From the NCBI GenBank assembly GCA_965224085.1, contig CBDCYI010000005.1, forward strand, positions 192,001-256,000: 64,000 bases of DNA, given 5' to 3'. Positions 1-64,000 of the stretch are shown here, one piece after another. Each line of letters begins with the position of its first letter. Position 1 is the stretch's first letter. The notes below the pieces were generated by a model, which made no database searches, was not told where the DNA came from, and saw only the letters and a program-made list of their open reading frames with translations. Origin of the DNA: Candidatus Marinacidobacterales bacterium. GTDB taxonomy: Bacteria; Acidobacteriota; Vicinamibacteria; Marinacidobacterales; SMYC01. The position numbers and the translations under genes are program-made.

Positions 1-382
1 TGGGAAGGCCGCTCGCTGCAAGATGCTCCCGAGCGAGATCGAACGCTCTTGTCCGAAGTCACCTGGCGCTCACCCAAGGGCACGCTCATGAAAGCGGCGC
101 TGCGGGACGCGGCAAAAGTACATCGCCACCCTAGCTGGGCCTACGGGGGACGATCTCGGTGTCTCCGAGCTACAGGAGGAAGAGCTCTACGATCTGCACT
201 TCGATCCCGAGGAGCACCAAAACCTTCTGGAGCGGGACCCGACACAGGCTGGCCGATTCCTGAGAGAGCTGAAAGCCTTTCTCGAAGCGGCCCGGGCGGC
301 ACGGGCGCACCGGCGTGGCGAAGCCGTCGAGCTCGACGACGCTACGCTTGAAAAGTTGCGAAGCCTCGGCTACACCCCATGA
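1..382 (+). CDS. C-terminal part of a sulfatase-like hydrolase/transferase (runs off window start; apparent frameshift near 110-118)
   Basis: Manual translation gives WEGRSL...LSEVTW, then in another frame KYIATL...EELYDLHFDPEEHQNLL...LEKLRSLGYTP*, a typical sulfatase-family C-terminus (ELYDL..DP.E..NL, LRSLGY). Confidence 0.7.
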
Positions 383-559
383 GCGAGTCTACGGCGCGCA
401 GGCCATGGACGTGAACGACTCTCCTCGTTACCGTCGGCGCGCTCCTCATCGTTGTGGGTGCTCGCGGCCGCTCAGAACGATCGAGCGCCCGGCAATCCGA
501 GCCGTCGTCGAAGTGACGATGTCTCGCTCCCGAATCCTTCGAGCTATTCTCGAGCTTCG

Positions 560-2635
560 ATGAGCGCGCGTGGTCGGTTGGCGTTGGTGCTCGGGCCAGG
601 GATCGTGGCCGCCGCGGGCGTTGTTGTCGTGGAGGCGCCACGGGTAAGGATCGATTCTGGCTCTGCCGGCTGGAGGCGGCTGGTTCTCGGAGCCGAGCCA
701 CGAGGTCACATTCCCGAAAGAGCCGTCGTCACTCTGCCCGGTGTGGATCGCAGCTCGGCGCGCCAGCTCGAAATCCGAGTCGCGCGGGACCCGGACGCCC
801 CCGCAAGGCCCACGCTGGCCGTGTCCATTGACCGCGTCGAAGCGTACCCCATCCGTTTTGGACGTCAACCGACGGCGCTCGTCAATATACCGCCTGCCAC
901 GACGCCGGGACTCCGCGTCGAGCTCGTCTGGAGAAGGGTTGTCGAGCCACCGCCACGGCCACCACGGCCACCACGGATCGAAGCGCTGATCCTCGAGAAA
1001 CGTCCGACGCCGTGGAGGCTGGCACTCTTGGCACTTTTCTCGACGAGCGCGGCCGTTCTCGTGTTTGTAGAGTGGAAGGGCCCGTCGTTTGGCATCGCGG
1101 CGGGTCTCTTTACTGCGGGGCTCGTCACGTTGGCCTGCCAGCCGGTGCTGACGTTGCTTACGTTACCTGCGTGGGTGTCCGTTTTTCACCTTCTGGTCCC
1201 GGTGACCCTCCTGGGCAGCAGCTTCGTGCTGGTCCGCGTTTTTCTGGACGCGGCAAACCGGCGAGGGTTCTATCGGCTCGCGGCCCTGCTCTGTGCCCTT
1301 TTCTTCGGCGTCTGGGTAAGAATCTACTTCTTGCCTTCAGCCGGCTCCTTCGACACCGAGTACTGGAAAGCCTGGACCCGGCAAGCGAGCACCCACGGCC
1401 TCAGTCAGGTTTACGGATCGGCCGAGACCGTTGCTGAGGGTCAGTTCTTCCCCCAGCTTCGCGGCGAGGAAGAAACGTGGAGAGCACCCTACAGAGGGAG
1501 TGAGTACGGCGTGGACTATCCTCCACTGGCGATGGCGCTCTGGCTCGGCACGTGGCATGCCGTTCGTTGGACGATGCCGTTTCTTGAGTACGGCGAAGCC
1601 GAGAACGTCGCCGTCAAGCTCCCGGCTGTCCTCGGGGACCTGGGAGCCGTCGTGCTACTGCTTTGGGCCTTCCGCAACCAGCCCGATCGCGGGCTCATGT
1701 TGGCCGCGCTCTACTGGGCGCTTCCTGTCTCCTGGCTCAGTAGCGCCGTGCTCGGGTTTCAGGATGGAGCCTACGTCCCGCTCGCCGCCGCCGCCTTGGC
1801 CGTTGCGGGACGAGGACGGGCCGCCCTCGCTGGCACGCTTCTGGCGCTCGCGTGCTGGGTGAAGCCACTGGCCGTGGTCGTGATCCCGATCGCGGCAGCC
1901 GCCGTCGTGGTCAACCGCCGGGGAACGACCGTTTTCAAGCAGCTCTTCGGCTTCTCGGTCGGAGGGCTTGCGGTGACCGTCGTCGCCATCGCTCCGTACT
2001 TGATTCACGGGACGATGGCCCCCATGCTGATCCACATCCTGCGAGCTTTCTCTCCGGGCAATCTGTCGAGCGGCTCTGCCAACCCCTGGTGGGTGGTCAC
2101 GCATCTCATCCATGTGGCCGAAAGTGGCGTCGCGCTCACGTCTCGCGTTGCGTTCCTCAAACTTCAGGACGTCACTTTTCCCGCTGGGCCGATTGGAACC
2201 GGCCTGGTTCTCCTGACCGCGGCCGGCTTGGTTTGGCGGCTTCGCGAGTGGAGTGGGCCACCTGCGAGCCTCCTATCCGGGGCGACCGTGGTTTTCGCTT
2301 TTTGCATGATGTCCGTCGGGGTCTACGAAAACCATGCCCATCTGATGTTTCTGCTCCTCTTGTCCACGGGGCTTTTGAGCTCCCGACATCGAATCCTCGC
2401 TGGGGTCACTTCGGCGAGTTACGTTTCAGCGTTGCTCTTGTTCTCCGGTTTGGGTCGCTTCTACGGTCCGAGGCACGCTTTCCTGGAGCCGGCGGGCCGG
2501 TGGATTACGGGCTGGCGCATGGCAGCTGGGTTCGATCTCACGTTGCTACTCGCTTGCGTCAACACCGTAGGTTTCGTCCTGCTGCTCCTTTCGTTCGCAT
2601 CTCGAGCGCCGAATCCATGCGGCACGGCAAAATGA
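560..2635 (+). CDS. Polytopic membrane glycosyltransferase (GT-C/GT87-like)
   Basis: ORF 452..2635, probable start ATG 560; many hydrophobic segments; DYPPL, KLP and VKPLA motifs typical of GT-C mannosyltransferase-like proteins. Confidence 0.55.
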   Translation: MSARGRLALVLGPGIVAAAGVVVVEAPRVRIDSGSAGWRRLVLGAEPRGHIPERAVVTLPGVDRSSARQLEIRVARDPDAPARPTLAVSIDRVEAYPIRFGRQPTALVNIPPATTPGLRVELVWRRVVEPPPRPPRPPRIEALILEKRPTPWRLALLALFSTSAAVLVFVEWKGPSFGIAAGLFTAGLVTLACQPVLTLLTLPAWVSVFHLLVPVTLLGSSFVLVRVFLDAANRRGFYRLAALLCALFFGVWVRIYFLPSAGSFDTEYWKAWTRQASTHGLSQVYGSAETVAEGQFFPQLRGEEETWRAPYRGSEYGVDYPPLAMALWLGTWHAVRWTMPFLEYGEAENVAVKLPAVLGDLGAVVLLLWAFRNQPDRGLMLAALYWALPVSWLSSAVLGFQDGAYVPLAAAALAVAGRGRAALAGTLLALACWVKPLAVVVIPIAAAAVVVNRRGTTVFKQLFGFSVGGLAVTVVAIAPYLIHGTMAPMLIHILRAFSPGNLSSGSANPWWVVTHLIHVAESGVALTSRVAFLKLQDVTFPAGPIGTGLVLLTAAGLVWRLREWSGPPASLLSGATVVFAFCMMSVGVYENHAHLMFLLLLSTGLLSSRHRILAGVTSASYVSALLLFSGLGRFYGPRHAFLEPAGRWITGWRMAAGFDLTLLLACVNTVGFVLLLLSFASRAPNPCGTAK

Positions 2636-2780
2636 GAGCCGAGTCCCTTCTTGGAGCTCCCACGCTCGAGCTGCAGGAATTCCAGCGCGCACCTGCTGCT
2701 CGGCCTACTCGGAGCGAGCCCGGGCCGAATGGGCGGAAACGCCGGGCGAGTGAGCGAGGAGCGAGAGAGCTTTAAGCACT

Positions 2781-3485
2781 CTACGGCTCGATGGCGACGA
2801 CCGTGACTTCGAAGCCCGCCTCGGTGCTGTCTTCCGACACGGTCACGCGCGCCTCCGAGACCCCGCGATCCAGAATCGCCTGCGCTACGGCTTGAGCGCG
2901 GCGCGCAGGAAGCTCCGGATCTTCGAGTGGCCCTCGATGGCCCTGGACGTTCGCCGAATATTCGGGACGTGCGTCGAGCCACTGCGCGATCGCGTCGAGC
3001 ACCCCGCGTGCGCCGCGGTCGAAGGAATCTTCGCCGCGGCTGAAGACGATCGTCGCGCTCGGTGTCCGTGCTTCGTCGAACGACGTGTGATCCGGAGGCG
3101 TGTCTTCGACGATCTCGAGCGTGTACTCGCCATCGGTCGCCCAGACGCGGCACCAGGTATCACCGCCATCTTCCCTCAGAAAGCTGAAGATGAGGCGGTT
3201 GCCGGCATCCTGGCGGATAGTGCCGTAAAGGCGCTCGCTCTCCGCCTTGAAGTGGTCGATGATGGCCGGGCGTTCGACCTCGTAAGGCAAGTTGTATTCG
3301 AGGTACCAGTACGGGCCGCCGACCCGTTTGCGCCGCCTCACTTCGCCCTTGCTATAGGTGACGATCATCTGCTCGTTCGCTTCTTGCTTCTCGACGACGA
3401 GCTTTGCCTGCGAGACAGGCTCGATTTGAGGATGGCCCTCCATCAGTAATGTCATCAGAACCCACGCGATTTGCATGATCTCCAT
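2781..3485 (-). CDS. Exported OmpA-like domain protein
   Basis: C-terminus (LDAIAQWL..RPEY..NVQGH..L.ARRAQAVAQAILDRGV...RV) resembles the OmpA_C peptidoglycan-binding fold. Confidence 0.55.
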   Translation of the reverse strand: MEIMQIAWVLMTLLMEGHPQIEPVSQAKLVVEKQEANEQMIVTYSKGEVRRRKRVGGPYWYLEYNLPYEVERPAIIDHFKAESERLYGTIRQDAGNRLIFSFLREDGGDTWCRVWATDGEYTLEIVEDTPPDHTSFDEARTPSATIVFSRGEDSFDRGARGVLDAIAQWLDARPEYSANVQGHRGPLEDPELPARRAQAVAQAILDRGVSEARVTVSEDSTEAGFEVTVVAIEP

Positions 3486-3678
3486 CCTAGCGCGCTCAAT
3501 GCGCGCTCACTCCTCATTCGCGCGTTTGGCGCCTCGCTGTCCATCCGAAAACTGCCGCCGACGATCTCGTGAAGGTACGTCTTTTTGGCGCCGTGATTGG
3601 CCTTAAGGGTACATGAAGTCCGTTTGAAACACCCCGACGCGTGGCATAACATAAACGGCTCACAAGGTGCCCCCTAAC

Positions 3679-4425
3679 ATGCGCAGGATCATAACGATGC
3701 CCGCCCATAAAGCGGCCAGGACCAACGCGCGGACCTATCGGGACATCCCGAAAGACTGTTACGACGCGGTGCTAGTCGTGGACGACGCGAGCCCCGACAA
3801 CACCGTCGAGGTCGCGCAAGGACTCGGGCTTCCGACCCGCCGGCACCCCGAAAACCGCGGCTATGGCGCCAATCAGAAGACGTGCTACGACTGGGCGCTC
3901 TCGGAAGGCGCCGACATCGTGGTGCTCCTTCACCCCGATTACCAATATTCGCCTGAATGCGTGCCCGCGCTCACTGAGCCCATCGCTTCCGGCCGGGCGG
4001 ATTTCGTCTTCGGGTCGCGGTTCAAGGATGGCGGTCGCCCCTTGGATGGCGGCATGCCGCTCTATCGTTATATCGGCAACCGCCTCACGACCGGCGTCGA
4101 GAACTTCTTCCTGGGAACCAACTTCAGCGAGCTTCACAGCGGCATGAAGGCCTATTCCCGAAGATTCCTCCAGCTGGTCGGATACGAGGATTTCTCCGAC
4201 GCGTTCGTATTCGATTCACAGCTTCTCATCCGCGCCGTGCTCCTGGACTTCCGCATCGAAGAAGTGGCGATTCCGACGCGCTACACGGACGAGTCGTCTT
4301 CGGTGGGCATCCGGAGCTCGATCAAATACATCCTCGAGACCTTCGGCGCGCTCTGGAGCGCCCGTCGAGACCGGAAACGGGTCGAGCGGGAATTCGAGGA
4401 ACGTACGAATGCCCTCAGCTCCTGA
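3679..4425 (+). CDS. Glycosyltransferase family 2 (DPM1-like)
   Basis: VVDDASPD, NRGYG, LHPDYQY, VFGSRF and HSGMKAYSR motifs. Confidence 0.85.
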   Translation: MRRIITMPAHKAARTNARTYRDIPKDCYDAVLVVDDASPDNTVEVAQGLGLPTRRHPENRGYGANQKTCYDWALSEGADIVVLLHPDYQYSPECVPALTEPIASGRADFVFGSRFKDGGRPLDGGMPLYRYIGNRLTTGVENFFLGTNFSELHSGMKAYSRRFLQLVGYEDFSDAFVFDSQLLIRAVLLDFRIEEVAIPTRYTDESSSVGIRSSIKYILETFGALWSARRDRKRVEREFEERTNALSS

Positions 4426-4557
4426 AGCGCCGCCGTGCCTTTTGTGCGGCCGGCGGCTCGTGCTCGTCTCCCTGAGCGTGCCGAACGGTGCGTCCGTCGA
4501 GAGCAGAGAGCTAGCGCGCACGATCGCACACCTCTTTCTCATCGAAGCGCGGGGCGC

Positions 4558-5787
4558 GTGAAACTCTCGGTCTTCACGCCGCTGCCGCCGGCGCCGACTG
4601 GCATCGCGGATTACAGCGAGCTCTTGCTGCGTGAGCTCGCCAAAGCGAGCGATTGGGAAGTCGAAGCTTACTGCGAAGGCGAGACCTGCAAGCAGCCATT
4701 CCCGGTTAGAGACGCCGCGTCTGCGACCGCGGGCGCTCTGGGGCTCGCAATGTACCACGTCGGCAATAGCGCGCATCACGATTTTCTCTACCGCCATATG
4801 CTCGCGCGGCCCGGCGTGCTCGTGCTCCATGACCTCGTGCTCCACCACGCGCGCCTGAACGGCTATCTCCAGAGTCCCGCCATGCGCGCCTACCGCGCGG
4901 ATTTAGGGAATCGCGACAAACGCGACGAAGCGCTCGCCACGCTCGACGCCTATCGTGAGGAAGTCATGGAGGCCTACCCCAACGAAGGCGACACGATCGC
5001 AGAGATCGCGATCCGCATGGGCGGCGGGCGGCTTCTTTACGCTTACCCTCTTTACGAGCACCTCGTTCGCCGGAGCCCGCTGACACTCGTTCACAGCTCG
5101 ACCGCGCGCGACGAAATTCTAGAGCGCTGCCCTGACGTAAATGTCGCAAAGGTCGCGCGCGTGCGGATGGGCATGCCACTACCGGGCCTGATGAGCCGCG
5201 AGAAGGCTCGCAAGAAGCTCGGGCTCGATGACGGGCTGCTCTTGGCGTCCTTCGGATTAGTCACACCCGAAAAGCGCATCGGGATGGCGCTCAAAGCACT
5301 CGCGCGTCTCCGCGCGAGCGGACTCGACGCGCGTTACGTGCTCGTAGGCGGCACCGTGGACCACTACGACGCGGCCGCGGAAGCGGAAGCGCTCGGTGTG
5401 AAGGACGCCGTTCGTTTCGCCGGCCGCGTCTCGGAAGAAGATTTTTGGCCCCATGTCTTCGCCGCCGATATCTGTTTGAACCTCCGCTATCCTTCCGCGG
5501 GCGAAACCTCGGCGACGCTCCTCCGCCTTCTCGCCTGCGGCCGGCCCGTCATGGTGACAGACCAAATCCACGCCGCAGATTTCCCGAGCTCGGTCGTCGC
5601 GCGCTCACACCTCGAAGGCGACGAAGATGGCCTCTATTGCGATTTGATGGATTTGATCCGCGCTAAAAAGCGCCGCCGCGATCTCTCCTTGAAGTCGCGC
5701 ACTTTTGTCGAGCGCGAGCACAGCCCAGAGGCCATGGTGGCCGACTATCTAGAGGCGCTTTCTGATCTCGGTCGCGATTCGACGTGA
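4558..5787 (+). CDS. Glycosyltransferase family 4
   Basis: Probable GTG start 4558; TPLPP..TGIADYS, VLHD, FGLVTPEKR and NLRYPSAGETS motifs. Confidence 0.8.
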   Translation: MKLSVFTPLPPAPTGIADYSELLLRELAKASDWEVEAYCEGETCKQPFPVRDAASATAGALGLAMYHVGNSAHHDFLYRHMLARPGVLVLHDLVLHHARLNGYLQSPAMRAYRADLGNRDKRDEALATLDAYREEVMEAYPNEGDTIAEIAIRMGGGRLLYAYPLYEHLVRRSPLTLVHSSTARDEILERCPDVNVAKVARVRMGMPLPGLMSREKARKKLGLDDGLLLASFGLVTPEKRIGMALKALARLRASGLDARYVLVGGTVDHYDAAAEAEALGVKDAVRFAGRVSEEDFWPHVFAADICLNLRYPSAGETSATLLRLLACGRPVMVTDQIHAADFPSSVVARSHLEGDEDGLYCDLMDLIRAKKRRRDLSLKSRTFVEREHSPEAMVADYLEALSDLGRDST

Positions 5788-6186
5788 GTTGTCAGTTATC
5801 CGTACCTGGATCCGCCCACGGAGTGCGCGGCCACTGTTTGCAGCGCCGCCGCGTCAGGATAAAACAAATCAAGCCATAGCCGCACCCCGTCAGAGCCTCG
5901 TCCGCAAGCTCAGGAACCGTGTCACACGGACGCGGCGGGCGCATCACGTATGACGGTAAAGTGCATTTCTGCCCTTTCATCCGCGTCGAGGTCGAGGGAT
6001 TTGCGGAAGCAAAAGCCTGTCCGCGATCTGGAAGCGTTATGTCGAGCTTCGCAAGAAGCTCCTAGAGCGCGGGATCTTCCCGGTGTGCCAGCGCTGCTGC
6101 TAAAGTGGAGCTCGATTATTCGGATCAAGAAGTCTTTTCGAAAATGGAAATCGCCGAGATCCCAGTCTAGCGTCCCTTAACTTCCA

Positions 6187-6731
6187 GTGAACAACCACCG
6201 CCTAGAAGGCGGTGGCTTCAAGGGCTGTCAATTGGAAATTGACTGTCGTCGTGAAGAGGCTCGCCATCCTGGGAGTCTATGTACTCCTTTACCATCTCGT
6301 CCGTTATGCTTCCTGAACTCACCGCCAGATATCCTCGGGCCCAGAAGTGCCGGCCCCAAAACTTCTTCCTCAGGTGAGCAAACTCCTGAAGGAGTACTCG
6401 GGAGCTTATTCCTTTTAGCCACTGCACGATCGTACTCAGGTCCTGGTGTGGTCGGTAGGATACGAACACGTGGACGTGGTCGCGTGCAACCTTACCCGAG
6501 ATTATGTGCAGCTCATGTTCCATCGCGATCTGACGAATCAGATCGCGCACACGAACCGCTACTGGACCGATCAAAACCTTTTTACGGTATTTCGGTATCC
6601 AAACGATGTGCGCTTTTAGGTCCGTTTTCGTGTGCGCTCCGTGCCTGTAGTGACGCACGCGACCACAATACCACGATCTTCTCTTCGCCTAAAGGCGAGG
6701 GGTTTCGACCATCCCCGGAAGAGACACTAAT
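6187..6731 (-). mobile_element. IS200/IS605-family element (tnpA only)
   Basis: Subterminal hairpins AACCACCGCCTAGAAGGCGGTGG (6193-6216) and TCGCCTAAAGGCGA (6686-6699) flank tnpA; the minus-strand right end reads ...TTCAC. Boundaries approximate. Confidence 0.8.
6218..6658 (-). CDS. tnpA: IS200-type Y1 HUH transposase
   Basis: HIVWIPKYR, DHVH (HUH), LKGISSR, FWARGY and EYI motifs. Confidence 0.93.
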   Translation of the reverse strand: MRHYRHGAHTKTDLKAHIVWIPKYRKKVLIGPVAVRVRDLIRQIAMEHELHIISGKVARDHVHVFVSYRPHQDLSTIVQWLKGISSRVLLQEFAHLRKKFWGRHFWARGYLAVSSGSITDEMVKEYIDSQDGEPLHDDSQFPIDSP

Positions 6732-6758
6732 TCAACAAGATAAGACTCCGACCTTTCC

Positions 6759-6788
6759 TTGCGGTGGCAGAGGGCAGGCCAGTATAAT
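6759..6788 (+). promoter_or_regulatory. Putative sigma70 promoter of the ccm operon
   Basis: TTGCGG-N18-TATAAT ending 19 bp upstream of the ccmE ATG. Confidence 0.4.
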
Positions 6789-6807
6789 GCGAGGGAGAGT
6801 TCAATCC

Positions 6808-7227
6808 ATGATCACGAAGAAACTCAAATTCGTTGTTGGAACCGCTGTCATTCTGTGCGCCGTTCTCGCCCTCGCGATTACGGGTATGGAAGAGAGCAAG
6901 GCTTACTATCAGACCGTCCCGGAACTCAAAGCGATGGGCCAAAGGGTCGAAGGACGCCGGGTACGCGTCGCGGGCAATGTAGTCGTCGGATCGATCGAGC
7001 GCCACGGCGAGGGCGTCGTGACGTTCGTGATCGACTACGAAGGTGACACGCTTCCAGTGAAATATATCGGACGGGGCCCGCTTCCGGACACGCTCGTCGA
7101 TCGCGCGCAAGCGGTCGCCGAAGGCATGCTGACCCCCACGGGAGAGTTCGAGGCAACGCTCGTGCAAGCGAAATGCGCATCGAAATACGAGGCCGCCTAC
7201 GAAGAAGGCTCGACCGTGGCCGAATAA
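6808..7227 (+). CDS. ccmE: Cytochrome c maturation heme chaperone CcmE (CxxxY variant)
   Basis: N-terminal TM, VRVAG.V..GSI, Y.G..PLPD, AKCASKY; directly precedes ccmF. Confidence 0.88.
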   Translation: MITKKLKFVVGTAVILCAVLALAITGMEESKAYYQTVPELKAMGQRVEGRRVRVAGNVVVGSIERHGEGVVTFVIDYEGDTLPVKYIGRGPLPDTLVDRAQAVAEGMLTPTGEFEATLVQAKCASKYEAAYEEGSTVAE

Positions 7228-7291
7228 CCCGGCCTCGGCTGGAACGATTTCATAGCGACTTCCATTCGGCAACAAGAAGGTTTCGAACGCG

Positions 7292-9325
7292 ATGCATCAT
7301 CTCGGCAATTTTTCACTCATGGCGATCGTGGTGCTCGCCACTTACGCGGTGGTCGCCTCCATCCTCGGCAGCCGTCGTGAGAGCGCGCGCCTCGTCAAAA
7401 GCGGAGAGCGCGCCCTTCTGACATGCTCGGCGCTTTCGACCGCGGCGTGCTTCGCGCTCGTAACGCTTCTTCTCAAGAGTGACTTTCGCTTCGAATATGT
7501 TGCGAGCTATTCGAACCGCGACCTTCCCTTCTTCTACAAGATCTCGTCGCTCTGGGCGGGGAATAACGGCTCGCTTTTATTCTGGAGCTGGCTCATCTTC
7601 GTCTTCACGGCCATCACGATCCTGACGAATCAGAAGAAGAACCGCGAGCTCATGCCTTATGTCGTCGCGACGCTCGGGGTGATCACCCTCTTTTTCACCT
7701 ATTTGAACTATTGGGTCTGTAACCCGTTCGTCGAGCTCGGCGTAGTGACAGCCGCCGGCGCGGAATCTTGGGCTCCAGCCGATGGCCGTGGCCTCAACCC
7801 GCTCTTACAGCACCCCATCATGGCGATCCACCCGCCAATTCTCTATATCGGCTATGTCGGCTTCGTCATCCCCTTCGCGTTTTGCGTTGCCGCACTCGCG
7901 TCCGGCCGTCTCGGCGCCGAATGGATCACGTCGACGCGCCGGTGGACGCTCGTCGCTTGGTTCTTCCTCGGCACCGGCATCATCCTCGGCGGGCGCTGGG
8001 CTTATGTCGAGCTCGGCTGGGGCGGCTATTGGGCATGGGACCCGGTCGAGAACGCCGCGCTCTTACCGTGGCTTACAGGCACCGCCTACTTGCACTCCGT
8101 CATCATCCAGGAGCGCAAGGGCATGCTCAAAATTTGGAACGTTGCGCTCGTTGTCATCACCTATCTTCTCTGCGTCTTCGGAACGTTTCTCACGCGCAGC
8201 GGCGTGGTTTCTTCAGTGCATGCTTTTGCCGAATCTGATTTCGCGCAAATCTTTCTCTTCTTTATCATCGTGGCCGCCGCGGTCTGCACCGGCCTCATCC
8301 TTTACCGGCTAAAAGAGCTCAAGTCCGAGAACGAGCTCGACTCCGTCGTCTCCCGGGAATCGAGCTTCTTGTTCAACAACTTACTTTTCCTCATCGCGTG
8401 CTTCGCCGTGCTATGGGGCACGATGTATCCCGTCTTGTCGGAATGGCTTCACGACGAAAAAGCAACGGTGGGCCCGGCCTATTTCAACAAGGTCAACATT
8501 CCCATCGGCCTCGCGCTTCTCGCACTCACGGGCATCGGGCCACTTCTCGCGTGGCGGAAGTCATCCTTCGAGAGCCTCAGAAGAAACTTTACTTGGCCGT
8601 CCGTTGTCGGCGGCGCTACGTTCGTCGGCCTTCTCGCGCTCGGCATGAGACATCCCGCGGCGCTCATGACCTTTTCTCTTTCGACCTTCGTGACCACGAC
8701 GATCTTGCTAGAGTTTCACAAAGGGGCGCGGGCGCGACAGGCCCATCGAGGCGAAGGCTATGCCAGCGCGCTCGTCGACCTCACGCTCGTGAACACGCGT
8801 CGCTATGGCGGCTACATCGTCCATTTCGGGATCGTGCTGATTTTCATCGGCATTGCCGGCATGGCTTTCGACACGGACATGAAGGCCGATCTCGCCACGG
8901 GCGAGTCGATTCAAATCAAAAGCTACGACGTGAAGCTCGCGGGCTTGAAAGACGGCCGCACGCCGAACTATGAGTGGCTCTCGGCAAAGCTCGAGATCCG
9001 CAAGCACGGCAAGCTCGTCGGCACCTACGAGCCGCAAAAGCACTTCTACTTCGCGAGCCAGCAGCCGACTTCCGAAGTACGCCGGCATGCGAGCTTCGTC
9101 GAGGACGTGTATCTCGTTTTCGCGAGCGTCACCGACGACGACAAGGCCACGGTGCAGGTCTTCGTCAAGCCGCTCGTGCGCTGGGTTTGGATAGGCGCCA
9201 TCGTGATGTTTCTGGGAACCGTCGTGACTCTCGTGCCGGACAAACGCGAGCTCAAGCTCGTGCGCAAGACCGAGGCCGAGAAAAAGGCGGCCGCTCAGAG
9301 TAAGAAGAAATATGAAGTCGCTTAG
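7292..9325 (+). CDS. ccmF: Heme lyase CcmF/NrfE
   Basis: GSLLFW, GLNPLLQHP, IHPP, WGGYWAWDPVENA and LTRSG..SVHAF motifs. Confidence 0.96.
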   Translation: MHHLGNFSLMAIVVLATYAVVASILGSRRESARLVKSGERALLTCSALSTAACFALVTLLLKSDFRFEYVASYSNRDLPFFYKISSLWAGNNGSLLFWSWLIFVFTAITILTNQKKNRELMPYVVATLGVITLFFTYLNYWVCNPFVELGVVTAAGAESWAPADGRGLNPLLQHPIMAIHPPILYIGYVGFVIPFAFCVAALASGRLGAEWITSTRRWTLVAWFFLGTGIILGGRWAYVELGWGGYWAWDPVENAALLPWLTGTAYLHSVIIQERKGMLKIWNVALVVITYLLCVFGTFLTRSGVVSSVHAFAESDFAQIFLFFIIVAAAVCTGLILYRLKELKSENELDSVVSRESSFLFNNLLFLIACFAVLWGTMYPVLSEWLHDEKATVGPAYFNKVNIPIGLALLALTGIGPLLAWRKSSFESLRRNFTWPSVVGGATFVGLLALGMRHPAALMTFSLSTFVTTTILLEFHKGARARQAHRGEGYASALVDLTLVNTRRYGGYIVHFGIVLIFIGIAGMAFDTDMKADLATGESIQIKSYDVKLAGLKDGRTPNYEWLSAKLEIRKHGKLVGTYEPQKHFYFASQQPTSEVRRHASFVEDVYLVFASVTDDDKATVQVFVKPLVRWVWIGAIVMFLGTVVTLVPDKRELKLVRKTEAEKKAAAQSKKKYEVA

Positions 9326-9773
9326 CGCCGTCGCCGTCATTTTACTCTTTGCCCGGGGTGGCTCTGCTCAGGTAGAACGTCCGCACGGTCCGGAGTTTCG
9401 CGCCGCTGGCGATGCGCTCATGTGCCAATGCGGCTGCAATCAGACCATATCGTCCTGCTCGATGGAGCACTGTCATTCAGCGGAGCCTATCCGTGAAGAG
9501 ATCTGGGACAGGATCGGCAAAGGCGACGGCATCCAAGCCATCGTCGAGACGTTCAAAGAGCGCTACGGCCTCGTGATTTTGTCGGCGCCGCCTACGGCGG
9601 GCTTTCACCTAACGGCCTGGATCATGCCGATCCTCGCGTTTATCTTCGGCGCCTTCGTCATCACCCGCGTGCTGCACGCGTGGAGACAGCAGACCGTCGC
9701 CGCCGAAGCCGGTGGGCCCATAAGCGACAAAAACCGCGCCCGCATCGAGAAAGAGCTCCAGGACCTGAGTTGA
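9312..9773 (+). CDS. ccmH: CcmH-like cytochrome c biogenesis protein
   Basis: Signal peptide, LMCQCGC, RYG..IL.APP followed by a TM helix. Confidence 0.8.
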   Translation: MKSLSAVAVILLFARGGSAQVERPHGPEFRAAGDALMCQCGCNQTISSCSMEHCHSAEPIREEIWDRIGKGDGIQAIVETFKERYGLVILSAPPTAGFHLTAWIMPILAFIFGAFVITRVLHAWRQQTVAAEAGGPISDKNRARIEKELQDLS

Positions 9774-10279
9774 TTCTCGCCCTTCTCGCTGCGCTCGGCA
9801 CCGTCGTCGTCGCCTTCGTGCTCTATCCCGTCTTCGCGAACGCAGCCGCCGAGTCGATTTGGCTCAACGAGACCCAGAGCGAGCTCCGCGACCTCGACGA
9901 GAAAAAAACTCAGATTTTGACCATCATCAAAGACTTGGACTTCGAGAAAGCTTCCGGCAAGCTGTCCGACGCGGATTACGAATCTTCGCGCAACGACTAC
10001 CTCGCTCAAGTCTCGGCAGTGATGACCCGAATCGACGAGCTCGCGCCACAACAAGAGCAAAAGCCCAAAAAGAAAATTTCGGTGAAGGCTAAAAGGACGC
10101 CGCCGAAGAGAAAAGCGGAGACAATTGCTTGCGCGAGCTGTGGCGAAACCAACCCGAAGAGCTCGAAGTTCTGCCTCGATTGTGGGAGCCCTTTCGAAGC
10201 TCGGTGCGCGGCTTGCAGTGAAACACTGCCCCCTAAGGCCAAGTTCTGTAACGCTTGCGGCGAAAAGGTGAGCGCATGA
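9770..10279 (+). CDS. CcmI-N-like membrane protein with C-terminal double zinc ribbon
   Basis: TTG start overlaps the ccmH stop; IKDLDFE..SGKLS..DY motif; four CxxC pairs. Confidence 0.65.
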   Translation: MILALLAALGTVVVAFVLYPVFANAAAESIWLNETQSELRDLDEKKTQILTIIKDLDFEKASGKLSDADYESSRNDYLAQVSAVMTRIDELAPQQEQKPKKKISVKAKRTPPKRKAETIACASCGETNPKSSKFCLDCGSPFEARCAACSETLPPKAKFCNACGEKVSA

Positions 10280-11337
10280 AGGCTCGTGTGCTCACGCTCA
10301 TCATGGTGCTCGCGGCGACCGCGGCAGTGGCGCAGCCACGAGGCGGGATCTTGACCGTGGAGCTCGTGAACGGCACCACCGGAGGACCGGGTTCGGGCGA
10401 GAAGGTGACACTCTATCGCCTCGCCACAGAGATGATGCCGGTGAAGGAGCTCGGCGCCGTCTCGGGCCGCTTCGAGATCACCGATATCGAAGTGGAAGGC
10501 GAGCGGCCGATGCTCCTGCAAGTGACTTCATCGGGTGTCAATTACAACCAACCGGTAAGCTTTGGTCGCGGCTATGAAGCGCGAGCCGAGATCACCGTCT
10601 ACGACGCCTTCGACGAGTGGGACGATACCGTTATCGCGATCACGACGTCGCGATTTCTCTACCGCCGCGAAGGCGACAAGCTTCTCGTCGATAAAGTTTT
10701 CGTCATCGAGAACCGGAGCTCGCCGCCCCGCACCTATCACAACCCGGACGGCACGTTTCGGTTCAACTTGCCTACGGACAACCTGCTCTCGCTCCATTCT
10801 GTCTCGGCGTCGAGCGCGAGTGGGATGCCGGTGCCGCAGCAGGCTTCGCCCATCGCGACAGGCCCCGGCTATGTGACGAAGACGGCGTTCAAGCCGGGTG
10901 AGACGCAAATGTCGATCTCGTACGAGGTGGCTTATGCCGGTGGCCGCTACGCCGTGGACGCGCAAAGCTTCTTCGTGCTGCCGGAGCTTCTTGTCTTCCT
11001 AGCGCCCCCCGACGTGAACGTCGAGGCCGCGGGATGGGAAATTCTCGGGGTCGAGCCGCAAGGGCGTTTTTTCGCCATTCGAAACAACGACGTTGCCCCC
11101 GGCGATCCCATCCGCTTCGAGCTTTCGGGCGGTAGCTCGGTGGCGGAAGATCTCGTGCCTTCTTCCGGCGAGAGCGGAGCGGGCGCGGCACCCCCCGCTA
11201 CGAGCGGTGGCACCGTGACACGGCTAGAAGACCCTACCCGTGCGTCGAAATGGGTCGTGATCATCTTGATGGCAGCGGCCCTCGGCTACGGCCTTCTAGC
11301 CTCGCTTTATCCATCTTCGACGCGACGCGCCGACTGA
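10276..11337 (+). CDS. Exported, C-terminally anchored hypothetical protein in ccm operon
   Basis: Signal peptide, beta-rich body, C-terminal TM; ATGA overlap with upstream gene. Confidence 0.6.
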   Translation: MKARVLTLIMVLAATAAVAQPRGGILTVELVNGTTGGPGSGEKVTLYRLATEMMPVKELGAVSGRFEITDIEVEGERPMLLQVTSSGVNYNQPVSFGRGYEARAEITVYDAFDEWDDTVIAITTSRFLYRREGDKLLVDKVFVIENRSSPPRTYHNPDGTFRFNLPTDNLLSLHSVSASSASGMPVPQQASPIATGPGYVTKTAFKPGETQMSISYEVAYAGGRYAVDAQSFFVLPELLVFLAPPDVNVEAAGWEILGVEPQGRFFAIRNNDVAPGDPIRFELSGGSSVAEDLVPSSGESGAGAAPPATSGGTVTRLEDPTRASKWVVIILMAAALGYGLLASLYPSSTRRAD

Positions 11338-11344
11338 GGTTTTT

Positions 11345-12073
11345 TTGGGGTTGACGGAAACCTTATCGGGCGCGGCCGTTTTCGCAGCGAGTCGTCTGAC
11401 GAAGCAGTTCGGACGCATCCCCGTTCTGAAGGAAGTCGATCTCGAGCTCACCCGCGGCCGTTGCCACGTGCTGTTCGGTAGAAACGGCGCTGGGAAGTCG
11501 ACGCTTCTCTCGGTGGCGGCGACCTTGATGAACCCGACTTCCGGTGAGCTTTTCTACGACGGCAAGCCGCTCGCCGAACTCACGAGCTCCATGCGGGCCA
11601 AGATCGGGCTCGTGAGCCATCAGAGCTTCGTCTACGCCGATCTGACCGTCCGGGAGAACCTCGAGTTCTACGCTTCGCTCTATGGCACGTCACGCGACGT
11701 CGACGAGCTTCTCGAATGGGCGGACCTCGCGCTACGGTCGGGCTCTCCCGCGCGAAGCCTCTCGCGCGGGATGCAGCAGCGGCTCGCGATTACGCGCGCG
11801 CTCGCGCACGAGCCAAAGCTGCTCTTGTTCGACGAGCCGTTCACAGGTCTCGACGCGGTCGCCTCCGAGCGGCTCAGCAATCTTCTGAACGACATCAAGG
11901 GCCGGGATGTCACCGTGCTCCTCGCCACGCACGACATCGAGCGCGGCGTCGCTCTTGCCGATCGCGTCTTGCTCATGGACGGAGGTCGTATCGTGTTCGA
12001 TAAAACCGACGCGACCGATATTATCGACGAGCTTCGCCGCCTCCTTCTCGAGACGAGCTCGCTCGGGAACTGA
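11345..12073 (+). CDS. ccmA: Heme ABC exporter ATPase CcmA
   Basis: Walker A GRNGAGKS, LSRGMQQR, DEPFTGLD; sits before ccmB. Confidence 0.85.
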   Translation: MGLTETLSGAAVFAASRLTKQFGRIPVLKEVDLELTRGRCHVLFGRNGAGKSTLLSVAATLMNPTSGELFYDGKPLAELTSSMRAKIGLVSHQSFVYADLTVRENLEFYASLYGTSRDVDELLEWADLALRSGSPARSLSRGMQQRLAITRALAHEPKLLLFDEPFTGLDAVASERLSNLLNDIKGRDVTVLLATHDIERGVALADRVLLMDGGRIVFDKTDATDIIDELRRLLLETSSLGN

Positions 12074-12074
12074 C

Positions 12075-12770
12075 GTGAGTCCTTATCCGCGCGTCGTGCT
12101 CGCCATCCTTCGGAAAGATGTGCGCAAAGAGCTACGCACCAAAGAGATCGTTTCCTCGATGTTCGTCTTCGCGGTGCTCGTGCTGGTCGTTTTCAATTTC
12201 ACTCTCGCGCTCGACGAGACGCGGGCACTCGAACTCGGCCCCGGCATTCTCTGGACTGCGTTCATCTTCGCTTCGACGCTCGGGCTCAACCGGAGCTTCG
12301 CGGCGGAGCGCGAGAATCAGAGCCTCTCCGGTCTCATGCTAGCGCCGGTCGATAGGAGCGCGATCTATTTCGGGAAGCTTCTCTCGAACCTTCTCTTCAT
12401 ACTCGTGATGGAGAGCTTTGTTCTTCCGCTCTTCGTCGTCTTCTTCAATTTGAACGTGCGTGCGACCCTTCCAGGCTCGGACCTGGCCTGGTTCGGCCTC
12501 GTTCTCGTGCTCGGAACGGTAGGCTATACAGCGCTCGGCACTATCCTCGCAGCGGTCGCCGCCAATACGACGATGCGCGACGTGCTGCTGCCAATGCTTC
12601 TGTTCAGCTTCGCGATTCCCATCGTCATCGCGGCGGCCGAGGCCACACGGCTTCTCTTCGATGTCGATCCTTTATCAGGCCCGGGCACATGGGTGGCGCT
12701 TCTCGCCGGCTGCACGACGTCCTATCTCGCGGTATCGTGGATGGTTTTCGAATACGTGCTCGAAGACTGA
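12075..12770 (+). CDS. ccmB: Heme exporter permease CcmB
   Basis: KD.R.ELR, LGLNRSF..E.EN, LLP.LLF motifs; GTG start 12075. Confidence 0.88.
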   Translation: MSPYPRVVLAILRKDVRKELRTKEIVSSMFVFAVLVLVVFNFTLALDETRALELGPGILWTAFIFASTLGLNRSFAAERENQSLSGLMLAPVDRSAIYFGKLLSNLLFILVMESFVLPLFVVFFNLNVRATLPGSDLAWFGLVLVLGTVGYTALGTILAAVAANTTMRDVLLPMLLFSFAIPIVIAAAEATRLLFDVDPLSGPGTWVALLAGCTTSYLAVSWMVFEYVLED

Positions 12771-12916
12771 GCCCACTTGCACCCAACTGTCGCTCTTCTA
12801 ACGACCCTGCTGGCGCAAGCCCCGGACGGCCGAGGCCTCGCTGTGACCGCGCACGAAGTCGAAGAGCTTCCACGCATCGACGGCGTGCTGAGCGAGCCTA
12901 TCTGGCAGCGCGCTGC

Positions 12917-14285
12917 GGATGTGTCCCGAGGTCCGTGGAAAAAGAACAGCGCACCTCGACTCCGTCATCAGGGTATCAGATCAAGCGGCAACCTCCGCGT
13001 GTTCGAGAACCTCGCTCAGACGTTGGTAGCCGTCGATGCGTCGCAGTTGAATCTGGCCAGAGGCGATAAGCCCAAACAGCAAAGCGACCGCGGACTCCTC
13101 GCTGGAGAACGACGCTTGGGTTTTCGTCCGGCGTCGAAACTCGCGGTTGAGATTCTCCAGAGCATTGGTCGTGCGAATCGATTTCCACATGGCACGAGGG
13201 AATTCGTAGAAGGTCAGCAGCTGATTGCCGGCCTCCTCTAGGCTTCGGACGACGGCCGGCGCGAGAGGCGTCCACTTGGCGACGAGCTTGTCATAGGCTT
13301 TGCGAGCATCGATACCGTTTTTGCTGTAGACGATCCGGTTGTAGTCACGCCGGAGCTCACGGCGTGCGTGCGCCGGACAATGTTCGAGCAAGTTGGCGCG
13401 CTTGTGCTCGGTACATCGCTGCAACCGGCACTCCGGCCACTTCTCGAGCGCCTTCGTCAGCCCCTTGTGGCCGTCGCTGATCACCAGCTTGGGAGCCCGT
13501 AGTCCTCGGGCCTGGAGTCCTTCCAGCGCGGAGCCCCAATGCGTCGAGGATTCGCTCACTGCCAGACGCAACGACAACAGCCGTTTCTGGCCGTCTGGCG
13601 CGACCCCGAGCGCTGCCAGCACAGGCACGCTGATCACACGCTTCGCCATCCGCACCTTCAGGTGGAAGCCGTCCAGGTAAACGATCGCGTAGACTTCATC
13701 GCTAAGGTCACGGCTCTGCCATTCTTCGAAGCGCTCTTTTAGTCGGCTAACTACGCGAGACACCGCGCTTTTCGATAAGTGCTCTTCACCAAGCAGCGGT
13801 TTCAGCGCCCTGCGGATCCGAAGGCTGTTCGCGCCCGACAAGTACGTCCCCAAGATCACCTCGTCGACCTCACGAGTACGGCGCGCGTACCGGGGCAACA
13901 GCTCGCTTTTGAACTCCGTCGTCTCTCCCGTTTCCTCGTCTCGCACACGGGCTCGTGGCACTCGCAGCTCGCGTGTTCCCACCGATGTCGTCACGCGGCG
14001 GGTCTCGGCGCCGTTGCGATAACCACGGCGTCCTTCCGAACGCTCGTAGCTAACACAACCCAGCGCTTGGTCCACTTCCTCCTCGAGCACAACCTCGATC
14101 GCCTCCAGTACCCGCTTGCGCAACCGAAGCTGGACGAACTCCCGGTACTCGCTTACAGACTCCTTGGATATGGTGGTAGGCTTCTTCATGGCGTAATCCT
14201 CCTCCTCGCCTTTTCAGGCGCGGTTTTGATTTTGGTTAACCGGAGGTTACGCCATTCTTATTTCCACGGAACCCGGGACAGATCC
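12917..14285 (-). mobile_element. IS256-family element, complete
   Basis: Imperfect TIRs GGATGTGTCCCGAGGTCCGTGGAAA / TTTCCACGGAACCCGGGACAGATCC; 9-bp TSD GCGCGCTGC (12908-12916, 14286-14294). Confidence 0.93.
12981..14189 (-). CDS. IS256-family transposase
   Basis: GYRNG, YLDG, ISDG.KGL, QRC..H and RTTN.LE..NRE motifs. Confidence 0.93.
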   Translation of the reverse strand: MKKPTTISKESVSEYREFVQLRLRKRVLEAIEVVLEEEVDQALGCVSYERSEGRRGYRNGAETRRVTTSVGTRELRVPRARVRDEETGETTEFKSELLPRYARRTREVDEVILGTYLSGANSLRIRRALKPLLGEEHLSKSAVSRVVSRLKERFEEWQSRDLSDEVYAIVYLDGFHLKVRMAKRVISVPVLAALGVAPDGQKRLLSLRLAVSESSTHWGSALEGLQARGLRAPKLVISDGHKGLTKALEKWPECRLQRCTEHKRANLLEHCPAHARRELRRDYNRIVYSKNGIDARKAYDKLVAKWTPLAPAVVRSLEEAGNQLLTFYEFPRAMWKSIRTTNALENLNREFRRRTKTQASFSSEESAVALLFGLIASGQIQLRRIDGYQRLSEVLEHAEVAA

Positions 14286-14509
14286 GCGCGCTGCCGTCGT
14301 CACCGACTTCGTACAAACCGAGCCGCGCGCGGGTGAGCCTTCTGAGCAGCGCACCGCAGTACGCATCATCTATACCCGTGACGTGCTTCTGATCGGTGCC
14401 CGAGCGCATCGTCGGAACAGAGCATCGTCGTGACGGGCTTCTCGAAGCCGAGGACAGTTTCGAGATCGATCCGGGCTACGAAATTCCGCAGCTTCCCGCC
14501 TGAGCCTCG

Positions 14510-14715
14510 TCTCAACCAGTACCGTCGGAATCCGTCGCTACTCCATTAGGTGACGTTGTCTGTCTTCACGAAGTCCAGGCAGCTAGCCGATCCGGGCCCA
14601 GAGCCGCGAAGGACGACCCAGAAATGCCCGATCGGTGTGATCGAGCGTCGGCCGGGGGCCGTCCCTTGTGAGCGCTGTCACTCGCTGCCGGAGCAGCAAG
14701 TTTTCGATCACGAGA
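14510..14715 (-). pseudogene. Degenerate N-terminal remnant of an integrase-core transposase
   Basis: Minus-strand translation LVIENLLLRQR...HFWVVLR...FVKTDNV.*W..DGFRRYW resembles the ENLALRQQL...VQPETV.RWHR.GFRLYW N-terminus. Confidence 0.45.
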
Positions 14716-14723
14716 CAGTTGAG

Positions 14724-15672
14724 CTATCGCAAGTTCTTGTTGTACTCCATATCCATCCACATGGCGAACAACAGGGCCTGCATGGCGGTGACGATCAAGA
14801 ACCCGGAGAAGATGACGGCAGGGGCCGCGATGGATCCCAACGTGAACCGCAGGTAGAAGCAGTACAGGCCGAGAGCGACGCCAAACGCCAAAAGGAATAA
14901 ACCGAACGAAAGGAAGAAAATCAAAGGGTGAAAGTCGCGAATGATGTACTTCTCCTTGAGCCGCCAAGCGAAGGACTTGACGAGGAGCCAAGAGATTTCG
15001 GTATCACCTTGGGAACGCGCATTCCGGACTGCTCCCCGATCCCGTAAACGGGGCGCACCGCCACATCCGTCACGCGTCGGCTGTAAATATTGAGGAGCAC
15101 GAGAAAATGGTTGGGAAATCCGTAACCGGTGTAGAGCTTTTCCAGGGGAAGATCGGCCAGGGCCTCACCGGAGATCACCGTGTAGCCCGACTGGGAGTCG
15201 GCCACGTGCAGTAGCCGGATGCGATCTTCGTCAACAAGGAAAGAACGGCGTTTCCAAAATATCGCACCTTGGGGATGATCCTCCAAGCTTCCCCGCTGAA
15301 GAGGCGATTGCCCTTGCTATAGTCCACCTCGCCACGGGCCACCGGGCGAAGGAGGTTCGAGAGATCCGCTGGATCCATCTGAGCATCACCCCCCATGACC
15401 CCGATCATATCCATTCCGTCCTCGAGGGCCCGGCGGTATCCGGTTATGATTGCGGCTCCCACTCCCCGATTCTTTGAGTGCTCCAGAAGAAAGACACGGC
15501 CGTTCATCGAAGCTTCGTGTGAGCGAACTTTCTCCTTGGTGGCATCTCGGCTGGCATCGTCGACCACGTAAATCCGATCGACCGCGTCCGGCATCGTCTC
15601 GATGACCCGGCTGATCAGCTTTTCCTCGTTGTAAGCAGGAACCACGATCCCCACTTTGCGATTTTCAAACAT
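14724..15672 (-). pseudogene. Glycosyltransferase family 2 split by two frameshifts (possibly sequencing errors)
   Basis: Three consecutive ORFs join into one GT2 (VPAYNEE, VDDAS, GDAQMDP, DSQSGY, C-terminal TMs); breaks at GG->G near 15210 and AAAA->AAA near 14996. Confidence 0.75.
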
Positions 15673-15839
15673 GACCTACCACCCCATGCCGGGCCTTCCG
15701 CGCGCGCGCCTCGGCGCCGAAGTCAAGCGAGCCGCCAAGCGAGAAGGACACCGGGAGCCTCGAACGCTGCCGACGGAAAGAGGCTCAAAGCACCGCGAAA
15801 TGGATACGTCCTCGCCGTCGAGCGCCTCGTTTTCATGCA

Positions 15840-17615
15840 TCACAGGGTCTTTTCCAGGACGAAATCTCCCATGATCAACGCATCCAGACCCGTGCCGTAG
15901 AAGCAGCGCAGCGCGTCCCGCGGGGTGCAAACGATGGGCTCGTCCTTCACGTTGAAAGACGTGTTGAGCACTCCCGGCACTTCCGTGATGCGGCGAAAGC
16001 AATCGATGAGCTCCCAGTAGCGAGGGTTGGTTTTTCGGCTCACCGTCTGGGGTCTCGTGGTCCGATCGATCCAGTGCATGGCGCTCGGAATGCTCTCCCG
16101 TTTGTTTTCCGCGACCTCGAAAGCCATGTTCATGAAGGGCGAGGGAGCGGGCTTTTTCACGTACTCGGGAAACGACTCCTCCAGAATGGACAGTGCGAAA
16201 GGACGCCAGCTCTCGCGAAACTTTACCCGATCGTTTACCAGGTCTTTCATGTCCGGCCTCCGGGGATCGGCCAGAATCGAGCGAGCCCCAAGAGCCCGCG
16301 GCCCGCACTCCATCCTTCCTTGGAACCAGCCCACAATCTTGCCCTCCGCAATCATCCGCGCTCCTTCCTCGGCGGCGCACCCAGAGAGGCGGTGAGGAAC
16401 TCGATTCGCCTTCAAAAGCGCCTCGATCTTCTCGTTGCTGTAATCCGGCCCCCAGTACAGGTGGTCCATGGTGAAACGGCAGTCGTCCCCTCGCTCCATG
16501 GCCGCCACCATGGCCGCCCCCAAAGAGACGCCCCCGTCATAGGCAATGGGCTGGATGAAAATCTCCCGGGCTATCCCTCGCCGGTGAATCTCGCCGTTCA
16601 TCTTGCAATTGAGAGCGACTCCGCCCGCCAGGCAGAGACGATCGGTGCCGGCCAGGCGGATGGCCAACGAGGCGAGATGAACGCCCGCCTCCTCGAGACG
16701 ATTCTGAACGGCGTAAGCTATTTCGCGGTGGCGGTCGTTGAGCGGGTCGCCCTTCGCGCGCGGCAGGCCTAGCTGGTCGACGAGCACGTCGCTGAAGAAC
16801 TTTCCATAGCTCCGCTTTCCGTAGAAGAGATAGTCGGCGTTCACCCGGATGCCGTCGTCGGTGATCATGAGGATTCGCTTCACGAGCTCCTCTATCTCCG
16901 GATTCGGCTTCCCGAACGGAGCCAACCCCATGAGCTTTACCTCGCCCTCGTTGGGGTTCCATCCCAGGAACTCGGTGAAGGCCGAGTAGAACCAGCCAAG
17001 CGAATGGGGAATGTTGATTTCCTTGAGGAGGCGAATTCGCTTCCCCTCGCCGCGGAAGATGGTCGTAGTGTTCTCCTCACCATGGCCGTCGAAAACCAAA
17101 ATCGCGCTTTCATCGAACCCTGAGCAGTAATGAGCGCTGGCGGCGTGAGCGAGATGATGCTTGATGAACGAGACGGGCGGGATCCGTCCGTCCTTGAAGC
17201 CGGCGTCGCCGAGACCGAGAACGATCTTTTCCATGAGGGCCTTGGGCTGAAAGCTCACCAGGCTCCTGATTCCGCTGAGGACGGCCGAGCCGAGCTGCGG
17301 CCTTCCCGGAGAAGCATGAGGAGCGCGGGGGTGTCGCCACGCCCTATGCTTCAAGAAAGACTTGGCGAGGAAAAGGGGAAAGCGCCACCGATAGGCATTG
17401 GCATCCCAGCCAAAGGCAATACAGTCGATATCGTCGAGCCCGAGCTTCGCACGCTTGAGACAGTAGCGAATGGAATGGCTCGGCAAATAGCCGAGGGCCT
17501 GCTTGACCCGAACGAAACGTTCCTCCTCCACGAAGGCGACGAGCTCGCCGTCCTTGAGCACACAGGCCGAAGGGTGTCCCCCCACGTCGACGGCAATGAT
17601 CCCGAGGATGTTCAT
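15840..17615 (-). CDS. Carbamoyltransferase (CmcH/NodU family)
   Basis: EEERF.R.K, HHLAHA, DG.GE, KLMGLA, AGGVALN, GPRALG.RS and LNTSFN motifs. Confidence 0.92.
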   Translation of the reverse strand: MNILGIIAVDVGGHPSACVLKDGELVAFVEEERFVRVKQALGYLPSHSIRYCLKRAKLGLDDIDCIAFGWDANAYRWRFPLFLAKSFLKHRAWRHPRAPHASPGRPQLGSAVLSGIRSLVSFQPKALMEKIVLGLGDAGFKDGRIPPVSFIKHHLAHAASAHYCSGFDESAILVFDGHGEENTTTIFRGEGKRIRLLKEINIPHSLGWFYSAFTEFLGWNPNEGEVKLMGLAPFGKPNPEIEELVKRILMITDDGIRVNADYLFYGKRSYGKFFSDVLVDQLGLPRAKGDPLNDRHREIAYAVQNRLEEAGVHLASLAIRLAGTDRLCLAGGVALNCKMNGEIHRRGIAREIFIQPIAYDGGVSLGAAMVAAMERGDDCRFTMDHLYWGPDYSNEKIEALLKANRVPHRLSGCAAEEGARMIAEGKIVGWFQGRMECGPRALGARSILADPRRPDMKDLVNDRVKFRESWRPFALSILEESFPEYVKKPAPSPFMNMAFEVAENKRESIPSAMHWIDRTTRPQTVSRKTNPRYWELIDCFRRITEVPGVLNTSFNVKDEPIVCTPRDALRCFYGTGLDALIMGDFVLEKTL

Positions 17616-17750
17616 GAGCGATGGGATTATACACGTCTCGCCTCGGGCCGCCTCGATGCCTCGATGGAGCGGCTCGCAGCTTCGGTCTCGAGGTGATAAG
17701 GTGTCGGGCCGCTAATAAGTACGAGAGCCACTTGAAGCTGAGGCTCACTC

Positions 17751-18692
17751 ATGGCCAACGAAATCTTGATGTCCGTCGACGTGGACGAATGGTACCAGTG
17801 TCGCTGGGCAACGGGCTCCGAGTTCGCCCTTTGGCCTGACACTCAGACCTTTTTTCGGGAGTATTACGGCAGCGACAAGCCCTCAGGAGAGATACTCCCC
17901 CTTGTGGAGAGAATACTGGAGCTTTTCGCCGAGAATGAGATCCGGGCCACTTTCTTCTTCACCGGGGAGATCGCCTCCTTTTACCCCGACTTGGTGAAGA
18001 GAGTCGCCGCCGAAGGTCATGAGATCGCCTCGCACAACCTGATTCACAAAGACTACCACCAGGTGGCTCTCTACGAGTTCACCGAGCACTTGAAAAAAGC
18101 GAACGGCTTGCTAGAAGACCAGAGTGGGCAAGCCATTTCGGGCTATCGCGCTCCGAACTCCGCCGTCCACCCGGACATGATACGCTGCTTGCTGGAGCAG
18201 GGCCTGCGCTACGACTCCTCGGTCACGCCCACGCGGCCCTTCATGGGCAAGTTCGGCGAATTCACCAAGGCTTCTGTGAATCCCTATCCCCTGGGGGAAA
18301 ACAGCTTCGTCGAGCGGGGGAGCTCGGGCTTATGGGAGTTTCCCCTGCCCGTTTTCCCTTGGGGAAAGCTGCCGGCCGGCTCCGGCATCATGACTCGGAT
18401 CGCCGGATACCGATACACGGTTACCGCCTTGGACCGAGCCCTCGAAACCGGCGACACGGTCTACTACTTCCATCCTTATGAGATCGGCCCCAGACCCCAG
18501 CTCGACGGGATCGATCTCCGCACCAGGATCTTCCTGCGCAATCTGGGGGAGAGTTATTTCCGGAGCCTGAAACGGCTCATCGAGCGCTACCGCGGCCGTT
18601 TCGTCTGCGGGTGTGACCTGCTACGCCGCATTCAACGTTCTGCCGGGAGCCCGGGCGCCCAGCCTCCCGTTCTCAATAGACCTCGGATCTAG
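17751..18692 (+). CDS. Polysaccharide deacetylase (DUF3473-type)
   Basis: SVDVDEW, ATFFF.G, GHEIASH, GYRAP, YDSS and YFHPYE motifs. Confidence 0.85.
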   Translation: MANEILMSVDVDEWYQCRWATGSEFALWPDTQTFFREYYGSDKPSGEILPLVERILELFAENEIRATFFFTGEIASFYPDLVKRVAAEGHEIASHNLIHKDYHQVALYEFTEHLKKANGLLEDQSGQAISGYRAPNSAVHPDMIRCLLEQGLRYDSSVTPTRPFMGKFGEFTKASVNPYPLGENSFVERGSSGLWEFPLPVFPWGKLPAGSGIMTRIAGYRYTVTALDRALETGDTVYYFHPYEIGPRPQLDGIDLRTRIFLRNLGESYFRSLKRLIERYRGRFVCGCDLLRRIQRSAGSPGAQPPVLNRPRI

Positions 18693-19050
18693 GCGCTTCA
18701 CACCGACATCGCGATCGGGTACTGGCGGTGTTCAAGGTCCTCGACTTACAACAAGACCGCGGCTACGTCTTCGACTCGCTGGAGTCCGTTTTGCGCGACA
18801 AGGTTTACGAACGAGCGGACATTTATATAGGCCGCGTCGGTTTGTCCTGAATCCATCGTTGGTTCGAAGACGGCCCCAAGGAAAGCGTCAACGAACCGGT
18901 CGAATCTGACGCGATGAGGGAATTGTTCGGGTCTTATGGTCTGAGGCAATAACGCACACACCTAGCCTGCCTATTGCGGTCGCACCGCAACGATCAACGA
19001 ATCCCTGCGGCTCGACGCTCTATGACGCCAAATCGGTACTTTAGCTTTTG

Positions 19051-21180
19051 CTATCGAATGTAGCCTAGCGCCCTCAGCTGACGCTCTAGCTCAGGGTCGA
19101 GGGGCGCTTTGGTCCTCTCGATAGGAGCGCGAAGGTACCAGAGCCTCGCCTGTGCCCCGGTTGCTTTCAGCAGCTCGGTTGCTTCCTCCAATGAAACGTG
19201 AGTGCCAACCGGATCTGCTTGAAAGGGCATCCTCCCGGGGTGAGCTCCATTACCTCCCAACTCGATCTCTTCCGTGCTCAAGGGCTGACCCTCCACCGAC
19301 AAGCGAAAGCTGACCGGGGCTCCGACCGGCTCGGTGCCAAGTGCTAAATGCCGGCGGAACTCGCCGGCCCGGAACCGGTAATCAAGTCTCTTACTATCTG
19401 GGGAAAGCTCCAACGTCTCTTCGAGAGCAATCGAGAACCTCCGGACACTGGCAAACGTGGCGTCGGTCCATGCCTCTACATGAACCCAGCTCTCAGGATA
19501 GGGATGAGAGACGGAGAGGTGATAGCCGTGTTGTCCGGTTTGCACGTAATTCAATAGATCTTCCCTCAACTCCCGAGCCGACATCGGGTGAGAAGAAAGA
19601 ATGTTTCGTTGCTCTTCCGGATCCTGTTCCAAATCAAATAGCAGCTCTTCGGGTTGGGGGATCAATCGGTAGATGTACTTGAAGCGCCTATCTCGAGCCG
19701 CGTACAGCACATCCTTCGAAGAGAGCTGCTCGGCGTAGAGTCTCTGACGCTGCGGGCTGTCTCCTCCATCGAAAAAGGGCTGCCAGCTCGAGCCCTGGAA
19801 GCTTTCCGGCTGGGGGATACCGGCATAGGCGAGAAGGGTAGGAGCGATGTCGATGTTGCCGGCCGGCTGATCGACCCTCAAACCTTTGTGACGAGACCCG
19901 GGGAGCTTGAGGATCCAGGGGATATGAATGGCCGGCTCGAACAATGTGTGTCCGTGACGGTAGTAGCCATGTTCACCGAACTCTTCTCCATGGTCGGCAG
20001 TCAACACGATGACGGTGTCGTCGTATAGGCCGAGTCGCATGAGGGCCGCGAGGAGATTTCCGACCTCACGATCGTTGTACGCGATCTCGTTGTCGTAGAG
20101 ATCCTTCTCCTGATCTAAACCTTGCCTATCCGGGCTTAGGAACAGATCATCAAACGGCGGGCGCGGCAAATAATCATAGTGGACGTCCAAGGAGTGCAGA
20201 TAAAGGAAAAATCGGCGGTTCCGGTTCTGGTCCAACCACGGCACCACTCCACGAGTGATGTCGGCGGCGTCCGGTTGAAGCAGGATCATGTTCTTACCAG
20301 GGGGTGGTTCCACCAAAGCAACCACTCGATCGAATCCGCGGGTGAGACCGAAAGAGCGGGCATGCACCATGGGATTAGCCAGCCAGGCGGACGTGGCATA
20401 ACCCCGCGCGCGGAAAAGCTCCGCCAAGGTAGGCACTAGGGAGTCCAAGACATCGTCCAGGGTCCGGGCTCCATGGTAGGGGGGATAGAGCGAGGTGAAG
20501 AGACAGCCGGTGGAAGGCTTGGTCCAGGAGGCGCAGGAGTAAGCCGCCTCGAAGATAACACTGTCCTCGGCAAGCTTGTCTATCTCAGGCGTCGTGGGTC
20601 GAGAGTAGCCGTAGGCTCCCACGTGGTCGGCGCGGAGACAATCGACGACGTAGAGGATCACGTTGGGGCGAGACTCCTCTTCTACGATTCCGACGAGCTC
20701 CGGATTGGCAATGGACACGGTGGCAACCGCTCCGTCTAGTGACATCTGGAGGTCGACGTATTTACCCTTGAGGTGGCTCAAGTCGACCTGCCGCTCCACC
20801 CAACCTCGCTCCCGTTGCCACCGCTCCTCGTAGAGGGTTCGCGTGCCTTCGGATTGACGTTGGAGCAAACGAAGTTGCACCGGAGCGCGGGGAGGACGTA
20901 CCGCCAATGCAAAGCGAAAGCTTCCCTGACGCGGCACGATGGCGCGAAACCCGAAAGAAGCCGGAGCAGAGACCACCAAGCTCATGCGTTGATCTCCGGC
21001 GATTTCCACGGGGCGAGTTGTGGGAGGGCCACCGCGATAGACTTTGATACCCCAAGGCTCGTGCGCAAGCCCGGCTTGGCTCTCTTGCGGTTCTATCAGG
21101 CGCAGCGAGCTGCTCAAGGACACCTTCGGTTCCGTACGGCAACCTACAAAGAGTAAGAGAACCGCGGCAAGTAGACCCAG
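19051..21180 (-). CDS. Sulfatase-like hydrolase/transferase, possible lipoprotein (start uncertain)
   Basis: PNVIL..VDCLRADH, SWTKPS, TADHGEE, HG.TLF, DIAPTLL, LRALGY; lipobox-like FVGC. The ORF track extends to 21432 through a REP-like repeat. Confidence 0.82.
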   Translation of the reverse strand: MGLLAAVLLLFVGCRTEPKVSLSSSLRLIEPQESQAGLAHEPWGIKVYRGGPPTTRPVEIAGDQRMSLVVSAPASFGFRAIVPRQGSFRFALAVRPPRAPVQLRLLQRQSEGTRTLYEERWQRERGWVERQVDLSHLKGKYVDLQMSLDGAVATVSIANPELVGIVEEESRPNVILYVVDCLRADHVGAYGYSRPTTPEIDKLAEDSVIFEAAYSCASWTKPSTGCLFTSLYPPYHGARTLDDVLDSLVPTLAELFRARGYATSAWLANPMVHARSFGLTRGFDRVVALVEPPPGKNMILLQPDAADITRGVVPWLDQNRNRRFFLYLHSLDVHYDYLPRPPFDDLFLSPDRQGLDQEKDLYDNEIAYNDREVGNLLAALMRLGLYDDTVIVLTADHGEEFGEHGYYRHGHTLFEPAIHIPWILKLPGSRHKGLRVDQPAGNIDIAPTLLAYAGIPQPESFQGSSWQPFFDGGDSPQRQRLYAEQLSSKDVLYAARDRRFKYIYRLIPQPEELLFDLEQDPEEQRNILSSHPMSARELREDLLNYVQTGQHGYHLSVSHPYPESWVHVEAWTDATFASVRRFSIALEETLELSPDSKRLDYRFRAGEFRRHLALGTEPVGAPVSFRLSVEGQPLSTEEIELGGNGAHPGRMPFQADPVGTHVSLEEATELLKATGAQARLWYLRAPIERTKAPLDPELERQLRALGYIR

Positions 21181-21187
21181 CGCACGA

Positions 21188-21228
21188 TCCCTCTCCCCCT
21201 TTGGGGGGGAGGGTGGGTGTGGGAGAGA
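21188..21228. repeat. REP-like palindrome of the CCCTCTCCC..GGGAGAGGG type
   Basis: CCCTCTCCCCCTTTGGGGGGGAGGGTGGGTGTGGGAGAG resembles a widespread extragenic palindrome family. Confidence 0.45.
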
Positions 21229-22011
21229 CTTCCCTGGATCGAGGGAGTCTTTTGGAGCATGGGTTACGCAAAGCCTTCGGGAGCATTTGGCCTTGGCCTT
21301 TCGCTTAATAGTAGCTTTCGCTGTCGGGGGCTTCAGAGCTAGGAGATCAAAGCGCGGAGCCACAGGGGAAGCCGGTGGTTGCTTCCTGACTACAGCCTGG
21401 AAACCGTCGCACCGTCTAGAGACGATAGACATAATGTATTGAACTGCCGTACCTTGAGAGCGTGGATTATGCTTTCAAGGGTCACGAAGCGTCAAGCCCA
21501 TTTGAAACTCTCCACGGCTCACGAATACACGACGTTGTTCTTCGATACGGGGTGCTTCCGTCATCAACTGTTAGTCAAGCCGCCAGAAGCTCGTCCACGA
21601 TCGGGGCGGTCGGCAGCCGGCGCGGCACGGCGCACGTGATCGCGCAAATGCTTACCAATAAGGATGGCGCCGGACATACGAATATCTGGCGGAAAGTGAC
21701 TCGACGGGTGGCGAGTCCGGCCTGCATTCCCGGAGTCCGGGTCTCACGCGCGAACTTCAGAGCGCGATGCGGGCGGACGAAGCTGTAGTAGCAGCGTAAT
21801 GCCGATTACAGGATTATGCCGCGTAGGCTGACACTTGCTGCCCAAATGGACTCACCATCGGGAGACTCTCATGCTCTCGGTGCTTCACCACGCACTAGCT
21901 GTGCTTTGATTCTCAACGCAATGGACAGCACGGCGATTCCTTGTTCCAGAGTTACGCGTGGCTTATGACCGTGAACGGCAGCTTGGAGGAAATCGTTCAT
22001 ACTGGACACGA

Positions 22012-23338
22012 TTCCCGTGGAAATAAGAATGGCGTAACCTCCGGTTAAGAAAAACCAAACCACGCCTGTAACGGCGAGGAGGAGGATTACGCCATGAAGA
22101 AGCCTACCACCATATCGAAGGAGTCCGTAAGCGAGTACCGGGAGTTCGTCCAACTTCGGCTGCGTAAGCGGGTACTGGAGGCGATCGAGGTTGTGCTCGA
22201 GGAAGAAGTCGACCAAGCGCTGGGGTGTCGTAGCTACGAGCGTGCGGAAGACCGCCGTGGGTATCGCAACGGAGCCGAAACCCGTCGCGTGACGACGTCG
22301 GTGGGAACACGCGAGCTCCGGGTGCCACGAGCCCGCGTGCGAGACGAGGAAACGGGAGAAACGACAGAGTTCAGGAGCGAGCTGTTGCCCCGGTATGCAC
22401 GCCGGACTCGTGAGGTCGACGAGGCGATCTTGGGGACGTACTTGTCGGGCGCGAATAGCCGCCGGATCCGCAAAGCGCTGAAACCGCTGCTCGGTGAGGA
22501 GCACCTATCGAAGAGCGCGGTGTCTCGCGTGGTTAGTCGTCTGAAGGAGTGCTTCGAAGAATGGCAGAACCGTGATCTCAGCGAGGAGGTCTATGCGATC
22601 GTTTACCTGGACGGCTTCCACCTGAAAGTGCGGATGGCGAAGCGTGTGATCAGCGTACCCGTACTGGCCGCGCTCGGGGTCACGCCAGACGGGCAGAAAC
22701 GTCTGTTGTCATTGCGTCTGGCGGTGAGCGAAGCCTCGACGCATTGGGGCTCCATGCTGGAGGGACTCCAGGCTCAAGGACTCCGGGCTCCCAAGCTAGT
22801 GATTAGCGATGGCCACAAGGGGCTGACGAAAGCGCTCGAGAAGTGGCCGGGGTGCCGGGTGCAGCGATGTACCGAGCACAAGCGCGCCAACTTGCTCGAA
22901 CATTGCCCGGCGCACGCACGCCGTGAACTCCGGCGTGACTACAACCGGATCGTCTACGCCAAGAACGGGATCGATGCTCGCAAAGCCTATGGCGAACTCG
23001 TCGCCAAGTGGACGCCTCTCACACCGGCCGTCGTCCGAAGCCTAGAGGAGGCCGGTAATCAGCTGCTGACCTTCTACGAATTCCCTCGTGTCATGTGGAA
23101 ATCGATTCGCACGACCAATGCTCTGGAGAATCTCAACCGCGAGTTTCGACGTCGGACGAAAACCCAAGCGTCGTTCTCCAGCGAGGAGTCCGCGGTCGCT
23201 TTGCTGTTTGGGCTTATCGCCTCTGGCCAGATTCAACTACGGCGCATCGACGGCTACCAAGGTCTGAGCGAGGTTCTCAAACACGCGGAGGTTGCCGCCT
23301 GATCTGATACCCTGATGACGGAGTGGAGGGCGCCGTTC
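22012..23338 (+). mobile_element. IS256-family element, second divergent copy with eroded ends
   Basis: Highly similar to 12917-14285; only part of the left TIR (CCGTGGAAA) remains; right TIR and TSD not seen. Confidence 0.85.
22094..23302 (+). CDS. IS256-family transposase
   Basis: 402 aa, nearly identical to 12981..14189. Confidence 0.93.
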   Translation: MKKPTTISKESVSEYREFVQLRLRKRVLEAIEVVLEEEVDQALGCRSYERAEDRRGYRNGAETRRVTTSVGTRELRVPRARVRDEETGETTEFRSELLPRYARRTREVDEAILGTYLSGANSRRIRKALKPLLGEEHLSKSAVSRVVSRLKECFEEWQNRDLSEEVYAIVYLDGFHLKVRMAKRVISVPVLAALGVTPDGQKRLLSLRLAVSEASTHWGSMLEGLQAQGLRAPKLVISDGHKGLTKALEKWPGCRVQRCTEHKRANLLEHCPAHARRELRRDYNRIVYAKNGIDARKAYGELVAKWTPLTPAVVRSLEEAGNQLLTFYEFPRVMWKSIRTTNALENLNREFRRRTKTQASFSSEESAVALLFGLIASGQIQLRRIDGYQGLSEVLKHAEVAA

Positions 23339-23907
23339 CGATACTGTTCATGGGTAGCAACTCACCAAAAAGCCAATAAAGATAATCGACCTCGTGAATC
23401 AAGGTCAGGATGACTCCGCCTCCCAGCTCGCGCCGCGCCGCGTAACTCTCCCGATAGTCCTCCCAAGGATGCCAGGTGGGTAGAAACTCACCGGTATCGA
23501 CCCGCCCGCTGAGAATGCGACCTGCCGACCCTTGCTCAAGCCAATGCTTGATAGCGATCAGGTTGGGGTGAAAACGAAGCTGACACCCCACCATTGCCAC
23601 CAAGTTCTTACTGCGAACCGTCTCGAGGAGATTGTCCGTTCCGGCAAGAGCCTGCGAAACCGGTTTTTCGACGTCCACGTGCTCGGAAGTGGGGTTACTT
23701 ACCACGACAGCGTCGTATCCGGCTCTCAGTGCGTCATCCAGCTCCACGTGAACGGAGACACCGGAAAGATCGATTGGTTTATGGAGCGCCTTGTTTCGAA
23801 CGCGAAGAGCGCCCAGATGCCGACAGCCCAACTGTCTGAGATTGGCGAGGTGCCTAATGCCGATGGATCCGAGGCCGACAACCAATACTCGGAAGTCACG
23901 CAGAGTC

Positions 23908-24167
23908 TCAGTATTCCTCATGCTGAAGAAAAAAACTCAGCCCATTCCAGACTAAGAGGCTGATCGATGTCAATCACGAACTGCTCTTCCATAACGTAGG
24001 GGAGTATACGCTCCCCGGTCATCGATTTTTTTGACAGGATCGTCTGGACGCGTGTGACATCAACGTAACCATTCTGCCAGTACGCGACGGGAAGCTTCTG
24101 TCGAGGTTGATTGTATGGTTCTCGAACGTCCAGGTCTATTAGGGGCTTGAGGAACGGGGAAGACAGT
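23908..24167 (-). pseudogene. C-terminal fragment of acylneuraminate cytidylyltransferase (NeuA-like)
   Basis: Manual translation PFLKPL..REPYNQPRQKLPVAYWQNGYVDV...IDIDQPLSLEWAE; cut at the TGT end of the neighbouring element. Confidence 0.7.
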
Positions 24168-26600
24168 TGTTACGTTGCAGTACCAATGACGGGCAGGAAG
24201 GGTTTCGTTACAGCGTGAATGTCAGAGGAGCGGGCGTGTGACGCGTTGATCTCTGGCGGCCTCAAGTGAGAGAGTAAGCCCACAGCTTCTGGCGGTGACC
24301 AGGAGCTGTGGGCTTTTCGCATCTAAACCCTGTTTCGCAAACAACAGATGCGATGCCACGAAAGGCAATGCAGTGTGCCACGAAGCGAGCCGAAAAAGCC
24401 AGTATGAAAACGCTGCGCAGCGGCCATTTTTGAGTACCCCCTATTTAGCGGACGAGACGGCCAGGATGTCTCCGTCGGGTCGCATCGATCAATGCCCTTG
24501 GGCATCGGAAGGCGAGTCATGCAAGATTCGCAAACATGATCGGCGTCAACGAAAGAGCGGACCTTCGATAGGGCTGCGGGTCTTGCGCTGCTTGACCCAT
24601 GGACATGATTTCACGGTTTACCCGCCGGGTTACGTTCCGTATGGGCGGCAAGTTCTCGTGCCCGTGGATCTTGGTGGCCATCTACTGAAACAGCTCGAGC
24701 AAGCAGACGGTAGCTTTCGGGGGTGTGAGTTTCGAAGCCGCGGTGGACGCAAGTAACAAAAGGCTTTGGCTTAAAGAACCTCTGGGAGAGTGCCAGCCAG
24801 CGAACTACACCACTCAGCGTCAACGGGTAGAGCGAGCCGGTGGCGTTTTGGGATTAGCCGCTAGGGTTTCGGAGCCGGAGGCTGAGCAGATCCGCGAGCT
24901 TTTGGGTATCGATGGTGTGGAGCATGACCAAGCTCGCCGCATGTATATCGCGGCCCGTGGTCTTCACCAACGCGGAGAGGCGGTGCACAGCGTGCTCCAG
25001 CGGTTACCGGTGAACGAAGGGCTATGGGTTCGTTTGCTGGGCGCTGGGTTTGTGGGTGGTGTCTGGGCGACACCGTGGCTATGGCAGCCGCGGTTGAATC
25101 GTAGGCTCTCTCCGCTTTCTCGCATCGTCCGAGCTGGCCGGCATCCTCCGTAACCCACCCATGAATTGCTCTCTCGATTGCCTTATCGACAATTCACTAC
25201 GCTGTTGAAAATTTATTGAGGCCAGGGAGCAAAAAGCAATGCCACCAGAGTTCAGATTTCCGCTTTCTCCAATAGCTTTATTTCGATACCAGGCGGTCTG
25301 TGCGGTTGAGGCGCGCATTGACGGCGGCGTGAGCTTGATTCACGCTGTCACCGATGTTGCGCAGCGACCTCTCAGGGACCTGTTCGGTCAAACTCGGCGA
25401 GTTTCCGAGCGAAGTCTTTACCGTTGGGTGAAAGCTTACCGAGCAGGAGGGGTTGAGGCACTCGAGAATGAGCCACGACCAAAAATAGCCGACTCCACTG
25501 TTTTGCCCCGGGAGTTCGTCGATTTCATCCGCGTCGAAAAACAAAGAGACACCCTCGCTTCGATTCCCGAGCTGCTCAGACGCGCGCAACGCAAAGGCAT
25601 TGTCGCGGACGATGAATCCATCTCTCGCGTCAGTCTTTGGAGAGCTTGTCGTCGCATGGAGCTTCCTACCGCGCGCCGCAAAAAGGCGGGCGACGACAAA
25701 CGTCGCTTTTCCTATCCCAACCGCATGCTCATGGTGCTCGCCGACGGAAAGCACTTTCGCGCCGGAGTCAATCGTTGCAAGCGCGTCGCCTTGAACTTCC
25801 TCGACGATGCTTGCCGCTTCGGACTCAACTCCATCGTCGGCACCTCGGAGAACGCCGAGCTCTTCCTGCAAGGGCTTTACCAGACCATTCTCAAATACGG
25901 CTTGATGAGCGCCCTCTACCTCGACCGCGGACCCGGATTCATCTCCGCCGACACCCTGCAGGTCGTCGCCCGACTTGGGATTCGGCTGATTCACGGAACC
26001 GCCGCCTATCCCGAAGGACACGGCAAGATCGAGCGCTTCCACCGTACCTTGCTTCAACACTGCGTTCGTGGACTCGACCGAAATCCCGAGATCAACCCCG
26101 AGCCTGCATCGCTATCGCTCAGACTGACTCATTGGACGCGTGATATTTACAACCACACATCACACGAGACCCTTAAGTGCACTCCCGCCGAGAGGTGGTC
26201 ACTCGACTCCCGACCGCTCGACTTTCCCAAGGATCTTCACTGGGTAGAGAACCAGTTCATCCTCAGCTTCGAGCGACGTGTTTCCAAGGACAACATCATC
26301 TCCTATGAAGCAACTCCCTTCGAATTACCTCGAGGCTATGCCGGGCAGCGTCTCATCATTTTTCGAAATTTGCTCACTTCAGATGTTTCCATCATTCACG
26401 ACGGCCGACGCGTCATCCTCCAGCCCGTCGACCCCGTGCGAAACGCCTACGCCAAACGAGGCGCTCGTTCCATAGATAGCCCAAAACCCTCCGCCCCTGT
26501 CCCCACAACTGCCGCAGAGATGGCTTTTGATTCTTCCTTCAAACCCTCGTCGACGACGAGGGCAACTTTCCCGATTCCAAGGACGCGGGGCACCGAACCG
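24168..26600 (+). mobile_element. Mu-like/IS481-related DDE transposon, right part missing
   Basis: Starts TGTTAC at the point where the NeuA-like gene is truncated; hairpin 24276-24318; accessory ORF plus DDE transposase; no right end or AAA partner seen. Confidence 0.6.
24345..25153 (+). pseudogene. Transposon accessory ORF, frameshifted near 24725
   Basis: Two overlapping ORFs (Cys/His-containing N-part with YPPGYVPYGR; helical C-part) directly upstream of the transposase. Confidence 0.45.
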
Positions 26601-26621
26601 CTCTGTCTTCATCGCCACTAG
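25239..26621 (+). CDS. DDE transposase (HTH, integrase core, Mu-transposase C-terminal domain)
   Basis: SERSLYRW HTH; catalytic ADGK, YLDRGPGF, GKIERF; YNH..H..L..TP; RRVSKD. Confidence 0.85.
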   Translation: MPPEFRFPLSPIALFRYQAVCAVEARIDGGVSLIHAVTDVAQRPLRDLFGQTRRVSERSLYRWVKAYRAGGVEALENEPRPKIADSTVLPREFVDFIRVEKQRDTLASIPELLRRAQRKGIVADDESISRVSLWRACRRMELPTARRKKAGDDKRRFSYPNRMLMVLADGKHFRAGVNRCKRVALNFLDDACRFGLNSIVGTSENAELFLQGLYQTILKYGLMSALYLDRGPGFISADTLQVVARLGIRLIHGTAAYPEGHGKIERFHRTLLQHCVRGLDRNPEINPEPASLSLRLTHWTRDIYNHTSHETLKCTPAERWSLDSRPLDFPKDLHWVENQFILSFERRVSKDNIISYEATPFELPRGYAGQRLIIFRNLLTSDVSIIHDGRRVILQPVDPVRNAYAKRGARSIDSPKPSAPVPTTAAEMAFDSSFKPSSTTRATFPIPRTRGTEPLCLHRH

Positions 26622-26842
26622 CAGCATGCGGACATCGGTGGTACGGCTTCGACACCGATCGTCGCCAAGATGTATCATCCTCGCGATATTACCCGCGGGC
26701 TGGTCATGACCGTCGCGGGCTTACTCTCTGACGATCTACGGAGCCTTCCAATACGCGTGGCTGCGGAGATCGTGGGCGGTTAGTTCCTTGCGCGAGTGCG
26801 CCAGCCCTGCGCCGGTGCGTACTCTCGCCAAAGCACTAGTTC

Positions 26843-28526
26843 GTTCCTGTCCAGAAACACCATAACTTGTGGTGTACGAGAGGCCTATCGAAGATGTGGG
26901 TATTATACGTTTTCAGCCGGCACCTCGTAGGCTCGGAAGCGAATGAAAATCTTGGACGAAACGAGAGGCGAATCGTCAGCAATCCATGGCTATAAACGCA
27001 GTAAGAGTAATCATTATTATCGTAATAGGTGCCTTGCCATTACCAACAGGTTGCAGGTGATGATGGAACTCCATACGTAGGATTTGAAAGAAGGCAATGA
27101 GCGCCATGTGCATCGGTCGAGACCAAAGACTCGTTTCAAGAACGAAATGACGCCTTCGATTCCGCAGCGAAATCGCCGTAGGCGTTGATAGACCCAGGAA
27201 CTCTTGACCATATCGGTCACCGCGAAGTGAGCCTTGGTAAAGGCAACATCTTCAACTCCCTTGCCTTTGATGGCTTCCAAGTTTGCCTTTGAAGAAAACG
27301 CGCCATCGTAGGCAACCTGGCGCGGGGCCCGTTCGTAGAGTTCGACTTGACGGTCGATCATGGTTTCCGCGAGAGTTGAATCGGACGGATTCCCATCCAA
27401 GATCACGCAATCCAAAATCATCGAGGACGAGCCACCAGTCAAACACACCTTGTGACCGTAGAGAGTCTCGCGCCGGTCTTTGCGAATAATGTCGGTGTGT
27501 TCTTCGAAGATCGAAACGACCTTTTCCTCCGCAGGCACACGCTCTTCATCAATCACTCTACGCCGAGTTTGGTTGATGACTTTTTCGGTGAGGACGAGAA
27601 AGTGCTTAAAATCCGTGGCGATCTTCTCCGCACTCGCTCGCTTCACCGGCTCGGTCAAGCCGGACTCGTCCAACTGGTCTGCAACGCGTTGAGCGGAGCG
27701 ATAGGTTTCTTCCGACACCTTCAGTAGATCTCGATAGACGCGACGCCTTTGTTCCTTATCCTTCGCGTTTAGAACTCCCAGTCGACGTCTCTTCGCTCGA
27801 CGCGTTCGATTGCCGAAGACCACTACTGTACCCAGCAGTTCGCGAGTTCGGCACATGAGGCGAGTGAGAACTCGGACGCAGTCATAAAGAAGCTCGGAGT
27901 CCGTAGGAGAATGAATATTCGACTCCACTACCGTGCAGTCCACTCGTACTTTTCTTCCTTTTTCGATCGCGGTCTTCTCGGCAACACTCACCAACTCTCG
28001 GTTGATTTTCTCCAGCGTTTCGAACTTCACGGCTTTGATGTTTGCTGCTAGGGTCGACTTCGACGGGCTCGGCTCTATGATGCCGAGCTGGCAAAACGTC
28101 CGATAGCTTCGAGAGTCTGCCAAGTGAAACGCCAGCTCCCGATAGGTGAACTGATTCAGCTGCTTGACCAACAACGCCCGGAGAACCTGCTCCGCGCTCA
28201 TTCCCCCACGACCAACATCGCTCCCTGCCGATGGGGTGACCGACCTCAGGTCTTGCAGTACCAGCTCATTGAGCTTAGGATGGGCATCGAGCAGCGATGA
28301 TATCGTTTCGAGCTCGCGTGCGTGCTCCAGCTCCAGCCAGGGCTCGCGAAGGCTTGGTTGTGGGTTGATCGTTTTTCGCATTTAGGGCTGGTCTCCTTTG
28401 GAGTTAAGTCGTTTAGAATCTGCGTTTTTGTCGACTCGATACTAAACGACACTCCCTCAGAAGGCTAGCCCTAAATTTGCGATTACCCCTTTTTTCTCAA
28501 CCTCTTACACCTGTCAGGACGGGTAC
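26843..28526 (-). mobile_element. ISNCY/IS5-like element copy 1 (1684 bp)
   Basis: Ends GTTCCTGTCCAGA...TCAGGACGGGTAC (imperfect TIR); 6-bp TSD TAGTTC at 26837-26842 and 28527-28532. Confidence 0.9.
27017..28381 (-). CDS. ISNCY-family DDE transposase
   Basis: RVDCTVV, YGHK, YDG.F and R.GIEG.IS.LKR motifs. Confidence 0.9.
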   Translation of the reverse strand: MRKTINPQPSLREPWLELEHARELETISSLLDAHPKLNELVLQDLRSVTPSAGSDVGRGGMSAEQVLRALLVKQLNQFTYRELAFHLADSRSYRTFCQLGIIEPSPSKSTLAANIKAVKFETLEKINRELVSVAEKTAIEKGRKVRVDCTVVESNIHSPTDSELLYDCVRVLTRLMCRTRELLGTVVVFGNRTRRAKRRRLGVLNAKDKEQRRRVYRDLLKVSEETYRSAQRVADQLDESGLTEPVKRASAEKIATDFKHFLVLTEKVINQTRRRVIDEERVPAEEKVVSIFEEHTDIIRKDRRETLYGHKVCLTGGSSSMILDCVILDGNPSDSTLAETMIDRQVELYERAPRQVAYDGAFSSKANLEAIKGKGVEDVAFTKAHFAVTDMVKSSWVYQRLRRFRCGIEGVISFLKRVFGLDRCTWRSLPSFKSYVWSSIITCNLLVMARHLLR

Positions 28527-28655
28527 TAGTTCGTCTCCTGGAGGATTCATGGCTATCAAAGACCGAGAAGGAAAAGGCCGCGCAAGCGAAGGTGGCACAG
28601 AAGAAGAAGCTCGAGCGAGCGCATTGCAGGACCGAGGCGTCAAGGCGGGGGCGTC

Positions 28656-30224
28656 ATGAGTCGCGCGGCCCGAGTACTACGAGCACTCCTCCTTCTCGGC
28701 GCCGCACCCGTCGTGGGCCCCGTAACGGCCACCGAGCAATCCGGGCCGGAGCTCGCCCGAGCGTACAGGGAGGCCAACGAAGCTTCACTCGTTCGTGACT
28801 TCGCGGAGATGCTCAGCTATCCGAACCGGGCTCATACGCTCGAGATCCATGGGACAGCGGTCTATATCCGCGACCAGATGCGTGCCGTGGGGGTCGATAC
28901 CGGGCTCCTCGAAATCGACGGTGTGTCCCCGCTAATCCTGGGAGAGCTGAAGGTCCCCGGGGCGACACGCACGCTGGGCATCTACGTACACTATGACGGG
29001 CAACCGGCCGACCCCACGAACTGGACACACGACCCGTTCGATCCAACGCTTTACTCGGCTGCTATGGAGGCGGGAGGCGAGCCGATTCCGCTGCCGGAAG
29101 ACGGTCAGGCAGTCGATCCCGAGTGGCGGCTCTACGCCCGCTCCGCGGGCGACGACAAAGCTCCGATCGCAGCGATCCTCCCCGTGTTGCGGTCGTTCAG
29201 AGAGGGCGGTCTGGCACCGACGTCGAGCCTGGTGTTCATGTTCGATGGAGAAGAGGAGGCGGGCTCCAGGAACCTGCGGACGTATATGGAGATGGCGTCA
29301 GAGACGCTCGACGATATCGACATCTGGCTCTTCTTCGACGGCCCGGCCCACCCCAGCGGCCGGCCGCAGATCACCTTCGGAGTCCGTGGCTCCGTCGGCA
29401 TGGAAGTGACGGTGTACGGCGCGACCCGGAACCTCCACTCCGGTCACTACGGCAACTGGGCCCCCGACACCGGGAACGTCCTGGCTCATCTGCTGGCGTC
29501 GATGAAAGACGAGAACGGCAACGTCCTCATCGAGGGATGGTACGACACTGTCGAGCCGATCGGTGAGGAAGAGCGGGCGGCGCTACAGGCGATGCCGGAC
29601 TGGGATACCGAGCTCCGCAGGGAGCTCGGCCTCGTGAAGACTGAGGGCGCGCCACAGTCACTCCCAGAGCGTCTCCTCCATCCGGCGCTCAACGTGCGCG
29701 GCATAACGAGCGGCAATACCGGCTCACTCGCCCGCAACGTGATTCCCAACACGGCCGTTGCCTCGCTCGGGATCCGGATGGTGAAGGGCAATACGTCGGA
29801 GTATATGCGCCAGTGCGTTCTGGATCACATCGAACGGCAGGGCTTCTACGTCGTCGAGGAAGACCCGGACATGGAGACGCGGCTGCGCTATCCACGGATT
29901 GCCAAGGTCACGGGCGGACGAGGTGGGTCGATCGCTGCGCGCACGTCGATGGCGGATCCTTTCGCCCAGAACGTGATGGAGGCCGCCTCGGCAGCTGCCG
30001 ACGGCGCGTTCGGCGAAGGTTCCCTGGTGCTCGCGCCGGGTATGGGCGGTACGCTTCCGCTCTATCTGTTCACGGAGGTCGCGGGCAAGCCGGCGATCGT
30101 CGTGCCGGTCGCCAACCACGACAACAACCAGCACGCGCCCGACGAGAATCTGCGCATCGCGAACCTCTGGTACGCGATCGACCTTTATGCGGCCTTGATG
30201 ACCATGCCGAACACGGTCTTTTAG
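28656..30224 (+). CDS. M20/M25/M40 metallo-peptidase (ArgE/DapE-like), exported
   Basis: HYDGQP, RSAGDDK, GEEEAGS, LHSGHYG and NQHAPDEN motifs; signal peptide. Confidence 0.88.
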   Translation: MSRAARVLRALLLLGAAPVVGPVTATEQSGPELARAYREANEASLVRDFAEMLSYPNRAHTLEIHGTAVYIRDQMRAVGVDTGLLEIDGVSPLILGELKVPGATRTLGIYVHYDGQPADPTNWTHDPFDPTLYSAAMEAGGEPIPLPEDGQAVDPEWRLYARSAGDDKAPIAAILPVLRSFREGGLAPTSSLVFMFDGEEEAGSRNLRTYMEMASETLDDIDIWLFFDGPAHPSGRPQITFGVRGSVGMEVTVYGATRNLHSGHYGNWAPDTGNVLAHLLASMKDENGNVLIEGWYDTVEPIGEEERAALQAMPDWDTELRRELGLVKTEGAPQSLPERLLHPALNVRGITSGNTGSLARNVIPNTAVASLGIRMVKGNTSEYMRQCVLDHIERQGFYVVEEDPDMETRLRYPRIAKVTGGRGGSIAARTSMADPFAQNVMEAASAAADGAFGEGSLVLAPGMGGTLPLYLFTEVAGKPAIVVPVANHDNNQHAPDENLRIANLWYAIDLYAALMTMPNTVF

Positions 30225-30480
30225 CTGCCCGAGCGGCCGTCGGAGCTAGCCTGCCCACGGACTGTTAGTGCGTGAGGACACCGTGCGATGCGATCCGCCA
30301 CGCGTTGCCCGCCTTGGTCCACAGAACCTCAATACAGGGGAATGATCGCCCGCAGTTCGAAGTCGAAAAGCTGCGGCGTAGAAGTGAACGGATCGGAGTA
30401 CTTCTGCGTGACGAGGGACCGCCGACTTAAGCATCAGCTTGCCGGTTCGATCAGCAGCAACTCCCTCTGAGTCGGGATGA

Positions 30481-31567
30481 GCTGCCCTGGTGCACAACTC
30501 CGATAGAGGCCGAGAGCTCGCTTGGCCCCGGTTTCCCATCATCCGATCATCTTGCTATCAGGCATCCCGATGGCCGTCATGGCGTTCAGAATCTTGCACC
30601 CGATCCTTGCCTCAACTCTCTGTGCCGCCAACCCTCTCGCTCGCATCGCCGAGCCAACGATCGCCTTGTAGCGATGGAACGTTGTCTCGACTTTGCTCCG
30701 TTTGCTGTAGCCCGATTCTGTGTGCCACTTTCGTTTGCCAAGCCGAGCTCGTGCTGAAATGTTTCGATTGCGCTGTCGGCTGCTCGCCGGCCCCGATGCA
30801 AGGTGGGCGCCTTTTCGTGGCGGGTACCAGCACCTCGGTGAGCGATGAGCGCGGTGACTCTCGAGCGCTTCATAGACGCCGCTGGCGTCGTATGCGGTGT
30901 CAGCTCTGGCCGATGAGATGGGAGTGTCGATCTGTCCGACAAGCGATGCAACCCGCGATGAATCGTGGGCTCTTTTGCTCGTCAGCTCGCCGGCGACGAC
31001 TTCGCCAGTCTGCTCGTCGACACACAGATGGAGCTTTGCGATAATCCCTGCTCTTCGGTGGTCTACGCAGCTGGCCAACATGGACAGCGAGACCGCTGCT
31101 GTCGATCAAGATGTGCAACGGCGTCTTCTGCTTACCTCGGTAGAAGGGGTCCTTGCCCAGCTTCGCCTTGCGCCTCGAGAGCGTGGTGTGATCGGGCACA
31201 TCATTGTCCAGCTTCAACACAGCGAACAACGATCGCAGCAATCCCTCGCTCTGCCTGGATGACAGATGAAACAACATGCCCAGGGTGATAGCCGTCTCGA
31301 TGGCGTGATTGGAGTACTTGCGTTGACGGCCCGGTTTCCTCCTCCTCGGTCGGGGCGCGTCCCAGCCCACAAGCTTGCCGTCGGTGAGCGAGATCCACAC
31401 GGTCAGGCTGCCGCGGTCGCGTAGACTCGCCTCATATTCTCGCCAATTCCTCACCCGATAGGCCTTCTTCACATACTTCTGCTGAGTGCGTTTGAAAACG
31501 CTCATGGGGACCTCGGTTCCGCGACACGACAATTATGGGCCGATCGCGAGTTGTGCACCAAGGCAGG
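30481..31567 (-). mobile_element. IS5-family (IS903-like) element copy A
   Basis: TIR GCTGCCCTGGTGCACAACTC / GAGTTGTGCACCAAGGCAG; homologous to 49488-50579. Confidence 0.85.
30539..31505 (-). pseudogene. IS5 transposase with homopolymer frameshifts
   Basis: Relative to copy B: extra A near 31037 and compensating indels near 30825-30837. Confidence 0.8.
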
Positions 31568-31593
31568 CCCCGCCTACTATCGGGGGCTTCTGT

Positions 31594-32640
31594 TTAGGGG
31601 GTGGGTGATACTCGGCTGGAAGCGAGATGAACGTGCTCGACAAGGGCCGCGACTTGGTCCACGTTGGTCTGCGGCAAGATGCCGTGGCCGAGATTGAAGA
31701 TGTGGCCCGGCCGCCCCGCGGCCTCAGCGAGCACGGCGTCCGCTTTCGCGAAGAGCACGTCCTGCGGTGCCAGAAGCGCCAGAGGGTCCAAATTGCCTTG
31801 GACGGCGACGTCATGGCCGAGCGCTTCCCAGGTTCGCCCGAGATCGACACGCCAATCCAGGCCGACGACGTCCGCGCTTTCGCACATCGAGCTCAAGATG
31901 CCCGCCGCTCCCGTGCCGAAATGGATGCGAGGCACGCCGCACCCGGCGAGCGCATCGAGGATCCTACGGGTATGCGGAAGTACGAGCTCGCGATAATCTC
32001 CCGGAGCAAGCGCGCCAACCCACGAGTCGAAGAGCTGGACCGCCTGGGCTCCCGCTTCGACCTGCGCCAACAGATAATCTCTGACGCACACCGAAAGTTT
32101 CTCCGCGAGCCGATGCCACGAAGCCGGATCCTCATACATCAGCGCCTTGGTGTGCTCGTAGTTCTTGGAGGGGCCGCCTTCGATCGCATATGACGCCAAC
32201 GTGAAGGGAGCGCCGGCAAAACCAATCAACGGAACGTCGAGCTCCTTGCGCAAGAGAAGGATCGTATCGAGCGTAAAGGATAGATCATCCTCGGGCACCA
32301 CCGGACGCAACGCGTCGATATCGGCCGTCGAGCGTATCGGGGTGTCGATGCGCGGCCCCTCGCCTTGGACGAAGTCGAAGCCTATGCCTAGCGGGTCGAG
32401 CGGAATCAGTAAATCGGAAAAGAGAATCGCGGCATCGACCCCGAGACGATGAACCGGCTGGAGCGTTACTTGAACGGCAAGCTCGGGTGTACGGCAAATC
32501 TCGAGGATGGGATGACCCTTACGTATCGCACGATATTCAGCCATGTAGCGGCCAGCTTGCCGCATGAACCAAACTGGCGTCCGGTCGACCGGCTCGCCCC
32601 GGCAGGCTTTCAAGAAACGATCCGTTCGGGGGTGCGACAC
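31594..32640 (-). CDS. hemE: Uroporphyrinogen decarboxylase
   Basis: PVWFMRQAGRY, AAILFSD, IGFAGAPFTLASY, QGNLDP, NLGHG; GTG start 32640. Confidence 0.95.
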   Translation of the reverse strand: MSHPRTDRFLKACRGEPVDRTPVWFMRQAGRYMAEYRAIRKGHPILEICRTPELAVQVTLQPVHRLGVDAAILFSDLLIPLDPLGIGFDFVQGEGPRIDTPIRSTADIDALRPVVPEDDLSFTLDTILLLRKELDVPLIGFAGAPFTLASYAIEGGPSKNYEHTKALMYEDPASWHRLAEKLSVCVRDYLLAQVEAGAQAVQLFDSWVGALAPGDYRELVLPHTRRILDALAGCGVPRIHFGTGAAGILSSMCESADVVGLDWRVDLGRTWEALGHDVAVQGNLDPLALLAPQDVLFAKADAVLAEAAGRPGHIFNLGHGILPQTNVDQVAALVEHVHLASSRVSPTP

Positions 32641-32660
32641 AGGTGACCCTGTCAGCAAAG

Positions 32661-33224
32661 TCAATGAGACGGTCGGGCGCGCAGCCGGATGAGCTTGTTC
32701 GCAATCAGTGGATAGAGAAGCCGGCAAGCGTGATATTCGGAGACCGCCGCCGTCCGAGCGATCTCTTGAAGATTCCGCTCACCATCGATTTTCGAGAGCA
32801 CCACCCACTCGCTCGTGTTGAGAGTGATCTGTTGGCCAGCATCGCCCTCGTCGGGCAAGACGAATTCCGGGATCATCCTCATGTCGGGGATATGTTTCGA
32901 CAGCACGCTCCACTCGTCTTTCCGCCGCGCGCCTTCGAGCAATAGATTGGTGCTGCTCTGTCGGACGGTATTCTTCTCGGACAAAACGTCGGGTTCGAAC
33001 GCGAACTGGCCTTCACTCCACACCATCAACTCGAAAAACGCCTCTTCTCCCACCAGGTCGTCGACGGCCGCATGCACGACCGAGCCGTCCACGAAGGCGA
33101 TCCCGCCTTGACGGCCCGTATTCCGCGCGTGCATCTGGAGCCGGCCGGTCTTTTTCGAACCGCTCAGAAACTGCACGATGTCCGAGAGAGTGAATTCCTG
33201 AATCGAGCCTTCGAACTCTGCCAT
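32661..33224 (-). CDS. DUF4388 (PatA_N) domain protein
   Basis: FEGSIQEFTLSDIVQFL...KTG.L...G.V.HA...W.EG.F.F...LLLEGARR.DE pattern. Confidence 0.8.
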   Translation of the reverse strand: MAEFEGSIQEFTLSDIVQFLSGSKKTGRLQMHARNTGRQGGIAFVDGSVVHAAVDDLVGEEAFFELMVWSEGQFAFEPDVLSEKNTVRQSSTNLLLEGARRKDEWSVLSKHIPDMRMIPEFVLPDEGDAGQQITLNTSEWVVLSKIDGERNLQEIARTAAVSEYHACRLLYPLIANKLIRLRARPSH

Positions 33225-33378
33225 GAATCTAGAACGCTAGCACAGCAACTTGTTTCAGGTCAACATCTTGAAACCGACAGCCGCCCGGGGCGCCCGAATC
33301 CCTCGCGAGTGTTTTCTGATCTATAATGTCGGCAGGGATACGCTGGTGCATCCTCGGAAAATGAAGTGGAGAATCGTC

Positions 33379-34290
33379 ATGCGTAACAAATATCTGTTGT
33401 TTCACGTCTTGGTCCTCTTGGCGGTTGGCGCCTCGGTCGCGCTCGCCCAGATGGGCACGGGGCGCATCAGAGGCTCGGCCGAGGACACCAACGGGCAGCC
33501 AATCGAAGGGGCGGTCATCACCGCGACGAGCGCGGACGGCAAAAAAACCCTGGAAACGACGAGCGGAAGCGACGGGAAATGGGCGATTCTTGGCTTCCGC
33601 TCCGGCATGTATGATCTCACCGTCGTCGCGGACGGCTTTATCCCGCAGGCCTACAAGCAACAGGTTAGCGGGTTCGGCCGCAACCCGACGATGGATTTCG
33701 TCCTCGAGCCGGTCGCGGAAGCGCCAAGCGGCGGTTCGATGCTCGTCGAAGCCAACGCGATGTTCGAGAACGGTCAGTATGAAGAAGCGTTGATAAAATA
33801 CGAAGCGTTCCTCTCCACCGAGCCGATGGCTTATCAGATCCATTACAACATCGGGGTCGTCTATGCCAGGCTGGAGGAATATGACAAGGCCGTCGAGTCC
33901 TACGAAAAAGTACTTGCCGCAGAGCCCATGCATAGCGGCTCGCTCATCGCGATCGGCGACGTCATGGTCCAACAGCAAAAGTACGACGAGGCCGTCGTCT
34001 ATTTCGAAAAAGCTATCGACCAGACGGAGGACGAGGTCGTCCCATTCAACGTCGCCGAGATCTATTTCAACCGCGGAGAGACCGACAGAGCGATTGAGCT
34101 CTACACCCTCGCGGCCGAGCGCAAACCCGACTGGCAGGACCCGCTCCTCAAGCTCGCCTACGCCAATTTGAACAAAGGTGATATGGACGCGGCAAAGACG
34201 GCACTCGAGGCCTGCGTCGCGGTCGCGCCAGACACGGTGGAGGGACAAACGGCGGCGCAGATGCTGCAGTCGCCGGCATTCGCTAACTAG
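33379..34290 (+). CDS. Exported carboxypeptidase-regulatory-like domain + TPR protein
   Basis: Signal peptide, G.I.G...D..G.PI.GA, multiple TPR helices; the stop TAG is completed by the first base of the IS. Confidence 0.82.
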   Translation: MRNKYLLFHVLVLLAVGASVALAQMGTGRIRGSAEDTNGQPIEGAVITATSADGKKTLETTSGSDGKWAILGFRSGMYDLTVVADGFIPQAYKQQVSGFGRNPTMDFVLEPVAEAPSGGSMLVEANAMFENGQYEEALIKYEAFLSTEPMAYQIHYNIGVVYARLEEYDKAVESYEKVLAAEPMHSGSLIAIGDVMVQQQKYDEAVVYFEKAIDQTEDEVVPFNVAEIYFNRGETDRAIELYTLAAERKPDWQDPLLKLAYANLNKGDMDAAKTALEACVAVAPDTVEGQTAAQMLQSPAFAN

Positions 34291-35973
34291 TTCCTGTCCA
34301 GAAACACCATAACTTGTGGTGTACGAGAGGCCTATCGAAGATGTGGGTATTATACGTTTTCAGTCGGCACCTCGTAGGCTCGGAAGCGAATGAAAATCTT
34401 GGACGAAACGAGAGGCGAATCGTCAGCAATCCATGGCTATAAACGCAGTAAGAGTAATCATTATTATCGTAATAGGTGCCTTGCCATTACCAACAGGTTG
34501 CAGGTGATGATGGAACTCCATACGTAGGATTTGAAAGAAGGCAATGAGCGCCATGTGCATCGGTCGAGACCAAAGACTCGTTTCAAGAACGAAATGACGC
34601 CTTCGATTCCGCAGCGAAATCGCCGTAGGCGTTGATAGACCCAGGAACTCTTGACCATATCGGTCACCGCGAAGTGAGCCTTGGTAAAGGCAACATCTTC
34701 AACTCCCTTGCCTTTGATGGCTTCCAAGTTTGCCTTTGAAGAAAACGCGCCATCGTAGGCAACCTGGCGCGGGGCCCGTTCGTAGAGTTCGACTTGACGG
34801 TCGATCATGGTTTCCGCGAGAGTTGAATCGGACGGATTCCCATCCAAGATCACGCAATCCAAAATCATCGAGGACGAGCCACCAGTCAAACACACCTTGT
34901 GACCGTAGAGAGTCTCGCGCCGGTCTTTGCGAATAATGTCGGTGTGTTCTTCGAAGATCGAAACGACCTTTTCCTCCGCAGGCACACGCTCTTCATCAAT
35001 CACTCTACGCCGAGTTTGGTTGATGACTTTTTCGGTGAGGACGAGAAAGTGCTTAAAATCCGCGGCGATCTTCTCCGCACTCGCTCGCTTCACCGGCTCG
35101 GTCAAGCCGGACTCGTCCAACTGGTCTGCAACGCGTTGAGCGGAGCGATAGGTTTCTTCCGACACCTTCAGTAGATCTCGATAGACGCGACGCCTTTGTT
35201 CCTTATCCTTCGCGTTTAGAACTCCCAGTCGACGTCTCTTCGCTCGACGCGTTCGATTGCCGAAGACCACTACTGTACCCAGCAGTTCGCGAGTTCGGCA
35301 CATGAGGCGAGTGAGAACTCGGACGCAGTCATAAAGAAGCTCGGAGTCCGTAGGAGAATGAATATTCGACTCCACTACCGTGCAGTCCACTCGTACTTTT
35401 CTTCCTTTTTCGATCGCGGTCTTCTCGGCAACACTCACCAACTCTCGGTTGATTTTCTCCAGCGTTTCGAACTTCACGGCTTTGATGTTTGCTGCTAGGG
35501 TCGACTTCGACGGGCTCGGCTCTATGATGCCGAGCTGGCAAAACGTCCGATAGCTTCGAGAGTCTGCCAAGTGAAACGCCAGCTCCCGATAGGTGAACTG
35601 ATTCAGCTGCTTGACCAACAACGCCCGGAGAACCTGCTCCGCGCTCATTCCCCCACGACCAACATCGCTCCCTGCCGATGGGGTGACCGACCTCAGGTCT
35701 TGCAGTACCAGCTCATTGAGCTTAGGATGGGCATCGAGCAGCGATGATATCGTTTCGAGCTCGCGTGCGTGCTCCAGCTCCAGCCAGGGCTCGCGAAGGC
35801 TTGGTTGTGGGTTGATCGTTTTTCGCATTTAGGGCTGGTCTCCTTTGGAGTTAAGTCGTTTAGAATCTGCGTTTTTGTCGACTCGATACTAAACGACACT
35901 CCCTCAGAAGGCTAGCCCTAAATTTGCGATTACCCCTTTTTTCTCAACCTCTTACACCTGTCAGGACGGGTAC
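34290..35973 (-). mobile_element. ISNCY element copy 2 (tandem array)
   Basis: 1684 bp, flanked by TAACTA on both sides; transposase 34464..35828. Confidence 0.92.
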
Positions 35974-35979
35974 TAACTA

Positions 35980-37663
35980 GTTCCTGTCCAGAAACACCAT
36001 AACTTGTGGTGTACGAGAGGCCTATCGAAGGTGTGGGTATTATACGTTTTCAGTCGGCACCTCGTAGGCTCGGAAGCGAATGAAAATCTTGGACGAAACG
36101 AGAGGCGAATCGTCAGCAATCCATGGCTATAAACGCAGTAAGAGTAATCATTATTATCGTAATAGGTGCCTTGCCATTACCAACAGGTTGCAGGTGATGA
36201 TGGAACTCCATACGTAGGATTTGAAAGAAGGCAATGAGCGCCATGTGCATCGGTCGAGACCAAAGACTCGTTTCAAGAACGAAATGACGCCTTCGATTCC
36301 GCAGCGAAATCGCCGTAGGCGTTGATAGACCCAGGAACTCTTGACCATATCGGTCACCGCGAAGTGAGCCTTGGTAAAGGCAACATCTTCAACTCCCTTG
36401 CCTTTGATGGCTTCCAAGTTTGCCTTTGAAGAAAACGCGCCATCGTAGGCAACCTGGCGCGGGGCCCGTTCGTAGAGTTCGACTTGACGGTCGATCATGG
36501 TTTCCGCGAGAGTTGAATCGGACGGATTCCCATCCAAGATCACGCAATCCAAAATCATCGAGGACGAGCCACCAGTCAAACACACCTTGTGACCGTAGAG
36601 AGTCTCGCGCCGGTCTTTGCGAATAATGTCGGTGTGTTCTTCGAAGATCGAAACGACCTTTTCCTCCGCAGGCACACGCTCTTCATCAATCACTCTACGC
36701 CGAGTTTGGTTGATGACTTTTTCGGTGAGGACGAGAAAGTGCTTAAAATCCGCGGCGATCTTCTCCGCACTCGCTCGCTTCACCGGCTCGGTCAAGCCGG
36801 ACTCGTCCAACTGGTCTGCAACGCGTTGAGCGGAGCGATAGGTTTCTTCCGACACCTTCAGTAGATCTCGATAGACGCGACGCCTTTGTTCCTTATCCTT
36901 CGCGTTTAGAACTCCCAGTCGACGTCTCTTCGCTCGACGCGTTCGATTGCCGAAGACCACTACTGTACCCAGCAGTTCGCGAGTTCGGCACATGAGGCGA
37001 GTGAGAACTCGGACGCAGTCATAAAGAAGCTCGGAGTCCGTAGGAGAATGAATATTCGACTCCACTACCGTGCAGTCCACTCGTACTTTTCTTCCTTTTT
37101 CGATCGCGGTCTTCTCGGCAACACTCACCAACTCTCGGTTGATTTTCTCCAGCGTTTCGAACTTCACGGCTTTGATGTTTGCTGCTAGGGTCGACTTCGA
37201 CGGGCTCGGCTCTATGATGCCGAGCTGGCAAAACGTCCGATAGCTTCGAGAGTCTGCCAAGTGAAACGCCAGCTCCCGATAGGTGAACTGATTCAGCTGC
37301 TTGACCAACAACGCACGGAGAACCTGCTCCGCGCTCATTCCCCCACGACCAACATCGCTCCCTGCCGATGGGGTGACCGACCTCAGGTCTTGCAGTACCA
37401 ACTCATTGAGCTTAGGATGGGCATCGAGCACCGACGAGATCGCTTCGAGCTCGCGCGCGTGCTCCACCTCCAGCCAGGGCTCGCATAGGCTTGGTTGTGG
37501 GTTGATCGTTTTTCGCATTTAGGGCTGGTCTCCTTTGGAGTTAAGTCGTTTAGAATCTGCGTTTTTGTCGACTCGATACTAAACGACACTCCCTCAGAAG
37601 GCTAGCCCTAAATTTGCGATTACCCCTTTTTTCTCAACCTCTTACACCTGTCAGGACGGGTAC
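35980..37663 (-). mobile_element. ISNCY element copy 3 (tandem array, mosaic 5' part)
   Basis: 1684 bp, flanked by TAACTA; transposase 36154..37518. Confidence 0.92.
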
Positions 37664-37669
37664 TAACTA

Positions 37670-38572
37670 GTTCCTGTCCAGAAACACCATAACTTGTGGT
37701 GTACGAGAGGCCTATCGAAGATGTGGGTATTATACGTTTTCAGTCGGCACCTCGTAGGCTCGGAAGCGAATGAAAATCTTGGACGAAACGAGAGGCGAAT
37801 CGTCAGCAATCCATGGCTATAAACGCAGTAAGAGTAATCATTATTATCGTAATAGGTGCCTTGCCATTACCAACAGGTTGCAGGTGATGATGGAACTCCA
37901 TACGTAGGATTTGAAAGAAGGCAATGAGCGCCATGTGCATCGGTCGAGACCAAAGACTCGTTTCAAGAACGAAATGACGCCTTCGATTCCGCAGCGAAAT
38001 CGCCGTAGGCGTTGATAGACCCAGGAACTCTTGACCATATCGGTCACCGCGAAGTGAGCCTTGGTAAAGGCAACATCTTCAACTCCCTTGCCTTTGATGG
38101 CTTCCAAGTTTGCCTTTGAAGAAAACGCGCCATCGTAGGCAACCTGGCGCGGGGCCCGTTCGTAGAGTTCGACTTGACGGTCGATCATGGTTTCCGCGAG
38201 AGTTGAATCGGACGGATTCCCATCCAAGATCACGCAATCCAAAATCATCGAGGACGAGCCACCAGTCAAACACACCTTGTGACCGTAGAGAGTCTCGCGC
38301 CGGTCTTTGCGAATAATGTCGGTGTGTTCTTCGAAGATCGAAACGACCTTTTCCTCCGCAGGCACACGCTCTTCATCAATCACTCTACGCCGAGTTTGGT
38401 TGATGACTTTTTCGGTGAGGACGAGAAAGTGCTTAAAATCCGCGGCGATCTTCTCCGCACTCGCTCGCTTCACCGGCTCGGTCAAGCCGGACTCGTCCAA
38501 CTGGTCTGCAACGCGTTGAGCGGAGCGATAGGTTTCTTCCGACACCTTCAGTAGATCTCGATAGACGCGACG
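37670..38572 (-). mobile_element. ISNCY element copy 4, truncated
   Basis: Matches copies 2/3 up to ...ATAGACGCGACG, then switches to GWxTD gene sequence. Confidence 0.9.
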
Positions 38573-39709
38573 GCCACCGTGTATTGGGACGACGCGATTT
38601 CTCAGAATCACTGTAACGTTGAAATCTCCCGGAACGAGCGGAAAATCGTCTTGATAGGCAAATGGGCGTCCGCCAAGCTCTCGCATCTGGGTTGGCGTGA
38701 GCTCGATATAGGCCTCTTTATCGGTCGCGAGTACGAGCTTCCCGTCCGCGCTAGTTGCTTCGATGGAAAAGTCCAGTGTCGTGTAGAACTTCGTCCGTTG
38801 TTCGTCCGTCTCGAGCGTAAAGTTTTGGGGTTCGATCTCGATACTAAAATGCACGAGCGCGATCCCCGAAGGATCCGCGAGCACTGAGAAGACACTCCGC
38901 GACGGCACGTAGTTGAACGAGTATTCCGCCGAGACACGATTGCCATACCTCATCCACGCATCGGCGTAGTCGGTCCGGATCGCTCGTCGGGGAGACTCTT
39001 CGATCCGCGCCATCATCACCTGGCTTCCCAAGGAGGCGCGACCTCTCTGTGCATCGCCAGGCTCGCTAGGGTCGAACGACAGCGAGGCCTGCGCAAGCTC
39101 TCCCGCAACCTCCCGAATCCTCTGATACGCGGCACGCTCGTTTCCGGCCCCGGGCAGGTTCTCCGACGAGTTCAGAAGAGCTTGCGGCCCGTCTGCCATG
39201 GGGCTGTAGAGTCTGTACTCCCCGAAATCGTTCCGTTTGAAAAACAGCAGATAGAAGAAAGCCGGCGTGCCCGAGCCGGCCTGTCCTTGATAGAACCAGA
39301 GGTGCGACGAGACGAGCTCCGAATAGCCGTCGAAACGCATGATGCTTTGAGGCTCACCGAGAATGATGTAATAGCGTCCCCGGTCGGTGCGCCATCCGTC
39401 TCGAAACGTTTCCCTACCGAGATGGCTGTTGGCATATTCGAGTCGGCGATAATGCTCGATCTTGAACTCGTTCGCGGGGGTGGCGAGATTGGAATCTCTT
39501 TTTCTCCAGAAGGCCTCGATGAAGCGGCTGCGCTCTTCGAGCGCGCCGAGCGACAAGAACACCTCTCGTTCACGTTCGGTGATGATGTAGACGACGTCGC
39601 GCTCGATCCAGAGCTTGTGCTCGGGGGGCAGTTTGTCGATGCGCTCGTCGGCCGAAACAAGCGGTGCCAGGACCGCGAGCGTCAGGAGCTTTAGAACATA
39701 TCTCATCAC
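38573..39709 (-). pseudogene. GWxTD-domain protein, C-terminus deleted and joined to an IS fragment
   Basis: Signal peptide, YIIT..ER..F, FW..RD, EHYRR..YAN, GWRTDRGR.YI.LG.P. Confidence 0.85.
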
Positions 39710-39728
39710 AAAAGCGCTAATTGTCTTG

Positions 39729-41132
39729 TCAGTGCGTGGACGATGGCTCTTTCCTCTCCAAGCTGATGTTATGGCGCTTGATCATCTCATTGAGAGTGGT
39801 CGGCTTCAAGCCGAGCAAGCGCGCGGCTTTTTTCTGAACCCCGCCCGAAGTCTCGAGGGACGATTCGATCAGCCTCTTCTCGAAGCCAGTGATGACGTCA
39901 CGGAAGGAGATGCCTTCTTCCGGCACCACGATTCGAGGCACCCGAAACATCGGGCCAGAGCTGACGTGATCGGGAATGAGACCGCGGCCGATGAGCGGAC
40001 CCGAGGCGAGCACTACTGAGCGCTCGATAACGTTCTCGAGCTCGCGGACGTTCCCCGGCCAATCATATTCGAAGAGTGACTGCACGGCCTCGGGAGAAAG
40101 GCGCAGATCGAAACGCCCGTTCTCGTCGCCATATTTTTTGAGAAAGTGCTGGGCCAGAAGAGATACGTCTTCTTTTCTCTGCCGGAGCGGCGGCAAGAAA
40201 AGATTGATGACGTTCAGTCGATAATAGAGGTCTTCACGAAAGTTGTTCTCGTCGACGAGGACTCTGAGATCGCTGTTGGTGGCCGCAATGATCCGCACGT
40301 CCACCCGAATATTGTCGACCCCCCCGAGCCGCATGAACTCCTTTTCTTGAATGACACGCAGCAGCTTGGCTTGAGTCTCGAGGGGGATCGTTCCGATCTC
40401 GTCGAGAAAAATACTGCCGCCATCGGCGATCTCGAAAAGACCTTTCTTGGGGCTGACCGCACCGGTGAAGGCGCCTTTTACGTGGCCGAACAGGTTGCTC
40501 TCCAGCAAGTCCGGGGGAAGGCTCCCAGAGTTGACCGTCACGAAAGGCTTCGATTTCCGCGCGCTGTGATTGTGGATCGCTTTCGCAACGAGCTCCTTCC
40601 CCGTGCCGCTCTCACCCATAATCAACACCGTGCTCTTCGAAGGCGCCACTTGTCGGATGAGTGAGTAAACTTCCTGCATGCGCGGAGACTTTCCGACGAG
40701 AACGTCAAAGCGCTGCCGGTCGCTCAAAGCGGCCTTCAACGTGCGGTTCTCGTCGACGAGGCGCCGCTGCTTCATGCCGTTCGCGACGACCACACGTACT
40801 TCGTCGTTCTTGAACGGCTTCGTCACGTAGTCGAAGGCACCCCGTTTCATCGCTTCGATAGCGGTCTCGACCGACGCGAATGCAGTGATCATGATCGCGA
40901 CGAGCTCGGAGTCGACGCGTTTGAGCTCATCCAAAACGTCGATTCCGGACTGGTCGGGGAGCATGACGTCAACGATGGCCAGGTCGATCGGCTCGCGAGA
41001 CGCGACGGCGATACCGTCCTCACCCGTCGCCGCGAGCTTGACGCGGTAGCCCTCCGACGTTAGAAGCGATTCGAGAATCTCCCGCATCACCTCTTCGTCG
41101 TCGATGACGAGAACGGTTCCCTTTTCTGTCAT
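39729..41132 (-). CDS. Sigma54-dependent response regulator (NtrC family)
   Basis: REC domain, GESGTGKE, GAFTGA, FLDEIG, WPGNVRELEN, Fis-type HTH. Confidence 0.95.
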   Translation of the reverse strand: MTEKGTVLVIDDEEVMREILESLLTSEGYRVKLAATGEDGIAVASREPIDLAIVDVMLPDQSGIDVLDELKRVDSELVAIMITAFASVETAIEAMKRGAFDYVTKPFKNDEVRVVVANGMKQRRLVDENRTLKAALSDRQRFDVLVGKSPRMQEVYSLIRQVAPSKSTVLIMGESGTGKELVAKAIHNHSARKSKPFVTVNSGSLPPDLLESNLFGHVKGAFTGAVSPKKGLFEIADGGSIFLDEIGTIPLETQAKLLRVIQEKEFMRLGGVDNIRVDVRIIAATNSDLRVLVDENNFREDLYYRLNVINLFLPPLRQRKEDVSLLAQHFLKKYGDENGRFDLRLSPEAVQSLFEYDWPGNVRELENVIERSVVLASGPLIGRGLIPDHVSSGPMFRVPRIVVPEEGISFRDVITGFEKRLIESSLETSGGVQKKAARLLGLKPTTLNEMIKRHNISLERKEPSSTH

Positions 41133-41252
41133 ACCAAGAACCCATTGTGGCGCGACTCATTCGCAAGTCCAAAAGACGACCTAAGCACTTCTCGAATCGA
41201 AAACCCGATACGTTCACTCTCCTCACGCGGCCGGGGGCGACGTAGCGCGGCG

Positions 41253-44162
41253 TCAGAGAGTTTGCCGGGCCCGCTCTGTGGTGCTGTCTTCGTCCGCCGC
41301 GTCAGAAGCCTTCATGAGACGTACCAGGAAGCTCGTGCCCTTGCCGAGCGAGCTTTCGACATTGATGTGACCGGAATGCTCCTGAATGATCCCGTACGTG
41401 ATCGAAAGCCCCAAACCGGTTCCACTGGAACCCGCTCGCTTCGTCGTAAAGAACGGATCATAGATACGTTTGACATCCTCGAGGCCGATGCCTTGGCCGG
41501 TATCCGCCACGGTGGCAACGACCTCGTCACCGCGCATCGCGGTCGAGAGCGTTAGCCAGCCCCCCGACGGCATCGCATCCTGGGCGTTGAGGATGAGATT
41601 CAAGAAGACTTGCTGCAATTTGTTCTCGTCTCCCATGACTTCGGGGAGAACTTCCGCGAACTCGAGTCTAACCTTGATACGCGAGCGCGTCAGCTGGTGC
41701 TCGAGTAGCGACAAGACGTCACGGATGACTTCGTTGAGCTGAACCGCGACAAAACCCGCGCGGCCTTGCCGGGCAAAGTTCAGAAGGTTGTTGACGATCT
41801 TGGAGGCGCGCTCGGTTTGGCGCTCGATCTTCTCGAGAAGCTTCGATTTCGGATCGTCCTCACCGGTCTGGTCTTGGAGCATTTGGGTGAAGCTGCTGAT
41901 CCCGGTCAAAGGCGTGTTGACTTCGTGGGCGACGCCGGCGGCGAGAAGGCCCAGAGAAGCCATTTTCTCCCGCAGCTTGAGCTGCGTTTCCATCTCGACA
42001 CGCGCGGTCACGTCTTCTAAAATGACGATCGTGCCCTCGGGATCGGCCTTGTCGGTCACAAAGGGCGCGACTTGAAGCTTCACGACTTTTTCCTCGTCGC
42101 GGAGATTCGTCAAGTTCAGGCGCGAGATCCCGCTGGTTTCGGCCCGGCCCCACCACGCCTCGCCCATCGAGGCCCCGAGAGTGTCGCACAATGAGGCAGG
42201 AAAAAGGTCTCCGAAGGAGCGTCCCATCGCTTTTTCACGCGTCAAACCGTAGAGGCTTTCTAGCGCTCGGTTGAAGCGCACCACCCGACCTTCGAGATCG
42301 AGCACCAAGATTCCGGCTTCTAGCGATTCGATGGTGTGCTCGCTGTGCTCCTTGAGCGCTTCGAACTCCTCCGCCTTGCGCTCGAGAGATTGGTACAGCC
42401 GGGCGTTTTCGAGCGCGGTCGCCGCCTGCCCCGAGAGCATCGTGAGCAAATCCATGTCCTCGCTCGATAACGCGCTTTGGTCCCAGCGCCTCCCCAGCAA
42501 GATGACGCCCACGACTTTGTCATGCGAGCGGCATGGGATGGCGTATTGCAGGTTGTCGATGGCGAGACCGTCGCCCTCTTCACCTTTGGCGAAGTTCCTC
42601 ATAGGGTCCCAGTCGAACTCCCCGTAATAGACGGCCTCTCCCGCAGCGAGCCGATTGTAGAGCGGCGAGTCCTCGGCAACCTGAACGCTCTTCCGCTCAT
42701 CGTCGGTGAGACCGAGGCCCGCTTGTAGGCGCAGCGCATCAGCAAACGGGACGAGAAGAGCGACCTTCTCGACTTCGAACGTGTCGCCGATCCGCTCGAC
42801 GAGGCGCGAAGACAGACGATCGAGGTCGAGATGCGCGTTCAAGTCCCGTGAAAAGGCGAGAAGCGCACGGCGGTAGTCGTAACGCTCGCGGTAGAACAAC
42901 CGATCGATAGTGTTTTGGATACGGCTCTTGATGGGCGTAAATAGCAGTACCACGACGATCGCGGACAAGAGCGCGAGAATCGTGCTGTGCTCGTCGCCCA
43001 CCATGTAGTTCGCGCTTGCCAAAAAGATCGCGAGGTAAAGGCCGCCAATGACCGCCGTCGCGAGCGTCAAGACCATCCCGCGCTTGAACAGCACCTCCAC
43101 GTCCATCAAGCGGTACTTGACGATCGCGTAGGCAAACGAGAGCGGGATGAACGCGAGCGGTACGACGGAAAGCTCCATCGTAAGCGTCGGGCTGACCCCG
43201 AACAAGTAGGGCACGGCATAAAACAGCGCGAAAGGCAGCGAGCCGAATCCGGTGCCCCACACGATCCACTTCGTCTGTTTCTTGACGGTGATGCTGCGCG
43301 AGCTCCGATGCGAGCTCACGAAGGCCGCGAAGGCCAGCAGCGACATGAGGGAGCCGAAGGCCGGGATGATCCGGTTAAGGAAGCTGCTCGTGCCCACGAA
43401 GAGTTGAACACCCCAGGTGAAGCTCGAGAAAAAAGCTATCTCGGCAGTTAGGCTCGCATAGAGAAGAACCACAGAAGGAAGGTAAAGCGCCCACAGAACC
43501 AACGGGCGCCTCTCGACCATCGTTTGTTTGGTCGGAAAACAGAGGGCGAAGTGCAAAAAGATTGGCGGGAAGAACAATAGTCCCACGCGATCGATCCAGA
43601 AAAAGGCCGTGTCCCAACCGTCGAGTGCCCCGGTAAAAGAAAAGCCGTAGCCGAGAAACCAGAACAAGCAGAGCAAGTAAAAGTGCGCGGTCGCCGCGAC
43701 CCCGCGACGACGCACGTAGACGACGGTCCCGACGCCGAGCGAGAAAATACCCACAGCCGCGAGAAAAAAGTAAGCGGGAACGTTGCCCTTCGGGAGTGGA
43801 GCGACGATCAGTGCGAGCGCCTGTCGCTCTTGCTCGCGGATGATCTGATAGGCGAGCTCCTCACCGTCGCGCGAAGCGTCGAGCGCCCGGCGCACGTCTG
43901 ACGCCGCCACCACGGGCTCGTTCGCGAGCAACACGAGAACGTCCCCGACACGAAGCCCGGCCCGTGACGCTGGGCTGTCGGGATCGACGCGTTTCGCATA
44001 GACGCGGCCTAGATGGTCGTCCCAAAAAACGCCGTCATCGAGACTTTGGAACCCGGACTTGAGCTGGATGTTATGGAGCGAGAGCGCGAGCAGGATCGCG
44101 CTCGTCAGCAAGACGAGCGGAATTTTCCACGATCCGGAATCACGCTGCGCCACGTTGGTCAT
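41253..44162 (-). CDS. Membrane sensor histidine kinase (PDZ, multi-TM, GAF, PAS, HisKA, HATPase)
   Basis: SPA.RAGLR.GD PDZ; AHEVNTPL; QVFLNL..NA.DAM; FFTTK; GTGLGL. Confidence 0.92.
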   Translation of the reverse strand: MTNVAQRDSGSWKIPLVLLTSAILLALSLHNIQLKSGFQSLDDGVFWDDHLGRVYAKRVDPDSPASRAGLRVGDVLVLLANEPVVAASDVRRALDASRDGEELAYQIIREQERQALALIVAPLPKGNVPAYFFLAAVGIFSLGVGTVVYVRRRGVAATAHFYLLCLFWFLGYGFSFTGALDGWDTAFFWIDRVGLLFFPPIFLHFALCFPTKQTMVERRPLVLWALYLPSVVLLYASLTAEIAFFSSFTWGVQLFVGTSSFLNRIIPAFGSLMSLLAFAAFVSSHRSSRSITVKKQTKWIVWGTGFGSLPFALFYAVPYLFGVSPTLTMELSVVPLAFIPLSFAYAIVKYRLMDVEVLFKRGMVLTLATAVIGGLYLAIFLASANYMVGDEHSTILALLSAIVVVLLFTPIKSRIQNTIDRLFYRERYDYRRALLAFSRDLNAHLDLDRLSSRLVERIGDTFEVEKVALLVPFADALRLQAGLGLTDDERKSVQVAEDSPLYNRLAAGEAVYYGEFDWDPMRNFAKGEEGDGLAIDNLQYAIPCRSHDKVVGVILLGRRWDQSALSSEDMDLLTMLSGQAATALENARLYQSLERKAEEFEALKEHSEHTIESLEAGILVLDLEGRVVRFNRALESLYGLTREKAMGRSFGDLFPASLCDTLGASMGEAWWGRAETSGISRLNLTNLRDEEKVVKLQVAPFVTDKADPEGTIVILEDVTARVEMETQLKLREKMASLGLLAAGVAHEVNTPLTGISSFTQMLQDQTGEDDPKSKLLEKIERQTERASKIVNNLLNFARQGRAGFVAVQLNEVIRDVLSLLEHQLTRSRIKVRLEFAEVLPEVMGDENKLQQVFLNLILNAQDAMPSGGWLTLSTAMRGDEVVATVADTGQGIGLEDVKRIYDPFFTTKRAGSSGTGLGLSITYGIIQEHSGHINVESSLGKGTSFLVRLMKASDAADEDSTTERARQTL

Positions 44163-44206
44163 TCACTTCTCGATACGATTCTTCGTACGCTATCCTACTT
44201 CCTAAT

Positions 44207-44222
44207 AGCAAGTTCTATACCG
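44207..44222 (-). promoter_or_regulatory. Putative sigma54 (-24/-12) promoter of kinase/regulator operon
   Basis: Minus strand CGGTATAGAACTTGCT: GG-N10-GC with TTGCT, 45 bp upstream of the kinase ATG. Confidence 0.55.
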
Positions 44223-44361
44223 GGTTCCCGTCGACTGCCGATAATCTAAATCACTCAATTAGAACAAGTTAACGTTCGCATCCAAGGCAGTCGCCGACAC
44301 GAATCCAGAATAATGGATACGGAATCCAAAAACAAGGATCGTGAGGGGGTGAGAGGCGGCG

Positions 44362-46158
44362 CTAAAAGCGAACGGTTACGCCGCCCAATACGCGCCGGGG
44401 AGCGTGGATGACGGCCATCTCGTCCAAAAAGGACGCGCTTTCGAAGTCTTCGTAGAACAGGTTCCGCAAAGCCACCATGACCTCCCAGCTCGTGCCGTCC
44501 CAGCTGACGAATGGAAGTAGCTGATAGACTTGGATGTTGAAGCGAGAATCGCGCTTCGAGCTCGTCGCAAATCCCTGGCCGCCGGGCGCGAAGGTCGGAT
44601 GGCTGATGAATCGATAAGCCGCTTGAACGCGCGTCTGCGTGCGGTCGATGGACGTGGCCACTTGAGTGGTCAGGTCGTGGATTTCGTCGTCGGGTAAAGC
44701 CGCAGCGCCGCGCCGCGGCGTGAGCGCGCTCCCCATGCCGAACGTGTAGGCTACCGAGCCTTCCGTGGCACCAAAGCTCTGGGAAAGGGATAGGCCAACG
44801 CCCCGGGTGCGAAAATCACCTTGGTTTCGGACGGTGAAATGCCCGGCACCCTCCATACTCGCATGGTCTTTCGTATAAACCTTCGCGAGTTGATCGGCGG
44901 CGTTTTCCTGGAACATGCGAACGGCCACCCGAGTTCGCTGGCTCAGCTGCCGCTCGAGACCGAGCTGGACACTCGCCGTGCGCTGACCCTTGAGAAACGA
45001 GCGTTTCGCCGGCGTGGGACCGTAGACATCCGAAAAAGCCACCTGCGACAACAGGCCAATGTCCTCACCGCCCGGTGCAAGAACGCGATAGTCGACCGAT
45101 CCGCGAACGACCGTCCGTGAACCCGAGCCTACAGGATAGGCGAGCTCCATCCGCGGGGACACATAACCTGACTTGTCCAGAAAACTGTAATGCTCGTACG
45201 CAACTCCCGCGTGAACCGAGGCGGAGCCGATCTCGAACGTATCCGATGCGTAAGCCGAGCCAAACCACTCGATGGAACGTGCGCCCATCTGGCGAAACGA
45301 GAGCGCTGCTTCCGGCGGGCGGAAATCGTCGAGATCTCCGTAAAGGTAGTTGCCGTAGGTCACGCCCGCCGAGAGCTGATGGTTACCCGCGGTTGCTTTG
45401 GAGTACTCGGCTCGACCGGCCCAAGAAGAAAGGGCCGACTCGAGCACTTGCGCGCTGACAAGCCAGTGACCGTTCTGGTTTTCGTTCGGGATGAACAGAC
45501 GCGCGTAGGCGAGCCGACCGTCCAATCCAGCACCGGCGCCTGGAAATTCGTTGAGCCCGTCGTCGAAGGCGGCCACGCGCACCCCGAACTCCCCTCCAAT
45601 CGAGGCTTCGCGGAACGCGAGCTCGGTCCCCCCCCCAAAATCGTCGAGCTCGAGCGCGACACTGGGGATGGACCATTCTTCATCTCGCAATAGGTTGCGA
45701 TCGGCGTGCTGCAACAACCAGCGCAGCTCCGCCAGAGCGCGCTCGCGGCCGGCTTCGACTGGCGGCTCCGACCCATCGCTCCCATCCGTTGTCGTCAAGC
45801 TCATCATGATCGAGCCGACTTGCTCCATCCCCTCTTTGATCACGACGCGCGCATAGGCGGAAGGCAGAAATCCCGAAAGGTAGGCGCGCAGCCGGTAGAT
45901 ACCCGGAGGCATCGCACTCACTTGGAACTGTCCCGCCTCGTCACTCACGGCGATGAGGGCTCCCCGGGCCAGGTTCTTGCCGAACACCGAGATCACAGCG
46001 CCGACGAGAGGCTCCCCGACCTCGTCCTGGACTTCGCCTTGGAGCTTGATAGTGAAGCGCGACGGGCCTTCAGCGGAAGCCACCCCGGGCCCGAAAGCCC
46101 CGGGCCCGAAAGTAAGACCCAGAACACTGCAGAAGAACAGGCAGCGCGTATTCGTCAT
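44362..46158 (-). CDS. Carboxypeptidase-regulatory domain + TonB-receptor-like outer-membrane barrel
   Basis: G.V.DE.GEPL.GA N-domain; C-terminal alternating strand ending in F (PRRVLGGVTVRF). Confidence 0.65.
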   Translation of the reverse strand: MTNTRCLFFCSVLGLTFGPGAFGPGVASAEGPSRFTIKLQGEVQDEVGEPLVGAVISVFGKNLARGALIAVSDEAGQFQVSAMPPGIYRLRAYLSGFLPSAYARVVIKEGMEQVGSIMMSLTTTDGSDGSEPPVEAGRERALAELRWLLQHADRNLLRDEEWSIPSVALELDDFGGGTELAFREASIGGEFGVRVAAFDDGLNEFPGAGAGLDGRLAYARLFIPNENQNGHWLVSAQVLESALSSWAGRAEYSKATAGNHQLSAGVTYGNYLYGDLDDFRPPEAALSFRQMGARSIEWFGSAYASDTFEIGSASVHAGVAYEHYSFLDKSGYVSPRMELAYPVGSGSRTVVRGSVDYRVLAPGGEDIGLLSQVAFSDVYGPTPAKRSFLKGQRTASVQLGLERQLSQRTRVAVRMFQENAADQLAKVYTKDHASMEGAGHFTVRNQGDFRTRGVGLSLSQSFGATEGSVAYTFGMGSALTPRRGAAALPDDEIHDLTTQVATSIDRTQTRVQAAYRFISHPTFAPGGQGFATSSKRDSRFNIQVYQLLPFVSWDGTSWEVMVALRNLFYEDFESASFLDEMAVIHAPRRVLGGVTVRF

Positions 46159-46298
46159 GGTCGCATCCCACAAGTGGGCGCCTCCGCCGATTCTATGCGT
46201 ATGGGACTCCACAGCTTGAAAGGATATGAAGGCAGATCCATACCCAAAGACACTCCCGTCGTCATTCGATAAAATACCCCACTGCTGACCTGTTTTGA

Positions 46299-47651
<1,353 letters not shown>

Positions 47652-47670
47652 GAGCTGAAGACTGAAGGTT

Positions 47671-47970
47671 CTACTTCTCTTCGTCTATCGCGATTTTTAG
47701 CGAGCGGAGAAATTTCCGGTCGAGCGTGCTCATCCGAAATTGCGCGTCGCTTTCATTGACAACGCCGGCAACTTCCTCGACTTGTTTTTGATCGAGCTCG
47801 CCGACGGGAGCGAAAGCGAGAGTTGCCTGCAATACGAGCGAAAGCTCATAGCCCTGATCGCGAACCCGCGTCAAGCATTCTTCGACTTGCGGCGAGCTTG
47901 AGATGGCCTGTTCGATACTCTTCTCGAGGTTCTGAACCAGCCGCAGGAGCTTCTCGTTACCTTGTTGCAA
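47671..47970 (-). CDS. Small conserved hypothetical protein
   Basis: Plausible helical protein ending DRKFLRSLKIA; TTG start. Confidence 0.55.
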   Translation of the reverse strand: MQQGNEKLLRLVQNLEKSIEQAISSSPQVEECLTRVRDQGYELSLVLQATLAFAPVGELDQKQVEEVAGVVNESDAQFRMSTLDRKFLRSLKIAIDEEK

Positions 47971-48047
47971 AAATTGGCCTCGCGTATAGACCCATACGCC
48001 TAAGCCGGATCATAGCAAACAAAAAGCGCGGACGCATGCTCCGCGGT

Positions 48048-48374
48048 TCAGAACAGGAGCGCTTCAACGTGGTCCTCCACGTGCCACACATAAGTGAAGC
48101 GTGGGAAGAAATTCATGAACAGCTCGTAGCGGACGTCGATAATCGTCTTGCTCTGCTCCTGGTCGCGCGTAACGTGGAGGTTCTCCGAGACCACAACGAT
48201 GCTACGGCTCGCGGCAGCGTCCATAACTTTCTGGCGCAGAACAGAGGCGTCCTCTAGCACAGGAGAGTTCGCGATGACCGTGAGCTCGTTCAAGAAGCTG
48301 AAGCGCGCGATGACGGCCGGCGTGGCCTGAAACACGAGATAAGCGACCAGACAAAGGAAGGTGAGCTCGATCAT
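48048..48374 (-). CDS. Small single-TM hypothetical protein (DUF4845-like)
   Basis: N-terminal hydrophobic segment then a short alpha/beta domain; ATG 48374. Confidence 0.45.
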   Translation of the reverse strand: MIELTFLCLVAYLVFQATPAVIARFSFLNELTVIANSPVLEDASVLRQKVMDAAASRSIVVVSENLHVTRDQEQSKTIIDVRYELFMNFFPRFTYVWHVEDHVEALLF

Positions 48375-48645
48375 GGTTCTCACCCGGATAGCACCCGTAT
48401 GACTTTTAGTGCTCCGAGCAGACCGAGCGCGGGTGCAGATACCGTTTTTCAGCAGCCTGCTAGCGCGACTCTGCATATTGACCCTCTCCCAGAGCAACTA
48501 GACAGACTAGTCGAATTCCTGGGTGAATCTGTTGATTCTAGTGATCACGGGCGAGTAGGGAAAGCACTTTTATGGCGTCGTGGTATCGTCGCCCAGTGCT
48601 CGGAACTCCCAAGTCACGGATTCCGTTAAGTTCTCTGAGTACAAC

Positions 48646-49490
48646 ATGACGTTACTACGCGCACACGACCTCACCGTTCGATACGGCAACAAAGAGGCGC
48701 TCACTTCTCTCTCGCTCGATCTCGACGCGGGTGTGATCGGCCTTTTAGGACCGAACGGAGCTGGCAAGTCCACGCTTCTCAAGACGCTCCTCGGCTTTCT
48801 CGAGCCGAGTCGGGGAAGTGCCGAGGTCCTCGGGCTTCCGATTGGCAAAAGCGGCCATTCGCTCCGCCAACGCTTGGGCTATTTTCCGGAGCGTCCCGTC
48901 CTCGTTCCCGGTTTGACCTCAATCGAGACGGTTGCGCTCGCGGGCGAGATCGGCGGCCTCGCACGGACGGATGCGCTCGCGCGAGCGCATGAAGTTCTTT
49001 GGTTCAGCGGGCTCGGCGAAGCCCGCTATCGCCTTGTCGAGGAATTCTCGACGGGCATGCAACAACGAACGAAGCTCGCGATGTCGCTCGTACACGATCC
49101 TGACTTCGTCTTGCTCGACGAGCCGACGAGCGGTCTCGATCCGGTGGGACGCCGGCAGATGCTGGACCTCGTGCGGGAGATCGGTGAACGCGGCGTCTCC
49201 GTCCTACTTTCCACCCACCTTCTTCACGACGTGGAGAGCGTCTGCGACAGCGTCGTGCTCCTGGACAAGGGTAAGCTCGCGCTTCAAGGCAGGCTGTCCG
49301 AGCCGAAACAGCACCCCGGATGGGTCTACGAAATTCGCGTCCGGGAGGACGAGCCGGGCGCTTTCCGAGACGCGCTCGCGGGGCGCGGGCTTCCGATCGA
49401 AGAAGATCAGGACGGACAGCTCCGCATTACGCTCGAGGAGCGCCCTACGCGCTTTCTGTTCGAAGTTGCGCGCGCTTCCGGGGCCGAGAT
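48646..49490 (+). pseudogene. ABC transporter ATPase, 3' end cut by IS5
   Basis: GPNGAGKS, FSTGMQQR, LDEPTSGLD; reads into the IS5 TIR; permease partners absent. Confidence 0.8.
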
Positions 49491-50579
49491 TGCCTTGGTG
49501 CACAACTCGCGATCTCGGTCCACAATTGTCCTGTACTCGCGGATACGAGGTTCCCCATGAGCATTTTCAAACGCACTCAGCGGAAGTATGTGAAGAAGGC
49601 CTATCGCGTGAGGAATTGGCGTGAATATGAGGCGGGTCTACGCAACCGCGGGAGCCTGACCGTCTGGATCTCGCTCACCGCCGGCAAGCTTGTGAACTGG
49701 GACGCGCCCCGGCCAAGGAGGAGGAAACCGGGCCGTCAACGCAAGTACTCGAACCACGCCATCGAGACGGCTGTCACCCTGGGCATGGTGTTTCATCTGT
49801 CGTCTAGGCAGAGCGAGGGATTGCTGCGATCGTTGTTCGCTCTGATGAAGCTAGACAATGATGTGCCCGATCACACCACGATCTCGAGGCGCAAGGCGAA
49901 GCTGGGTAAGGTCCCCTTCTACCAAGACAAGCAGAAGACGCCGTTGCACATCTTGTTCGACAGCAGCGGTCTCGCTGTCCACGCCGGCCAGCTGCGCAGA
50001 GCACCAAATAGCAGGGACTATCGCAAGCTCCATCTGTGTGTCGACGAGCAGAGTGGCGAAGTCGTCGCCGGCGAGCTGACGAGCAAAAGAGCCCGCGATT
50101 CATCGCGGGTTGCATCGCTTGTCGGACAGAGCGACAGTCCCATCTCATCGGCCAGAGCTGACACCGCATACGACGCCAGCGGCGTCTATGAGGCAATCGA
50201 GAATCACAGCGCTCATCGCTCGCCGAGGGTGCTGATACCGCCGCGCAAGGGCGCCCTGCTCGCATCGGGGCCGGCGAGCAGCCGACAGCGCAATCGCAAC
50301 ATTGCAGCACAAGCTCGGCTCGGCAAACGAAAGTGGCACACAGAATCGGGCTACAGCAAACGGAGCAAAGTCGAGACAACGTTCCATCGCTACAAGGCTA
50401 TCGTGGGCTCAGCGATGCGAGCGAGAGGGTTGGCGGCACAGAGAGTCGAGGCAAGGATCGGGTGCAAGATTCTCAACACCATGACGGCGCTCGGGATGCC
50501 TGATAGCGAGATGATCGGATGATGGGAGTCGGGGCCAAGCGAGCTCTCGGCCTCTATCGGAGTTGTGCACCAAGGCAGC
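49488..50579 (+). mobile_element. IS5-family element copy B
   Basis: TIR TGCCTTGGTGCACAACTC / GAGTTGTGCACCAAGGCA; no TSD evident. Confidence 0.88.
49557..50522 (+). CDS. IS5 (IS903-like) transposase
   Basis: NW.EY...L..RGSLT.W, PDHTT.SRR, DSSGL, RKLH, ADTAYD, GY..RS.VET motifs. Confidence 0.92.
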   Translation: MSIFKRTQRKYVKKAYRVRNWREYEAGLRNRGSLTVWISLTAGKLVNWDAPRPRRRKPGRQRKYSNHAIETAVTLGMVFHLSSRQSEGLLRSLFALMKLDNDVPDHTTISRRKAKLGKVPFYQDKQKTPLHILFDSSGLAVHAGQLRRAPNSRDYRKLHLCVDEQSGEVVAGELTSKRARDSSRVASLVGQSDSPISSARADTAYDASGVYEAIENHSAHRSPRVLIPPRKGALLASGPASSRQRNRNIAAQARLGKRKWHTESGYSKRSKVETTFHRYKAIVGSAMRARGLAAQRVEARIGCKILNTMTALGMPDSEMIG

Positions 50580-50765
50580 GTTGCGCCAGTGACGCCTCGT
50601 CCGGGACCCGGCATTCTGACGAGCGATGAATTTATTTATCAGCGGCGAGACAGTTGATCGGCCGTAGCGATCTTGCCGGCCTACAATTCGCTTCGTTTAG
50701 TCACTTGCACACAACGTGCTCTGATTCTAGAATGGGCTTCGTATCGATCTCATTTTGGAGGCAGG

Positions 50766-51731
50766 ATGGAACTCCTACCACTGGAGCACTTCATAGCAGT
50801 CGTCGAGGAGAGATCCTTCTCTCGGGCGGCCGAAAAGGTCCTTCGAACGCAGCCGGCGGTCAGCCAGAGCATCAAAAAGCTCGAAGAGGAGATCGGAACT
50901 CCTCTCTTTGCGAGGGATACGCCCGAGCTTGCCTTGACCGAGGCCGGCAAAGTCCTGCTTGACTATGCGCACCGGATGCTCAGTCTCCGCTACGAGGCCT
51001 TCGACGATTTGGCGCAATTGAAAAGCTTGAACGGCGGCACAGTCACGATCGCCGCGCACGAGTCCGCCGCACATTATCTCCTGCCCAGTGCGCTGCGAGA
51101 CTATGCGAAAAAGTTCCCCAGAATCAAAATCGAGCTTCACGGCACTCCGGTCAGCGAAATCTCGGAGAAAGTGTTGGAACGGGAGGTCGACCTGGGTTTC
51201 GTCGTCGAGAAACCCGCCTTCCATGAGCTTCGCTCGGTACCGGTCTACTCAGACGCGCTCATTCTGCTCGCCCCGGCCAGTCACCCGCTGGCCGGGCAGC
51301 GGACCGTTTGCTTCGAGGACCTCGAACAAGAACCTCTCGTCGTGCACAACCGTTGCAAAAGTATCTTAAGCATGACGATGCAGCTATTTCGCCGGAACAA
51401 CATACCCTTCCGAGTCGCTGTCGAGCTGCCAAGCTTTGAGTGCATGAAGACTTTCGTTCGAGAAGGTGTGGGACTGGCAATTTTGCCCCGTCTAGCAGCG
51501 CTTCGAGAATTGCGAGAAGGCACGTTGGTGGAGATCCCGTTGCAGGGCCTCGACATCGAGAGGCGAACTTTCATGATAGATAGGGATGAGCGCTACCTGT
51601 CGCACCCAGCACAAGAGTTCCGCAAACTCGTGAAAGCCTTCGTGAACGTCGCCTCGTGCAGCGAAGCGCATCGCGACGAGGCAGTACTAGCTTCCTTGTA
51701 CGACACCGAGAGAGAAATCGCCCACAAATAG
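50766..51731 (+). CDS. LysR-family transcriptional regulator
   Basis: SFSRAA..V.RTQPAVSQSIKKLEEEIG..LF.R HTH plus PBP2 domain. Confidence 0.93.
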   Translation: MELLPLEHFIAVVEERSFSRAAEKVLRTQPAVSQSIKKLEEEIGTPLFARDTPELALTEAGKVLLDYAHRMLSLRYEAFDDLAQLKSLNGGTVTIAAHESAAHYLLPSALRDYAKKFPRIKIELHGTPVSEISEKVLEREVDLGFVVEKPAFHELRSVPVYSDALILLAPASHPLAGQRTVCFEDLEQEPLVVHNRCKSILSMTMQLFRRNNIPFRVAVELPSFECMKTFVREGVGLAILPRLAALRELREGTLVEIPLQGLDIERRTFMIDRDERYLSHPAQEFRKLVKAFVNVASCSEAHRDEAVLASLYDTEREIAHK

Positions 51732-51827
51732 ATCGAACGCCAGCCGGTCGTGGCTCATGATCTGGCCTTTGTTACCTAACCGCCATGCTCCGTGTACTCA
51801 TTTTCGTCGTCTCTGGAGGCACAAAGC

Positions 51828-53138
51828 TTACCCACTAGAAGCTGCCGGAAAGTTTTCGACCGCCCGCTCGAAACGGTCCATGCCCCCTTCTATCTGTTCG
51901 ATACTCGGACAGAAGCTGACGCGAAGGTGTCCCTCCCCGCTCGGGCCGAACTGAAACCCGGGCACCACCAAGACGCGTCCTTCGCTCAGCAGATGAGCGG
52001 CTAGATCGAGGGACGCATGGCCCAGCTCCCGGATATCGGGGAACACGAAGTACACTCCCCGGGGCACATTGCAGTGGATGCCGGAGATACGGTTCAGGCG
52101 TCTTATCAGGTAATCCCGCTTCGCCTGAAGGTTGGCCGTACTGTCCTTCAGCCATGGTGTCATGTCGCCGGTAAGGACGGCATGGGCAGCGCGCTGGCCA
52201 ACCGCCGGGCAGGCCTGAGTGGAGAAGCGCAGAAGGCTATGCATGTGGTCCATGATCGCTGCCGGGCCGACCATATAGCCGATTCGATATGCTGTCATTG
52301 CGAAAGGCTTGGAAAAGGAGTAACCGGTGATGGTTCGCTCCTTCATGCCCGGCAGCCCGGCGATACTGTGATGCCTTACTCCACCGAACAACGTCTTCTC
52401 GTACTCCTCATCGGAGAAGACCCAGAAATCCAGCGTCCTGGCGAGGTCGGCAATCTGCTCGAGCTCTTCCCGGCTATAGACGATCCCGGTCGGATTGTTG
52501 GGGTTGCTCATAACCAACAGTTTGGTCTTGGAAGTTGCGCGTCGTGCCAGCTCATCGAAGTCAAAGTACCACTCCGCATCATGGCGCTTGAGCGGCACCG
52601 GCACCACCCGGCCGCCAGTCAAGTGAATCGCCGGCGCGGTGCTAGAGTACTCGGGATCAAAGAGGAGGACCTCATCGCCAGGGTCGACCAGAAGGCGGAA
52701 GGTACTGTCGATGACCTGTTGGCAGCCGATGGTAGGCAGGATTTCGTCATCGGGATCCGCCAGGATGCCGTTTTCGCGTTCCAGCTTGCGGGCAATGGCT
52801 TGGCGCAGGTCACGGTAGCCCTTGACACCGGGATAGTGCGGGTACGCCTCGACGGCGTCCCGCGCGGCATCGCGTACGAACTCCGGTGGCAGCATGTCGC
52901 CGATGGTGCCGCCCGAGAGGCTGATCACCCCGCCGAGCTCCTCGGCCGAATCGCCCAGATAGCGAGCGGACGCGACGGGGTTCGGCCCACCATGCCCTTG
53001 GTAGGTTGGCTTCGAAGTGGTGTCCTTCATGCGCTTGGCCAGCCAAGGCAGCTCCTGGGCGCGAGCCATTCGCTCCTTTCGGATGGTGCTTTTGCTTTGC
53101 TTCATCAGTCCCCGGTAGCAGGCCTGAACACCAGACAT
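51828..53138 (-). CDS. PLP-dependent aminotransferase class I/II
   Basis: NPNNPTG, SDEEY, SFSKPFAMT.YRIGY (PLP lysine), LRVSF; true start may be downstream. Confidence 0.9.
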   Translation of the reverse strand: MSGVQACYRGLMKQSKSTIRKERMARAQELPWLAKRMKDTTSKPTYQGHGGPNPVASARYLGDSAEELGGVISLSGGTIGDMLPPEFVRDAARDAVEAYPHYPGVKGYRDLRQAIARKLERENGILADPDDEILPTIGCQQVIDSTFRLLVDPGDEVLLFDPEYSSTAPAIHLTGGRVVPVPLKRHDAEWYFDFDELARRATSKTKLLVMSNPNNPTGIVYSREELEQIADLARTLDFWVFSDEEYEKTLFGGVRHHSIAGLPGMKERTITGYSFSKPFAMTAYRIGYMVGPAAIMDHMHSLLRFSTQACPAVGQRAAHAVLTGDMTPWLKDSTANLQAKRDYLIRRLNRISGIHCNVPRGVYFVFPDIRELGHASLDLAAHLLSEGRVLVVPGFQFGPSGEGHLRVSFCPSIEQIEGGMDRFERAVENFPAASSG

Positions 53139-54325
53139 CAGGCGTTGGCCCGGGCCCGGGCCATAAAGCTGCCTATCCTTTCAACTACATAACTCACGTC
53201 ATCCTCGCTCATCTGCGGGTAGATCGGGAGCGACACGATCTGCTGGGCCAGGCGTTCAGCGACGGGGTTCTGACCTACCTTCGCGCTGTAGCGTTCACGG
53301 TAGACGCGGTCCAGGTGGATCGGTGTGGGGTAGTGCACCGAGGACTGGATACCCTGCTCCGCGAGGAATCGGCGGAGCTCATCACGATTTGGAGCGCGAA
53401 TCTCGAAGCGGACGTAGGAGTGGTAGGCGTATGCACGTTCGACCGGCAGGCCAATAGGAACGTCCAGCTGATTCAGCAGCGTACAGTATTGCGCGGCTCT
53501 CGCTCTTCGCGTCTCGATCCAAGCTGGAAGAAGGCGGAGCTGCACACGTGCGATGGCAGACAAGATTTCTGACTGCCTGTACATGTAGCCAACTTCATCG
53601 TGCTCCTGCGAAAGGTAGGCCTTCTCGGCTTTCCTACCTACTTGGAAGGGTTCTCCTCGAGCGTGGTTGGCCAGGTTGAAGACGCGACGGACCTTGGCGG
53701 TATCAAAAGACGCCACGGCCCCCCCCTCGCCTCCGCAGGTCATGGCCTTGTTCTGCACGAAGCTGTAGCAGCCCATGTCGCCGATGGTGCCGACGGCCCT
53801 GCCTCGGTGGCGGGCGGCCACAGCCTGGCAGGCATCCTCGATGACCAGCAGGTCATGTTTTTGGGCAATGGTCATGATGCGGTCCATGTCCGCTGGGTGC
53901 CCGGCCGTGTGCACCGGCATGATGGCGTGCGTGCGCGGGGTAACCGCGGCTTCAACCGCGTCGGGATCGAGATTGTAAGAATCCTCTTCAACATCCACGG
54001 CAACCGGATCGGCACCGACCAACCAGACGCAGTCGGCTACGCTGCTGAAAGTATTGGCCGGGATGATGACTTCGTCGCCAGGCTCTAGCCCGTGCACCAG
54101 CCACGCCAGATGCATGGCAGCCGTACCCGAACTCAAGTTGGCAACCGCCGGACAGCGCGAGTCAGGTCCTTGAATAAACGCGGCAAATTCTTCCTCGAAC
54201 CGCTTGCCCTCGGAGTCACTATCGGGATCTGTCCGGATATAACGGCCGCTCTCTAACACCCGGGCCGCGGCTTCCTTCATCTCCTGAGTGAGGACCGGTC
54301 GAAACGCTACTTGGTGCATGGCCAC
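53138..54325 (-). CDS. DegT/DnrJ/EryC1/StrS aminotransferase
   Basis: SSGTAA.HLA, IEDACQA, SFVQNKAM.CGGEGG and SLPIYP motifs. Confidence 0.92.
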   Translation of the reverse strand: MAMHQVAFRPVLTQEMKEAAARVLESGRYIRTDPDSDSEGKRFEEEFAAFIQGPDSRCPAVANLSSGTAAMHLAWLVHGLEPGDEVIIPANTFSSVADCVWLVGADPVAVDVEEDSYNLDPDAVEAAVTPRTHAIMPVHTAGHPADMDRIMTIAQKHDLLVIEDACQAVAARHRGRAVGTIGDMGCYSFVQNKAMTCGGEGGAVASFDTAKVRRVFNLANHARGEPFQVGRKAEKAYLSQEHDEVGYMYRQSEILSAIARVQLRLLPAWIETRRARAAQYCTLLNQLDVPIGLPVERAYAYHSYVRFEIRAPNRDELRRFLAEQGIQSSVHYPTPIHLDRVYRERYSAKVGQNPVAERLAQQIVSLPIYPQMSEDDVSYVVERIGSFMARARANA

Positions 54326-54389
54326 TCCTTCAAGTCTTTCACATCCGAATCGATGCTAGGCGGCTGGAGTCTTTAAAAAAAGTCGGGCC

Positions 54390-54720
54390 GGTTGGGATCC
54401 CGACGTACCAGCAGGGGCGCAAATCGCCGCCGCGACCACCGCCAGCATTCCAGCCAGGCCACCGGCAGCACCCTTGCGCACCGAGAGATGCGATGAAAAA
54501 GATCCTTCCACCCTTCCCAGCACGGTTACGCCGTTAATTGTACCGGATTCACGGATCGATCATGGCGTCGTCGCTTGGGTCAACCAACAGGTTCACAAAC
54601 ACGACGATGAGGGCGAAGATCAACAATGGCGCCTAGGAGGGTGGGGCTTTGACCGATAACCTGCGGGTGATCAAGGCGTACAGAAGCGATCGGCGCTTGT
54701 TGCGGGTGACGGACTTCAGT
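54390..54720 (-). pseudogene. Eroded remnants of oligopeptide ABC permeases (OppB C-terminus, OppC N-terminus)
   Basis: Minus strand LLIFALIVVFVNLLVD....AMIDP*IRYN*, followed by a hydrophobic GMLAVVAAAICAP..RDP segment. Confidence 0.55.
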
Positions 54721-54882
54721 ATAGTCCTGCTAACCCGTTGGTAAATCTTCGCGCCGCGGGGGTCCACCCGTCCACCATCTGAGGTCGTCATCAGCTGCCG
54801 TCTCGCGCGCGCGCGTTTCTTTAGGCTTGGGTCTTCCGCCGACGGGTGCGATGGGCGCCTAAGTGGCACCGGAGGAAGGATC

Positions 54883-55713
54883 GTGGCTCGGAAGGTGACA
54901 GTCGGCTGCATGCAGATGGAGATAAAGTTTGGCGACAAAGTGTACAACCTCCGCCACGGGTGCGATTTGATCCGCCGGGCCGCGGCAGGCGGAGCTAGGA
55001 TCATTGCCCTCCCAGAACTGTTCTCTACCGGATATTTTCCCGGTGGAGGCACGGTCAATAACGACTACTTCCAGTGGGCCGAGGCCGTTCCCGGCCCCAG
55101 CACGGACCGGCTCCAGAAGCTGGCCAGTGAGCTCAAGGTCACCATAGTCGCACCCATTTTCGAAGTGGACCCGGTGCACAATACCTTTTACAACGGCGCT
55201 TTTGTCGTTGGCCCTGACGGTGTGGTGGGTAGGTATCGAAAACGGCACATTCCCAGCACCCCCAACGGACTAGAGAAGCACTACTTCTCGGTGGGCAACC
55301 TGGGATACCCGGTTTTTGAGACGCCTCAGGCGCGGATCGGCGTATCCATCTGCTACGACCGTCACTTTCCCGAGACCTTCCGCCACCTCGCCTTGGGTGG
55401 AGCTGAAGTGGTGTTCAGCGTTAACAGCACCTCGTCTTCGCGGAGCAAAAAGATGTGGGCTCCCGAGATTCAGGTAGCCTGCTCGTCCAACGGCATTTTC
55501 ATCTTGCAGGTCAACGCCGCGGGAGAAACGGCGGGCTATTTCGGACAATCCTTCGCCTGTAGCCCCTTTGGCGAGGTACTCGCGCAGCTCCCCGAAGATA
55601 AGGAAGGCGTGCTTGTCCAGGAAATAGATCTAGAGGAGATTTCGCGAGCGAGACTGCAATACAGCTCGATCAGAGACACCAACTGGTCGGACTTGGGTTT
55701 GAGCGAGAGTTAA
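54883..55713 (+). CDS. Carbon-nitrogen hydrolase (N-carbamoyl amidase / beta-ureidopropionase-like)
   Basis: E-K-C triad in LPELF, YRKRHIP and ICYDRHFPE. Confidence 0.88.
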   Translation: MARKVTVGCMQMEIKFGDKVYNLRHGCDLIRRAAAGGARIIALPELFSTGYFPGGGTVNNDYFQWAEAVPGPSTDRLQKLASELKVTIVAPIFEVDPVHNTFYNGAFVVGPDGVVGRYRKRHIPSTPNGLEKHYFSVGNLGYPVFETPQARIGVSICYDRHFPETFRHLALGGAEVVFSVNSTSSSRSKKMWAPEIQVACSSNGIFILQVNAAGETAGYFGQSFACSPFGEVLAQLPEDKEGVLVQEIDLEEISRARLQYSSIRDTNWSDLGLSES

Positions 55714-55722
55714 AGCGGGTAA

Positions 55723-57762
55723 GTGATGGCGAAGCAAAATTTTTACGTCGAGGTCGGGGGCACCTTTACGGATTGGGTGCTGGTAGAAAATGATCGTGTG
55801 ACGAAAACGGGTAAGGTCCTGTCAACCCCTGATAAACCCGCCAAGGGGGTGATGAACTCTGTGAAGGATGGGCTCGCCACTCTGGAAGGGGTGTCCGCGG
55901 TTGTTCACGGCTCTACCGTGGCGACCAATGCCGTGCTCGAGCGCAAGGGCGCGGTAACGGGACTCCTGACCACTAAGGGGTTCCGAGACGTTCTACAAAT
56001 TCAAAGACAGTCGAAAACGCGCCTCTTCGACCTTTTTTACCGACAACCCGAACCCTTGGTGCTTCGCGATCGCATTATCGAGGTTTCCGAGCGCATGGGG
56101 CCTCACGGAGAGGTGCGGCAACAGCTGGCGCTCGATGGTTTGACGGATCAGCTCTACCAGCTCGTTGAGGAGGGTGGCACAGAATCCGTGGCGGTTTGCC
56201 TCCTCCACAGCTACGCCAATCCCGAGCACGAGCTCCAACTGGCCCGTTATCTTGAGGATCACTTTCCTCGCCTCTACGTCACCCTCTCCTCAGAGGTGTT
56301 GCCACGCTTCCGCGAGTACGAACGCATGAGTACCTGTACGATCAGCGCTTACGTCAAGCCGCGGGTAGATCGATACGTGGCGAATCTCGAACACTCGTTA
56401 CACCAAGCTGGTTTTACTGGCCACCTGTCGATCGTCCAGGCCAACGGTGGCACCATACCTGCCTCCGAAGCCCGGCGACACGCGGCCAAGATGATCTTGT
56501 CAGGCCCGGCAGCCGGCGTTATCGGGGCTATCGCCTTTGCCCGGGCCAGCGGCTTCAGAAACCTCTTGACCTTTGATATGGGCGGGACCAGTACGGATGT
56601 CTGCCTTGTCACAGAGGGCCAAATAGAGATGTCTACCGAGTACAAGATCGGCGGGCTTCCCCTGGGCATCCCCATGATCGATATTGTAACGGTCGGTGCC
56701 GGTGGCGGGAGTATGGCCACGGTCGATAGCGGTGGCGCCTTGAGAGTCGGGCCAGAAAGCGCCGGGGCGGATCCGGGGCCGGCTTGTTATGGTAAGGGGG
56801 GGCGTCACTTCACCGTAACCGACGCGAATGTGATCCTCGGGCTGCTAAACCCCGCAACCTTTTACGGCGGCCGCATGCCGCTCTCGACGGAGGCTGCCTT
56901 GAGTGCTCTTGACCCCCTGGTCGAGCACCTCGGTTCGACTCGTGAGCAGGTAGCTGACGGCGTCGTCCGTCTGGCCAACGCGACCATGGCCCAAGCCATG
57001 CGGTTGGTGTCTGTCGAGCGAGGTCACGATCCGCGTGACTATACGATCGTCGCCTACGGTGGCGCGGGCCCGCTGCATGCCGTGGCGCTGGCTGAGGAAC
57101 TGGCCATCAGCAACGTACTAATCCCTTACAATCCCGGCCTGTTGTCGGCCTACGGGCTGACGCTGGCGGATGTCAGGCAGGATTATCTCCGCTCTCATAT
57201 CGTAGCGTTGAAGCGCCTCGGACCCGAAACCTTTTACCGGCTCTTCGAGGAGCTGCGCGAGCGGGCACGGCAGGAGTTCAGCAGGTATGGCCTTGGCTGG
57301 GAGAAGGTCGAGGTGAGCTATTCACTCGACATGAGATATGAGGGACAGGCCTACGAACTGATCATTGACGTCGACGACCTGGTTGTTAAGACCTTCAGTT
57401 CGCGCGAGCTCATCGCTCGCTTCAAAAAAACTCACCACTTCCGCTACGGACATACCCCGAGTGGCGACGAGGTAGAGATCGTCAATTTTCGTTTGACTGC
57501 AAGGCACCCGAGCGGGACGCCTCTCTTCGAAGATGAGGCCGCGACGCCGCGAGGGGAGGTCCAGTTCGCGGATAGAGACACCCTCGTCGTCGGGGTCAGC
57601 ACGCTTTGCCGGTTTTACCAGCGGCCGAGCTTGCCGGCCGGCTACACCTTGGCCGGTCCGGCAGTGATTGAGGAGGCCACGGCGACCACCTACCTACCAA
57701 AGGGTTGGCAGGCACGCGTTGACGACGTTCTAAACCTGGTGCTAAGCCAGGATGGGAGTTAG
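55723..57762 (+). CDS. hyuA: Hydantoinase A / oxoprolinase N-subunit
   Basis: GGTFTD, HGST.ATN, SGPAAG, DMGGTSTD, GAGGGS, GPESAGA.PGP motifs. Confidence 0.92.
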   Translation: MMAKQNFYVEVGGTFTDWVLVENDRVTKTGKVLSTPDKPAKGVMNSVKDGLATLEGVSAVVHGSTVATNAVLERKGAVTGLLTTKGFRDVLQIQRQSKTRLFDLFYRQPEPLVLRDRIIEVSERMGPHGEVRQQLALDGLTDQLYQLVEEGGTESVAVCLLHSYANPEHELQLARYLEDHFPRLYVTLSSEVLPRFREYERMSTCTISAYVKPRVDRYVANLEHSLHQAGFTGHLSIVQANGGTIPASEARRHAAKMILSGPAAGVIGAIAFARASGFRNLLTFDMGGTSTDVCLVTEGQIEMSTEYKIGGLPLGIPMIDIVTVGAGGGSMATVDSGGALRVGPESAGADPGPACYGKGGRHFTVTDANVILGLLNPATFYGGRMPLSTEAALSALDPLVEHLGSTREQVADGVVRLANATMAQAMRLVSVERGHDPRDYTIVAYGGAGPLHAVALAEELAISNVLIPYNPGLLSAYGLTLADVRQDYLRSHIVALKRLGPETFYRLFEELRERARQEFSRYGLGWEKVEVSYSLDMRYEGQAYELIIDVDDLVVKTFSSRELIARFKKTHHFRYGHTPSGDEVEIVNFRLTARHPSGTPLFEDEAATPRGEVQFADRDTLVVGVSTLCRFYQRPSLPAGYTLAGPAVIEEATATTYLPKGWQARVDDVLNLVLSQDGS

Positions 57763-57768
57763 TGAGCG

Positions 57769-59433
57769 ATGGATCCCGTAACTCGCAGCGTTATTGGCTA
57801 CGCCATGAACGCTATCGCCAAAGAGATGGGCGTGAACCTCTACCAGGCGGCCCACTCCACCATCGTTCGGGAAATCCGTGACATCGGTACGGCCATCTTC
57901 GACGCCGAAGGCCAGACCGTGGCGATGGCTCACTGGATTCCCATGCTTTCCAATGCCCTGGAGCCGGGCATGCAGGCCGCCATGCGGCACTATGACATCA
58001 GAGCCCTGCAACCCGGCGAAGCACTGTTGACGAACGACCCTTTCGATGGTGGGCAGCACGTGAACGACATTCTCCTATTCACGCCCATCCACTTCGCCGG
58101 CCGAGTCATCGCCTATGCCTGTGCCAGCGCTCATCACCTTGATGTAGGCGGTGCGGCACCCGCCTCCTACGCCGGAGCCACCGACGTATATCAAGAAGGT
58201 ATTGTGTTCCCCCCGATAAAAGTCGATCTGGGAGGGAACTGGACGGAAAGCGTCTTCGGCAAGATCTTCCAGGCAAATATACGCGCACCGGACAAGTCCA
58301 TTCCTGACTTTGACGCTCAGATTGCCGCTTGCCGCACCGGCGATAGGCGCATCCTCGCCCTGATCGAGAAATACGGCGTTGACACTATTCAGGATTTCAT
58401 GAAGGAGATCGAGGTGTATTCCGAGCGGGTAACCCGCGCGTCTATTGCCGAGATCAGAGACGGTGACTATCACGGTGAAGCGTACATGGAAGACGACGGG
58501 ACCGGCTCCGGTGGACCTTTCACCATTCGGCTTGCGGTGCGCGTAAGAGGGGACGAGCTGGTGGTGGATTTCAGTGGCACCGACCCTGAGGCCTCCGGTT
58601 TCATCAACATCCCCCTGGCATCCACCTACTCGACGGTTCGCACGACGATCATATCCATCCTTGGCATCGAGCTTCGCCACGTCAGCGCCGGAGCCTTCCG
58701 GCCCATCAGGCTCGAGACACCTCTGGGAACCCTGGTGAATCCCAGACGTCCGGCTGCCACCCGTGCCCGCACCAGCACATGCTACAGGATTTTCGATGCG
58801 ATCAACCTTGCCCTGGCGCCGGTCTTGCCCCACCAGGTGGCGGCGCCGGGTTTCGATAGCCAGACAGGCGTCTCGTTCGCCTACCGGAGCGAAGAGGGCA
58901 TCGCCATTCTCAGTGAGGCGATAGGCGCCGGTAATGGAGGCATGTACAATCAGGACGGTGCTGACGGTATGATCATGCACCTGACCAACGCCACCAACAC
59001 CCCAGTAGAAGCGGTCGAGATCGAATTTCCCTTTCTAGAAGTGCTTCACTACCGCCTGGTCAAAGACAGTGGCGGTCCTGGCAAGTTCCGGGGGGGGATG
59101 GGCATCGAGCGAGCCTTTCGCACGAGGGCGGGAGGTGTGACCTTCGGCCTTCATTCTGATCGCCATCACCACAGTGCCCCCGGGCTTTTTGGCGGCCACT
59201 CTGGCGCCTCCGGTCAGTGCGCCGTGGTTCGCGAAGGCAAGGAAGAGGTATTGGGATCCAAGGTGCACACCACGCTCAACAAAGGCGATATCCTGACCGT
59301 TCGCACGGGCGGAGGGGCAGGCTATGGCCTACCGGAAGAGCGGGACCCCCAGCGGATCCTCCAGGACCTGCGTGAAGATAGAATCTCTCAGGAAGCCGCT
59401 CTCCTGTATGAGCACTTACCTCGCGAGAGCTAA
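57769..59433 (+). CDS. hyuB: Hydantoinase B / oxoprolinase C-subunit
   Basis: NDPF.GG.H..D, HH.DVGG, QEG, DFSGT, DSGG.G..RGG and GG.GYG motifs. Confidence 0.92.
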   Translation: MDPVTRSVIGYAMNAIAKEMGVNLYQAAHSTIVREIRDIGTAIFDAEGQTVAMAHWIPMLSNALEPGMQAAMRHYDIRALQPGEALLTNDPFDGGQHVNDILLFTPIHFAGRVIAYACASAHHLDVGGAAPASYAGATDVYQEGIVFPPIKVDLGGNWTESVFGKIFQANIRAPDKSIPDFDAQIAACRTGDRRILALIEKYGVDTIQDFMKEIEVYSERVTRASIAEIRDGDYHGEAYMEDDGTGSGGPFTIRLAVRVRGDELVVDFSGTDPEASGFINIPLASTYSTVRTTIISILGIELRHVSAGAFRPIRLETPLGTLVNPRRPAATRARTSTCYRIFDAINLALAPVLPHQVAAPGFDSQTGVSFAYRSEEGIAILSEAIGAGNGGMYNQDGADGMIMHLTNATNTPVEAVEIEFPFLEVLHYRLVKDSGGPGKFRGGMGIERAFRTRAGGVTFGLHSDRHHHSAPGLFGGHSGASGQCAVVREGKEEVLGSKVHTTLNKGDILTVRTGGGAGYGLPEERDPQRILQDLREDRISQEAALLYEHLPRES

Positions 59434-59462
59434 CCACTACGGCCAGACCGTGAGCTCGGTTA

Positions 59463-59501
59463 ACCATGAAATATTAACATGCGATATTAATATTTCATGG
59501 T
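59463..59501. repeat. Perfect 15-bp AT-rich inverted repeat with 9-bp spacer
   Basis: ACCATGAAATATTAA-CATGCGATA-TTAATATTTCATGGT. Confidence 0.9.
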
Positions 59502-59675
59502 AAATAAAACCTCTTGAACTAAGCCGCTCGCGCGGCGGCGGGACCTGCAAGCTCTCCCGAACTGGTGAGCCAAACTGGGGGCATTTTGCCTGCGCCTTTT
59601 TCGCCGCAGCCCATCGCCCTTCCAGGGAATCACGGCGCGCAGGTCGTGTCAAGGGTTTCGCGCGCTTCGCGCGCC

Positions 59676-59836
59676 GCTGGAAATGTTGGATTGGCTGGGG
59701 CAGTGCGGGTTGCACGATTGCTGCGCCGCCCTGGAGGTTGCGCGAGACGCGGTGTTCGGCACGGCCACGAGCGAATTGCTGGAAATGTTGGATTGGCTGG
59801 GGCGCGGTTGCACGATTGTAGCTGCGCCGCCCTGGA
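59676..59836 (+). repeat. Two ~60-bp imperfect direct repeats (period 102 bp)
   Basis: GCTGGAAATGTTGGATTGGCTGGGGC..GGTTGCACGATTG..CTGCGCCGCCCTGGA at 59676-59735 and 59778-59836. Confidence 0.88.
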
Positions 59837-60157
59837 CACGACCTACGCGCCGTGATGCGAGTCACTATGGGCGATGGGCGGACGGGTGCCTCCGGCAGGG
59901 GCTCCGGACTCCGGGTTTTGCACGGCAAGCCAGCCGCGGTGAACTCACTCGCCTCTAACCCGTTTCCCTTGTTTTTCCGGGCCACGGGAGCCAGAAGGGA
60001 TTAAGGAGGACGGCTTCGCCGTCGTCTTCATTCGTTCGATCTTCGCTCCGGACAACGAGTCCTGCGTTTCTCGGAACCGCTCTCTCACACATGGCATCAT
60101 CCCTGTCCCCCGCGGGCGGCGATGGTCGTCGTCTGCTAAATCACTGGAGGAATAATC

Positions 60158-61018
60158 ATGGGATGCCTTAGCGAAAAAATGCTTGCCGACATGAAACTGA
60201 AGGGGTTCGCACGCTCCACGCAGGAGGAGTATCTGCTGCGAGCGCGCCATTTCGCGGCACATTACATGCGCTCACCCGCCGAGATGGGCGAGCCGGAGAC
60301 CCGCGATTATCTGATTCATCTCGTTAACGAGAAGAAGGCCTCTCCGGCCAGCCACCACATGTACGTCGCCTCTCTCAAGTTTCTCTACGCAACCACACTC
60401 AACCGCCCGGAGGAGGTGGCGAAGATTCCTTGGCCCAAGAAACCTCGAACGTTACCCGATATCTTGAGCGGCGAGGAGGTCGATTGTTTGCTTCACTCCG
60501 TTCACTCCGTCAAACACCGCGCGATTCTCATGAGCGCCTACGGCGCCGGGCTGCGCGTTTCCGAGGTGTGCTGTCTGAAGCACTCCGACATCGACTCCAA
60601 ACGCATGCTCTTGCACATTCGTCACGCCAAGAACTCCAAGGCCCGCTATGTCACGCTCAGCGAACGTTTGTTGAGCTTCCTGCGCTACTACTGGAAAACC
60701 ACTCGCCCTCGCGGAGAGTACTTGTTTCCCGGCCGTAATCCTGGTGCCCACATCTCAGACGATGGCGTTCGCTGGGCTCTTCGTAAGGCCGTGGCTGAGG
60801 CGGGGCTCACCAAACGTATCACTCCTCATTCGCTGCGCCACGGTTTTGCCACACATATGCTCGAACTGGGTGAAGACATTCGTACCGTGCAGCAACTGCT
60901 CGGTCATGCCTCCATCCAGACCACGGCCCGTTACACAAAGGTAACAGCAAAGCACTTGGGGCGCATCAAGAGCCCTCTCGATTTGCTGGGAACGAAGAAG
61001 GGCAAAAAGCTCGGCTAG
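60158..61018 (+). CDS. Tyrosine recombinase (N-terminal SAM domain, integron/Xer-like)
   Basis: GLRVSE, HSLRH, QQLLGH and TARY catalytic motifs; GGAGG RBS. Confidence 0.93.
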   Translation: MGCLSEKMLADMKLKGFARSTQEEYLLRARHFAAHYMRSPAEMGEPETRDYLIHLVNEKKASPASHHMYVASLKFLYATTLNRPEEVAKIPWPKKPRTLPDILSGEEVDCLLHSVHSVKHRAILMSAYGAGLRVSEVCCLKHSDIDSKRMLLHIRHAKNSKARYVTLSERLLSFLRYYWKTTRPRGEYLFPGRNPGAHISDDGVRWALRKAVAEAGLTKRITPHSLRHGFATHMLELGEDIRTVQQLLGHASIQTTARYTKVTAKHLGRIKSPLDLLGTKKGKKLG

Positions 61019-61024
61019 CTCATC

Positions 61025-62272
61025 ATGCAGCCCCATGGGCTGTGTCCTTCCCGCGTCGAGTCACCACCACGGCCACTGCTCGAGATCGCGGAAATCTTCC
61101 GCGAACATGGTCCACGCTTTCGCCAAACCCATGCGCTGACAGCCGAGCAGCGCAAGGTGATGTGGGCTATAGAGAACTGTCGCACGGCGGTGCTAGGTGG
61201 CCATCTCGACGTGTGTAACGCTTGCGGATACGCGGCGCCTTCGTTTAACTCGTGCCGCAATCGGCACTGTCCCAAGTGTCAGAGCCTAGCCCAGGCGAAG
61301 TGGATGGAGCAGCGAGCTCAGAGGATTCTTCCGACTCACTATTTCCACGTCGTTTTCACCCTCCCGCAGCAACTCAAGCCTCTCGCCCGAGACAATCCCA
61401 AGTTCATGTTCAACCTCCTGTTTCGCGCCGCCTCGCGAACTCTATTGGAGTTCGGCCAAAGCCGGCTCGAAGCTCAACTTGCCTTCACCGCCGTACTGCA
61501 CACCTGGACCCGGAAGCTCCTGTTCCATCCACACCTGCATTGCATCGTCTCCGGGGGCGGGCTCAACCACCCTCAGCAGCTGTGGAACGCCGCAAACCCT
61601 CGCTTTCTGTTTCCCGTCAAGGCCATGTCGCGGCTTTTTCGCAGCAAGTTTCTCGATGCCCTTAGGCTCGCTTACGACCAAGATGAGCTTGAGTTGAGCG
61701 CAAACGCTTCCCACCTCAGAAACCCACCTCGCTTCCGGGAGCTGAAAGACAAGCTCTACCGCATCGATTGGGTCGTTTACAGCAAACGACCCTTCGGTGG
61801 CCCAGAGCAGGTTTTCAACTACCTCGGCCGATATACCCACCGGGTCGGCATCTCCAACCGCCGACTCATTCGCATCGACCACTACGGCGTCTGCTTCGCC
61901 ACCAAGAATGGTAATACCGTTACCGTCCCCCCAGAGGAATTTATCCGCCGTTTCCTCCTGCACGTACTGCCGAAAGGTTTCGTCAAGATTCGCCATTTCG
62001 GCTTAATGGCCTCCTCCAATGCGACCACCAAGCTCGTAGTCGCGCGCCAGTTGCTCGATGAGAAAACAAAACCCACGACCGACGCCGACGACGTGCAAGT
62101 CAGCTCGCGTGCCACCGAGGACAAGGACTGGCGCGAGCGGCTCAAGGAGCTCACCGGCATCGACCTCACCATCTGTCCCCGCTGCAAGAAAGGTCGCATG
62201 CTCCGATGCCCTCTCTCCACGAAGCTTCGACGGATCAACCTCCAGATCCGCTCCCCTCCAGATGAGTCATGA
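61025..62272 (+). CDS. IS91-family rolling-circle transposase
   Basis: Zn-binding CNACG..SCRNRHCPKCQ, HUH HPHLH, Y2 motif YLGRY, HVLPKGF..IRHFG. Confidence 0.93.
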   Translation: MQPHGLCPSRVESPPRPLLEIAEIFREHGPRFRQTHALTAEQRKVMWAIENCRTAVLGGHLDVCNACGYAAPSFNSCRNRHCPKCQSLAQAKWMEQRAQRILPTHYFHVVFTLPQQLKPLARDNPKFMFNLLFRAASRTLLEFGQSRLEAQLAFTAVLHTWTRKLLFHPHLHCIVSGGGLNHPQQLWNAANPRFLFPVKAMSRLFRSKFLDALRLAYDQDELELSANASHLRNPPRFRELKDKLYRIDWVVYSKRPFGGPEQVFNYLGRYTHRVGISNRRLIRIDHYGVCFATKNGNTVTVPPEEFIRRFLLHVLPKGFVKIRHFGLMASSNATTKLVVARQLLDEKTKPTTDADDVQVSSRATEDKDWRERLKELTGIDLTICPRCKKGRMLRCPLSTKLRRINLQIRSPPDES

Positions 62273-62507
62273 TCACGATGCTTTCGCTCCGCCTCTCACA
62301 ACGCCGACCGGTCGTTGAAACGGACTCGTGTGTCTCGTCGCGAACTCATAACGCTACCGTGGTGGTTACCGCACCGGGTAGGCCCTTCTTCTATCTTCCC
62401 CGCCATATCTCTGTCGATTCGCAACTCCCTGACGTCCAACTCCGACTTCCTGTCCGACCGTCTTCTCACTCCAATTTATGCATAGTTGCCGCTAGCTGGG
62501 CGGCTTA

Positions 62508-62600
62508 GTTCAATTACGGTTTGCACGAATGCTCGCTCTACAAGCATCGTGCCTCGCGTAACGCCGTGCTTCGCTCGATTCCTGCAAACCGCTATTAATT
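62508..62600. other. attC-like imperfect hairpin
   Basis: GTTCAAT-ta-CGGTTTGCAcGAAT ... ATTCcTGCAAACCG-ct-ATTAATT. Confidence 0.55.
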
Positions 62601-62913
62601 TCTCGGAAAGTGCCAGACCATTCCTTGATTAAATCATGTCTACTCCGTGGAAGTCTACAACGAGAACAAGACCTACAAGGGGAAGCATATATCCGACTGG
62701 GGCGGGGATCTCGAGGTTCCCGTGCTGCTCATGTGGAGCCAGCCTGGCTCGAGGGTGGAGTGGGGCCTGAAACACTTCTTCAAGGCCCCCGGGGCCGAGA
62801 TGCGCATCCTCCCGTGGTCTGGGCACCACCTCTTCACGGATCAGAGCGATAGATGGGTGCAGGTCGTGACCAACTGGCTGCAGAACGACTCCGCCCGTCC
62901 CCCGAACCCGTGA
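62597..62913 (+). pseudogene. C-terminal fragment of an alpha/beta hydrolase
   Basis: LEVPVLLMW...AEMRILPWSGHHLF.DQ.DRW...V.NWL; N-terminus absent. Confidence 0.6.
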
Positions 62914-62933
62914 GTCGTTTCGAAATGGCCGAT

Positions 62934-63880
62934 TTAGAGCTCGTCGACGAGCGGCAGCACTTCCTCTAGTAGCTCGAGCTGTCGCGCCACTTGAGCCGAG
63001 AGCCCCTCGAACACCAGGTAGATCTGCCGCGTCGGTTTCGCGTCCGCCCTCCCAACCACCCCGCTGAGCGACGCCAGCTTGAGCGCCGGTCCCTTCGGCG
63101 GTATGAGATTTGGATAATTCGGGTTGACGAGGCGAACCAGGCCACTCTCGATTGCGAGCAGCTTCCCTCTGGCACTCGCCGCTGCACGCGCCACCGCAGG
63201 GTCGCCGCCGGCGGCCTGCACGCGCTCGTCTATCTGCCGACGCGCGACGCGCAGCCGGTTGACCGCGTCGGTAGCCTCCGACAGCCGATCCCGAATCTGC
63301 ACCATGAGCGCGAACTGCTCCTTTAGATCGACGTCGGTCGCGGTGATCCGCGGAACTTTCCGGATCTCGAACGGCCGCTCGAGCTCCTGCCCGCCTACCG
63401 CCAACCGCGCACGGTAGCGGCCCGGCGGCGCCGAGGCGCGCGCATAGTCTCCCGGTCCCGTCAACAGCGGATCGCGCCGAACTCGTTTTCGGGCCAGACG
63501 CTGATGGTGGGGGCCTGGCCCGTCCGCATGTCGTGGCGCACGATGGCGGTTCGATCGCCAGCGTACACGACGCTGCCGTCGGGCTTGACCGCCGTCTGTC
63601 CGCCCTCGCCACCGCTGATCCGCTCCCAGGTGATGGCGCTGCCGGTGGTCCGGCTCGGCACCGTGAAGTGAGAGTTATCGTTCTGGGTGGCGTAGATCCG
63701 ATAGGGAAACTGATCGTCGATGGCGAGACTGAACAGGCAAGCCGTCGGCTGATTGTATATCGTCGACCACGAGGCGCCTCCGTTCAGCGTCACGGTGGCG
63801 CCGCCGTCGTTGCCTTCGATCATCCGGTCGGAGTTTTTCCGAGAAATCGCTAGCCTCCGACCATGTGTCGCACCAGCGTG
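62934..63880 (-). pseudogene. VPS10/BNR-type glycosyl hydrolase with large internal deletion
   Basis: MIEGNDGG.TVT.NGG.SW..YNQPT...PYRIY..QNDN...GGE.G joined directly to the C-terminal PG.Y.ARL...FEI..PR helical region. Confidence 0.65.
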
Positions 63881-64000
63881 GCCACCGCGAGGCCAATGTA
63901 GTTGCCGGCTGCATATCCGAGCAGCCCCACCGCGATTCCCGGAAGCAGGCTGCTCGGATAGCCGCGCGTGCTGCATAGCGCTATAACCGAAGCCGGACCA

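Follow-up and report, generated by a model that had tools for sequence, protein, structure and literature searches.

An integrase-carrying insertion sequence of the IS91 family from Candidatus Marinacidobacterales: exact ends, a bipartite target and the attC-like fold predicted for its joined tips

Positions 59514-62598 of the window, i.e., the 64,000-nucleotide stretch of genomic DNA analysed here, hold one copy of an insertion sequence that has been active recently and that belongs to the integrase-carrying IS91 branch. The insertion is exact and devoid of target duplication, with a junction TAA|TT located at 62598|62599, and the insertion sites share a motif ATAA-N6-|TT(A) resembling the inner portion of a Xer/attI-type core. 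Taken with the landing sites, the ends suggest that the tyrosine recombinase encoded by the element, rather than its rolling-circle transposase, chooses and makes the insertion. According to a 2026 paper (PMC13181058), only four members of the IS91 family have been shown to transpose. The recombinase-carrying branch is widespread, and the papers searched describe no mechanism for it. For this branch the analysis supplies exact ends, a target rule unlike GTTC/CTTG and a conserved predicted fold of the joined tips. The features of the region, all on the forward strand, are as follows.

59504..59513, + strand: target DNA flanking the insertion on its left, with ATAA at 59504-07 and then a 6-nt spacer, from left-flank counts
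59514..62598, + strand: whole mobile unit, delimited by 13 left and 13 right junctions and by empty sites
59514..59536, + strand: left end (terIS-like), made of TTGAAC, TAA and the short hairpin GCCGC-TCGC-GCGGC, a layout common to 8 other families
59677..59820, + strand: 144-bp insert of the window copy only, related to an 88-bp repeat scattered through the genome
60158..61018, + strand: tyrosine recombinase of 286 aa, Xer/IntI-like by profile matches, without the IntI-specific insert
61025..62272, + strand: IS91-family Y2 HUH transposase of 415 aa, by profile matches
62488..62516, + strand: internal inverted copy of the left end, made of the hairpin GCCGC-TAGCTGG-GCGGC, TTA, GTTCAA and TTA
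62517..62591, + strand: stem B hairpin, with 14-bp arms, one C/C mismatch and a 47-nt loop, present at 13/13 right ends
62592..62598, + strand: CTATTAA, a 7-nt tail that reaches the right tip, with CTAT as a bulge in the predicted joined fold and TAA pairing with 62514-16
62599..62600, + strand: target TT, shared with the left tip of the element; T occurs in 12/13 and 10/13 right flanks, and the empty site has a single TT

The genome (G000) harbours six full and about 12 partial copies. The unit measures 3,085 bp in the window and about 2,940 bp in the other copies; the bounds 59516-62600 are equally allowed, owing to the shared TT. The insert-free joint 59676->59821 occurs in the contigs of all four public sequencing runs. 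No copy was found in the four same-genus genomes searched, and a single one, 82% identical, was detected in G012, which consequently adds no target sites. Three copies share a left flank, which corresponds to an IS200-like element inserted at the left tip; its reading as read-through DNA was rejected on this basis, and a single transposed composite as ancestor of these three copies is unsupported, both alleles at 59840 being present among them. The neighbours of the window copy are a hydantoinase gene and the remnant of an alpha/beta-hydrolase gene. A first-pass annotation of the region had the hydrolase begin at 62597, directly after the hairpin. Its truncated ORF starts at 62647, the segment 62599-62641 is the original upstream DNA of the gene, and the truncation is a separate deletion of about 880 bp, 43 bp right of the element, not caused by the latter.

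The coupling of a tyrosine recombinase to a Y2 transposase, already recognized in that annotation, is confirmed by the genes and their domains. The recombinase contains PF00589 (1.2e-41) and PF13495 (2e-14), and its best-scoring models are XerA, IntI, XerC and XerD. The IntI model TIGR02249 scores 193 bits, below its cut-off of 265, with the best stretch aligning protein residues 8-182 to model positions 5-180, and PRK15417 matches in two stretches, the best of which aligns residues 197-278 to positions 250-331. From this split and this partial match, the middle of the IntI models reads as unmatched and the IntI-specific extra helices as missing, in agreement with a preprint that places IS91-associated recombinases in an "Integron-like" subgroup (bioRxiv 10.1101/542381). 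Neither an attI site nor a cassette array occurs beside the recombinase gene, which sits inside a multicopy insertion sequence and is intact in every full copy examined. The transposase comprises PF04986 (6.3e-55) and the zinc-binding N-terminus PF14319 (3.4e-31), reaches 407.8 bits with the IS91-family model NF033538 (cut-off 125), and displays HPHLH and YLGRY motifs in its translation.

The left ends all begin at TAAGCCGC (13/13), preceded by GAAC in 10/13 and by TT before GAAC in 9 of those 10, and 12/13 right ends finish in GCTATTAA. Inside the right end, 62500-62513 is the exact reverse complement of 59514-59527, i.e., of the 14 nt of the left tip TTGAAC-TAAGCCGC, and the inner palindrome spans 62488-62504. 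The motifs singled out by the first-pass annotation are present where it placed them: GTTC at 62508-62511, AAT at 62512-14 and TA precede stem B, the arms of which are CGGTTTGCACGAAT (62517-62530) and ATTCCTGCAAACCG (62578-62591), followed by CT and ATT (62594-96). Their reading has to be revised. The GTTC, thought to flank the ori end as in IS91, is internal to the element as part of the inverted left-tip copy, and none of the 13 right flanks begins with GAAC or CAAG. All 13 right ends run past GTTC and continue 2 nt beyond the distal ATT, to 62598, and stem B is located inside the element, 7 nt from the right tip. Taken alone, the hairpin is thermodynamically unexceptional (z -1.2 for the + and -1.5 for the - strand over 62500-62605), and a Rfam scan of 59400-62750 at E values up to 10 returned no attC-like family and two chance-level matches (mir-9080, Betaproteobacteria-1). 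That it goes beyond chance follows from its presence at 13/13 right ends, from a conservation exceeding that of the adjoining spacer in the 82%-identical relative and from a hairpin of differing sequence at the equivalent place in 8/8 other families. Its attribution to the integrase+IS91 element, with position and spacing conserved in distant homologues, is thus borne out.

These eight other integrase+Y2 families possess the same architecture; five belong to the same phylum (transposase identity 44-50%) and three reside on proteobacterial plasmids. With the present element included, 9/9 families have a TTGNAC left tip with its palindrome, an inverted copy of this end, stem B and a tail of 5-11 nt. 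Joining the tips, which makes GCTATTAA run straight into TTGAACTAAGCC, is predicted to yield in each family a two-stem attC-like fold, although the sequences of stem B differ between families. This predicted fold comprises stem A with 17 bp, a bulge of 4 nt, stem B and then a large loop, and, as modelled, it has the layout of an integron attC site or the folded attP of phage CTX. In the structure of minimum energy, the joined tips form at least seven right-end/left-end pairs in 8/9 families and three in the ninth, and for the element of this genome z reaches -7.6 with joined tips versus -2.75 for the integrated right end. The attC-like folding anticipated by the first-pass annotation therefore holds insofar as the hairpin takes part in this two-stem fold, with other partners than the AAT/ATT cores proposed at 62512/62594: GTTCAATTA (62508-62516) pairs with TAA (62596-98) and the left-tip TTGAAC (59514-19), solely after end joining. 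Similarly, only in the joined tips do the outer boxes GTTCAAT (62508-14) and A+TTGAAC (62598 + 59514-19) each fit 6/7 positions of RYYYAAC and GTTRRRY. Since the family-wide left tip is TTGNAC, with TTGTAC in one family, TTRRRY is not matched generally.

Empty sites of three kinds put the junction either at 62598|62599 or 2 nt farther right. In genome G002 the window site is empty, as it is in contigs of runs X2 and X3, where 59513 and 62599 are joined at single-copy depth. The copy C5:390790-393739 interrupts a kinase-like ORF for which genomes G001 and G004 supply the empty site with the reading frame kept, GGAAG-AG-AGGTCG there corresponding to GGAAG[TTGAAC..TTAA]AAAGGTCG in this genome. 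It follows that TTGAAC travels with the element, and GAAC at the left junction was accordingly rejected as a canonical target tetranucleotide. An exact empty site is also available for a relative from S. meliloti, GCATAA-GAACGG-TT-ATGTGG, i.e., GCATAA-GAACGG-|TTATGTGG. From these empty sites, element and target share at most TT. No empty sites for the copies C5:571692 and C9:172355 were found in G001-G004, where the flanks are repeats or diverged. The crossover at A|TT proposed earlier is thus right as to the junction of element and target and wrong as to the place, which is 4 nt to the right of 62594|62595.

At positions -10 to -7, A, T, A and A occupy 11, 9, 11 and 11 of 12 independent left flanks, an enrichment matched by 0/20,000 random site sets, and TT(A) occupies +1 to +3 of the right flanks. 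In the plasmid relatives, 5/11 left junctions have CATAA or CATAG at a distance of exactly 6 nt from the tip, and 5/8 right junctions continue from the tip into TTATG. The rhizobial relatives show the full CATAA-N6-|TTATG, with the look of a Xer/integron-type core site, and CATAA-N6-TTATG is the inner part of Xer sites. The organization of a dif-type core, with two inverted arms, a 6-bp spacer and integration at the spacer/arm boundary, is found at the insertion sites of the element, so that the target motif does look like a tyrosine-recombinase core (ATAA-N6-TT). The alternative idea of attC-like targets does not hold in this genome, whose targets are simple ATAA-N6-TT sites, one of them within the kinase ORF; rhizobial targets, however, are located in short palindromic repeats.

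The element-encoded recombinase probably integrates a circular, likely single-stranded, form made by the HUH enzyme, an explanation to which we give slightly better than even credence. A Xer/IntI-like recombinase encoded by the element would excise and integrate it, strands would be exchanged where the 6-bp spacer meets the TT arm, and the substrate would probably consist of a folded single strand, supplied by the Y2 HUH enzyme through rolling-circle replication. The canonical Y2 origin layout, GTTC then two palindromes on the bottom strand, would be rebuilt only after tip joining. Such a division of catalysis between recombinase and Y2 enzyme is inferred from sequence. Some observations do not favour it: the own site of the element and the target have just TT in common, the arm TTGAAC is unlike TTATG, no CATAA-like left arm lies 6 nt from the element junction, and the ATAA motif is absent from the 11 left flanks of three families (G299, G159A, G159B). 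In addition, some copies differ in the first base or the first two bases of the left tip, with TC in the C9:172355 copy, TA in L113, AT in L117 and, for the first base in five copies of the one family G299, A, G, G, G and T, which counts against recombinase-mediated insertion because such variation is not expected from one fixed point of exchange. The circle or tandem joint is absent from the contigs of four public runs, which speaks neither way because contigs drop rare forms, and no abutting copy pairs occur among the copies of this genome. A more ambitious version, in which the recombinase would move the element like a giant gene cassette via the folded single-stranded site of the joined tips, the HUH enzyme replicating the excised circle and the targets being Xer/attI-like cores, or attC in other hosts, is conceivable and we hold it tentatively, as somewhat doubtful. 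If true, ordinary genes, integrons and dif-like sites on plasmids could all exchange such elements.

The main rival, in which the Y2 enzyme alone carries out ordinary IS91-type rolling-circle transposition, is unlikely but deserves serious attention. Stem B would then be the outer palindrome of oriIS and the left end terIS, the bottom strand being cut after ..AA (GTTCAA| at the end, xTAA| in targets) and not after GTTC, with the recombinase as an accessory, a regulator or a multimer resolver, just as Orf121 modulates IS91. The end layout, which for that reason also weighs against the recombinase, fits the canonical terIS/oriIS description, which also includes the missing target duplication and bottom-strand circles as the inserted form (PMC13181058). 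Moreover, the intact transposase reaches equivalog level with the IS91 model, and the bottom-strand flank ends in AA at 10/13 right junctions, like the ..TCAA end of the element. However, a single-strand nuclease reading a few bases 5' of its cut leaves unexplained both the ATAA situated 7-10 nt away on the other side of the cut and the full inverted CATAA-N6-TTATG cores of rhizobial targets. An IS1294-like control starts exactly at GAAC, followed by a palindrome, and abuts GAAC in 3/4 copies, whereas the present left boundary lies 2 nt outside GAAC and the right end never abuts GTTC/CTTG (0/13). The five bottom-strand flanks from G299 (GTGAC, GATAT, GTGAA, GCTAA, GTGAC) also mismatch the end GTTCA, and the recombinase gene has stayed intact in all full copies examined.

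Integration by the host XerC/XerD at dif-like pseudo-sites, as for phage CTX, with some other task for the element recombinase, appears quite improbable. It would account for insertion at the spacer/right-arm boundary of a core that is the inner part of Xer sites. However, an own intact Xer/IntI-like gene occurs in 9/9 families, the joined tips are devoid of a CATAA..TTATG core, and this genome contains no perfect CATAA-N6-TTATG site (1.5 expected) despite 13 insertions. We give next to no credence to the exact scheme of the first-pass annotation, with GTTC at 62508 as ori boundary, the AAT/ATT hairpin outside or at the edge and a crossover at 62594|62595: its motifs exist, but GTTC belongs to the internal inverted repeat, and the mapped junctions and right ends reaching 62598 refute it. 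Equally negligible is the reading of the hairpin as a transposase-gene terminator or as a member of some unrelated repeat family, suggested by the location of the hairpin about 245 bp downstream of the transposase stop codon, for the loop has 47 nt, the stem is followed by CTATTAA without any run of T, no Rfam family matches, and the hairpin is attached only to the element in this genome and keeps its tip position in 9/9 families.

Together, the ends, the target rule and the fold lead to a testable proposal, namely that the tyrosine recombinase and the HUH enzyme divide the work. This would connect integron cassettes with rolling-circle elements and with phages that exploit Xer. With respect to the canonical IS91 family (IS91, IS801, IS1294, IS1294b), the element shares a Y2 HUH transposase with a zinc-binding N-terminus, the lack of target duplication, an upstream end made of one palindrome beside a GAAC/GGAC-type tetranucleotide, subterminal palindromes downstream and an upstream ORF closely preceding tnpA. 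The published layout comprises an upstream terIS with one palindrome beside the cleavage tetranucleotide and a downstream oriIS with one or two palindromes (PMC13181058); in the canonical family the element ends at that tetranucleotide. In contrast to these members, the transposase is just about 29% identical to the enterobacterial ones, the right end never abuts the target tetranucleotide GTTC/CTTG, which reads GAAC/CAAG on the tnpA strand, the left boundary lies 2 nt further out, the right end contains an inverted left-end copy, the ORF upstream encodes a tyrosine recombinase and the target is a bipartite ATAA-N6-TT core.

Further counterparts are the integrase-carrying IS91 members and the NCBI pairs annotated as "IS91 family transposase" and "site-specific integrase", which possess the same gene pair and measure 2.4-2.6 kb without inserts. 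ISfinder members with an upstream integrase include ISShvi3, ISWz1, ISAzo26 and others. The pair occurs widely on plasmids from Burkholderiales, Rhizobiales and Clostridium. The papers searched describe neither the ends of these elements nor how they choose targets or transpose. Such pairs are reported beside tetX-catB11 in Bacteroidota (PMC11194056) and an attC site in Shewanella (PMC9229058), and insertion rules can therefore help to interpret resistance islands.

Like integron cassettes, the element starts with TTGAAC, which fits TTRRRY, ends in a two-stem imperfect palindrome, displays an N|TT junction and a simple two-arm target, and carries a recombinase of the IntI/Xer group; its joined tips share with attC two predicted stems, a bulged spacer and a variable terminal loop. 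Unlike integrons, it has a recombinase devoid of the IntI-specific insert, lacks attI, Pc promoter and cassette array, and would be a "cassette" encoding its own recombinase and a HUH enzyme. The IS200/IS605 elements (Y1 HUH, single-strand "peel and paste") similarly have a subterminal hairpin at either end, are cut a few bases beyond it and cause no duplication, but they rely on another transposase class, carry no recombinase and recognize a one-sided tetra- or pentanucleotide target. Finally, phage CTX and other Xer exploiters parallel the proposed pathway, with a HUH initiator making a single-stranded circle, a folded hairpin as Xer-type substrate and one strand exchange at a dif-like core without target duplication. 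These exploiters use the host XerC/XerD, whereas the element encodes its recombinase, is found at many degenerate pseudo-sites and is a 2.9-kb insertion sequence for which the corresponding steps are proposed by analogy.

The integrase-carrying insertion sequence (IS) of 3,085 bp that occupies positions 59514-62598 (+ strand) of the window is real and has been active recently; it belongs to the IS91 family, within a branch catalogued without a described mechanism. The motifs listed for this region in the first-pass annotation were all recovered from the sequence at their assigned positions. Read on the + strand, the element comprises:

59514-59536, left end, with TTGAAC, TAA and a short GC hairpin
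60158-61018, tyrosine recombinase, an ORF with an N-terminal SAM-like domain
61025-62272, Y2 HUH transposase, an ORF with the IS91 zinc-binding domain
62488-62513, inverted copy of the left end near the right end, of which 62500-62513 is the exact complement of 59514-59527

The Y2 transposase passes the NCBI IS91 equivalog model, and the best models for the recombinase are XerA, integron-integrase, XerC and XerD, all with scores below the cut-off; in the integron-integrase models, the central part appears to lack a match. Six nucleotides separate the recombinase stop codon from the transposase start codon (window 61016-61027), and for IS91 itself PMC13181058 gives a 1-base overlap of orf121 with tnpA.

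The genome holding the window contains six full copies of the IS (all at least 99.78% identical), a nearly full one and about a dozen fragments, and the boundaries come from an alignment of 13 junctions on each side. On the left, conservation begins at TAAGCCGC, directly preceded by GAAC in 10/13 ends and by TTGAAC in nine of those ten, the remaining three having a 543-bp IS200-like element within the tip. On the right, it stops at GCTATTAA in 12 of the 13 ends. Since conservation extends to this point, the GTTC at 62508-62511, previously taken for the element edge, is internal, and the attC-like hairpin at 62517-62591 (stem B) does belong to the element, as proposed, but lies inside it, 7 nt from the tip, rather than at its edge. 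The 543-bp IS200-type element (PF01797, 3e-40; window 6186-6727, ORF 6218-6658 on the - strand) occurs in more than 40 copies in the genome, each with TAA after it. Three IS copies have it precisely in their left tip, and because both alleles at 59840 are found among these three, at least two separate insertion events took place; it also occupies the mirrored place (62509) in the copy C11:1389402 (contig:position), and a relative lies at 62503-62509 in the copy C4:1346. This hot spot beside small hairpins may indicate that the IS ends are often single-stranded. An insert of 144 bp (59677-59820) is present in the window copy only; it is related both to a stretch of the IS and to a dispersed 88-bp repeat that recurs, with 95% identity, in about 10 further locations. 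Another repeat family, of about 285 bp (C11:395700-395980 plus over 50 further locations in the genome, about 90% identity between copies), has one copy that truncates an old and diverged piece of an IS right end (C11:395980-396038), whose tip agrees with the variant (GCTACTAA) of G012, a genome with a single 82%-identical copy.

Empty sites show that insertion is exact. The copy C5:390790-393739 sits in an ORF recognized as Ser/Thr-kinase-like from its translated flank, where two same-genus genomes read GGAAG-AG-AGGTCG versus GGAAG[TTGAAC...GCTATTAA]AAAGGTCG in the genome of the window. Removal of the bracketed DNA exactly restores the kinase reading frame, with zero duplication, and TTGAAC is thus element-borne; as a target tetranucleotide it is ruled out, because the empty site shows that it travels with the IS. 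The window site is empty in the same-genus genome G002 (...AATAAAACCTC-TT-TCTCGGAAAG...), and contigs assembled from two public runs of other strains (X2 and X3) join 59513 straight to 62599, with 2 ambiguous letters. The depth of these contigs equals that of single-copy flanks (24.9 versus about 27, and 10.2 versus about 11), and the window insertion is accordingly recent and polymorphic. The truncation of the neighbouring alpha/beta hydrolase (remnant 62647-62913) is due not to the IS but to a separate deletion of about 880 bp, 43 bp to the right of the IS (at about 62641), which removed the first 257 or so codons by comparison with the 345-aa hydrolase of G002; in the X2 and X3 contigs, from strains devoid of this IS copy, no joint across the deletion site was found. 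To the left of the IS, just after the hydantoinase B gene, an AT-rich perfect palindrome (59462-59498, 14-bp arms, 9-nt loop, z -5.4) is kept in G002, where 120 bp that are absent from the window separate it from the insertion site.

The inverted copy near the right end is followed by TTA, stem B and the tail CTATTAA. In the joined tips, TAA+TTGAAC... pairs with ...GTTCAATTA, so that a stem A of 17 bp forms, separated by the 4-nt bulge CTAT from stem B with its 47-nt loop. This fold has a z of -7.6, far beyond chance, versus -2.75 for the right end plus flank in the integrated state; the hairpin region alone gives -1.2 to -1.5. Transposase homologues (E up to 1e-30) occur in 30 of 301 genomes, i.e., 300 sampled from the same phylum and the genome of the window. 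Five multicopy families were taken from this sample, G299 (5 copies), G278 (2), G270 (4) and two families of three copies each in G159, with transposases 44-50% identical to that of the window, and three plasmid families were added from Paraburkholderia sabiae, Rhizobium sp. T136 and Sinorhizobium meliloti. All eight share a left tip (G)TTGNAC followed by [T/G]AA and a palindrome. Towards the right end they all have an inverted copy of it, then a hairpin of family-specific sequence (8-14 bp stem, 40-60-nt loop) and a 5-11-nt tail. The two-stem fold is found on the bottom strand of the joined tips in 9/9 families. The minimum-energy fold of the joined tips has 24, 13, 12, 3, 25, 20, 21, 10 and 7 right-end/left-end pairs in the nine families. 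In the G012 copy, the last 140 bp or so are better conserved than the spacer. Homologues devoid of the hairpin or its spacing would have refuted the first-pass reading; all eight other families have both.

The flanks reveal a bipartite target. At positions -10 to -7 from the left tip, A, T, A and A occur in 11, 9, 11 and 11 of 12 independent flanks, an enrichment equalled in none of 20,000 random site sets (the genome contains 20% A), and directly after the right tip come T (12/13), T (10/13) and A (8/13). Together, these counts give the target ATAA-N6-TT(A), with insertion immediately before TT. Read on the bottom strand, the flank ends in AA in 10/13 right junctions; the targets in this genome are not attC sites. 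A fuller motif occurs in the plasmid relatives, with CATAA/CATAG exactly 6 nt off the left tip in 5/11 left junctions and TTATG directly after the right tip in 5/8 right junctions, often within a 20-nt palindrome. Another S. meliloti plasmid offers the exact empty site ...GACGCATAA-GAACGG-TT-ATGTGGCG..., the occupied site having TT on both sides. G270 and G278 fit the motif partially; the flanks of G299 and the two G159 families do not display ATAA. The rhizobial targets (loci L111, L112, L119, L120 and L126) display a four-arm layout, ..GCATAA-N6-..GCATAA-N6-TTATGNGGNG/CNCCNCATAA, which represents a short repeat, its arms resembling those of Xer sites, that recurs in several places on the plasmids. 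Core sites of the Xer and IntI type consist of two inverted arms and a 6-bp spacer, with insertion at the spacer/arm boundary, and the IS targets resemble them. The joint site of the IS and its targets have TT alone in common. At the left tip, the initial one or two bases are not constant, being TC (copy C9:172355), TA (L113) or AT (L117), and in G299 the first base is A, G, G and G versus one T, the rest of each copy being near-identical; in three copies in the genome of the window, AA, TA or TC replaces the TT on the right. Apparently, TT can end up on either side of the IS, a variation not expected from one fixed point of exchange.

With the extent of the unit, its precise insertion, the conserved joined-tip fold and the bipartite target established, it is somewhat probable that the recombinase of the element integrates a circular form at the boundary between spacer and TT, in the manner of IntI acting on attC and attI, and that Y2 would provide single-stranded circles. 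The canonical bottom-strand origin (GTTC, then two palindromes) would be complete only where left and right tips meet, so that only excised or tandem copies would undergo rolling-circle replication. No circle was seen in the assembled contigs of four public runs, a type of data that loses rare forms. The recombinase-IS91 pair with its hairpin, as first observed, is confirmed, and its interpretation as a hybrid of rolling-circle and integron chemistry partly supported. The main rival, in which Y2 performs everything with a changed cleavage preference (after ..AA) and the recombinase has an accessory role, is rather unlikely, leaving both the ATAA arm beyond the cut and the shifted left boundary unexplained. 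Integration by host Xer proteins is very improbable and would leave the recombinase gene of the IS idle.

According to PMC13181058, the IS91 target GTTC/CTTG adjoins oriIS, which has one or two palindromes, terIS has a single palindrome beside the cleavage site, the inserted form is a bottom-strand circle, and four members of the family were shown to be active. An IS1294-like control devoid of recombinase, from four enterobacterial plasmids, conforms to this target and end rule: GAAC forms its exact left edge, with a palindrome next to it, and its right end abuts GAAC in 3/4 copies. In a published classification, the tyrosine recombinases associated with IS91 elements belong to an "Integron-like" subgroup that lacks the IntI insert (bioRxiv 10.1101/542381), and integrase-IS91 pairs are mentioned beside an attC site (PMC9229058) and beside tetX-catB11 (PMC11194056), no mechanism being given in the accessible portions of either paper. 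In the papers searched, ISfinder and TnPedia texts apart, neither the ends nor the target rule nor the mechanism of the recombinase-carrying branch is described; as far as this search goes, the ends, the target rule and the testable two-enzyme model are new. Compared with canonical IS91, the window IS has kept the end layout but differs in agreeing with the target rule in 0/13 cases and in a left boundary located 2 nt outside GAAC.
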